DNA from: a virus
Lineage: Duplodnaviria > Caudoviricetes
Direction: 5' to 3' (one strand)
IMG/VR virus record: IMGVR_UViG_3300020045_003023
Location: 1 to 36,430 of that record
Length of the DNA: 36,430 bases
The notes beneath the pieces were generated by a model. That model saw only the letters and a program-made list of their open reading frames with translations. It was not told where the DNA came from and made no database searches. How positions within the stretch are numbered: the stretch's first letter is position 1; every line of letters begins with the position of its first letter. This document shows, piece after piece, positions 1-36,430 of this stretch. Made by a program: the position numbers and the translations under genes.

Positions 1-121
1 GATGCCGGCCGGCGCGGCATATCGTGTGACGATGCCATGGGGGCGCTGAAGATGACGCGCCCAGGGGCAAGCATACTGCTCGGCCATCTGGTGCGCAAAG
101 GACTTGCGCGCCGCGAGCGCA
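1..121. repeat. Direct terminal repeat, copy 1 (identical to 36310-36430); circular assembly overlap
   Basis: GATGCCGGCC...CGCGAGCGCA is repeated exactly at both ends, and a reading frame continues across the join. Confidence 0.95.
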
Positions 122-165
122 GCGGACTAGTCGTGCGCTGGTACTACGTGGAGCTTGGACAATGA
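1..165 (+). CDS. 3' part of junction-spanning small winged-helix (ArsR/MarR-like) DNA-binding protein
   Basis: Joined to 36211-36309 it reads MMKLKKTLAALKNIPQECFPISWSMAVAMGVLIDAGRRGISCDDAMGALKMTRPGASILLGHLVRKGLARRERSGLVVRWYYVELGQ*. The HTH plus wing pattern is 'MTRPGASILLGHLVRKGLARRERSG'. Confidence 0.7.
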   Translation, partial: DAGRRGISCDDAMGALKMTRPGASILLGHLVRKGLARRERSGLVVRWYYVELGQ

Positions 166-265
166 TCACATCTTGACCCCTTGGAAGACCGCCCGCCGAA
201 AGATGCCGACTTCGGCGCATTTTGAAAATGCGGAGGGAGATTGTCCGCACGGAAGGAGATTTATC

Positions 266-670
266 ATGATTATCGTGAACCTGACCCAGCACCCGGCCAG
301 CGCCGAGCAATTGGCCGTCGGTGTGGTAGACCTGCCATCGGAGCAACGCGCCCTGCTGGTCCACTCCCTGACAGTGGACACGCTGCCTACCCTGTCGGAG
401 ATCGTGGAGCGCTGCGAGACTGTCGCAGCACTGGCCGTGAACAACGGCCTTGGTGCGGATGAGGGCAATGACCCGCACCCGACGGCGGCCATGATCGGGG
501 GCGCGCCATGGATGATGCGCGCTCTGGAAGACGCCCTGCTGGATCAGGGCATCACTCCGGTTTATGCGTTCTCCGTCCGGGAGAGCGCTGAGCAAACCCA
601 GCCGGACGGAAGTGTCCGGAAAATGGCCATGTTCCGGCATGTTGGCTTCGTGCAATGCGGCGCTGAGTAA
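266..670 (+). CDS. Csx20-like (CARF-related) protein; candidate cyclic-oligoadenylate ring nuclease / anti-CRISPR
   Basis: GGAAGGAG RBS before ATG 266. Motifs NLTQH..EQ..DLP, AMIGG and GITPVYAFSVRES..DGSVRKMAMFRHVGF parallel the Csx20 pattern (FSH..EQ, VLIQG, GLIPVYATTKRVS..KSVFKHVRF) as I recall it. Confidence 0.6.
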   Translation: MIIVNLTQHPASAEQLAVGVVDLPSEQRALLVHSLTVDTLPTLSEIVERCETVAALAVNNGLGADEGNDPHPTAAMIGGAPWMMRALEDALLDQGITPVYAFSVRESAEQTQPDGSVRKMAMFRHVGFVQCGAE

Positions 671-674
671 AAAT

Positions 675-977
675 ATGAAAAGATTCTACGTAAAAGTTTC
701 GGGAGATCCGTCTTGCTTGGATCTCCCGGAATTTCTTGCCTTCTCGTCCCAGAAGGGGCGCAAGGCTTATCTGCTGGCAACATGCCGGCCCGCATCCAGC
801 GTCTATAGACGCATACTGTCGGGCACAGATGCTCGGATGCAGTACCAACGGATTTACGGGCACAAGCCCGTAATTCATACCCTGTCGAGGGAGGATGCCA
901 TATCCCTCTTCGATGTGAGCTGGTGGGAGCCGGGATTGATCGGCCTGCTGGTAGGCTCGACTGACGGATTAGAGTGA
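675..977 (+). CDS. Hypothetical early protein
   Basis: ATG 4 nt after the previous stop; tightly packed co-directional cluster. Confidence 0.6.
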   Translation: MKRFYVKVSGDPSCLDLPEFLAFSSQKGRKAYLLATCRPASSVYRRILSGTDARMQYQRIYGHKPVIHTLSREDAISLFDVSWWEPGLIGLLVGSTDGLE

Positions 978-990
978 ATTTGGAGTGAAT

Positions 991-1203
991 ATGAAATTCG
1001 GAAATCACACATTGCGCAAAGTTGAACTAGATGAACTTGCAAAGCCTTGTTGGAGTTTTGGTCACATGAACTTTGACCCCGTTTCGTTTGCACGTAGCGG
1101 GATGCACGCGCAAGAGCAAGAGCAGGGCGAATGCTCGTCGTGCAAGAATTGCTTCAAAGAAGTGACTATTTACCATAACTACTATCCTATGGGTGCGGCA
1201 TGA
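991..1203 (+). CDS. Hypothetical small Cys/His-rich (possible Zn-binding) protein
   Basis: GGAG RBS; C-x4-H and CSSCKNC motifs; ATGA overlap with the next gene. Confidence 0.6.
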   Translation: MKFGNHTLRKVELDELAKPCWSFGHMNFDPVSFARSGMHAQEQEQGECSSCKNCFKEVTIYHNYYPMGAA

Positions 1204-1436
1204 ACCCGGCCCAACTGCGGCTGGCCCGTGAAAATTTTGGGTTGTCGCAGTCCCAGTTCGCCCGGCTCTTGCGCGTACCCAAGAGCTGGGTCGTCAAGCG
1301 AGAGCAAGGCAGGTACCGGGCGTCGGCAAGTGACGTGGCCCTGTATCAAGCCGTGCAGCACATGCGGACCCATGGAGTGCTGATGGAGTGGGTATCAGAG
1401 AGCTGGATAATAGACCGCAAGGAGAAGGAGCATTGA
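1200..1436 (+). CDS. XRE/HTH_3 family transcriptional regulator
   Basis: MNPAQLRLARENFGLSQSQFARLLRVPKSWVVKREQGRY is a classic XRE HTH. Confidence 0.85.
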   Translation: MNPAQLRLARENFGLSQSQFARLLRVPKSWVVKREQGRYRASASDVALYQAVQHMRTHGVLMEWVSESWIIDRKEKEH

Positions 1437-2041
1437 TCACCTCATTCCACGGCCTGCGGGCCTATCGCGGCAGCTCCACACCGCTTGGCATCCTGAGAGC
1501 GGCCAAAACCGCGCTGTCGGGCGTGGAAATTTGTACCGCAGACCGGCCTATCGGTCCGATTGGCTTAGCGGTCTTCGGCCATGCCAGCGCAGTTTTCGAG
1601 CGCGACGTGTGGAGTGAAGTAAACCATGGCCAGCGCGTGGGGTGTGGCCGGTACTATCGCGAGGATGGCGGTCAAGACTGGTATCCGCTGAGTGCGGTGG
1701 AGCTGGCACAAGAGTGGGAGTTGGGCGCGATTTTCGATGCGCCATCACAGCAAGATTATGAATCGTTTTGCGCCGCTCACAGATACCACGACAAGCACTA
1801 CTGCGAGCCATGGGTGGAGGCTGAGGCCTGCCGCGCAATCTGGGTCAAGGATTGGGCGCCAGCGCGCGACAAAAAAATCGCGCGGCTGGTAGCGAAGATA
1901 CTTGGAGTCCCGTTTGTCGAGATAACCCAGTCATGCCGTATTGAGGATTTTCTCGATGAACACAGCCTGCCTGTACGCATCTGTCGCCAGCATGGGAAGA
2001 CGCGCCGCAGTGGCAGAAGGACAGCGCAATGCTCGGCGTGA
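1433..2041 (+). CDS. Hypothetical protein (weak ADP-ribosyltransferase-like motif pattern)
   Basis: AGGAG RBS with TTG at 1433 overlapping the previous TGA; FHG...EICT...DVWS...YCEPWV. The C-terminal ~20 aa look like out-of-frame read-through. Confidence 0.55.
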   Translation: MITSFHGLRAYRGSSTPLGILRAAKTALSGVEICTADRPIGPIGLAVFGHASAVFERDVWSEVNHGQRVGCGRYYREDGGQDWYPLSAVELAQEWELGAIFDAPSQQDYESFCAAHRYHDKHYCEPWVEAEACRAIWVKDWAPARDKKIARLVAKILGVPFVEITQSCRIEDFLDEHSLPVRICRQHGKTRRSGRRTAQCSA

Positions 2042-2259
2042 AGCTGCACACCGAAAACCCGAATGCGGGGGCGCAGGCGAGCCACGGAAGCTGGATGGCG
2101 CAGAAGCTGGCCGAAGGCTGGGAGCACGGCCCGACGAAAGACCCGGAAGCGAAGCGCCACCCGTGCATTGTTCCGTTCGACGCGCTGCCGGTAGAGCAGC
2201 AAGCGAAGGACCATCTGTTTCACGCTGTGGTCCACGCGCTGGCTAAGCTGGGACGATAA
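1984..2259 (+). CDS. RyR-domain (PF02026-like) phage protein, apparently 5'-truncated; in-frame ATG at 2029
   Basis: SPAWEDAPQWQKDSAMLGVKLH...SHGSWMAQKLAEGWEHGPTKDPEAKRHPCIVPFDALPVEQQAKD is the RyR signature. In-frame stops lie at 1942 and 1957 upstream. Confidence 0.8.
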   Translation, partial: SPAWEDAPQWQKDSAMLGVKLHTENPNAGAQASHGSWMAQKLAEGWEHGPTKDPEAKRHPCIVPFDALPVEQQAKDHLFHAVVHALAKLGR

Positions 2260-2293
2260 TAGACATCCAAAACGTGACATCAAGAGGCTGGCG

Positions 2294-2542
2294 ATGAATT
2301 ACACAATGACCGAAGCCGGCAAGGTGCTGACCGAAACGCTGGAAGGCATAACGATGCCGGCAGACTACAGCTTTGCCACGGTGAATGACTACGTGCATGG
2401 CGTTGGCGTGCATTTTGAGGATCTGGTCGCGCTATGTCTTAGCATGGCCGACCATATCGACAATCTACGGCGCGGCGAGTTTATCTGCACGCGGTGCGGG
2501 CTGCGCAAGGACTCGGAGTGGAACGCGCAACATAATTTTTAA
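2294..2542 (+). CDS. Hypothetical protein with C-terminal CxxC motif
   Basis: GAGG RBS; 'GEFICTRCGLRKD' motif. Confidence 0.7.
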   Translation: MNYTMTEAGKVLTETLEGITMPADYSFATVNDYVHGVGVHFEDLVALCLSMADHIDNLRRGEFICTRCGLRKDSEWNAQHNF

Positions 2543-2600
2543 TAATTTAGATAGACGGCGCGCCGCTTTTGGCGCGTCCGTGTTGACCGACGGGTTGGCA
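2541..2600 (-). other. attC-like recombination hairpin in inverted orientation
   Basis: AAT-AATTTAGA-TAGACGG-CGCGCC-GCTTTT-GGCGCG-T-CCGTGTT-G-ACCGACGG-GTTGGCA. It has the layout of an attC bottom strand, including unpaired T and G and a terminal GTT core. Confidence 0.6.
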
Positions 2601-3292
2601 GGCAAAACGGTAACTACGGAGTGATGATGGCTGAGAAAGTGACAATCGGGAATTGCGAACTGTGGCACGGCGACTGCCGCGAAGTGCTGCCGCTGCTTCC
2701 GCCCGTTGATCTGGTGCTGACCGACCCGCCATACGGCATTGGGATTGCGGCAAACCCGGTGCGGCAAGCGCACGAAAAGATGGAGTGGGACGCCGAAGCG
2801 CCGGCCGCCTGGCTGTTTGGCCTGATGCAAGAGAAGGCGAAGCACCTGATTGTGTGGGGCGGCAATTACTTCCCGCTGCCGCCGAGCCAGACGTTCTTGG
2901 TGTGGGACAAGATGCAGCCGGAGAACTTCAGCTTGGCGATGTGCGAACAGGCTTGGTGCTCTTTCAAGAAGCCGGCAAAGATGCACCGCCTGAGCGTGAC
3001 GAGCTACGAGAAAGAGCACCCGACACAGAAGCCGGTGCGGCTGATGGAGTGGTGCATAAGCCACGCCCCGGAAGCCGAAACGGTTTGCGACCCATTCATG
3101 GGTACGGGAACCACTGGGGTGGCTTGCGTGAACTTGGGCAAGGCGTTCGTTGGGATTGAGCGCGAACGCAAATACTTTGACATAGCCTGCCGCCGAATAG
3201 AGCAAGCCTACGCACAGCCCCGGCTGTTCGAGGATGCGAAAGTCGGCGCTGGCGAGGCGGCGGTGCAGGGCGACATGCTTTTGCCTGCCAAC
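2594..3292. mobile_element. Integron-like gene cassette carrying the DNA methyltransferase
   Basis: Perfect 14-bp inverted ends GTTGGCAGGCAAAA (2594-2607) and TTTTGCCTGCCAAC (3279-3292), starting with GTT and ending with AAC. Confidence 0.55.
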
Positions 3293-3319
3293 AATCTAGA
3301 TAGACGGAGAAAAAAATGA
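2627..3319 (+). CDS. DNA methyltransferase, N6-adenine/N4-cytosine beta class
   Basis: Motif IV TDPPY precedes HPTQKP and motif I DPFMGTGTTG; GGAG RBS. Confidence 0.92.
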   Translation: MAEKVTIGNCELWHGDCREVLPLLPPVDLVLTDPPYGIGIAANPVRQAHEKMEWDAEAPAAWLFGLMQEKAKHLIVWGGNYFPLPPSQTFLVWDKMQPENFSLAMCEQAWCSFKKPAKMHRLSVTSYEKEHPTQKPVRLMEWCISHAPEAETVCDPFMGTGTTGVACVNLGKAFVGIERERKYFDIACRRIEQAYAQPRLFEDAKVGAGEAAVQGDMLLPANNLDRRRKK

Positions 3320-3519
3320 CAATTTTATCAATCGTGCTTTTTGTTTTTATGATTTTTTCACTCGGCGCTTGCGTTGGCTTTGCTATTCGCGCGTCGTTAG
3401 AGTGGAAAAATTTGGCGTGGGAAAGCGACAGCATTGCAGACAAGTTTTATTCGCGCGCGCTTGTCTGCTGTGGGCTGTTTATTTTTTGGGGGTCAATGTT
3501 TGTGTGGTCTGTGTTCTGA
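3316..3519 (+). CDS. Small membrane protein with 2 transmembrane segments
   Basis: Two hydrophobic stretches; ATGA overlap; abuts the convergent lysis cluster. Confidence 0.6.
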   Translation: MTILSIVLFVFMIFSLGACVGFAIRASLEWKNLAWESDSIADKFYSRALVCCGLFIFWGSMFVWSVF

Positions 3520-3900
3520 TCATCCCGGCGGCCAGCCAAGCATTTTTTGCAGGATGGCCGCAGCACCAGCTCCAATCGCGCCCCACTTTGCGACACACAA
3601 AACCGCACGCTGGGCGGCAGACCCGACGCGCGCGGCACCTTGGAAATCCTTGTGCAGCTGCACGATGTCGCGGGTCTCACCGATCAGATCGGCCACCGCC
3701 TTGGCGTTGCTTGCCGTCGCAGCGACCAGCGATTCCAGCTGGTCCCCGATGGCTTGCCATCTGCCATCTTGCTCTTTGCGCCAGGCGCAGTGCTCATCTC
3801 GCCAGCTCTTTTCGTCCTCGACGTGCTGCATCATCATAGCCTTCAACCCGGCAAGCTCCGCGTCACTAAATCTCACGTCCTGCTCCATCTTTTCGCCCAC
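3520..3900 (-). CDS. Lysis-region coiled-coil protein with C-terminal membrane anchor
   Basis: Last gene of the late operon; C-terminal 'AKWGAIGAGAAAIL'. The start may be the ATG near 3888. Confidence 0.6.
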   Translation of the reverse strand: MGEKMEQDVRFSDAELAGLKAMMMQHVEDEKSWRDEHCAWRKEQDGRWQAIGDQLESLVAATASNAKAVADLIGETRDIVQLHKDFQGAARVGSAAQRAVLCVAKWGAIGAGAAAILQKMLGWPPG

Positions 3901-4312
3901 CGCCTGCGCCCTTGGAAACTTGGTTGATTATACCGGCACCGAAGTAAAATGTGCCAACAGCAAACACAAACCAAAACATATCTTGGATCAGCCCGAAAAC
4001 AAACAGGGCGGCCTCTGCCGGTTGTTTTGTCTCTGCAAGCGCGCCCCAGACCCCCAGCCCTGCGGCCAGATTGATGAGCGCCAGCCACTGGCCGATGACA
4101 GCAAACGCAAGCACGCGCCGGGTGATGCTCTTGATGCTGGATTCATCGCGCGACAATTCCAAAAAACGAAAATATAAATCGCGCTGACGCTCTGCTGTTT
4201 TCGATTTTTCCTCGTCCGTGTAGATGAGTGCATCGCCGCTTTTTATCGCAGCGTCCGCCAGTTTTTCCGCGGTTTCGCTACCGCCAGCAATCCATGAAAT
4301 AAGTTTTTTCAT
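3866..4312 (-). CDS. Holin-like protein (3TM holin type)
   Basis: Follows the endolysin; 'IYTDEEKS...SITRRVLA...FYFG' plus transmembrane segments. Confidence 0.65.
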   Translation of the reverse strand: MKKLISWIAGGSETAEKLADAAIKSGDALIYTDEEKSKTAERQRDLYFRFLELSRDESSIKSITRRVLAFAVIGQWLALINLAAGLGVWGALAETKQPAEAALFVFGLIQDMFWFVFAVGTFYFGAGIINQVSKGAGGGRKDGAGREI

Positions 4313-4316
4313 CGCG

Positions 4317-4739
4317 TCAATCCTCGATCAGCTGGAAGTGCCCAGCGTCCCAGCCGTACGGCACGCCGCCAACACTTTTTGTCGACCGCCACAGACCGCC
4401 CCACTCCAGCTGGTGCCCAAGTATCGAGGCCGCTTGCAGCATCGCGCACGCGACCATTGCGAGCGCCGCAGGCTCCCATGTCGGCTTGCCGCCGATGATC
4501 GCAAACACGTCCAGCGCCCGCCCGGATTGGTGAGCGCTCAGCGTCTTGTACCCGTCGCATCTTGATGCGCGCGCGTGGAAGCGCGCGTTCTGTTCTTCTG
4601 GCGTGCGCCGCCCGCCGTGCTGGGGTATGCCGAAATCGACATGCGACAACTTGAGCGCTAAATCCGCAATCTCGCGCATGCGCGGGTCGATACCGGCCAT
4701 GCGGTTTTTTGATGTCTCGCCGAAAAAAAAATCGCTCAT
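4317..4739 (-). CDS. Endolysin, M15 family L-Ala-D-Glu peptidase
   Basis: GGRRTPEEQ, SAHQSGRALD, WGGLW and DAGHFQL Zn-peptidase motifs. Confidence 0.9.
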   Translation of the reverse strand: MSDFFFGETSKNRMAGIDPRMREIADLALKLSHVDFGIPQHGGRRTPEEQNARFHARASRCDGYKTLSAHQSGRALDVFAIIGGKPTWEPAALAMVACAMLQAASILGHQLEWGGLWRSTKSVGGVPYGWDAGHFQLIED

Positions 4740-5074
4740 GTCAGTGTACCCTGTGCTGTTGCTGATGCGCTTAGCAGTGCGACCAAGTCGCCCATCGTTG
4801 CAGATATGCCATTGCCCGCGATGTAGCGCGTGCCGGCCATGCCGTAGATCGTCACTGCGGCAGCTTTGTTATCCCCAAGCTTAACAACGCTAGCATCATT
4901 AAATCTTGCTTCGTTTGTTCCAGCATCGACATGCAACCGAAATCTAAGATCAGTCTGTAAAGTTAGGAATTCCTTTTCTCGATTATGCTCTCTGGTATTA
5001 GTGAATTCCTGAAGTAATTTATGAAGACTGCCTGAAAGCAATCCTCCTATTGTGCCTATTAGAGCTGTCCACAT
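4736..5074 (-). CDS. Hypothetical, probably chimeric ORF
   Basis: AT-rich N-terminal half with a hydrophobic leader, GC-rich C-terminal half. Confidence 0.5.
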   Translation of the reverse strand: MWTALIGTIGGLLSGSLHKLLQEFTNTREHNREKEFLTLQTDLRFRLHVDAGTNEARFNDASVVKLGDNKAAAVTIYGMAGTRYIAGNGISATMGDLVALLSASATAQGTLT

Positions 5075-5089
5075 AATATTCCCTTAATC

Positions 5090-7516
5090 TTAATACACGA
5101 CCAAGATTGAGCCAGTAGCTGTTTTATATACAAAACCTGCAGTTCTGCCTCCTGCTAATGCTGCAGCGTTATCAGCATATGTAGGAAGATTGTATGCATA
5201 CAGATTTTGGATATGACATTGTGCCCATGTACGTGCAACAGAGCCAAGATGGGCGGTATTATCATCAATAGGACTTAAAATATCTCCACTGATAAGAACT
5301 CTAGCAATACCTGCTGCCATTAAATATAAAGACTTCTCAACATCCCCAATAACGGTATGATCAACAATCGAACTATCCGGCATTCTGCTTGCCATATATG
5401 GACGAGAGTTAGAATATTTCGAATCATAGATTTGAATGGCTCCATAAGCCGTTCTGAAGCTCAATCCAGTCATTACCGCAGAATAAACAACCATTGCCCC
5501 TAGGCTGGTTGGGTGATTAACACCATTCCCACCATAAGGCTGTTGAGTTGCAGCAGTAGCAGCAGGTGTTCCCCAAATTTCTTGGTTAGTAAGTACCGGC
5601 TGATATTTGCGATAACGACCTACAGCGACCGACACTGTAGAAACAGGCCCTGCTGCATAAGCATCTTCATACCACCCAACAGAAGGTGCAAACTCTCCTC
5701 CATGAATTGACATCTCATCCAGCACGTACAACTCATCGTTATAGCTCGAATCCGTCTTGCGAATTGTTAGCCTCTGACCACGACGCTCCACAATGAAGGT
5801 TGTGTTTGTTGTCGGTATAGCAATACCTGTATCAACTCCATCATCGCCACCAGCAATAGTAACCGTGTCGGTTAAATAGACTCGTGCCCAGATGTTTGAA
5901 GTAGCGACGTTTGAGTTGTTTAGGCTCGTTAAAACTAGGCGGCCATATCCAAAATATCCACCATCTATCTTGACAGCCAGTGTCTTACTAAGAGTCCCAT
6001 CGAACATGTCTTCCAATTCACCAGCTGTACCTTCTAGTGTGAAATCAACACGGAAATCCGAGCACTCATTATCTGTCGTTGCAATATAGGAACCAGTAGC
6101 CGAAACATCTAGGCTGGTCTCAATCTGTTCAAGATAGGATTCACAAATATCACGTCCATCTCGAATAATACCGAATGCCCGGTTTATGTCAATCAGGCCA
6201 ATATGGTTTGCTCTACAATAATTTCTAGTATATCCGGCATTCCAGTCCCGGCTTACCTGCCCAATATCTTTTGTACCATACGTCACATAATTGGCATGCG
6301 GGCTGGTGGTTGGAACCATTGGTGTGCAGACAATAATATCTGGCACTTTAGTAAATAAGCGAATCTTACCAATGACTTGCTGAAAAGAGAAATAACTAAA
6401 TGCAGCAGCATCATTCATTCCGAATGATAGAACTACAAGATCAGGGGCTTCTGTAGAAATATAGTCCAACCATGGATCAGTCGTTACTGTATACCAAGAA
6501 GGGAAAGTAATAGGTACATCATTAGCCGTTGCATAGGTTTCCCCAGCAATAGAGCGGTTTACAAATGTGATTGTCTTCTGTGGGTTCTCTGCTTGTAGTT
6601 TTCTTGCAATAATATCTGCAAGCATTCCCTGCCTACCAAGAGCATTCGCAGCCCCAAGAGTTAACAAAGAGTCGCCCATGAAAACCACTTTTGGCGTGTC
6701 AGTGGTCTTGAACTGAATCAAGTGGCGGTCAGGATCAAAGTCCCCACAGAAGGATGGTTGAGAGATCGGTTCATCAGGGGTATGTACCAGAACACGATAC
6801 ATTCCATCACCAGTGAATTTTCCAGTTCCGTAGAAAATGACTTCACCGCGAGAGGTTATTGCATCTGGGCAGTAACAGGTTCCGTTAATTCCATGCAATT
6901 CTCGGATACTGTTACTAAAGCAATAAGCAATTGCTGAGTTGACGTGAACACTGTCATTTGTAATGCCATCGAGACTTGGTGCCCATTGTGCAATGTCAAT
7001 TTGTGTCCCGAACTCAGCAACAAATTCCACAGCAGGGTTCCCTGCACTCTTAATTCTACTACCTCCATCCTCCGCATTAGCGGTGACATTCACCACCTCA
7101 TAAGGAGCAGGTCTGCCGGTTGCGTAAAACCACTGCCCCGCTGTGACGCTCGCGTCGTTTTTCCACTCTGCAATGGTTTTCCATCCCCGAAAATTTGCGT
7201 AATTCGCGTCTATTGATGGCGCGATATTGTCGGCAACCTGAATAGCACTCGCCGTGTTGTTTGCGTCGGCGTCTGCTGCTGTTGGGAACAAATACAGGTC
7301 ATAATCTGCGTTGAAGTGCGGGATGAACTTGGCCCCGCCTGCTGTTTTAATGTACCCGTCGTTTCCAATCTCGGCTTTTGCCAGCGTCGTGCCGGCCGAA
7401 GCGTCCGTGGCCATTGCAAGAGGCGTTGTCGTGCCTTGCAGGTAGCCCTTTATCCAGTAGTTGATTTGCTCGTACTGCGGCGCTACAAAGGCGATAGGTG
7501 CATAGCTTGCCATCAT
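5090..7516 (-). CDS. Tailspike / receptor-binding protein with SGNH (GDSL) esterase domain
   Basis: N-terminal particle-binding-like domain. SGNH blocks: VFMGDS, NRSIAG, SFGMND, GVNHPT. Positioned after the ejection proteins. Confidence 0.8.
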   Translation of the reverse strand: MMASYAPIAFVAPQYEQINYWIKGYLQGTTTPLAMATDASAGTTLAKAEIGNDGYIKTAGGAKFIPHFNADYDLYLFPTAADADANNTASAIQVADNIAPSIDANYANFRGWKTIAEWKNDASVTAGQWFYATGRPAPYEVVNVTANAEDGGSRIKSAGNPAVEFVAEFGTQIDIAQWAPSLDGITNDSVHVNSAIAYCFSNSIRELHGINGTCYCPDAITSRGEVIFYGTGKFTGDGMYRVLVHTPDEPISQPSFCGDFDPDRHLIQFKTTDTPKVVFMGDSLLTLGAANALGRQGMLADIIARKLQAENPQKTITFVNRSIAGETYATANDVPITFPSWYTVTTDPWLDYISTEAPDLVVLSFGMNDAAAFSYFSFQQVIGKIRLFTKVPDIIVCTPMVPTTSPHANYVTYGTKDIGQVSRDWNAGYTRNYCRANHIGLIDINRAFGIIRDGRDICESYLEQIETSLDVSATGSYIATTDNECSDFRVDFTLEGTAGELEDMFDGTLSKTLAVKIDGGYFGYGRLVLTSLNNSNVATSNIWARVYLTDTVTIAGGDDGVDTGIAIPTTNTTFIVERRGQRLTIRKTDSSYNDELYVLDEMSIHGGEFAPSVGWYEDAYAAGPVSTVSVAVGRYRKYQPVLTNQEIWGTPAATAATQQPYGGNGVNHPTSLGAMVVYSAVMTGLSFRTAYGAIQIYDSKYSNSRPYMASRMPDSSIVDHTVIGDVEKSLYLMAAGIARVLISGDILSPIDDNTAHLGSVARTWAQCHIQNLYAYNLPTYADNAAALAGGRTAGFVYKTATGSILVVY

Positions 7517-9447
7517 TTGGCCCCTTGATTTCGTGTGAGTAGTTTTTCCATCGTTTCGAATGCTTCAAAGTCGCTTATGCCACGCAATCGGTCGATTGCA
7601 CCGCCTGCATAAGCAAACCCCTTGTCCGCCGCCGTTTTTATCGCTCCCTCGCGCGCAACATTTCTGATCGCCTGCTCTGTTTGCCCTTGCAGCGATGTCT
7701 TGGCAATAGCGTCAAATCTCGCGTCGATAGAATTTGCAAAGCGCATCAGCGCGACCGGATCGTCGGCAAACTCTGCGCCTAGGTCTTTTGCTGCTGCGTT
7801 GAGGTTGTCGATTGCGTTTGAAATTGGGATGCGGTTCTGATTGTTGCTTAGAATGCCGCGCATTCTTGTGCCTACTGCACTCGCTGCGTTTTTCATTCCG
7901 ATGTCTAGCGTACCCATCGCATCGTCCAGATCGTCCATAGCCGTCAGCGACTTGCTCAGCACGTCGTTGACGCGCGCGTAATCGTTGTCGACATTGCGCA
8001 CCGAATCATTCAGCGCCTTGCGGACAGACTTCAGCACGCGCTGCCCAGTGGCCGACAGTCCACCACCCTCAGTCGTGCGGCTGTAGTCAATCTTGGCGTC
8101 AATAATCCGCTTTAAATCGTGCGCCCGCAGTGCGTCAGGTGTTCCTTTTGAAAGGATCTCGATCACGTCGTTAATGACCTTTTGCGACGACGGGTCAAGC
8201 TCAATGAGTGACCTTGAAAAATCAGGGCTTGGCATTCCGCTGTCAAAATCAGCACCAACTTTCACCCGTTCCAGTTGCTCGCGCAGCGCGTCCAGCACAA
8301 TCTTTGTGTCTACAGGCACGCCAGCTAGCCGGTTTTTTGCGATGTCGTCCAGCTCTCTAGCCGCCTCTTTTGCCTTTCCCCGCACAAAGTCAAAACGCTT
8401 CATGGCCGACTCTCCGGCTACGTCGCTCGGCCGGAATTTGCTGGCCAATGCGCCGTTTTTGCTGATCGCCCGCGCTTGGCGCAGCATCTTAGTCAGCCCG
8501 GCCTGTGTCTCTGGTGTCTGCGCTTTGACATCGGCTACCGTGCTACTTGGCCACCCGTTATTTATCGCTTGCTTGCCGTCAATGTCAGGAACAATCCTTC
8601 CACCCTCGATGCGTAGGTCGGCTATAACATCATCTGTCCCGCCCGCTTTGATTTGCTCATAGAGCGCTTTGTACGCCGTAGATGATACGTCCGGCCGTGC
8701 CAGCACGCCTGTGTTCGGTGCTCTGGCTGGGATGATCGACTTAACCTCAGGCATCAGGTTTTCATACACAAGACCAACCCGGTCCAGGCTTCTGCGCATC
8801 GCTCGCGTCGGGCTGCCGTCGGCGCTGAGCAATTGCACGCCAGGCCGCAGGCCGCGAACTGCCCATAGTCCGGCCATCTCAGCCAAAGCAGTTGGCGCCG
8901 TCTGTGCAGCCGTTGCTAACCCTGGTGATCCGGTCGCGTCGTAGACTAAATCCCCAATATATTTGCCGATCCCCTTTTCCTTCACTTCGCCCGGCTGTGC
9001 TGCGGCATCCTTCAACCCCTGCCCGGTAGCAAGATGGCCTAGTGCTGAAACCCCGCCAACCGCCTTGCCCGCCAAGTCAACTACCGGCTCAACTACTGCC
9101 GCCAGATCTTGCATCCCCTCCTGTCCCGCTTGTGTGCGCGGCTGGAACCCGCCGGCCTGCATCTCGCGCGCAACGTCACCCATAACAGATGAGATTGGAG
9201 CCTCGTTTTCGCTTGTGCCTAGCGCACGTTTTCCGGCCTCAATTCCCCCGGCTATCATGCCGGAAGTTCCGCCCAAGATTGCGCGCGCCGCTGCATCACC
9301 CATCGCCAGTGCTGGCTCGCCGATATAGTCGGCCCCGCCGCCCTGCAAGTCTGCCATGGCCTTTTGTGCGACGGCTAGCGCTTCTGCGTTTCCGACCTCT
9401 TGCGCAAGTGCCGCCAGCTCTTGCGCTTCTTCCATCGTTAGTGCCAT
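7513..9447 (-). CDS. Internal virion / DNA ejection protein (P22 gp16-like position)
   Basis: Long Ala/Gly-rich helical protein; synteny. Confidence 0.65.
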   Translation of the reverse strand: MALTMEEAQELAALAQEVGNAEALAVAQKAMADLQGGGADYIGEPALAMGDAAARAILGGTSGMIAGGIEAGKRALGTSENEAPISSVMGDVAREMQAGGFQPRTQAGQEGMQDLAAVVEPVVDLAGKAVGGVSALGHLATGQGLKDAAAQPGEVKEKGIGKYIGDLVYDATGSPGLATAAQTAPTALAEMAGLWAVRGLRPGVQLLSADGSPTRAMRRSLDRVGLVYENLMPEVKSIIPARAPNTGVLARPDVSSTAYKALYEQIKAGGTDDVIADLRIEGGRIVPDIDGKQAINNGWPSSTVADVKAQTPETQAGLTKMLRQARAISKNGALASKFRPSDVAGESAMKRFDFVRGKAKEAARELDDIAKNRLAGVPVDTKIVLDALREQLERVKVGADFDSGMPSPDFSRSLIELDPSSQKVINDVIEILSKGTPDALRAHDLKRIIDAKIDYSRTTEGGGLSATGQRVLKSVRKALNDSVRNVDNDYARVNDVLSKSLTAMDDLDDAMGTLDIGMKNAASAVGTRMRGILSNNQNRIPISNAIDNLNAAAKDLGAEFADDPVALMRFANSIDARFDAIAKTSLQGQTEQAIRNVAREGAIKTAADKGFAYAGGAIDRLRGISDFEAFETMEKLLTRNQGAK

Positions 9448-9461
9448 TACCAGCCCTCGCT

Positions 9462-10658
9462 TTAGCGCCGCATCAATTCTTGAATCCTTCGTTCTTTGGT
9501 GTCGGCAACAGGCGCCTCTGTTACGCCCGGTGAAGGTGTCGCACCCTGCCCGGTAAAGCCCATCGCCTCACGTTCCGCCGTTTCAAGGTTGCGGTCTAAT
9601 TGTGCCTTGTACGCATCAAGAGAGGCGAGCTTTTCGGCTGGTGTCTTGTTTATGTCGCCCATGGTAGACATCATCGCCTGGAAGTCGCGGTCTGTCGGCG
9701 ATGCCCCCATTTGCTTGAGCGACGGTATAACCTGGTTAAGAACGATTGATTCAAATTTTGCGCGCGCCGTGGCGCCCTCTGGCGTGCCAAACGTGCCGGT
9801 TAGCCCAAGCTCCTGCATCGCCATATCAAACACGCGCCCGCTCATTGTGTGCGTTGCCAGTGGAGCCAGCTCGCGCAATGCCTCTATGCCTTTCGTGATA
9901 GCCGGTGCGGCCGCCCTGATCGAATTGAGCTTGATCTGCGATTCGCTTTGACCCTTCGCCATCGCAGCCGCGCGCGCCACTTTTGCCTCTATGTCCGGTA
10001 GAAATTCCACCCTGGCCTGCTGCTTGCCGGTTTCGCTGCCAAGCTCTAGCGTGCGCCGCACTTCTGCCACCTGCGGTGCTGTCCCTTGCGCTGCTATCGT
10101 CTGCTCTGCGGACCCCATTGGCCGCGCTATCATGCCAAGCGCACGCGCTGCTGATAGCTGGCGCGCAGACAGCTCTGCCTCTGGTCTCAGCCTACCGGAT
10201 TCGTCATATGGATTTTGCCCAGACTCCAGATCTGCTATGAGTGCCGCTCGCTCGCGCTCACCTGCTGTGCGTGACATTCCAGCGCCAAATATGCCGAGAT
10301 TTTGAGCGGTAGAAACCGCAGCGCCCAGCATGTCGGCGACCTGCTCGGGCGGCGCAGACATAAGAAGCCGCTTGTCGTCGTCATCAAACACAGACGCCTG
10401 GACGGCAGCACGGAAGCCATCGATGTCGCCGCGCTGTATAAAATGCGCGTTCTGAATGGCAAATGTTGCCGCGCGCCGGATGTCGTCTTGCTCTGCTTGA
10501 GCGGTTACCCCCTGCTGGGCCTTCTGAATATTGATATTTAATAGCTGGTTTCTTGCCGGCTGAGTCAGCATATTCTCGACAGCTTGCCGCGACTGATCGA
10601 ACGCCGCTGCGCCTCTGCTGTTGTCGATCTGCAATAAGATGTTTGGATTGATCGACAT
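9462..10658 (-). CDS. Internal virion / DNA ejection protein (gp20-like position)
   Basis: Likely start MSINPNILL at 10658, just after the previous stop; helical, Ala/Gln-rich. Confidence 0.65.
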   Translation of the reverse strand: MSINPNILLQIDNSRGAAAFDQSRQAVENMLTQPARNQLLNINIQKAQQGVTAQAEQDDIRRAATFAIQNAHFIQRGDIDGFRAAVQASVFDDDDKRLLMSAPPEQVADMLGAAVSTAQNLGIFGAGMSRTAGERERAALIADLESGQNPYDESGRLRPEAELSARQLSAARALGMIARPMGSAEQTIAAQGTAPQVAEVRRTLELGSETGKQQARVEFLPDIEAKVARAAAMAKGQSESQIKLNSIRAAAPAITKGIEALRELAPLATHTMSGRVFDMAMQELGLTGTFGTPEGATARAKFESIVLNQVIPSLKQMGASPTDRDFQAMMSTMGDINKTPAEKLASLDAYKAQLDRNLETAEREAMGFTGQGATPSPGVTEAPVADTKERRIQELMRR

Positions 10659-10662
10659 AATG

Positions 10663-11595
10663 TCAATTCCTGATAAAAGGCAGAAGCGAACCGCCTGCGC
10701 CCGCGCCGAAACCGCCAGGGGTTGCAGAGCCGCTGCCAAGAGTGTTCGGAGAGCCTGCGCCGGAACCAACGAGGCTGCCGGCCCCGCTATACAGCGAAGA
10801 AATAGCGCCAAGAACCTGCGGAATGACATCTTTTTTCGCATTTGTCACTGCCACCTGCTCAGCAGCACCGACGTTACCCCGATCCGTTGCAAGCCCCGCA
10901 AGCGCCGACCCAAGCCCGAGCGCTGCATTGGCTTGACTTATGGCCCCCTGCTGCCCGGTTTGCAGCAGATTGAATATGTCGGACGTCTGATTGCGGACTA
11001 GCGGTTGAGCCGACAGAAGAACGTTATTGGATAGCTGCTGTAACGTGTCCCCGGCCGACAATCTGCCACGCGCAGCCGCGCTCTGCTGGGTCACCCGGTT
11101 GGCGTTGTCAAGTGACATCTGAAACAGCGGATTGCTTTTCAGGTAGTCGAATTGTGACCGCGGGTTGGCGATGAAGTCGGACAGGCTCAACGCCCGCGAT
11201 GCGATGCCAGGCCGGACGGCTGCCCGCTTGTCTTGCAGCGTTTTAAGCTGTGCCTGTAATGCCGGCAGCCTATCTGCACCGCCTATGGCCGTTCCCGATA
11301 GGGTAAACGTCCCCCAAGGCGTGCTGTATGTCTGCCCGCCTGCGCCACCTGGTGCAGACTGTGAAGCAGCTATTTGGCTTTGCAACGCGGCAATTTCGGC
11401 ATCTAGCGCCGTGGTATCCTCGCCCGCCCCAAATGGCGCCAGGTATCGTTGCGCCGCTGCTGTCTGCTCTGCCGTTACTCTCCGAGCTTCATCAATTCCG
11501 GCTTTCTGCTGCTCTGCGGCTTTTTTAGCGCCCTTCCGGCTTGACCGCGATGCAAGCGCGGACGCCGCAACGGCGGCGATGGCTCCCCATACCAT
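10663..11595 (-). CDS. DNA ejection/transfer protein (gp7-like)
   Basis: MVWGAIAAVAASALASRSSRKGAKKAAEQQ...SAAARGRLSAGDTLQQL, typical of podovirus gp7-like proteins. Confidence 0.75.
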   Translation of the reverse strand: MVWGAIAAVAASALASRSSRKGAKKAAEQQKAGIDEARRVTAEQTAAAQRYLAPFGAGEDTTALDAEIAALQSQIAASQSAPGGAGGQTYSTPWGTFTLSGTAIGGADRLPALQAQLKTLQDKRAAVRPGIASRALSLSDFIANPRSQFDYLKSNPLFQMSLDNANRVTQQSAAARGRLSAGDTLQQLSNNVLLSAQPLVRNQTSDIFNLLQTGQQGAISQANAALGLGSALAGLATDRGNVGAAEQVAVTNAKKDVIPQVLGAISSLYSGAGSLVGSGAGSPNTLGSGSATPGGFGAGAGGSLLPFIRN

Positions 11596-11608
11596 AACAC
11601 CCCCCCCC

Positions 11609-11941
11609 TTATGCGATCACGCCGGAACAGTTGACGTTAACGTCCGTTCCGGTGTTTTGCTTGGCCTGTAAAGTCTGGCCTTCGTTGAGCGTTGCCGCTT
11701 GCGCTTCGATACACATCCACTCCCGCCCCGGCGGTATCGCCCGCGACGCCAGCTCGTTTGTCGTTGCGGCAGAACCGCCAGATTGTACCATGTACACCGT
11801 TATAGTGCGCGACGATGCCGAAGTGTTTCTAAACACCAACTGATTGACCAGCTTGACCTGACCAGTAATCGGCGTCGCAAACAGCGCCGCAGCCGTGCTG
11901 CTGAGCTGTGTATTGATGGTGAAGTTCGACAATTCGGCCAT
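11609..11941 (-). CDS. Small beta-rich virion structural protein
   Basis: TAATG overlap; Thr/Ser-rich; lies in the tail region. Confidence 0.6.
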   Translation of the reverse strand: MAELSNFTINTQLSSTAAALFATPITGQVKLVNQLVFRNTSASSRTITVYMVQSGGSAATTNELASRAIPPGREWMCIEAQAATLNEGQTLQAKQNTGTDVNVNCSGVIA

Positions 11942-13137
11942 TAGAATAATTCCTTCCACAGCATTGCAGCGTTGATAGTAGCGGAGCTTGTGCTAACGCC
12001 TGATATTGTTAGCGTGTCCCCGGCCTGTAAAATGATCTTATAATCCAGCAAACTCTCAATTGCCTTGTCGTTTCTACCAGCTAGTGGCGTCGTCAAAATG
12101 TTTGTTCCGCCGGTAACAGTCGTGCCGCTATTGTCGATCTCGACAACCGAATTCGTGGCATTAATATCTGAGTAAGATGGCGAACCGCCTAGCGTGGCAT
12201 TTTTAACAAGTCGAATGTACCCTAAATTATTTGCGGCAGATGCCTCAATTGAAGCTGCGATTCTTTCAAGCTGAATGTCGATAAAATTTGTCTTGCTCGC
12301 ATAGGTCGACTTGACCATGATTGTCAGAATAGCAACTTCACTAGTAACTGTGTTTTTTGTCTTTATACCGGACGAGTTTTGCGGCTGGTGGTACTCGATA
12401 TTGCCGGTTTTGCCTTCAATAAAATAGCCATACGAGGCTGCTTTTAACTGGATATTGCTGGTCGTAGCGCCATTATCCACCCAGTACATCGCGTGAAAAT
12501 TTGGGTTATGCGTGCTGGGCGAGGTGTTTAAGTTAGCATACAGAATTGTGTGCGCGTTGATCATGTCGCCGGTGGCGGCGTCCTCGACCCATAGCCTGAT
12601 CGCCCCAGCGCCCAGGTACTGAAACGCGACAAAAAATACGTTTAATTTCGTCGGGTCCAGAGTCATGCCGCTTGGCCCGGTACCATCTAGCGGGTCGTCC
12701 CAATCTTCCAGCGCAACGGTAGTTACCGCGTCGTTCTGGAATCTATGGAACCCAAAATCCGTGCCGTAATAGCCGACCATGTAGCCGTTTTTGAAGGCGG
12801 CAGTACTGCCTGTCTCGTCAGCAAGGCCGCAAAGTTGTTCAGTGCCAGCTACCGGGCTTGTAAATAGGGCGGTAAATCGTAAAACCCCGCCAAGCCCTGC
12901 ACGATAGCGCGCGTGTATCTTGCTGTTGTGTTTGGCCGTCGACCCGGTCGTTGTGGTGGTCGATAATACCAGCATGCCATCGGCCTGAGTTACAGTCGCG
13001 GCTCCGGTTTTAGTGTTTTCGCAAAGATCGGTATTGTCGACCGTATACTCAAACGATCCTTGAAATATCGGCGACAACTCAGCGGTGCGAACATCCCCGA
13101 ACGCCGTCAGCGGTATTTGTTGCTGAAAATGACTCAT
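11941..13137 (-). CDS. Beta-sandwich/lectin-like virion protein (possible second receptor-binding or fibre protein)
   Basis: ATGA overlap at 13134-13137; beta-rich Thr/Gly composition; lies in the tail region. Confidence 0.55.
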   Translation of the reverse strand: MSHFQQQIPLTAFGDVRTAELSPIFQGSFEYTVDNTDLCENTKTGAATVTQADGMLVLSTTTTTGSTAKHNSKIHARYRAGLGGVLRFTALFTSPVAGTEQLCGLADETGSTAAFKNGYMVGYYGTDFGFHRFQNDAVTTVALEDWDDPLDGTGPSGMTLDPTKLNVFFVAFQYLGAGAIRLWVEDAATGDMINAHTILYANLNTSPSTHNPNFHAMYWVDNGATTSNIQLKAASYGYFIEGKTGNIEYHQPQNSSGIKTKNTVTSEVAILTIMVKSTYASKTNFIDIQLERIAASIEASAANNLGYIRLVKNATLGGSPSYSDINATNSVVEIDNSGTTVTGGTNILTTPLAGRNDKAIESLLDYKIILQAGDTLTISGVSTSSATINAAMLWKELF

Positions 13138-13685
13138 ATCACGCCCCACGAACCAGAAACAGCATTATACAGCAGCACGGCCGTGTCGTATTTTTTCGGT
13201 ATTTGCCATGACGTGCGCCCATTTATCGAGCCTGAAACGCGAACCGGACCCGATCTGCGCATTATAACCACCATCTCGGCATCCCCAGGCGTGGCGTTTA
13301 ACGTGACAGTTATTGTCGCGGCGTTAATGCACTCTACCACCTGCGTTCCGGTCGTTGTCGTGCTGGTCGCTGTTCGCACCGTTTGCAGAGGCTGAACTTC
13401 TGACGAAGCCGCGCGCATGATCAGATCTATAACGCTTTCGCGCTGCGGACTCTGCGGCTGGCGCACAAAGTCAAACTTCTTCATATCTGCCGCGTCGATC
13501 CCAGGCTGAGAACGCGCGTACCGCAACACGGCGGAATCGGCTACCGCGTCGGTTGAGCCCCCTGTGCGCTCGCGTAGTTGAAACACAATGGTCTCAAGCT
13601 GGCGCAGATAGTCGTCAAGCTCGCGTGTTAGCTGCTGCGTCGGTCTGCGCAGATGAGGCGGTGGATTGACGCGGGTATGTGTCAT
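13134..13685 (-). CDS. Tail needle-like protein (P22 gp26 position)
   Basis: Directly after the gp10-like gene; N-terminal coiled segment 'LDDYLRQLETIVFQLRERTGG'. Confidence 0.5.
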   Translation of the reverse strand: MTHTRVNPPPHLRRPTQQLTRELDDYLRQLETIVFQLRERTGGSTDAVADSAVLRYARSQPGIDAADMKKFDFVRQPQSPQRESVIDLIMRAASSEVQPLQTVRTATSTTTTGTQVVECINAATITVTLNATPGDAEMVVIMRRSGPVRVSGSINGRTSWQIPKKYDTAVLLYNAVSGSWGVI

Positions 13686-15103
13686 CGCCAACCTCCGTGT
13701 TTAATCGCAATTGCAGCACCGAATAGACCAAAAAAACACGGGTCTGTGAATGTGATTCGGATGTTCAGCGTCATAAACGACAGCATTTTGTCCCAGCGTA
13801 CCGTCGCCTGATATTGCCCCATGCGCCCAAGCTCGACCCAGCCGCCGTGCGCCCAATCGATGCTATCGTCAATGGAATACTCCACCATCATTCGCGGTGC
13901 CTCGCCCTGTCCGGATATTAACCCGACGCCGGTCTGCACCATGAAATCCATATAACTCATCTTGATGCGCTGACCCGGTGCTCCTAGCATCGCCCCGTGA
14001 ATCTGTGCAAGCTGTCGCTGCCGTTGGATCACAGCCCCGCCGTCCGTGTAGGTGTCAAGGTCGAAGGTATAGAGCGCGCCATTGTCGGCATCGGCCACTA
14101 TGGTTTTTCCGTAGCATGCCACAATGGACGTGCCCCGGTGCGCAGCGTCCTCGGTGCCATATGACATCTCAAACCAGCCGTCAGCGCCGATTGACTCGGA
14201 TAACACCCACGTGCGGCCGGCGGTTGGAAATGTCAGAAAATAAAAATTCTGCCCTTGCAGTGTGTAAGTCGTCCCGATAGCGTCAGATATGTCTGCGTAG
14301 CCTTCAAAAGCGTTGGCTACGTTGACGCCAGACACGACCTGGAACGATCCGCCGCGCGCAAAGTAAACGCGCCGGTCGTCGCCTAGAAAATATAGCCCGT
14401 TGTCGGTGTGCGCTGGCGAGTGCATAGCACCAAGCCCGACCGACAGAATCCCGCCAGTAATTCTATCAAACGGAGGGCTACCTTCGCCGGTGTTATACCA
14501 TAGCTCGGTCGACTCTTCGCCGAACATGAACACGTTTTCATCGTAGACGTATGCGCGCACAAGATCATCCGGCTGTGATTCTGCCTGCGCTGCATTCAGG
14601 CCGCTAGCAACAGCAGGTTGGCCAACGTCGGAAATGACAAAAAGGTTTGGCTTGGTGTAAATGTACTGCGAATTAAGCCATGCGACAGCAACCGCGCCGT
14701 CTATGTCTGTATCTGCAACTGCGGTTATCGTCGCCCCGTCGTACACCCAGACGGCACCGTCTGAACATATAACAAGGTTCACGCCATCATTTGCAAATGT
14801 GCAGCGCTCCGTGCCTGTGATCGCCCCTATGCTGGTATGCGCCCCGGTAGATGCGACAGAGTATAGCGTCTGTCCCACAACGCGATACAGGACGCCTGCC
14901 ATAACAGCCAGCCCTCGGTCATCGCCCGCCGTGGTCGATCCGAACGATTCAAGGCCCGGTGTCGGCATCAGCACGAACTCTACCTTGGCGCCTTTGTTCA
15001 CTTCCGGGTATAGGTTTTTGGTACGCTGATTCGCCAGCGCTACCGCCCGACTCTGAAAGCTCGGGCCAGCAACATTGATCTGTATCACGCGCCCGTAGCT
15101 CAT
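13682..15103 (-). CDS. Packaged-DNA stabilization / tail hub protein (P22 gp10-like)
   Basis: NLYPE..LMPTPGL N-terminus, AESQPD, FGEESTELWYNTG, YTLQGQNFYFLTFPT. Confidence 0.85.
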   Translation of the reverse strand: MSYGRVIQINVAGPSFQSRAVALANQRTKNLYPEVNKGAKVEFVLMPTPGLESFGSTTAGDDRGLAVMAGVLYRVVGQTLYSVASTGAHTSIGAITGTERCTFANDGVNLVICSDGAVWVYDGATITAVADTDIDGAVAVAWLNSQYIYTKPNLFVISDVGQPAVASGLNAAQAESQPDDLVRAYVYDENVFMFGEESTELWYNTGEGSPPFDRITGGILSVGLGAMHSPAHTDNGLYFLGDDRRVYFARGGSFQVVSGVNVANAFEGYADISDAIGTTYTLQGQNFYFLTFPTAGRTWVLSESIGADGWFEMSYGTEDAAHRGTSIVACYGKTIVADADNGALYTFDLDTYTDGGAVIQRQRQLAQIHGAMLGAPGQRIKMSYMDFMVQTGVGLISGQGEAPRMMVEYSIDDSIDWAHGGWVELGRMGQYQATVRWDKMLSFMTLNIRITFTDPCFFGLFGAAIAIKHGGWR

Positions 15104-15726
15104 GGCTTATAACCGCGACTGCGCATTACCAGCGCTGGCCCAAACCGCCCGGCGTCGGCGTCTTTGTTGGCGCCTTTTATCGAGCTATAAAATAGGTCGG
15201 CAAACTTAGCCTCCATGTCTGGCTCCTCTGTGTATCTGTAGACCTGCATCAGAGCGCCGTACAGGTATAGGTGTGGATAGCGCGTCAGAACGGCGTTCGT
15301 TGGCGCGCCGTCAGAAAGTGCTACCAGCTTGCCGTTGTATTGCATCTCCAGCGTGTAGGTGTCGTCCGGCACCGTGTCAAATTCGATCTGAGAAGTGATC
15401 GTAAAAAATCGCGGAATGTCCGGCCCGTCGTACGATTCCAGCTGCTCAGGTGACCGGTATTGCAGCAGGCAAAACCCGCTGTCTGTGTCTATGCGCAGCC
15501 TGCGCATGGATTTAAAATCTGTTGGCAGGTCTAGGTATCGGCTCGAAGTGCTTAAGGTCGCCGTGGCTCTGACTTCGTACTCTGCCGCGCGAAGAATCGC
15601 AATCGGATTGCTCAGCATTTCCGCTTCTGCCAGCGTTATAAACGTGGGTACCTTCAAGTCCAAATCAGAGCGCTTCGACCACTCGATGATCTCGGTTTTT
15701 AATGCTGAATATGTCGTCAGTGCCAT
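15100..15726 (-). CDS. Head-tail adaptor protein
   Basis: MALTTYSALKTEIIEW...FITLAEA...PHLYLYGAL pattern; synteny. Confidence 0.8.
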   Translation of the reverse strand: MALTTYSALKTEIIEWSKRSDLDLKVPTFITLAEAEMLSNPIAILRAAEYEVRATATLSTSSRYLDLPTDFKSMRRLRIDTDSGFCLLQYRSPEQLESYDGPDIPRFFTITSQIEFDTVPDDTYTLEMQYNGKLVALSDGAPTNAVLTRYPHLYLYGALMQVYRYTEEPDMEAKFADLFYSSIKGANKDADAGRFGPALVMRSRGYKP

Positions 15727-15730
15727 AGTG

Positions 15731-15755
15731 AAAAACGGGGCTTATTCAGCCCCGT
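15731..15755 (-). terminator. Rho-independent terminator after the capsid gene cluster
   Basis: The minus strand reads ACGGGGCT-GAATA-AGCCCCGT-TTTT. Confidence 0.7.
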
Positions 15756-15927
15756 CCTCATCGGATGCCCCAGACTTCCTGCCGCGCTTAGTGACGCGCT
15801 CCATCCAGTTGTCGGAGAAGTCAGCCTCGGACTGAATCTCAAACTGCTGGCCTGGGTAGCGTCTGCGCTCGCCATAAAAGCCATAAAAGCCTTCTGGCAT
15901 ATCGTTTTTAACGCGAACAGTTATCAT
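15742..15927 (-). CDS. Small hypothetical head-region protein
   Basis: AGGAG RBS; 'GFYGERRRYPGQQFEI...FSDNWME'. Confidence 0.7.
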   Translation of the reverse strand: MITVRVKNDMPEGFYGFYGERRRYPGQQFEIQSEADFSDNWMERVTKRGRKSGASDEDGAE

Positions 15928-15939
15928 GCGGTTCTCCTA

Positions 15940-16413
15940 TCAGGTAATGGTATAGCCGGCCGGGTAGGTGTTGTAAGCATTCACGCTACTCAGCGGCGCC
16001 AGGTAAGACGTTACAGTAATGGTCGGCGATGTGCCGGCCAGAACATACCGAACGCCAATGTACCGCTCACTCTCAGTTAGAGCGGTCGGTGGCAGCGGGA
16101 TCGAAAAGGTAAACCCGGCGACCAGCAAATCTGCATCTTGAGCTGGTGCGTCAGGAGTGCCCGACTCGAACGCGCGGCGACCGATCAACTGGCGGCCGGT
16201 AGTCTGTGCGGCATTCGAAGCATACTCCACATCGAAAGTATAATCCTCGTCGCCGGTGGTCTGATCCGCTGCCACGTCAACAACAAAAACGACAGCCAGC
16301 GGCTCACCGTTCCCGATTGATGAGTCGGACAGAAGGTCAATGACGTTCGTACCGACGGCCGTAGTTGTCAGCGCTTGCGCGTCTGAAAATTGAGATTGTG
16401 CATCAATAAACAT
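15940..16413 (-). CDS. Capsid cement/decoration protein (BPP-1 Bbp16-like)
   Basis: MFIDAQSQFSDAQALTTTAVGTNVIDL...RYIGVRY; directly after the major capsid gene. Confidence 0.8.
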   Translation of the reverse strand: MFIDAQSQFSDAQALTTTAVGTNVIDLLSDSSIGNGEPLAVVFVVDVAADQTTGDEDYTFDVEYASNAAQTTGRQLIGRRAFESGTPDAPAQDADLLVAGFTFSIPLPPTALTESERYIGVRYVLAGTSPTITVTSYLAPLSSVNAYNTYPAGYTIT

Positions 16414-16427
16414 TGCATGTACCCCTA

Positions 16428-17441
16428 TTAGGTTACGCGAGCTTCAGCATGTGAGAGCGCGTCACAAATACGCACAGGCACGCCGCTGAATCGCAGGGTT
16501 TGGATGGTGTCGCCCAACTGATTAAGCGAGTTCTCAACGCTCAGCACGCTAGCACTTTTGTCCAGCGCGGCAATGCGCAGGTGAGATGCTACTGTGCGCG
16601 AGCAACAGAACGACGGCTTAATGCCAGCCATGGACGGGAAACGGTCAAGTGACCTAGACATCATCTTGATGATTGCGGTTGCAGCGGTTGATGCCTGCGT
16701 TCCGGTGGCAGCCACCAGATCAGATACGTCCACGTTTGCGATTCTGACCGCATATTTCCAGTTTTTCACGGCGAGGCCGACCTTCCACTTGTACAAATCC
16801 ATGTACGCGCGGAAGCGATTGTTGTCGCTATCGAAGGCATCACCCAGCCCGAGATCCTCATGCTGCAAACCAGCCTTTGATCCTTTCGGAAAAATAGCGT
16901 GTACCTGAGGTCCCCAGCCGATCAGCCAGATCGAGGTGTTGTCCGATCCGGTGCCGCCCGCGTCCAAAATGTTCTGGCCGTTCGCAGCACTCAGCGATGC
17001 ATAACGATTAGCAAACCCGACGAACTCTTCAGGATTTGCTGCGGAACCATAGAACATAGTTGACGCTACTTCATTGCTCATCGCATGAATGAACGCCGTT
17101 GACTCGCTAAGACGAAAGTCTTTGACATTGCCGTTAAGCTCTGCCGTGTCTTGGTCTATCTGCGAGCGCGCCGACAAGTTGCCGCACTGCTCGGTCACCT
17201 GTACGGTAGTCGCCTTTGAGTTTGGAACGCCCTTGTTCATCAGACGCCAGTACACGGTCGGGTATCCGTTCATGATGGACGTCTGCTCGCCGGTTGGCAA
17301 GTTGCCCTCTTTTGCCATCATGTCGTCCAGAAGGCCGTTCTCTTGCGCCAGGATGTCCACGATTAAGCTAGTTCTTCCGCTCGGGTCTAGCCGCTTGGCC
17401 CAGTCCGAGTAGGTCAGTAAAGTACCGCCGATTGTAGCCAT
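16428..17441 (-). CDS. Major capsid protein (BPP-1 Bbp17-like, HK97 fold)
   Basis: LTYSDWAKRLDP...EGNLPTG...WRLMNKGV...TGSDNTSIWLIGWG...VRIANVD...FSGVPVRICDAL. Confidence 0.9.
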   Translation of the reverse strand: MATIGGTLLTYSDWAKRLDPSGRTSLIVDILAQENGLLDDMMAKEGNLPTGEQTSIMNGYPTVYWRLMNKGVPNSKATTVQVTEQCGNLSARSQIDQDTAELNGNVKDFRLSESTAFIHAMSNEVASTMFYGSAANPEEFVGFANRYASLSAANGQNILDAGGTGSDNTSIWLIGWGPQVHAIFPKGSKAGLQHEDLGLGDAFDSDNNRFRAYMDLYKWKVGLAVKNWKYAVRIANVDVSDLVAATGTQASTAATAIIKMMSRSLDRFPSMAGIKPSFCCSRTVASHLRIAALDKSASVLSVENSLNQLGDTIQTLRFSGVPVRICDALSHAEARVT

Positions 17442-17461
17442 AATATCACCTCGTGATTTGT

Positions 17462-18274
17462 TTAAGCACCTGCGCCATACATAATTTCACCCGGCGTCAG
17501 GCTGCGTTTATTGCCTGTAGATTTGCTTGTCGGCTTGACCAGTTTTGGTGCTGTCTTGTCGGGTGCCGCGGTCGATGTCTTGGCCATCAGATCACGATAC
17601 TTTTTTGCTTCAATCAGCGCGCGAATTATCCGGTGGCTTTTAATGCCTCCGAATTCCTCGTCAGTAATGCCCGCCTCTTTTGCATACTCGGTTATCAGCT
17701 TCACATCGGCCTGCCATTTATCGCTAAGCTGCCCGTCCTTGACATACTCAGGGTCGGAGTTAAGCAAAGCCTGTTGCTCATCGTAGACTTTTGCGATCTC
17801 GGCCTGTTTTCTGGCCTCGCTCGCCGACTCGATGGCAGCCTTCATTCGCCTCTGCGACTCTTTCGAAAAACCTTCACGGTCAAGGTAGCGCAGTTCCTCG
17901 AACTCGCTGTCATTTGCGTTCAGGATAGACTCAAACGCCGCCGCCTTTTCTTCCAGCTCGCTTGCTTTTTTCTCAAAAGCTGCGAGCCTTTCAGCGGCCG
18001 CCTTTTTCGCCTCATCCTTTACGCGCTCAGCAAGTGCTGTGGTCTTGCGCGTGTAATCAGCTTGCTGTGATTTTCGGTCTTTGTGCGCCTGCTCCCACTC
18101 TCGGATCTCTGATAGCGGAATAACGCGGTCGCCGTACTCGAACGCCACATCTTCTGACTCTTCGTCGGTCTTTTCAGTCGACGGTTCAATCTCTGCAACT
18201 TCGGGCGCTTCTGCGCTATCCTCGGTTGCTCCGTACAATATGCTGGCTGGTCCCAGTGCTGGGTTATCAGTCAT
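17462..18274 (-). CDS. Scaffolding protein
   Basis: Acidic N-terminus, QADYTRKT motif and coiled coil; lies between portal and capsid. Confidence 0.8.
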   Translation of the reverse strand: MTDNPALGPASILYGATEDSAEAPEVAEIEPSTEKTDEESEDVAFEYGDRVIPLSEIREWEQAHKDRKSQQADYTRKTTALAERVKDEAKKAAAERLAAFEKKASELEEKAAAFESILNANDSEFEELRYLDREGFSKESQRRMKAAIESASEARKQAEIAKVYDEQQALLNSDPEYVKDGQLSDKWQADVKLITEYAKEAGITDEEFGGIKSHRIIRALIEAKKYRDLMAKTSTAAPDKTAPKLVKPTSKSTGNKRSLTPGEIMYGAGA

Positions 18275-18293
18275 GCTAAAAGTCCTCGTTAAG

Positions 18294-18569
18294 TTAGGTA
18301 TTTGTGACAGATTTTTTCAGTTTTTGCAACATACTCTGCTTTGCCATCTGTCCGGTCGTAATGATCGACTCATAATACTTTTCAACGCGCTTCATGGCGC
18401 GCATTTCAAGGTATAGCTGCTCCCGCTCGGCCTTGTCGCTCCAGCCGGTGCGGCTCCATTTGTTAAACAGGTCAGCCGTCAGTACGTTCCAAGCCTCTTG
18501 ATGCAGGGCGGACCGTAGGATCGCCTCTGCCTCTGATTTGCGCATAATATCGTCTTCGATCTGTGTCAT
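18294..18569 (-). CDS. Small hypothetical protein after the portal
   Basis: Helical 91-aa ORF whose ATG directly follows the portal stop (TAA-ATG). Confidence 0.7.
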   Translation of the reverse strand: MTQIEDDIMRKSEAEAILRSALHQEAWNVLTADLFNKWSRTGWSDKAEREQLYLEMRAMKRVEKYYESIITTGQMAKQSMLQKLKKSVTNT

Positions 18570-20693
18570 TTAATCGCCATTTTCTAGTTCGTCCAATAGA
18601 GTGTCGGTCGGGACCTGCGTTAAGTCTACCTCGTTCGATTGGTTTTCTGCGCTTAGTTCGCGCTCATATTTCGCCTCAAGCTCTGTCAATCGTGCCGCCA
18701 GCGTCTTAACGAAATGGTCGTGATCAGCAGCCAGCTTAGCGCCTTCAAGCTCCATCTTGTCATCATGCACTCGCGCCTGCTCTGTCAGCTTCGCCGCTTC
18801 AATCCCGGCCCGGCCCTTTGCTTCGATCAGCTTTGCTTGCGCTTTGATCTGCTCGGATTCTGCCAGCGGGTTTTGCTTTGCCGCAATTTCTTGCTGTAAC
18901 TGCTCTACAGCCTTGCGCAGAATCTCGTTCTCTGCTTTCAGCAGCTCGTCTGGCTGTTGTGGATCGTTGAAGAACTCGCCAGCCATCGGGAGTCCTAGCC
19001 CGGTGGTGATTCTCGACAAGGTTGCGTACAGCTTAGTCTCGTCCGTCAGGGCAGACCCGGACGCCTTGAGCTGCGTCTGGATGTTGTAGAGCGCCATCAA
19101 GGAGTCAATTATCTGTTCGTTGTCGCCCGCACCTAAGCCAACATTTGTCTTGAGCGTGTGGCTATAGCGCCAAGTTGCCGGGTCAACCCGCAGCTCTTTG
19201 CCAAGCACGGCAATTTCACAAGGCGCGTCCTGGTAATGCTCGACCAGCCACAGCATGCCATCGTACAGCTTGCGAAATCCTGTCTCTGCAATGGAGCGCG
19301 CCACCAGCTCAATCTTGGCCTGTCCTTCGGAGTCGATTCCGTTGAACCTGGTTGCGGTCTCGGTATGCAGCCTGTCGGATGTCAGCCCCTGCGATGCCAT
19401 CAGCGACCCGGTAGACTGCGCACGCGCCAGGTCAAGGTATTGCAGCATCTGGAACGCATCGCCCAGCATTGGGTTGATAGTCAACTGCATTACGTCCTGT
19501 GACGGGATGCCGGATGTGCGCTTTATGCTGCCGTGCTGTACAACCAGAAAGTCGTCAATGTTGACGTTATTCTCGTTGACGACAACCATGCCGTTGTTCG
19601 ACAGGTACATGTTATCGAGCGCGCCGCGCAGGATGGTCGACTTCTGTAGCTGTTTTGCTTTCGTGAGGTCGGCCCGGCTTTTGCCGATCGACTTGTGCGG
19701 CATCAGGATTGACGAGATTATAGCGTACGGCACATGGTCGAACGGCTCGTCTTTGATGATAACGTCACCGATGCGCGAGCGCAGAATTCTGCGCCGTTCG
19801 ACGTTACCGTCTAGCTTGTAGTCAAGCAGACAGTACAGATCCATCAGCTCGACATTTTCGAGCATGTATTGTCGCGTTGGGCTATCGCTCGGAAGCCCCT
19901 GGTCATCAAATCTGATTGCGTTGATCTGGTTGCTGTTGATGGTAGAGCATCCAGACTTCGGGATGCGCTTTATATCACCCATCGATACGCCCATAGCTTG
20001 CAGCTCTGAGCGCGTCTTTATCATGACATCGCCGACCAGTGGGGCGTCGTCCTCGCTTGCTGCGCCCTTTGTGATCAGGAAATTCTCCAGCTTCACACCT
20101 GTGAATTTCGGCACGTTGCGCTTTTTCTGTGTCACCATGAATTCTACATCGAATGTTGCGGCATCGTCACCTTCGATGCGCTCAACGATCTCGACCGACT
20201 CGATGTTCTCTCCTTCCATGCTTTCCCGCAGTGCTTCGGCTTCGATCTCAGATAGCCCGCGGTACTTTACCGTTCTGGTTTTCTGCTCTTCCTCGACGAA
20301 ATACTTGACCACTCCGGCTTTTATCTCTGACTCTTTCAGCCATCCGAGCAGCGTACGGTATGAGTGCGGCTGGTCTTTTATAAGCCAGTTGATGTACTGG
20401 GTTTTTTGCTTTGCTTCCTCAACAGCTTCAGGCTTTACAGATAGCGCGTGAAAAGTGCAGATGTCGCCAGAGCCAAGAAATACCCGCGCCAGGCTTGGCA
20501 TGTCGGACTCAATGACATCGCGCACGTCTGTTGTTACGGCCGAGCTCTTCCCGTCCTCTTCATTGCCGAACGGCCTACCCTCGTAGTAGTCAAGATTTTC
20601 GATATATTCAGCGCCGAATTCGGCATTGAAGTCGATCGCGTCCCCGACGGCTTCGTCAAGAGCTTGGATCAGCTCGTCGTTTTTCAGCGCCAT
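18570..20693 (-). CDS. Portal protein (P22-like, long C-terminal coiled coil)
   Basis: Likely start MALKNDEL at 20693; YYEGRPFGNEEDGKS..VTTDVRDVIE..MPSL; follows TerL. Confidence 0.9.
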   Translation of the reverse strand: MALKNDELIQALDEAVGDAIDFNAEFGAEYIENLDYYEGRPFGNEEDGKSSAVTTDVRDVIESDMPSLARVFLGSGDICTFHALSVKPEAVEEAKQKTQYINWLIKDQPHSYRTLLGWLKESEIKAGVVKYFVEEEQKTRTVKYRGLSEIEAEALRESMEGENIESVEIVERIEGDDAATFDVEFMVTQKKRNVPKFTGVKLENFLITKGAASEDDAPLVGDVMIKTRSELQAMGVSMGDIKRIPKSGCSTINSNQINAIRFDDQGLPSDSPTRQYMLENVELMDLYCLLDYKLDGNVERRRILRSRIGDVIIKDEPFDHVPYAIISSILMPHKSIGKSRADLTKAKQLQKSTILRGALDNMYLSNNGMVVVNENNVNIDDFLVVQHGSIKRTSGIPSQDVMQLTINPMLGDAFQMLQYLDLARAQSTGSLMASQGLTSDRLHTETATRFNGIDSEGQAKIELVARSIAETGFRKLYDGMLWLVEHYQDAPCEIAVLGKELRVDPATWRYSHTLKTNVGLGAGDNEQIIDSLMALYNIQTQLKASGSALTDETKLYATLSRITTGLGLPMAGEFFNDPQQPDELLKAENEILRKAVEQLQQEIAAKQNPLAESEQIKAQAKLIEAKGRAGIEAAKLTEQARVHDDKMELEGAKLAADHDHFVKTLAARLTELEAKYERELSAENQSNEVDLTQVPTDTLLDELENGD

Positions 20694-20887
20694 CAAACAA
20701 GCCTCAATCGTCGGTATCGGATCGGTGAGCGTTTTTTGCTGTCTATGTAGACTCTTGAGCCGTCTGTACACACTGCAAAGCCGCACTCTTTCAGATATTG
20801 CAGTATATCACCAACATTATCGCCCTGCACAAGTCGATAGGTGATGTCGCGCCCATACGCCTCTTGTATCGCTTCGTCTAGCGTCAT
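20693..20887 (-). CDS. Small hypothetical protein between TerL and portal
   Basis: ATGA and TGATG overlaps at both ends. Confidence 0.55.
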   Translation of the reverse strand: MTLDEAIQEAYGRDITYRLVQGDNVGDILQYLKECGFAVCTDGSRVYIDSKKRSPIRYRRLRLV

Positions 20888-22401
20888 ACGATGCCCTTCG
20901 TGCTGTATTTTAGCGGCTTTCTGTCCTTTTTTGTCGGCGGCCTAAACATTGTCATCATAACCGCGTCGCCCATGTTCGGAGATGCTACGCCTAACTTGCT
21001 TTTAATCTCTTGCTTTGCCATTAACTGTATCATGCCCGACCGGTCTGGCCTCGTCGGTATACTGCACAGCTCAGACCGCAATTCCTCAATGGACTCGATG
21101 CCGTCAGAGTCAAAACTAATCATAATTTCTGGGTCGATATATTCGCCTTTGACCACTGCCCTGTATGTGTTATACATACGGTCGGCCAGCTCTGTATAGT
21201 ACTGCGCTCTGTTATTTCGGAAAACGTCGGCATAGGTCAGTTGGTCGTATTTCGTAGATCCGTCTGTCGGCTGATACACCTTATCGCCGTTGTCTTGTCC
21301 TTCGCCTGATAGTGATCCTCGAAACATCTGGTACTGCGTGCGCGTGCCGCCGAAAGCGTCTTGCGCCTGGCGTTTAAGCCCTGCCCCCATGCCGTCGCCG
21401 TCCCAGATAAACCAGTCGGCCCCGTCCTCGCGCGCTAGCCTAGTCGCCCAGTCGAAGCTTACGTCGATCTCTTTGCCTCTAAGATCCGCCACTCGCGTAA
21501 TGATCGACCCATGCCGCAAAGCATAGCCGGCCGCATCGCGCCCGCCGTCTGACGGGTCATGTCCTGCAATACGCGCGCCTCTTGGCTTTAACGCCTCGGC
21601 AAGTCGTGGCAGCTTGTGCGCGTCAATGCACGCCTCAAACCATTCGTGCCGTATTATGGAATCTTCTACCTCGTCTAAGTAGTCACCGTGCCACTTGTGC
21701 CGGTACGCCGCATGACTGAGCTTGGACTTGTCGTCTAATCGCTCTTCTTCGAGGCCCGACATCAGAAACCAGTCGGCCGGCATGTCTGTGTAATTGACCT
21801 GAACAACCATAATTAAGTCGTCCTCATAATAGCCGCAGCGCCTCAAATCTTCTTCTGCACGCGCTAGCCACTTTTTCGCAACTGCCCCATCGCGACGCCC
21901 CCGGTTCATTGTTATGATGATCTCTGGCATGCGCACATCTTCGCCCGCCATCTTGCGCTGTGTGTCAGTTGCATTCAGGCGCACCGACGCCGTTAGCACG
22001 CGCAGCGTGTTGTCGCTAAGATCTTCGCCCTCTTCTATCCACAGGCCGTCGACGCCGGAGAGCGTAGACTTCAGTGATGTGATATTGCGCGCCAGCCCTC
22101 GATAGAATACGCGCCCGCCTGACGGCTGGTGCTCGATGCTGGTCTTGGTGTCAATAAAACCAGATATATCTAGGCGCCCGATCTCGTCCAGTATCGTGCG
22201 ATGTACCGACTCTTCGATGCTGTTTTGATGTTCCCGAGCACAACACCATAGCTCGCCAGTCGTTAGCCTGGCCGCTATCAGGTCGGCAACGCCCGTGCTT
22301 TTCGTGCTGCCCCTGCCGCCTACAATAATCTTGATGCGCTTCGGCTTAGTGAAGATCGGATACAGTTTGTCAACGTAGTCAATTTTGATCTGGCTGCCCA
22401 T
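20884..22401 (-). CDS. terL: Terminase large subunit
   Basis: Walker A GGRGSTKS, CAREHQNSI, Walker B WIEEGE, nuclease GHDPSDGG and SPNMGDA. Confidence 0.95.
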   Translation of the reverse strand: MGSQIKIDYVDKLYPIFTKPKRIKIIVGGRGSTKSTGVADLIAARLTTGELWCCAREHQNSIEESVHRTILDEIGRLDISGFIDTKTSIEHQPSGGRVFYRGLARNITSLKSTLSGVDGLWIEEGEDLSDNTLRVLTASVRLNATDTQRKMAGEDVRMPEIIITMNRGRRDGAVAKKWLARAEEDLRRCGYYEDDLIMVVQVNYTDMPADWFLMSGLEEERLDDKSKLSHAAYRHKWHGDYLDEVEDSIIRHEWFEACIDAHKLPRLAEALKPRGARIAGHDPSDGGRDAAGYALRHGSIITRVADLRGKEIDVSFDWATRLAREDGADWFIWDGDGMGAGLKRQAQDAFGGTRTQYQMFRGSLSGEGQDNGDKVYQPTDGSTKYDQLTYADVFRNNRAQYYTELADRMYNTYRAVVKGEYIDPEIMISFDSDGIESIEELRSELCSIPTRPDRSGMIQLMAKQEIKSKLGVASPNMGDAVMMTMFRPPTKKDRKPLKYSTKGIV

Positions 22402-22786
22402 GCCCTGACCCTACCGGGTTGAATACAAACGTCGTCGCAATCTCGGCTTTTAACGGCCCGCCGTCTGGCCCGGTTAATTCGGTCTGTTGCTTCTCAGAGT
22501 AGCCGTGCTTGCCTAGCGCCAGCTTGACTATAGCGGAATTGAACTCACCGCTAAGGCCGTTTGTCAACAAAACTCGCTCTTGAGTTGCTTGTATTTTGTC
22601 TAATATGCGCGAAAACTCAGCTTTATCAGCTTGCACCGCCCAATCGTGAAGCGTCCTCCGGCCGATCTCCAGCACGCACGCCAGACCTGCGGCGCTGGGT
22701 ATCAGATCGCCGTATTCTCGGTAGTTCGCGAGATAATCAAGCGCTTTTTTGTTGATCTTCTCGTTGTATTTCGTTGGTCTTGCCAT
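22379..22786 (-). CDS. terS: Terminase small subunit
   Basis: MARPTKY...PSAAGLA HTH ...ELTGPDGGPL; overlaps terL. Confidence 0.88.
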   Translation of the reverse strand: MARPTKYNEKINKKALDYLANYREYGDLIPSAAGLACVLEIGRRTLHDWAVQADKAEFSRILDKIQATQERVLLTNGLSGEFNSAIVKLALGKHGYSEKQQTELTGPDGGPLKAEIATTFVFNPVGSGHGQPDQN

Positions 22787-22820
22787 TTTAGCGGTTCCGT
22801 TGGATTGTCGCTTGGCTGGT

Positions 22821-22845
22821 AAAAAAAGCCCCTCCGCAGAGGAGC
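22821..22845 (-). terminator. Rho-independent terminator upstream of terS
   Basis: The minus strand reads GCTCCTC-TGCG-GAGGGGC-TTTTTTT. Confidence 0.75.
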
Positions 22846-22853
22846 AAGTGGAG

Positions 22854-23693
22854 TTACAGGTCGCCTAGCATTTCCCAGTTGAAAATAATTGTGCCGGTGA
22901 AGGTTGCAGTGCCGGCAGTATGGGTTGCGTCGTCGTCGATGACAAAGTTTAAGAAAAGGTCTTTTGCTGTTGTGCTGCCGTCCATCCAGCGCGCCCCTGA
23001 TTCTGTCAGCGCGGTCGCAACCGATGCTGCACTGACCACGCCGATCTTGTCGCTCGCTCCAGCTGATACGGACACCGACGGCATATAATCGGCTTCAGTA
23101 CCGGTCAGCGTTGCGCCGGTCGTTGCGGTTACTGTTCCCAGCGACACGTCACCGTCCCAGTTATCAATAATCGTGCCAGTGACACCGGCAGTTATTGACC
23201 CTGAAACTGTCGCGCCCTTAAACAGCAACATCCCGGCCGGGAAGTCGTAAACCTTCACGCCGCCATACTGAGCAACCCCCGCGTCATCTGAGATTGTGAC
23301 AGATACCGCGTTGCACTCCAGGTATGTTTGCCTTGCTACTCCGCTGCCCTTTTCATAGACGGTAACGCCTGATGTCGCGCTGGTGCCGACGCCAATCTGT
23401 TCCTCGGTCGTGTCTTTGATGTTAGCCGTTGCGGTGCCTGACGTGTACGCTGTGCAGTTCGACCGGTAGAGCTGGTCTTTGCCGGACTCGTTCACTTTTG
23501 TTGTCGGCGAGATTACGCTGGTTGTCAGCGCTTGCTGGATCAGCGTCCACGAAGTGCCGCCGTCGTCTGATGACTCAAACCGCACGGTCGCGTTATGTGT
23601 GCCTGTCAGGCTGTAGGTGTATGATCGACCCGCCTTGATCAGGATGGCCGTCCCTGCTGCTACCGCCCCATGTGCGGTTGTTACTGTCGACAT
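22854..23693 (-). CDS. Thr/Gly-rich beta protein, putative accessory virion protein
   Basis: Composition; co-oriented with the late genes. Confidence 0.6.
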   Translation of the reverse strand: MSTVTTAHGAVAAGTAILIKAGRSYTYSLTGTHNATVRFESSDDGGTSWTLIQQALTTSVISPTTKVNESGKDQLYRSNCTAYTSGTATANIKDTTEEQIGVGTSATSGVTVYEKGSGVARQTYLECNAVSVTISDDAGVAQYGGVKVYDFPAGMLLFKGATVSGSITAGVTGTIIDNWDGDVSLGTVTATTGATLTGTEADYMPSVSVSAGASDKIGVVSAASVATALTESGARWMDGSTTAKDLFLNFVIDDDATHTAGTATFTGTIIFNWEMLGDL

Positions 23694-23703
23694 TTCTTTA
23701 CCC

Positions 23704-23910
23704 TCAGTTTTGTGCCGCCCATGTTGCGGCTGTGTCAGTTTGTGCCGTCCACGTCGTCACAGCGTCAGCAGATGCGGCCCACGATGCGGCTGTGTCCGGG
23801 CTGGGTGTCCACGGCGATAGTTCGACGCCGATAGTATACCCTCTAGTGGCGATGTTGCTAATACTGCCCGTATACGTGCCATTTCCATAGCCGCGCGTGA
23901 CAATGATCAT
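23704..23910 (-). CDS. Small protein with xTRGY and 10-residue Trp repeats
   Basis: IVTRGYG...IATRGY; WTPSPDTAAS-WAASADAVTT-WTAQTDTAAT-WAAQN; ATGA overlap. Confidence 0.6.
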   Translation of the reverse strand: MIIVTRGYGNGTYTGSISNIATRGYTIGVELSPWTPSPDTAASWAASADAVTTWTAQTDTAATWAAQN

Positions 23911-25025
23911 GATGCACGGCTTATAGCGGTTGGGTTGGTGGCATCGTCCAGTGTAAACGTCATGGCGGTTGTCGTGCCGTCGACTTTCTTGACTGTGTAT
24001 GTCGTGCTTCCTATCGAGAATTCGCTTAGGAATTGCTGTATCGCAAACAGCGCTTGTGCAAGAGTCGGCGCCGCTCCGTTCGCTGCGTAGCTCTCCGTCA
24101 TCTGTGTTGTCAGAACTTGCGCGACTGTGATGTCGTTTAGTGCTGCCACAGTTGCCTCGGCTGCTCGCGCGTCTAGTATCAGATCCAGGCGCCCGCCGTT
24201 TGCCCAGTCGGTCTGCAGCTCGCTGGTGTCAGCCACAATGGATGCCGTCTCCGCCTTCACCGCCGCGACGTCGGCCGATACACTAGCCCCTGATGGAGCG
24301 CCGAGTCTAGCGAAGCTGTCGCCGGTCTGCGGAGTGTTGCCGGTGTACGTCGTCAGCGTGTCGACTGTGTCGACATTCACGACGGCGCCAGACAGCGTCG
24401 TGATCGGGCCGGCAGACACGATATCGGTTGCCGCTATGTCGTTGAGCGCCGCTATTGCGGCTTGAGTTGTGCTGTGCTGAGAGTCCTGAGCGGTGTCGAG
24501 CGCGTCAAGCGTGGTCAGTGTGCCGGATATGCTGTAGCCCGTCTTATCGTTGCTGGTGCCGACCGTTACAGCCCCGGACGCCAGGCTGATCTGCCCCGCG
24601 CCTGTGCCGCTAGACAGCAGAACGGACGCCCCAACGTCGCGCCCTGTTTGCGCAGTGCCGCCGAGCTGCACCGCGTTCACGTCTAGCAGGTCGGTACCTC
24701 CGACGATTGAGTCGTATACGTTCGAGGCAAGCACCATGCACTCAAGCCGCACCGCGAGCGCACCAGACACGTGCGAGAAGATCACCAGCGGGCCGAGCGT
24801 GTCCGTGTCTGTCGCGTCAAGCGTTGCGTAGTACACCCCGTTGCTGATATGAGTGGCGCCGCCACTGCTTTTGTTTGCCAGAGTGGTGGCGCCTGACTTC
24901 CAGATTTTTATGTCTGTGTTATTGATAGTCAGCGCAGTTTCCTCGGTGTTCCCGTCGGTCGAGTCTAGGAAATACCCGAGTGGAACCTCCTGGCTGGCTG
25001 TAGATTGCTTGAGCAGAATTGCCAT
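23907..25025 (-). CDS. Thr/Ala-rich fibre-like putative virion protein
   Basis: Likely start MAILLKQSTA at 25025 (TGATG overlap); low-complexity, fibre-like middle. Confidence 0.6.
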   Translation of the reverse strand: MAILLKQSTASQEVPLGYFLDSTDGNTEETALTINNTDIKIWKSGATTLANKSSGGATHISNGVYYATLDATDTDTLGPLVIFSHVSGALAVRLECMVLASNVYDSIVGGTDLLDVNAVQLGGTAQTGRDVGASVLLSSGTGAGQISLASGAVTVGTSNDKTGYSISGTLTTLDALDTAQDSQHSTTQAAIAALNDIAATDIVSAGPITTLSGAVVNVDTVDTLTTYTGNTPQTGDSFARLGAPSGASVSADVAAVKAETASIVADTSELQTDWANGGRLDLILDARAAEATVAALNDITVAQVLTTQMTESYAANGAAPTLAQALFAIQQFLSEFSIGSTTYTVKKVDGTTTAMTFTLDDATNPTAISRAS

Positions 25026-25759
25026 CAGCTTATTCCCTGGTGTCTCAGATGATTGATTATAACAGGAATCGACACGCCGCCTGCGGCTGCCGCGTACACC
25101 GCGAAGGCGCCAGCGATGACCGAGGCCATGATGCTTGCGCCGTCGTGGCTCATCGTCCACGTATAGGTCAGCGATGCCGAGCTGACCACGTCGTCATAAG
25201 CGCACGCGGCCCGGTTGCGGTTGCTGTAGTCGCTGCTGATCAGCGTTGCGTCTGCGTCTACGGTGTGACCGCCAGATGCGCTGGCAGAAGATGCTCTGGC
25301 GCTTGCGGCGTACGTCAGCGCGTACTCGCCAGAAGCGCCCGCCAGCGTTACATCGATAGTGCCGCCGTTGGCCAAAGCCGTGGCTGTGTTCGACGCCAGC
25401 GATGACAGCAGCGTCGTCTGGTGCGCTCCGGTGAGCTCGTGCACGTAGTACACGAAGTCGGCCTCGGTTCCACCGGACCAGGTGGCATCAAGCGTGTGCG
25501 ATCCCGCACCAGGATGTCCTGTATCAAGCAGATACGCCACCGCGGAGCTTGACGCCTCGCCACCATCAACCGAAAGATTGGCATGAACGGTGCATGAGTT
25601 GCCACCAATGGTCATCGACGAAAGCGTAGACACCGATCCGCGACGGCATGTTGCCACGACCACCACGGCGCGGTTGCTTCCGGTTCCGCTAAGCGATACC
25701 GTGAAGTCAGCCGTGGTGGCGTTCGAGTAGACGGTGGTCGCTACGCGGCTTAGTGCCAT
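25025..25759 (-). CDS. Ser/Thr/Ala-rich beta protein, putative accessory virion protein
   Basis: Composition; short C-terminal tag GGVSIPVIINHLRHQGIS. Confidence 0.6.
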   Translation of the reverse strand: MALSRVATTVYSNATTADFTVSLSGTGSNRAVVVVATCRRGSVSTLSSMTIGGNSCTVHANLSVDGGEASSSAVAYLLDTGHPGAGSHTLDATWSGGTEADFVYYVHELTGAHQTTLLSSLASNTATALANGGTIDVTLAGASGEYALTYAASARASSASASGGHTVDADATLISSDYSNRNRAACAYDDVVSSASLTYTWTMSHDGASIMASVIAGAFAVYAAAAGGVSIPVIINHLRHQGIS

Positions 25760-25761
25760 CG

Positions 25762-26469
25762 CTAGAACCCGGCCAGTACCGCATCGATCTGCGAGCGAAG
25801 CGAGGCCCGATCTTCAGGCAGGAGTGTCGCGTACACGATTTGCTGAGCTGTCAGCGTTCCAGCCAGCAGCTTGCTGGCCAAGCTCTCGATGTGCGCGATG
25901 TAGGCCGGCAGAAGCACGTCCCTCATGGCGTTGTACTTAGCCACCTGCGCCGGGTAGTCTGTGACCCCGTAGCGCTGCACCATTGCGGCCTCCAGCATCT
26001 CAGGCGCAAGGCCTGCGGCACGGATGCCTTGCATGAAACCCAGCGTTGACTGCGCAGCGAAATACGACTTCAGGATCGACGCCGAGTTGTCGGCTGCTAC
26101 GGCAGCTAGAGCGTCGCGAGCGGTGCGCAGGTGCTGCATGATGCGCCCCGCCGCCACCATGGATTCCAGCGCCTGCTCGACATCTTGGCGCTTGTAGGGC
26201 CTGCACTGGTTTACTAGCGATCCCATGGAGCACGATCCGCGGCGCCCGAGTATCCGTAACGCTCTGTCGCGCGCCATCCCGCTTGCGTCTCGCTCAGCTG
26301 ATGCCGCCGCCATCATAGCATCCACTGCCGCCTGCTGATGATCATCAATGCAGGCTGATGCCACAAGACGCGCTAACCCTTCCTCGGCTGATCCGCCGCC
26401 GATAACTACGCACCGCAAAAATGCAGCCTTGTCAAGCTCCACAGATACACGCACAACAATAGCCCTCAT
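25762..26469 (-). CDS. Hypothetical protein containing a winged-helix segment paralogous to the primase C-terminus
   Basis: CRPYKRQDVEQALESMVAAGRI matches primase CRPYKRQDVEQTLEAMVAAGRI. Confidence 0.65.
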   Translation of the reverse strand: MRAIVVRVSVELDKAAFLRCVVIGGGSAEEGLARLVASACIDDHQQAAVDAMMAAASAERDASGMARDRALRILGRRGSCSMGSLVNQCRPYKRQDVEQALESMVAAGRIMQHLRTARDALAAVAADNSASILKSYFAAQSTLGFMQGIRAAGLAPEMLEAAMVQRYGVTDYPAQVAKYNAMRDVLLPAYIAHIESLASKLLAGTLTAQQIVYATLLPEDRASLRSQIDAVLAGF

Positions 26470-26975
26470 GATCCAGATAGGTGCAATTATAACTTATATG
26501 TGGCCCAAAGCCGCATTTTTGCTTATTTTATCTAATTTTACCTTAATTTTAGGCTAAGCCTTTGTTTTTATTGGATTTTTTATATTTATATATAATATAT
26601 ATATATAGTTAAAGATGATGATGATGATGATGATTTGGAAAAAGTCTCTTAATGGGTGTTTTTCTTCAGTCAAATAATTGACAAAAAGAAAAAGTCTTAT
26701 GGGTATTTTTATATCTATCTCTGAGGTTCTCACTATATTAGCTACATTAAACGAAACACAATAAGAATCAAAGACTTAGGCGCAAAACTCGCGTTATCTT
26801 AATTCTGCTTATTTTATTTAAAACTATGTAAATCGCACAAAACACGTTAGCGCCCACTAACTTTCGACGGTTTTTTGACTAATTTTCTTTTCTTACTAAA
26901 ACGGTAGGGATTACGGCATGCCTAACGGCTTATAACTGTTTTCGCGCATCGTTATAGCAAACAATTATAAACAAG
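26470..26975. other. Putative replication origin (AT-rich non-coding region)
   Basis: The only long non-coding stretch, downstream of the primase. It has a TA-rich core at 26581-26607, (GAT)7 at 26614-26634, and imperfect inverted and direct repeats. Confidence 0.7.
26614..26634. repeat. (GAT)7 microsatellite
   Basis: Read directly from the sequence. Confidence 0.95.
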
Positions 26976-26978
26976 TTG

Positions 26979-27006
26979 TTGATTTTAATTTTGGCGGTGC
27001 TATAGT
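26979..27006 (+). promoter_or_regulatory. Sigma70-like promoter
   Basis: TTGATT-N16-TATAGT with extended -10 TG. Confidence 0.6.
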
Positions 27007-27053
27007 TACTCACATGGAGGGCATAACGCCTTCCACCCACGGAGAAAGAGAAA

Positions 27054-27245
27054 ATGAAAACATACCGCATAGCAGATATGAGCAACGGCCCTTTTGGGGA
27101 CGTGTACGCCTCCTTGGAGGAAGCAGAAGCGGCACTCGAAGAGTGTATCGCAGAGGGCGACGCGCTGAACGCCCTCAATGAGGAGACAGACCAACGCGCG
27201 CGCGATTTTTTCTGTATCGTAGACGCCAAGGGAGAAGAAATCTAA
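27054..27245 (+). CDS. Small acidic hypothetical protein
   Basis: Has its own promoter and GGAG RBS; about 16 D/E versus 5 K/R in 63 aa. Confidence 0.7.
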   Translation: MKTYRIADMSNGPFGDVYASLEEAEAALEECIAEGDALNALNEETDQRARDFFCIVDAKGEEI

Positions 27246-27252
27246 CCGCCAC

Positions 27253-27308
27253 GCCCGGCTAGCCGGGCATCTTATACCGCCAAGAGCCACGCTTTGCGGG
27301 CTCTTTTT
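27253..27308 (+). terminator. Hairpins terminating the convergent acidic ORF and primase
   Basis: Palindrome GCCCGGCTAGCCGGGC (27253-27268), then AGAGCC..CGCTTTGCG..GGCTCT-TTTT (27283-27308). Confidence 0.5.
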
Positions 27309-29508
27309 GTATCCGCCCGGCCGCAACCATTGCCTCAAGCGTCTGCTCGACGTCCTGGCGTTTATAAGGACGGCAGCGATTAGACAGTACCCCCAGCGTT
27401 TCCCCCGCCTCAGCGTCGGCCAGGTGGCTCAGGATGCGCCGGGTCAGCGCCTCGTCGTGCCGCTTGTCATCCTGCGCAGTGTTCGCCGCCGCTAGATTAA
27501 TTTTATACTCGATGTCCCGGCAGATTAGCGCAAAAGCCCAGCGCGCGTGCTCAGCAGTGATCAGCCCACTGGGCGCCCCGAGAGTGAGCGCCACTTTGAG
27601 CATCAACTCAAAACCCCTGCGCGGTATCGGCTCAAGCCCCAGACTGCGCACCTGATCTGCGCGCCGGATAAAATAGTCCAGCGCCGCGTCATAGACTGCC
27701 AGTGCGCCCTTGTCAGCTGGTACACGACTGCGCTCGTCGTAGCACTCCACGCGCAGCGCAGCGCCAGCTCTGCCGCCGCTGGCTAAGCGGCTCATGGTCA
27801 TGATGATGTGATCCGGCAGCGGCTGCGCGGAGAATTTTTTACGCGGAAGTGGGTTGGTATCCGGCTCCGATACGATCAGCGCGCGCCCGAAGAAGCCGTT
27901 GGCTGTCTGCTCGTAGTCCACCAGAGCGTCAAAAGTGATGGGGGTCGTGTACCCTATCATGCTCAAAAACGGCCGGTCAAGCCCGTGATCTATCGTGCTG
28001 AGCTGCCGCGTGATGCTTTCCAAGCGGCCGGCCAGGCGGCCGGTGGAGTCGTCGTTTTCGTCGACTGACTTGCGCAGCGCGGCCGCCTCGCGCTGCAAGT
28101 CTGCTGTGACAAGCTTGCGCACGTCGCCCGACAGCAGCATGTAGCCGCTGGACTTGCTGTACGCGCTCATCAAGTAGCCCACGACCCCCTCAAGATATGA
28201 CGCGCTGCCCTTGAGCCGTGCGTTTTTGATCTTGTGCAGCAAGATGCCGATCTCGTCGATGATGTACAGCGCAGACTGATGGTCGACCAAGTTGCGCGTG
28301 ATCTCCTGCTCGGACTTTATCGTGCCATGGGTCGCCGGGCCGATCCCTGCGGCTCGGTGCAGCATCGCTTGGGCGCCTTGGACCGCCTCTTTGCCGGTGG
28401 CGCTGCCAGCGACGCAAAAGATAAAATGGTTGCTGGTGGCCCCATGGGTCGCGCACTCATAGCGCAGCCCGGCCGCGTTTCCGACCGCCGCCAGTGCGGC
28501 AGCTACAGCAAGGCGCTCGCGCGGGTAGCGACACTGCGAGTCAATCCACGCGGACACCATCCCTACAAACCCCGGAGGGCGCAGCAGGTCGATGCCGCTT
28601 GTGTCGATCAGCGCCGCGGGCTCTGGATCGTCGTCCTGCTCAAAAGCCGACGCGTCAAAAGTGACCGGCGCAGACCACCCGGCGCGCTCGGCGTGGTATA
28701 TCAGCGTGCCGATAGTGACGGCAGTGCCGCCATGGCACCGACCGAAACTGTGCCATTTTTTGTCACACTCCCCGCGCTGATATTTTTTCCCGCGAGCGCT
28801 CCATACGTCCCACAGATCAAGCCCCGCCCCGCCTGTTGCGTCATGCACCGCCATTCCCAGCTGCACCCACGTCTCATAGTCGACGTCTGGATCTATCACC
28901 GCCAGCATCCCGGCTATGTCATCGCTCGACACGTCCACGATGCCGCCGCTGTGCTCGGCGCGGTGACGATCCGGCTGGCGCAGCAGCTCCAGCAGCTCGG
29001 CAGGAGCCGGCCCGATGTCGCACGGGTGACCTTTTTCCGCATCGTACGTCAGCCCCGACGCATGCAGCGAGCCAGCGCCCACTACGTAGCCCGAGCTCTT
29101 AAAATCGATGCCGGGCAGACTCTTGACGTGCGACACCAGCGCCGCATCAGCTGGCGCTCTGAAGTAGATATGCCATCCACCCCCGCCGGTGGCCACGACA
29201 AAGCCTGACTGCTCTTTGAGCGGCAGCCCCATGCGGGTGTATGACTCCATCCCGCCGTTGCGCGGGTCGATGTCTACTACTAGCAGCCCGTCGGAGACCA
29301 GCACACCCCAGCCGGTCGCAAGCTGCCCCATCATCTGCATGACGTCTAGCTGCTCATCTGACCAGTGCGGTGTGTGCTGCCACGCCGCTGAGCGCGGGTG
29401 TTTAAGCGGCGACACGCACGACGGGTTACCGCAGTCGCATTTGCCGTCGGTGGCCCCGTGCAACCCAAAAATCCGCAGCCCTGCCTCGATGTAGTCCATG
29501 TGGTTCAT
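27259..29508 (-). CDS. DNA primase: bifunctional prim-pol + PriCT-2 + P-loop domain + C-terminal wHTH
   Basis: CDCGNPSC..KHP, VVDIDPRNGG, TGGGGWHIYF, YETWVQLGMA..WDVWS, GSATGKE, IIDEIG. Confidence 0.9.
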   Translation of the reverse strand: MNHMDYIEAGLRIFGLHGATDGKCDCGNPSCVSPLKHPRSAAWQHTPHWSDEQLDVMQMMGQLATGWGVLVSDGLLVVDIDPRNGGMESYTRMGLPLKEQSGFVVATGGGGWHIYFRAPADAALVSHVKSLPGIDFKSSGYVVGAGSLHASGLTYDAEKGHPCDIGPAPAELLELLRQPDRHRAEHSGGIVDVSSDDIAGMLAVIDPDVDYETWVQLGMAVHDATGGAGLDLWDVWSARGKKYQRGECDKKWHSFGRCHGGTAVTIGTLIYHAERAGWSAPVTFDASAFEQDDDPEPAALIDTSGIDLLRPPGFVGMVSAWIDSQCRYPRERLAVAAALAAVGNAAGLRYECATHGATSNHFIFCVAGSATGKEAVQGAQAMLHRAAGIGPATHGTIKSEQEITRNLVDHQSALYIIDEIGILLHKIKNARLKGSASYLEGVVGYLMSAYSKSSGYMLLSGDVRKLVTADLQREAAALRKSVDENDDSTGRLAGRLESITRQLSTIDHGLDRPFLSMIGYTTPITFDALVDYEQTANGFFGRALIVSEPDTNPLPRKKFSAQPLPDHIIMTMSRLASGGRAGAALRVECYDERSRVPADKGALAVYDAALDYFIRRADQVRSLGLEPIPRRGFELMLKVALTLGAPSGLITAEHARWAFALICRDIEYKINLAAANTAQDDKRHDEALTRRILSHLADAEAGETLGVLSNRCRPYKRQDVEQTLEAMVAAGRIQKEPAKRGSWRYKMPG

Positions 29509-29693
29509 GCGCGCGGCTCCGCATCGTCAGCATCGTCAGCGCGTAGTACGCCCTTGCTGATGCGCTCCAGCCGGTAGGCTTGCAGCTCTGGCACGACCGA
29601 CCCCCACTGATACACAGCCTGGGTCGACAGCCCCAGCGCGTCAGCGAGCCGGCGCACTGTAACAAAATATCTGACAGCGTCTTTCGTCCTCAT
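29505..29693 (-). CDS. Cro-like HTH regulator
   Basis: MRTKDAVRYF..LADALGLSTQAVYQWG..VPELQAYRLERIS; likely start at 29693. Confidence 0.85.
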   Translation of the reverse strand: MRTKDAVRYFVTVRRLADALGLSTQAVYQWGSVVPELQAYRLERISKGVLRADDADDAEPRA

Positions 29694-29721
29694 CTTTTTA
29701 AACCTCGCTTGCAAATTGTGC

Positions 29722-29750
29722 TTGACAAGATACCACGCCACAAATAATCT
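29722..29750 (+). promoter_or_regulatory. Divergent promoter region between cro/primase and the recombination operon
   Basis: TTGACA-N17-TAATCT on +; TGGTATCTT extended -10 on -; CAAGAT/ATCTTG inverted repeat. Confidence 0.5.
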
Positions 29751-29784
29751 TGCTACACACCGCACAACCCAAGGAGTAAAAAAA

Positions 29785-30605
29785 ATGTTTGCCCCCCCCA
29801 AAATAGACCCGCCCATGATCACGATCGTGGGCGGAGCAGGAGCCGGCAAGACGACGCTGGCCGCGTTGTTCCCAGCGCCTGTTTTTGTCCAGGCTGAAGG
29901 GTCACAGTCGGTTTTTGAGACATGGGACGATGACGCACGCCCGAAATTCATGCCGCCGCTGGAGGCGGCAACGAAAAAGAATAAACTGTCAGTAAAGGAG
30001 CAAGTTATTGACCAACTCCGCTGGCTTGCGACTCAAGAGCATGACCGGCAGACGGTCGTTATAGACACAGTGACATCGCTAAATGCTATGTTTGAAGACG
30101 AGCTGTGTATCGAGCACGGTGTGGCGGCAATCAGCGATGCGTGCGGCGGGTACAACAAAGGCTTTCAGGCCACAGCGATGATGCACCGCGACGTACAGAT
30201 AGCGGGCCAGAAATTGAGAAAAATTAAAAACATGGCAGTAGTTTTCCTTGCCCACACCGGCCTGCAAAAGGTGAAAAACCGCCCGGACACGGACGACTAC
30301 ACGACATACGGCATCGACATGCCTGCGCTGTCGGTGCCGGTGTACACTAACCTGATGGACGCGGTTTTTTATGTCGTCAAAGAGGCGTTTGTGAAGGGCG
30401 CTGAGACAAACAAAAGAGGCCAGACAACAAAATTCGGAAAGTTAATCCAGACGGGTGACAGAAAAATTATAACTACAAGTGACGGAATTATCGGGTACAC
30501 CCTGGCCAAAAGCCGCTACCCCATCGAACCAGAAATACCGCTGCCGCACGATGGGACGAATCCACTTTTATCTTTTATCCCTTTTTACAATCAAGGAGCA
30601 AAAAA

Positions 30606-30609
<4 letters not shown>
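29785..30609 (+). CDS. AAA_24 / Sak4-like ATPase (single-strand annealing recombinase type)
   Basis: AAGGAG RBS; GGAGAGKTT, VVIDTV, VFLAH, AKSRY. Confidence 0.85.
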
Positions 30610-31155
<546 letters not shown>

Positions 31156-31187
31156 TATCCAAAACAATTTTTAATTGGAGTTAAAAT

Positions 31188-31697
31188 ATGAGCAATTTTT
31201 TCGGATCAGCAGCAAATACGGACGGGACTTACGAGCAAGCCGGCGGCGAACCGCTACCGGAAAACACCGTTGTCCTGGCGGCTCTTGAGTCTGTGGGTTA
31301 TGACACCTATGAAGGCGATACAACGATTAAATGCACATGGGTTGTGCTCAAGGGCGAATACCAAAACCGAAAGGTTTTCCAAAAAATCCGCAGCGAGGAT
31401 AGCGACAGCAGCAAGCGCGAAAAGGCGCTGAAAATGCTGGCGGCGATAGATCACAACTGCGGCGGAAAATTGGTGGCGGCCGGAACAAAACCAACGGACT
31501 TGTCGTTGCAGTCGGCGCTTGCGAACAAACCGATGTTTCTTAAGCTAGGACTGTGGGAAATGAACGGCAAAACGGGCAACTGGGTAAAAGCAGTCGCGCC
31601 CGCGAAAAAGCAAACGGACGCTGCTGCGCAACAAGTGCGGCGCCAATCGCCGGCCGCTGTCGCGGATGGCTTCGATGGCGACGACATCCCGTTCTGA
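31188..31697 (+). CDS. Single-stranded DNA-binding protein (DUF669-like)
   Basis: GEYQNRKVFQKI, GNWVKAV and acidic tail DDIPF. Confidence 0.85.
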   Translation: MSNFFGSAANTDGTYEQAGGEPLPENTVVLAALESVGYDTYEGDTTIKCTWVVLKGEYQNRKVFQKIRSEDSDSSKREKALKMLAAIDHNCGGKLVAAGTKPTDLSLQSALANKPMFLKLGLWEMNGKTGNWVKAVAPAKKQTDAAAQQVRRQSPAAVADGFDGDDIPF

Positions 31698-31754
31698 TGT
31701 TAAAAAACACGCGCGCTCAAAATGCGCGCAACCACACAACAATGGAGAAAAAAA

Positions 31755-32615
31755 ATGGAACAGCGAACGAAAGAATGGTTTGACGCACGCCGCGGACGCA
31801 TCACCGGCAGCCGCGCTGGCGCAATTCTTGGATTGTCTCCGTGGATGAAACCGCACGAAGCTATGCGCGCCATGGTGCGAGAATGGCACGGCGCAGAAAG
31901 CGAATTTACCGGCAATGTTGCGACAGAATACGGCTCGAAATTCGAACCGTACGCGCTGGCCGATATTGCGCTGGAGACCGGGTTTAATGTCGAGCCATGC
32001 GGTTTTTTTGAGTATGCCGATTGGCTGGGCGCATCGCCTGATGGACTCATCGGGGACGATGCAGTTGTCGAGTGCAAATGTCCATACAGCCTGCGCAACG
32101 ACGAAAACCCGGTCTTCAAAATTGCGAAAGAACAGCCGCACTATTACGTCCAAATTCAGCTTGAAATGCTGTGCGCTGAAAAAAATAAATGCTATTTTTA
32201 TCAGTGGACCCCGCGCGGATATTCGATGCTGGAAGTTGTTTATCTTGACGAAACATTTCTCGCGGAAATGCTGCCAAAACTGCGCGAGTTTTACGACCGT
32301 TACCGTATCGAGCGCGCCGACGAAAACTCACCGCATCTTGAGCCGCTCATCAAGATCATGACCGACACAGACTGGGGCGATGAGTACCGCTCGGCAGTCG
32401 AACACTTGGCGCTGGCACAAAAGCGCGTGGACAATCTGCGCGAAAAATTGATCGAAAAAGCAGGCGGCCAAAAATGCCAGTTTGGCGACTTGCTAGTATA
32501 TCCAACCGAGCGCGCTGGGTCTGTGTCGTACTCCAAGATCGTCAAAGACCTGCTGCCCAATGCTGACCTTGAGCCGTACCGCGGCAAACCGTCAACGGTG
32601 TGGGTGCTGAAGTAG
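31755..32615 (+). CDS. YqaJ / lambda-exonuclease family nuclease
   Basis: MEQRTKEWFDARRGRITGS, GASPDGL, ECKCP, YYVQIQLEM. Confidence 0.93.
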   Translation: MEQRTKEWFDARRGRITGSRAGAILGLSPWMKPHEAMRAMVREWHGAESEFTGNVATEYGSKFEPYALADIALETGFNVEPCGFFEYADWLGASPDGLIGDDAVVECKCPYSLRNDENPVFKIAKEQPHYYVQIQLEMLCAEKNKCYFYQWTPRGYSMLEVVYLDETFLAEMLPKLREFYDRYRIERADENSPHLEPLIKIMTDTDWGDEYRSAVEHLALAQKRVDNLREKLIEKAGGQKCQFGDLLVYPTERAGSVSYSKIVKDLLPNADLEPYRGKPSTVWVLK

Positions 32616-32639
32616 CCAAAAAAACCAGGAGATTAAAAA

Positions 32640-33665
32640 ATGGAAACCGAAAAAAATATTATTGAAATCCCAAAACAAAACGCATTTGAAGTGTTCAGCA
32701 CAGAAAAAGGAGTTGATCCTTTTTTGGTAAAAATTCGCGAAGAAATCGACGCGTTTATTCCTGACGCGTCGACAAAAAAAGGCCGCGATGAAATCGCATC
32801 GATGGCGTATAAGGTCGCCAGGTCTAAGACCGCTCTTGATGAAGTCGGCAAAGCCCTTGTCGCCGACCTGAAAGAGCTTCCGAAAAAAATTGATGCTGAG
32901 CGCAAGCGCGTGCGCGAAACTCTTGACGCATGGCGCGATGAAGTCCGCAAGCCGTTAACGGACTGGGAATGCGCAGAAGAAGATAGAAAAAAGCGCCATC
33001 AAATGCGCCTTGATATGCTGCTAGATGCACACACTGACGGCATGACAGCGCAGCAAATTGCAGAAAAACTAGGCGCAATCTCAGAAGTAGCAATCGATTA
33101 TTCTTTTGAAGAATTTCAGATGCTGGCGCATAAGGCAAAAACCGCTGCTGTAGCAAAACTATCAAGCGCGCTGGAAGAAAGAAAAAAACAAGATGAAGAG
33201 CAGGAGGAGCTAGCGCGCCTGCGCGCAGAATCTCAGGCTCGCGCGCAGAAAGAGCGTGAAGAGTTCATGGTGCGCGAGGCTGAAGATCGTGCGCGCAAAG
33301 AAGCAGAGCGCGCAGCGCAAGCAGAACAACTGGCGGCAGCAATGCGCGAAGCAGAAGCCGTTGCAGCAGCTGAACGCGCGAAACGCGAAGCAGTGGAAGC
33401 CGAACAGCGCGCAGAAAGAGCTGAGCGCGAGGCGGCAGCAAGAGCAAAAGCAGCAGCCGAAGCAGAGCGCCAGAGAATCGAGCGCGCAGCCCATGAGGCA
33501 AAAAAACTAGACGAAGAAAGAGCAAGAGACACTGAGCATCGTAAGACTGCCAACCGCGAAGCTCTTGACGCTTTTGTCGCCGGAGGTCTATCAGAGACTG
33601 ATGCAAAAACGGCCATATCTTTGATCGTCAAAAATCAAATCCCTCGCATCAAGATGGTGTACTGA
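32640..33665 (+). CDS. Conserved phage coiled-coil protein
   Basis: KGRDEIASMAYKVARSKT..IDAERK; E/A/R-rich helix. Confidence 0.8.
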   Translation: METEKNIIEIPKQNAFEVFSTEKGVDPFLVKIREEIDAFIPDASTKKGRDEIASMAYKVARSKTALDEVGKALVADLKELPKKIDAERKRVRETLDAWRDEVRKPLTDWECAEEDRKKRHQMRLDMLLDAHTDGMTAQQIAEKLGAISEVAIDYSFEEFQMLAHKAKTAAVAKLSSALEERKKQDEEQEELARLRAESQARAQKEREEFMVREAEDRARKEAERAAQAEQLAAAMREAEAVAAAERAKREAVEAEQRAERAEREAAARAKAAAEAERQRIERAAHEAKKLDEERARDTEHRKTANREALDAFVAGGLSETDAKTAISLIVKNQIPRIKMVY

Positions 33666-35440
33666 TGACCCTGCGCCCATACCAGCTGCGCAGCGCAGAC
33701 GCCATCATCAATCACGTACGGCGCAGCACTGCGCCGTGCTTGATCGAGGCAGCAACCGGCGCAGGCAAAAGCCACATCATCGCGCACGTTGCGCAGTGGC
33801 TGCACAAGCACAGCGGCAAGCGCGTTTTGTGTACTGCGCCGAGCGCGGAACTTGTGACACAGAACCGCGAGAAATATCTAGCAACTGGGAACCCTGCGAG
33901 TATTTTCAGCGCAACCGCTGGCGGAAAATGTCTCAAGCATCCGGTGATTTTTGGCACGCCGCTGACGATAAAAAACAGCGTCGAAGCGTTCGACGCGCGA
34001 TACTGCGCTGTGATCATCGACGAGGCGCACGGGATAACGCCAACCATCCGCGAGCTCGTGGACGCGATGCGCACGGCGAATAAAAACCTGCGCATCATCG
34101 GCATGACTGCCACCCCGTACCGCATGGGTGACGGCTACATCTACGGGCGTCACGGCGATACAGTGCTGAGCGATGACTATGCCGCTGAGCCTTTTTTTGC
34201 CGAGCTGGTAGACAGGATCACGGCGCAAGAGCTGATCCAGATGGGCTACCTGACCGCTCCGCTTGCGCACGATCCAGCGACGCACTATGACACATCGGCA
34301 CTAGAGCGCAGCAGCACAGGCAGCTGGACTGCGGATAGTGTGGATCGCGCGTTCACCGGCCAAGGGCGTCTGACCGCTGAGATCGTCGCTGAGGTAGTGG
34401 AGCTGTCGCGCGATCGTCTGGGGGTGATGTTTTTCGCGGCGTCTATCAAGCACGCTCAAGAGGTGCTAGCCAGCCTGCCGCCAGCGCTTGCCCGGCTGGT
34501 GACCGGCGAGACAAGCGCCGCCGAGCGCGCAAAAGTTGTGTCAGATTTCAAATCGCGGAAATTCAAATACCTGGTCAATGTCGCGGTTTTCACGACCGGA
34601 TTTGACGCCCCGCACGTTGATGTAATCGCGCTGCTCAGGCGCACGGAAAGCGCGGCACTGCTACAGCAAATTATCGGGCGCGGCCTGCGCTTGAGTGATG
34701 GCAAGCAAAATTGTCTGATCCTGGACTACGCCGAAAATATTTCAAATCAAGAGCTAGACGATGATATTTTTTCTCCAAAAATCCGTGCGAAAAAGAACGG
34801 CGAGCCAGGGATGCCGATCAGTGCGCGATGCCCGCTGTGCAGTGTGATCAACAAGTTCGCGGCCAGGCCAAACCCGGACGGCTACGCTGTGGATGAGTTC
34901 GGCTACTGCCTGGATCTGACGGGTGCGCAACTGCCGTTGCCTGCGCATTTCGGCCGGCGCTGCTGGGGTGCAGACAGACGCACTGGCGAGCGATGCGGCT
35001 ACCGTTGGACACTGAAAATCTGCGACCACTGCGCACACGAAAACGACATCGCCGCTCGGTACTGTGAAAAATGCCGAGGCGAATTGGTTGATCCGAACGA
35101 AAAACTTGTGCGAGATTTTAAGCGCATGAAACGCGATCCGTCAGCGCTCAGCACTGATGCCGTGATCCATGCGGACGGCATGAAAACCCTGAGCCGAAAA
35201 GGTGATGAGATAATCCGCGTTGACATCCGCACGGAGTACCGCACGTTTCCAGCGTGGTTCACACCGACGTTTCGAAAAAAATGGGTGCTGCTGTGCCGCG
35301 CGCTGGATATATCGACAGACAGCACGCCGGCGGAGGTTTCAATTCTCGCCGACTGGTCGAAGATCAAAACCGTGTCAGCGAAAAAGGACGGCGATTTTTT
35401 TACAATTTTTGCATTTAACGAGCCGGAGGACGCACTATGA
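33665..35440 (+). CDS. Superfamily 2 (DEAH) DNA helicase with C-terminal Zn ribbons
   Basis: LRPYQ, ATGAGKS, DEAH, TATP, TGFDAP, QIIGRGLR and CxxC pairs. Confidence 0.95.
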   Translation: MTLRPYQLRSADAIINHVRRSTAPCLIEAATGAGKSHIIAHVAQWLHKHSGKRVLCTAPSAELVTQNREKYLATGNPASIFSATAGGKCLKHPVIFGTPLTIKNSVEAFDARYCAVIIDEAHGITPTIRELVDAMRTANKNLRIIGMTATPYRMGDGYIYGRHGDTVLSDDYAAEPFFAELVDRITAQELIQMGYLTAPLAHDPATHYDTSALERSSTGSWTADSVDRAFTGQGRLTAEIVAEVVELSRDRLGVMFFAASIKHAQEVLASLPPALARLVTGETSAAERAKVVSDFKSRKFKYLVNVAVFTTGFDAPHVDVIALLRRTESAALLQQIIGRGLRLSDGKQNCLILDYAENISNQELDDDIFSPKIRAKKNGEPGMPISARCPLCSVINKFAARPNPDGYAVDEFGYCLDLTGAQLPLPAHFGRRCWGADRRTGERCGYRWTLKICDHCAHENDIAARYCEKCRGELVDPNEKLVRDFKRMKRDPSALSTDAVIHADGMKTLSRKGDEIIRVDIRTEYRTFPAWFTPTFRKKWVLLCRALDISTDSTPAEVSILADWSKIKTVSAKKDGDFFTIFAFNEPEDAL

Positions 35441-35838
35441 AATTCCCAGACTGGTTTGAAGTTTTTGGAGATCAATCGTTTCGCGGAGAATGTCCAAGCG
35501 AAGCCGTTGAGCAAGTGACTTTTTTTGCTGAGCTTGGCCGCAGGCGGCCTGCGCTGCGCATGATAGCCATCCACCCACGAAACGAAGGAAAACGCACGCA
35601 CGGGCAGGCGGCACGGCACAAGGCTGAGGGCATGACCAAAGGAGCGGCCGACATCATCATCCCGGGGCGACCGTCGTTTGTGTGTGAGCTTAAGCGCAAA
35701 GACCACACCCAGAGCCGCTGGCAGAACGGGCAGCTTGAGTATCTTGCAGGATGTGATACCCAGGGCGCGTTTGTGTGCGTCGCGCTCGGCTGGGAGGCAG
35801 CACTTGAGGCTGTCGAGGAGTGGTATGCTGCCGGCTGA
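35437..35838 (+). CDS. VRR-NUC nuclease (Holliday junction resolvase-like)
   Basis: E..EQ, HPRNEG, GAADII, CELKR, Q.EYL. Confidence 0.88.
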   Translation: MKFPDWFEVFGDQSFRGECPSEAVEQVTFFAELGRRRPALRMIAIHPRNEGKRTHGQAARHKAEGMTKGAADIIIPGRPSFVCELKRKDHTQSRWQNGQLEYLAGCDTQGAFVCVALGWEAALEAVEEWYAAG

Positions 35839-36136
35839 TCATCACCCCCACGACGCGCGATGGCTGCGCGACCAGCTAGCCCAGATCCCAGCAAGTATGC
35901 GCGCGCGCGTGGCCCAAAAATATGCTGACCGATACTCGGATATCGTCAGCACAGAGCGCGCCAGTGGCCAGCCGCGGCGCATGATCGCTGCTGAGTCAAC
36001 AGCCCGCAGGGAGTGCAATGAGAGATTGAGATTATTTATAATCAAGCTGTTGACACAATCAAGCTGTGTGCTAACATTAACACATACACACAAGGCCACA
36101 AGAGCGTCCAACTACTCAAAAAGGAGAAAATCATGA
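35825..36136 (+). CDS. Hypothetical protein
   Basis: GAGGAG RBS before ATG 35825; the 3' end runs through the downstream promoter. Confidence 0.55.
   Translation: MLPADHHPHDARWLRDQLAQIPASMRARVAQKYADRYSDIVSTERASGQPRRMIAAESTARRECNERLRLFIIKLLTQSSCVLTLTHTHKATRASNYSKRRKS
36040..36077 (+). promoter_or_regulatory. Strong sigma70-like early promoter with direct-repeat operator
   Basis: TTGACA(36050)-N16-TAACAT with extended TG; AATCAAGCTGT at 36040 and 36057. Confidence 0.7.
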
Positions 36137-36210
36137 AACTTTTCTGGATTATGACGGGCACAAAACTATCGGGCTTAACAAGATGATCAGAAATTGATGA
36201 GGAGCAAAAA

Positions 36211-36430
36211 ATGATGAAACTTAAAAAAACCTTGGCAGCACTCAAAAACATCCCGCAGGAGTGTTTTCCAATCAGCTGGTCCATGGCGGTTGCCATGGGG
36301 GTGCTGATAGATGCCGGCCGGCGCGGCATATCGTGTGACGATGCCATGGGGGCGCTGAAGATGACGCGCCCAGGGGCAAGCATACTGCTCGGCCATCTGG
36401 TGCGCAAAGGACTTGCGCGCCGCGAGCGCA
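36211..36430 (+). CDS. 5' part of the junction-spanning winged-helix protein (continues to 165)
   Basis: GAGGAG RBS, ATG 36211, open frame into the terminal repeat. Confidence 0.7.
   Translation, partial: MMKLKKTLAALKNIPQECFPISWSMAVAMGVLIDAGRRGISCDDAMGALKMTRPGASILLGHLVRKGLARRER
36310..36430. repeat. Direct terminal repeat, copy 2
   Basis: Identical to 1-121. Confidence 0.95.

Follow-up and report, generated by a model that had tools for sequence, protein, structure and literature searches.

A phage-encoded member of a mobile-element branch of the Csx20/MJ1673 family, a candidate ring nuclease against type III CRISPR

What might a 134-amino-acid (aa) protein, likened by eye to the CRISPR-associated protein Csx20, be doing in a phage that has no CRISPR system? 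AcrIII-1 (DUF1874/Crn2), AcrIII-2 (SAVED), and viral Crn4 are viral proteins that destroy cyclic oligoadenylates (cOA) and so disarm type III CRISPR, and a preliminary description of the DNA studied here had proposed the 134-aa protein as a new ring nuclease of this kind. The window, that is the whole stretch analysed, is the 36,430-nucleotide virus record IMGVR_UViG_3300020045_003023. It is a complete phage of 36.4 kb with a 121-bp terminal repeat (1–121 = 36310–36430), and it encodes P22-like virion proteins, a primase, a helicase, Sak4, and RecE; the best identity of its terminase is 42%, to that of Pseudomonas phage AH02. The phage had been described as free of cas genes, and this was upheld by a six-frame search with 19 Cas baits, which gave no match, and by the lack of a CRISPR array.

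The gene occupies positions 266–670 of the plus strand, with a ribosome-binding site read from the sequence (AAGGAG, 253–258) 7 nt 5' of its ATG. Its 134-aa open frame contains every motif for which it had been singled out, namely NLTQH..EQ, AMIGG, GITPVYAFSVRES, and DGSVRKMAMFRHVGF. A chance frame is excluded because 584 of 649 candidates scored E ≤ 1e-3 and because the AF2 model of the protein, a compact alpha/beta structure, reached a pLDDT of 93. Judged by such comparisons, the gene is genuine and its product is a true relative of Csx20.

The likeness to Csx20, described in PMC12409355 as a ring nuclease that acts on cyclic tetra-adenylate (cA4) in type III CRISPR, was borne out by NCBIfam, PADLOC, PF27247, and profile–profile alignment, all of which agree. 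Among NCBIfam profiles, Csx20 (NF040559) alone matched the 134-aa protein at E < 0.05 (E 2e-7, residues 89–129 only), and at 31.4 bits this match falls short of the equivalog cut-off of 70 bits; the same profile matched 66 of 67 diverse clade members, the best E among the 67 being 4e-11. The PADLOC Csx20 profile gave an E of 4e-8. PF27247 (MJ1673) is annotated, in a precomputed resource, on the query and on all 120 relatives among the matches listed, and likewise on named CRISPR Csx20 proteins; Atlas clusters are 83–100% PF27247 (TM 0.87, named MJ1673) and 60–82% viral. Sequence searches of a local copy of Pfam-A, of PHROGs, and of the PDB returned no match for the protein. When the query profile was aligned by hhalign with 12 CRISPR Csx20 proteins, drawn from Campylobacterota and one of them seen in a full III-A locus, the alignment was full-length (114 columns, probability 96.3, E 1.5e-9), at an identity of about 20%. 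In a quick tree of 93 rows, a long branch with a support of 100 split the clade from canonical Csx20. Because PF27247 and the residues described below are shared and the branch is long and separate, we assign the protein to the Csx20/MJ1673 family, in a branch of its own that is found mainly on mobile elements.

Which residues are shared was read from 233 clade proteins and 120 canonical ones, the latter being the top matches of one profile and hence a narrow sample. Conservation in the clade and in the canonical set, respectively, was 97 and 100% for H9, 98 and 100% for Q15, 100 and 100% for R105, 98 and 88% for K119, 100 and 100% for F123, and 100 and 98% for H125. The full set common to both groups is H9, Q15, G79, Y100-A101, R105, E109, K119, F123, H125, and F128. 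At the predicted cOA site, with its conserved His, Arg, Lys, and Glu residues, H9, Q15, R105, E109, K119, and H125 are shared and S8 and R129 are not. We regard H9, R105, K119, and H125 (codons 290–292, 578–580, 620–622, and 638–640 of the plus strand) as candidates for a common predicted cOA site. The preliminary description had pointed to an N-terminal His and to a C-terminal Arg and His; H9 and H125 are indeed kept, whereas R124, the Arg of the FRH motif, lacks conservation among CRISPR Csx20 proteins.

Canonical S8, TT102-103, R127, and R129 are replaced in the clade by Q, FS, G, and V, respectively, and the pocket may therefore differ. The changes at S8, T102, T103, and R129, all of them invariant in active Csx20, would suit a protein that binds cA4 tightly and cuts it slowly or never, as some Csx15 proteins do; PfCsx15 sequesters cA4 (PMC13148439). 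The same paper presents such a sponge as ill-suited to type III CRISPR, because cOA levels are high, and H9, R105, K119, and H125 are all retained in the 134-aa protein. Sequestration in place of cleavage is, in our estimate, unlikely.

The predicted structure was less distinctive. A Foldseek search of the PDB with the AF2 model returned nothing at E ≤ 1e-3, and no structural match of the model reached a Z score of 8. In a wide structure search, racemases ranked top (Z 6.5) and SAVED and CARF chains followed at Z 5.0–5.8, all of them weak matches. In a second structural look, the CARF domain of Cam1 came first, again weakly (Z 6.0, rmsd 3.7, 110 aligned), with Cap4 SAVED, Csm6, Can2, Cad1, and Sis0455 at lower ranks and the Crn1 protein Sso2081 at Z 5.0 (rmsd 5.9, 106 aligned). 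The model thus fits a CARF-derived fold, short of proof. We also noted that in 17 of the best 150 representatives the domain is present twice or three times per chain (e.g. P0122, P0124, P0126, P0134, P0137, P0139), often with one copy lacking the His and with long acidic tails; these chains are possibly single-chain pseudo-dimers. One two-domain relative, P0122, folded with a pLDDT of 93 and a pTM of 0.57, and had no SAVED-like match above Z 5.0.

The branch is separate, very large, and mostly on mobile elements, and gene 266–670 is one ordinary member of it. At 50% identity, 1,714 clusters matched, and of the pattern matches, 143 of 180 in viral contigs, 575 of 595 in metagenomes, and 48 of 113 in genomes were confirmed. 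Four phage records and 43 plasmid records matched the query, most of the plasmid matches being weak. The canonical Csx20 pattern found two viral loci among 25 matches, a rough contrast given that the patterns differ between the groups, and canonical Csx20 exceeded its cut-off in none of 401 Burkholderiales genomes. Among the individual loci, one viral contig holds two copies of the gene (L056, 3904–4299 and 6001–6396), and a degenerate relative without H9, R105, and H125 is carried by conjugative Pseudomonas plasmids of the pCAR1 type (L240, 4983–5342).

Phage copies of csx20 are already in the literature. Of 28,114 phage genomes, four had Csx20 (PMC12409355), and csx20 homologues were found in Aca14-regulated operons, with a proposed role in counter-defence (PMC13551039). 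Both the phage copies and the anti-CRISPR idea were therefore published before, and the word 'new' in the preliminary description does not stand. Downstream of a truncated clade member, phage Pm86 has three genes, the first RHH-like, the second encoding 106 aa, and the third Csy2-like; this arrangement equals the csx20–aca14 layout described in PMC13551039. Since four phage records match the query and the Pm86 copy has the published layout, both papers probably saw the same branch. The literature searched contained no assay of a phage Csx20.

Does the branch occur where type III CRISPR occurs? Cas baits from two loci, a III-A and a III-D one, matched at 3 of 47 genome, 0 of 80 viral, and 0 of 80 metagenome loci of relatives (many of the metagenome loci being short). 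The three genome loci (L107, L119, L120) are type III-D loci, and in each the clade gene stands directly before an NE0113-type CARF gene; L119 and L120 are near-identical, and L119 has a 30-repeat array. In the quick tree, L107 and L119 form a group (support 89) nested within the mobile branch, and this nesting suggests a possible capture by a host. Both stretches, L107 7797–9144 and L119 7920–9648, come from Hyphomicrobiaceae. With scores below what NCBIfam needs to name them (20 bits in L119), the III-D copies point to a possible undercount of ring nucleases in loci of this kind. Apparent arrays in two metagenome loci (L233, L236) proved to be coding repeats instead of CRISPR.

Across 42 carrier genomes, Cas10 exceeded its cut-off in 12 and a III-D locus was present in three more; carriers without Cas10 over the cut-off numbered 14 of the 29 outside Patescibacteria and all 13 within it. 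In Burkholderiales, an order assigned here from record names and GTDB taxonomy, Cas10 over the cut-off was found in 4 of 6 carriers vs 15 of 200 sampled genomes from which the seed had been left out (Fisher p 7e-4), a comparison of only six carriers, mostly MAGs, unmatched for habitat. A Fisher comparison of the 12 of 29 carriers with this background was set aside as taxonomically unmatched. In the cultured strain of Rhodoferax antarcticus, one contig bears a copy of 61% identity, surrounded by small phage-like genes, and a second contig bears a III-B locus that comprises two CARF genes and a Cas10 with GGDD.

Several of the copies in the 13 Patescibacteria carriers (L092, L093, L098, L099, L103, L104, L106, L108, L111, L112, L114, L115, L117) are chromosomal, with clpP-, rny-, trigger-factor-, and TrmB-like genes (identified by eye) close by. 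The phylum is not a general carrier: apart from the seed, none of 300 random genomes had a copy. No published work on Patescibacteria and ring nucleases was found, and a literature search under 'MJ1673' gave nothing of use. Such copies amid housekeeping genes, the long branch away from CRISPR Csx20, and the lack of Acr neighbours (Pfam Acr or Aca profiles matched none of 123 immediate neighbour genes in viral loci, 10 of which match any family, and no known acr gene lies near 266–670 in the phage) would be in keeping with a branch that has diverged to an unrelated job, e.g. binding RNA or a linear nucleotide, without any role in immunity. Against this stand the identical polar residues fixed in both branches, the members that adjoin CARF genes in CRISPR loci, and the acr-type layout in Pm86, and we hold such a divergence to be very unlikely.

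A second gene may be connected with the first. On the plus strand at 1433–2041, a 202-aa protein of no known family is encoded, the relatives of which usually lie directly upstream of a Csx20-like gene elsewhere. Its 35 relatives share invariant H6, G7, Y11, D58, S61, Y123, E125, and W137, and searches of family profiles (Pfam, PADLOC) and of the PDB gave no match. Kin of this gene accompany the closest relatives of gene 266–670: they occur in 14 of 216 clade-gene loci (one contig being counted twice), usually with overlapping stop and start codons, and are translationally coupled to the Csx20-like gene at L004, L125, L159–L161, L163, L167, L174, L180, L241, and L244. In an independent viral search that yielded six loci with a relative of the 202-aa gene, the Csx20-like gene was directly next in three, about 4.7 kb off in one, and absent from the fetched stretch in two. 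The 202-aa protein is thus a possible partner of the Csx20-like protein. A presumed motif likeness had suggested an ADP-ribosyltransferase, an idea that found no support: Pfam, PDB, and PADLOC gave no match, and hhalign against three DUF952 proteins gave a probability of 0.5.

This coupling in the closest relatives raises a different substrate: the protein, possibly with its 202-aa partner, might act on another nucleotide signal, which could be the cA3 used by CBASS or Panoptes-type systems, or a novel one. CRISPR Csx20 cuts cA3 at 10 µM (PMC12409355), many carriers lack Cas10, all 13 Patescibacteria included, and SAVED domains are among the fold matches. The clade is nevertheless found in type III-D loci and enriched in Cas10-bearing hosts, and the 202-aa partner is missing from most loci. 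We consider a signal other than cA4 improbable, about to the same degree as sequestration.

The surroundings of gene 266–670 bear on when it would be expressed. An HTH gene had been placed upstream, and such a frame is present: an 87-aa winged-HTH gene runs on the plus strand from 36211 through the terminal-repeat join to 165 (36211..36430 + 1..165). The early promoter that was also proposed fares less well, for a sigma-70-like match does exist (TTGACA-16-TAACAT with a TG before the –10 element, plus strand, 36050–36077, 10 of 12 consensus positions), but one such site was observed vs 0.6 expected from shuffles, so the label 'early promoter' on this consensus match is unproven. On the circular map the order is sigma-70-like site, winged-HTH gene, and gene 266–670, the site lying about 525 nt upstream of the last. 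Overlapping the site is a direct repeat of 11 bp (36040–36067, copies starting at 36040 and 36057), which has no further copy in the window within one mismatch and is a possible operator for the winged-HTH protein. A frame of 17 codons, preceded by an AAGGAG site, lies between the promoter-like match and the HTH gene (plus strand, 36133–36186), and the small-gene cluster also encodes a RyR-domain protein (plus strand, 2029–2259; PF02026, E 7e-11). The plus strand showed no terminator-like site in 1–2700 or 35400–36430. The winged-HTH protein resembles MarR_2 below the Pfam cut-off (E 5.6e-4), and no relative of its gene adjoined a family member in the loci fetched for comparison; it therefore gives no Aca-type support, and an Aca role for it is not supported.

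Collectively, the reading we favour, with a probability of about 0.6, is that of a ring nuclease: the 134-aa protein, as a dimer, would degrade cA4 and thereby counter type III CRISPR. The Csx20-like protein would be made early in infection and would pair into a CARF-like dimer; the dimer would bind and cut cA4, its presumed substrate, by means of H9, R105, and H125; and, with cA4 lost, the effectors of a host that presumably has type III CRISPR would remain off. Of this, the analysis itself established family membership, the conserved His, Arg, and Lys residues, the compact alpha/beta model, and residence in a cas-free phage. We counted for it the III-D loci beside a CARF gene, the Burkholderiales Cas10 excess, the III-B locus of R. 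antarcticus, and the Pm86 layout, and against it the score of 31 bits vs 70, the identity of about 20%, the long branch, the residues replaced relative to canonical Csx20, the weak structural matches with racemases on top of the wide search, the absence of Pfam Acr or Aca matches among the 123 neighbours in viral loci, and the Cas10-less carriers. An anti-type III role for the protein is plausible.

Newly observed here are branch members next to a CARF gene in type III-D loci (3 of the 47 loci from genomes), the Cas10 excess in Burkholderiales carriers, the 202-aa gene that travels with the closest relatives, and the 13 Cas10-less Patescibacteria carriers. Should the branch cut cA4, viral ring nucleases would gain a third or fourth class, and a very large one: the 1,714 clusters (50% identity) and 143 viral-contig matches counted here stand against four phage genomes in print (PMC12409355). 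A more speculative picture, which we think quite unlikely, is that this branch, and not AcrIII-1, is the viral weapon used most widely against type III CRISPR (>1,700 clusters, in phages and plasmids) and that hosts have taken it back into III-D loci; that the sub-branch of this phage forms a two-gene anti-signalling unit with a His-Tyr-Glu enzyme; and that Patescibacteria use the branch to silence the alarms of the cells they live on. The 134-aa protein itself is a convenient test object, being small, having the full set of conserved residues, and having a close relative in cultured R. antarcticus, which has its own III-B system.

How does the protein compare with known systems? Like Csx20 (NF040559; PF27247), it belongs to the same Pfam family, is of the same size, aligns over its full length, and has H9, Q15, G79, YA, R105, K119, F123, and H125. 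Unlike Csx20, which reads FSH, QGDFG, YATTKR, and RFR, the clade protein reads TQH, GGAPW, YAFSVR, and GFV; it is about 20% identical, scores under the NCBIfam cut-off, and is encoded by a cas-free phage, its activity being predicted only. As with the phage and prophage csx20 genes in the literature (PMC12409355, PMC13551039), gene 266–670 is Csx20-like, stands alone on a mobile element, and has a proposed counter-defence role; by contrast with the csx20–aca14 operons, it has a winged-HTH gene and a 202-aa candidate partner and no RHH/Aca14 gene. AcrIII-1, AcrIII-2, and viral Crn4 are of other families, and the 134-aa protein matched none of them in sequence searches of Pfam, NCBIfam, PADLOC, and the PDB, yet the role proposed for it is the same as theirs.

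What the first reader, a model, noticed from the sequence alone, without database searches (positions are those of the whole stretch)
2541..3307. Methyltransferase packaged as an integron-like cassette with an inverted attC, in a phage with no integrase
Seen: a ~60-bp imperfect hairpin (2541-2600) with unpaired T and G ending in GTT, and perfect 14-bp complementary ends GTTGGCAGGCAAAA (2594) and TTTTGCCTGCCAAC (3279) bracketing the MTase gene. Knowledge: complementary GTT.../...AAC core sites and extrahelical G/T bases are hallmarks of attC cassettes. The layout here matches an attC bottom strand, so the gene is oriented opposite to canonical cassettes. Inference: the phage may gain or shuffle anti-defence genes through a host IntI-type recombinase, a phage cassette system acting in trans.
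Basis: partly seen in the sequence, partly recalled or inferred. Interest (0 to 1): 0.85.

Follow-up and report, generated by a model that had tools for sequence, protein, structure and literature searches.

The report
Decayed reversed integron cassette in phage
This phage's DNA-methyltransferase gene sits on a 749-base integron-type cassette that faces the opposite way to bacterial cassettes and recurs in many other phages, some with their own integron integrase; here its recombination hairpin is damaged, so it is likely a stranded copy that an outside integrase pasted in, likely to shield the phage from host restriction enzymes.

Summary
Largely confirmed, with one correction: the site in this window is damaged.

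The hairpin (2541-2596) is an attC bottom strand on the coding strand. Its last 49 bases through the cassette start are identical to an intact site elsewhere, but the left arm differs at 6 of 18 positions (AAC is AAT). It scores 16 bits against 57-63 for intact sisters.

The same methyltransferase cassette occurs in 33 contexts with 31 different downstream neighbours, breaking at the AAC. A model built from phage sites scores class 1 attC sites at 54 bits. Genes lie on the attC bottom strand in phage arrays (108 of 145) but on the top strand in bacterial integrons (81 of 105).

This phage has no integrase. However, at least 28 viral loci carry such arrays upstream of a true IntI, and integrase-less arrays often end in a betaproteobacterial attI. 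So the enzyme need not be the host's.

Phage attC clusters are published (Qi 2023), including one that I find reversed; I found no paper stating the reversal. This scan has reported reversed phage cassettes before on other DNA. No recombination was tested here.

The parts
2541..2596 (+). Degenerate attC, bottom strand on the coding strand: AAT (for AAC) 2541-2543; altered left arm 2544-2555; inner stem and loop 2556-2580; bulge positions T2577, T2581, G2585; GTT 2594-2596
   Evidence: Model R1 16.1 bits vs 57-63 for intact sisters; 2559-2607 identical to L231, left arm 6 of 18 different; bulges taken from the fold of intact sister L235
2543..3291 (+). Cassette unit (749 bp) between the two AA|C crossover positions: hairpin first, then gene
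   Evidence: 32 of 36 BLAST segments ending between 3280 and 3350 end at 3292; loose contig ends at 3292; hairpin linked to the downstream gene. The exact crossover base is inferred from Nivina 2016
2594..2607 (+). 5' cassette end, complementary to 3279-3292
2618..2621 (+). Ribosome-binding site GGAG of the MTase
   Evidence: Sequence; conserved in relatives
2624..3319 (+). Orphan N6-adenine/N4-cytosine DNA methyltransferase (DPPY 34-37 before FxGxG 158-162); the last 8 codons and the stop lie outside the cassette
   Evidence: PF01555 E 1.5e-21, phrog_67 E 7.6e-50; DpnA and CcrM closest solved relatives; C-terminus varies with the neighbour
3279..3292 (+). 3' cassette end, closing in AAC
3290..3307 (+). 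Downstream half-site: no hairpin; direct repeat of 2541-2558; weakly attI-like (AAC-N8-TAGAC against N6 in host attI); overlaps the RBS of the next gene
   Evidence: attI matrix score 8.6, rank 49 of 362,790
2252..2271 (+). Possible decayed host-type attI (GAC-N5-TAGACATCC); a hint only
   Evidence: Top score in the window, 16.4, but the next is 16.0
2294..2542 (+). Upstream ORF whose stop codon overlaps the decayed crossover triplet
   Evidence: two contigs of run X7 carry a homologous gene end reading TAAC where the window has TAAT (30-letter loose end)

Best explanation
The segment is a single integron gene cassette of a phage-adapted, reversed type (attC in front of the gene, gene on the attC bottom strand) that was likely inserted at AA|C by an IntI-family integrase supplied from outside this genome and has since likely been immobilised by damage to its attC left arm. 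Shown: site family, orientation, breakpoints in relatives, IntI beside sister arrays, no integrase here, damaged site. Inferred: IntI recognises the folded bottom strand and exchanges one strand at AAC with an attI- or attG-like target. Reversal lets a promoterless gene be read by the phage's own rightward early transcript rather than by Pc. The MTase likely methylates phage DNA against host restriction. Weakly inferred (about 0.4): the 18-nt repeat arose when the cassette's left arm was overwritten by the similar (14 of 18) empty target site of a sibling genome, through the phage's Sak4/YqaJ recombination proteins.
For: Site identity: a phage-array hairpin (L012) is 92.4% identical over 66 nt to the aadB attC, which lies antisense to aadB. 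Model R1, built only from 78 phage sites, scores the two class 1 attC sites of L086 at 54.4 and 53.8 bits and finds 175 sites at bacterial intI loci. 96.2% of cells pair, with double-sided changes in 6 of 11 pairs. Mobility: 33 contexts of the cassette, 31 distinct downstream and 29 distinct upstream 20-mers. 101 of 145 phage cassettes have 7 or more complementary end bases vs 8.8 in shuffles. Orientation: 211 of 211 hits on the MTase strand; RBS plus start 103 vs 7 of 145; ORF test phage 108 bottom/41 top of 145, bacterial 7 bottom/81 top of 105. Enzyme: four array-adjacent proteins pass the TIGR02249 cut-off; 28 non-duplicate viral intI loci have upstream sites, genes co-directional with intI in 51 vs 2 of 74 cassettes. 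15 of 28 array termini read AAC-N6-TAG (background 73 of 7902), as do 20 of 39 bacterial attI candidates.
Against: No recombination was tested. The window's own site is below significance (E 0.056) and its target is a poor attI match (N8 spacer). No empty-site relative of this phage was found, so the insertion event and the repeat's origin are not shown. G/A-C/T covariation of the cassette ends is partial: 28 of 33 matched, 5 mismatched. One gene type is found with 26 different hairpins, and only 20 of 132 pairs sharing a gene start share a hairpin at 90% or more, so homologous recombination also reshuffles these units. R1 was built from '+'-strand phage sites, so its strand bias in those loci is partly by construction; the bacterial control addresses this. 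The RBS test on bacterial cassettes was weak (21 top vs 9 bottom of 105).
Confidence: 0.8

Rival explanations
1. The cassette type was built by IntI, but this copy reached this phage by homologous or microhomology recombination with another phage (ordinary mosaicism), with no integrase acting on this genome.
For: The left junction with relatives lies at 2556, inside the hairpin, not at 2543 (loose ends; BLAST starts). The genome encodes Sak4-like and YqaJ/RecE-like proteins. MTase termini are 90-99% conserved and the middle 29-50%, a sign of frequent homologous exchange.
Against: The right junction is exactly at the AAC, and a homologue of the upstream gene also ends in TAAC. This rival concerns only the last transfer step, not what the element is.
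Confidence: 0.3
2. The cassette is still excisable by a host IntI through its downstream half-site and the degenerate hairpin.
For: IntI accepts GWT secondary sites (bioRxiv 10.1101/2022.09.11.507474, passages). The inner stem and GTT are intact. Integrase-less arrays often end in host-type attI; only 1 of 7 near-complete array-bearing records has IntI.
Against: The crossover triplet is AAT and the L box does not pair. It is the only site in the genome.
Confidence: 0.1
3. The hairpin is a terminator or RNA element and the complementary ends are chance.
For: A 14-nt inverted pair arises in 49 of 200 shuffles; the window site's model E-value is 0.056.
Against: No terminator call and no Rfam match here. 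49 nt are identical to a 59.5-bit site, and the ends are conserved across 33 contexts.
Confidence: 0.02

Closest known systems
Phage CALINs, Qi et al. 2023 (PMC9892861; read: main text parts 1-4 to the start of the references, and supplement part 1 of 2; figures not held)
   Same: attC sites and MTase cassettes in integrase-less phages; 5 of 6 tested sites recombined with attI1 under IntI1. Their MW202573 array belongs to this family: 4 hits at 27-56 bits on the coding strand.
   Different: The text I read does not state that genes are reversed relative to attC, and reports IntI only in captured bacterial integrons. TJE1 is canonical in orientation. The window has a single, decayed site.
Class 1 and betaproteobacterial chromosomal integrons (intI, attI, attC cassettes; anatomy from Nivina 2016, PMC5027507, passages)
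   Same: Same attC fold and in part the same sequence; complementary cassette ends; same attI-intI geometry in sister phages; host-type attI at many array ends.
   Different: The gene lies on the bottom strand behind its attC and points towards attI/intI. The stop codon often lies beyond the cassette. No Pc is needed if the phage transcript reads through (inferred). This is not the top-strand inversion of Nivina Fig. 1D, which flips gene and attC together.
Single cassettes inserted at attG secondary sites (bioRxiv 10.1101/2022.09.11.507474, passages)
   Same: A lone cassette outside an integron, at a GTT/AAC triplet, expressed from a resident promoter.
   Different: Those are canonical cassettes in bacterial chromosomes. 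A simple insertion does not explain the 18-nt direct repeat.
Orphan phage amino-methyltransferases (PF01555, phrog_67)
   Same: Motifs and likely anti-restriction role.
   Different: Packaged as a cassette with conserved termini and a variable middle.

Membership tests
attC site | R boxes with a 5'-AAC crossover triplet on the bottom strand pairing with GTT | tested here: not met
   The window has AAT at 2541-2543. Met in sisters: AAC/GTT in 194 of 200 hits.
attC site | Paired L boxes with an extrahelical G | tested here: not met
   No L-box pairing in the window's fold; paired in L231 and L235.
attC site | Extrahelical bases on the arm opposite the AAC (bottom strand) | tested here: met
   T2577, T2581 and G2585 lie on the 3' arm; rule from Nivina 2016. 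Counted back from 2600 they are 24, 20 and 16, the numbers that paper gives for VCR2; that the counting origin is the same is my inference.
attC site | Score with an attC covariance model | tested here: inconclusive
   Own model: 16.1 bits, E 0.056. The IntegronFinder model was not available.
attC site | Recombined by IntI as a folded bottom strand | not testable with these tools
   Needs the attC x attI assay.
Integron gene cassette | One gene plus one attC, moving as a unit that breaks at the core triplet | tested here: met
   (in relatives).
Integron gene cassette | Gene on the top strand, upstream of its attC | tested here: not met
   Reversed.
Complete integron | intI in cis | tested here: not met
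   Met in sister phages L008, L014, L075, L004.
Complete integron | attI site | tested here: inconclusive
   3290: 8.6 bits with an N8 spacer; 2252: 16.4 bits, barely above background.
CALIN | Two or more attC sites without intI | tested here: not met
   One weak site in the genome.
N6A/N4C DNA methyltransferase | DPPY and FxGxG motifs, PF01555 | tested here: met
N6A/N4C DNA methyltransferase | Methylates a specific target and blocks restriction | not testable with these tools
   Needs expression and methylome sequencing.

The most novel reading that the evidence does not exclude
Phages of Betaproteobacteria run their own integron economy: a largely phage-specific IntI lineage with its own attI, plus integrase-less phages docked on host-type attI, share a pool of purpose-built reversed cassettes enriched in DNA-modification genes (MTases, Mom), making integrons a counter-defence tool as well as a bacterial one. 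This window is a locked-in end product of that traffic.
Probability: 0.6. Interest if true: 0.8.

Novelty: new variant of a known kind. Interest (0 to 1): 0.6.

Why it matters
Integrons are treated as bacterial platforms, and strand selectivity is explained as keeping genes readable from Pc. A large set of phage cassettes with the gene reversed, some beside a phage-borne IntI, would mean phages use the same chemistry with a different expression logic. It would also put sites 92% identical to clinical class 1 attC sites in a phage pool. It raises a testable question on how cassettes are made, since genes are joined to attC in a host- or phage-specific orientation. The window itself is a minor, damaged example.

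Tried and rejected
Empty-site or close relatives of this phage: none found.

Sequencing runs held only small shares (0.05-0.07). The 8 runs laid covered the cassette and pieces of upstream genes, not this phage, so no habitat or excised circle is claimed. One X1 joint running back to 2556 is from a relative and was not interpreted.

The exact hairpin was not found in GTDB genomes or GenBank phages. Rfam gave nothing relevant.

MW202573's homologous MTase (H1) is not in a cassette (no hit in L085); its array lies elsewhere.

The longest-ORF strand test was noisy (106 vs 38). double-counted strands and was replaced. The terminase check of IntI-bearing records was uninformative (2 of 22); their phage nature rests on IMG/VR classes and CheckV (11 of 22 at least 90% complete).

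The IntI tree is the quick version only: 26 of 33 viral rows group at SH-aLRT 90 with L309 and a long-branch IntI1; monophyly was not tested; 4 genome rows with stops were left out.

Literature: 8 searches found no paper stating reversed phage cassettes or a phage IntI lineage. Subscription journals, figures and bioRxiv supplements were not seen. No structure or complex prediction was run.

Full report
Setting. The window is a complete 36.3-kb podovirus-like genome (121-nt terminal repeat; CheckV 100%), with portal, terminase, capsid, primase, helicase, Sak4-like and YqaJ proteins. It has no tyrosine or serine recombinase by profile search in six frames. The MTase (2624-3319) lies near the end of the rightward run of small genes. 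The host is unknown; a betaproteobacterium is a guess from the relatives of the cassette system.

Observation. The 14-nt complementary ends are real but individually unremarkable (49 of 200 shuffles). The hairpin's inner stem folds. An 18-nt direct repeat joins 2541 and 3290.

The cassette moves. Of 80 viral loci with homologous MTases, 55 have attC-model hits; after dropping 3 duplicate loci, 44 of 52 have a site within 120 nt before the gene. 32 of 36 BLAST segments ending between 3280 and 3350 stop at 3292 (some contigs were fetched twice). Contigs of other runs also stop or diverge there. 33 distinct contexts give 31 downstream and 29 upstream neighbours. Across arrays, 101 of 145 cassettes have 7 or more complementary end bases (shuffled mean 8.8, maximum 21), while flanks of one hairpin do so in only 8 of 194. 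Hairpins follow the downstream gene: 90% identity or more in 20 of 132 pairs sharing a gene start, 3 of 162 sharing a gene end, and 77 of 17,796 unrelated pairs. The unit is therefore hairpin plus gene, cut at AA|C.

The sites are attC. One phage hairpin matches the aadB attC at 92.4%; in that record the match is antisense to aadB. A model from 78 phage sites shows L-box covariation and an unpaired G (the alignment was selected for folding, so this leans towards the structure). It scores class 1 sites at 54 bits and finds 175 sites around bacterial intI genes. Nivina 2016 places extrahelical bases opposite the AAC on the recombining bottom strand, as here on the coding strand.

The genes are reversed. 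Phage arrays: ORF on the bottom strand in 108 and on the top in 41 of 145; bacterial integrons: 7 and 81 of 105 (10 minus-strand hits of L288 and 3 hits at locus edges were left out; cassettes are not independent). RBS plus start follows the GTT in 103 of 145 phage cassettes vs 7 on the other strand. Qi 2023's MW202573 array is reversed too; TJE1 is not.

The enzyme. Four MTase-array loci carry an IntI right after the array. A search gave 53 viral intI loci; 28 non-duplicates have upstream sites, with cassette genes co-directional with intI in 51 vs 2 of 74. Most share a distinct attI beginning AAC-T-Y-A-A-A-T-T, 61-149 nt before the intI match. 26 of 33 viral IntI rows group in a quick tree (provisional). 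Yet only 3 of 48 array-bearing records, and 1 of 7 near-complete ones, have IntI. 15 of 28 array termini read AAC-N6-TAG, the form of 20 of 39 bacterial attI candidates; a matrix from 18 bacterial sites scores 12 of those 15 above 11 bits. Both phage and host integrases are therefore plausible suppliers. Cargo sampled beside IntI includes MTases and Mom-family proteins (10 hand-picked ORFs).

This copy is damaged. 2559-2607 is identical to the intact site in L231, but the left arm differs at 6 of 18 positions, including the crossover C, and is closer (2 of 18) to the downstream half-site. It scores 16.1 bits against 57-63 for intact sisters. Contigs from other runs diverge from the window at 2556 and continue with the intact arm. 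A homologue of the upstream gene ends in TAAC, so AAT is likely a decayed AAC. A simple IntI insertion does not duplicate the target. My best guess is conversion of the left arm by an empty sibling site 14 of 18 similar to it; arrival by homologous recombination is the rival. Neither is shown.

The protein. A beta-order amino-MTase (class name from my own knowledge) with intact motifs. Among 31 cassette proteins the termini are 90-99% identical to the window's and residues 41-140 only 29-50%, which suggests that specificity regions are swapped within a constant cassette shell. Protection from restriction is inferred, as in Qi 2023.

Verdict. It is a decayed solo member of a wide phage family that is partly in print as CALINs and already reported several times by this scan. 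The reversal and the phage-borne IntI were not found in print in 8 searches. Interest 0.6; new variant of a known kind.

Noticed in passing
L173, L174, L177, L183, L189-L192, L195-L198, L200, L204, L206, L209, L210, L220, L225 (upstream of intI): A conserved phage-type attI, different from the host type, followed by a short inverted repeat (CGACA...TGTCG) and then intI on the same strand as the cassette genes.
   Followed up: partly
L324 (MW202573) 2067-3740: The published CALIN of Qi 2023 has its attC bottom strands on the coding strand.
   Followed up: yes
window 2624-3292 and relatives: The MTase family has near-constant termini and a highly variable middle; summed contig depth is far higher at the ends.
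   Followed up: partly
window 2029-2271: A RyR-domain gene is shared on its own with other runs and ends at the best attI-like score of the genome; possibly an older relic.
   Followed up: partly
L245 (Halothiobacillus MAG) 2959-3780 and L309 (Sulfuricella MAG): Bacterial contigs with cassettes that look reversed; L309 also has the phage-type attI and groups with phage IntI. Possibly prophage-derived.
   Followed up: no
window 30897-31190 and 23713-23816: A 12-nt tandem repeat tract and three 30-nt-spaced repeats.
   Followed up: no
window 26501-27000 and 5090-7516: A 31% GC intergenic stretch, and a low-GC 808-aa protein with a GDSL/SGNH domain at the end of the structural genes.
   Followed up: no
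L004 1155-1225, L231 2230-2303, L196: Cassette genes often lack a stop and read into or through the next attC, so the C-terminus depends on the neighbour.
   Followed up: partly
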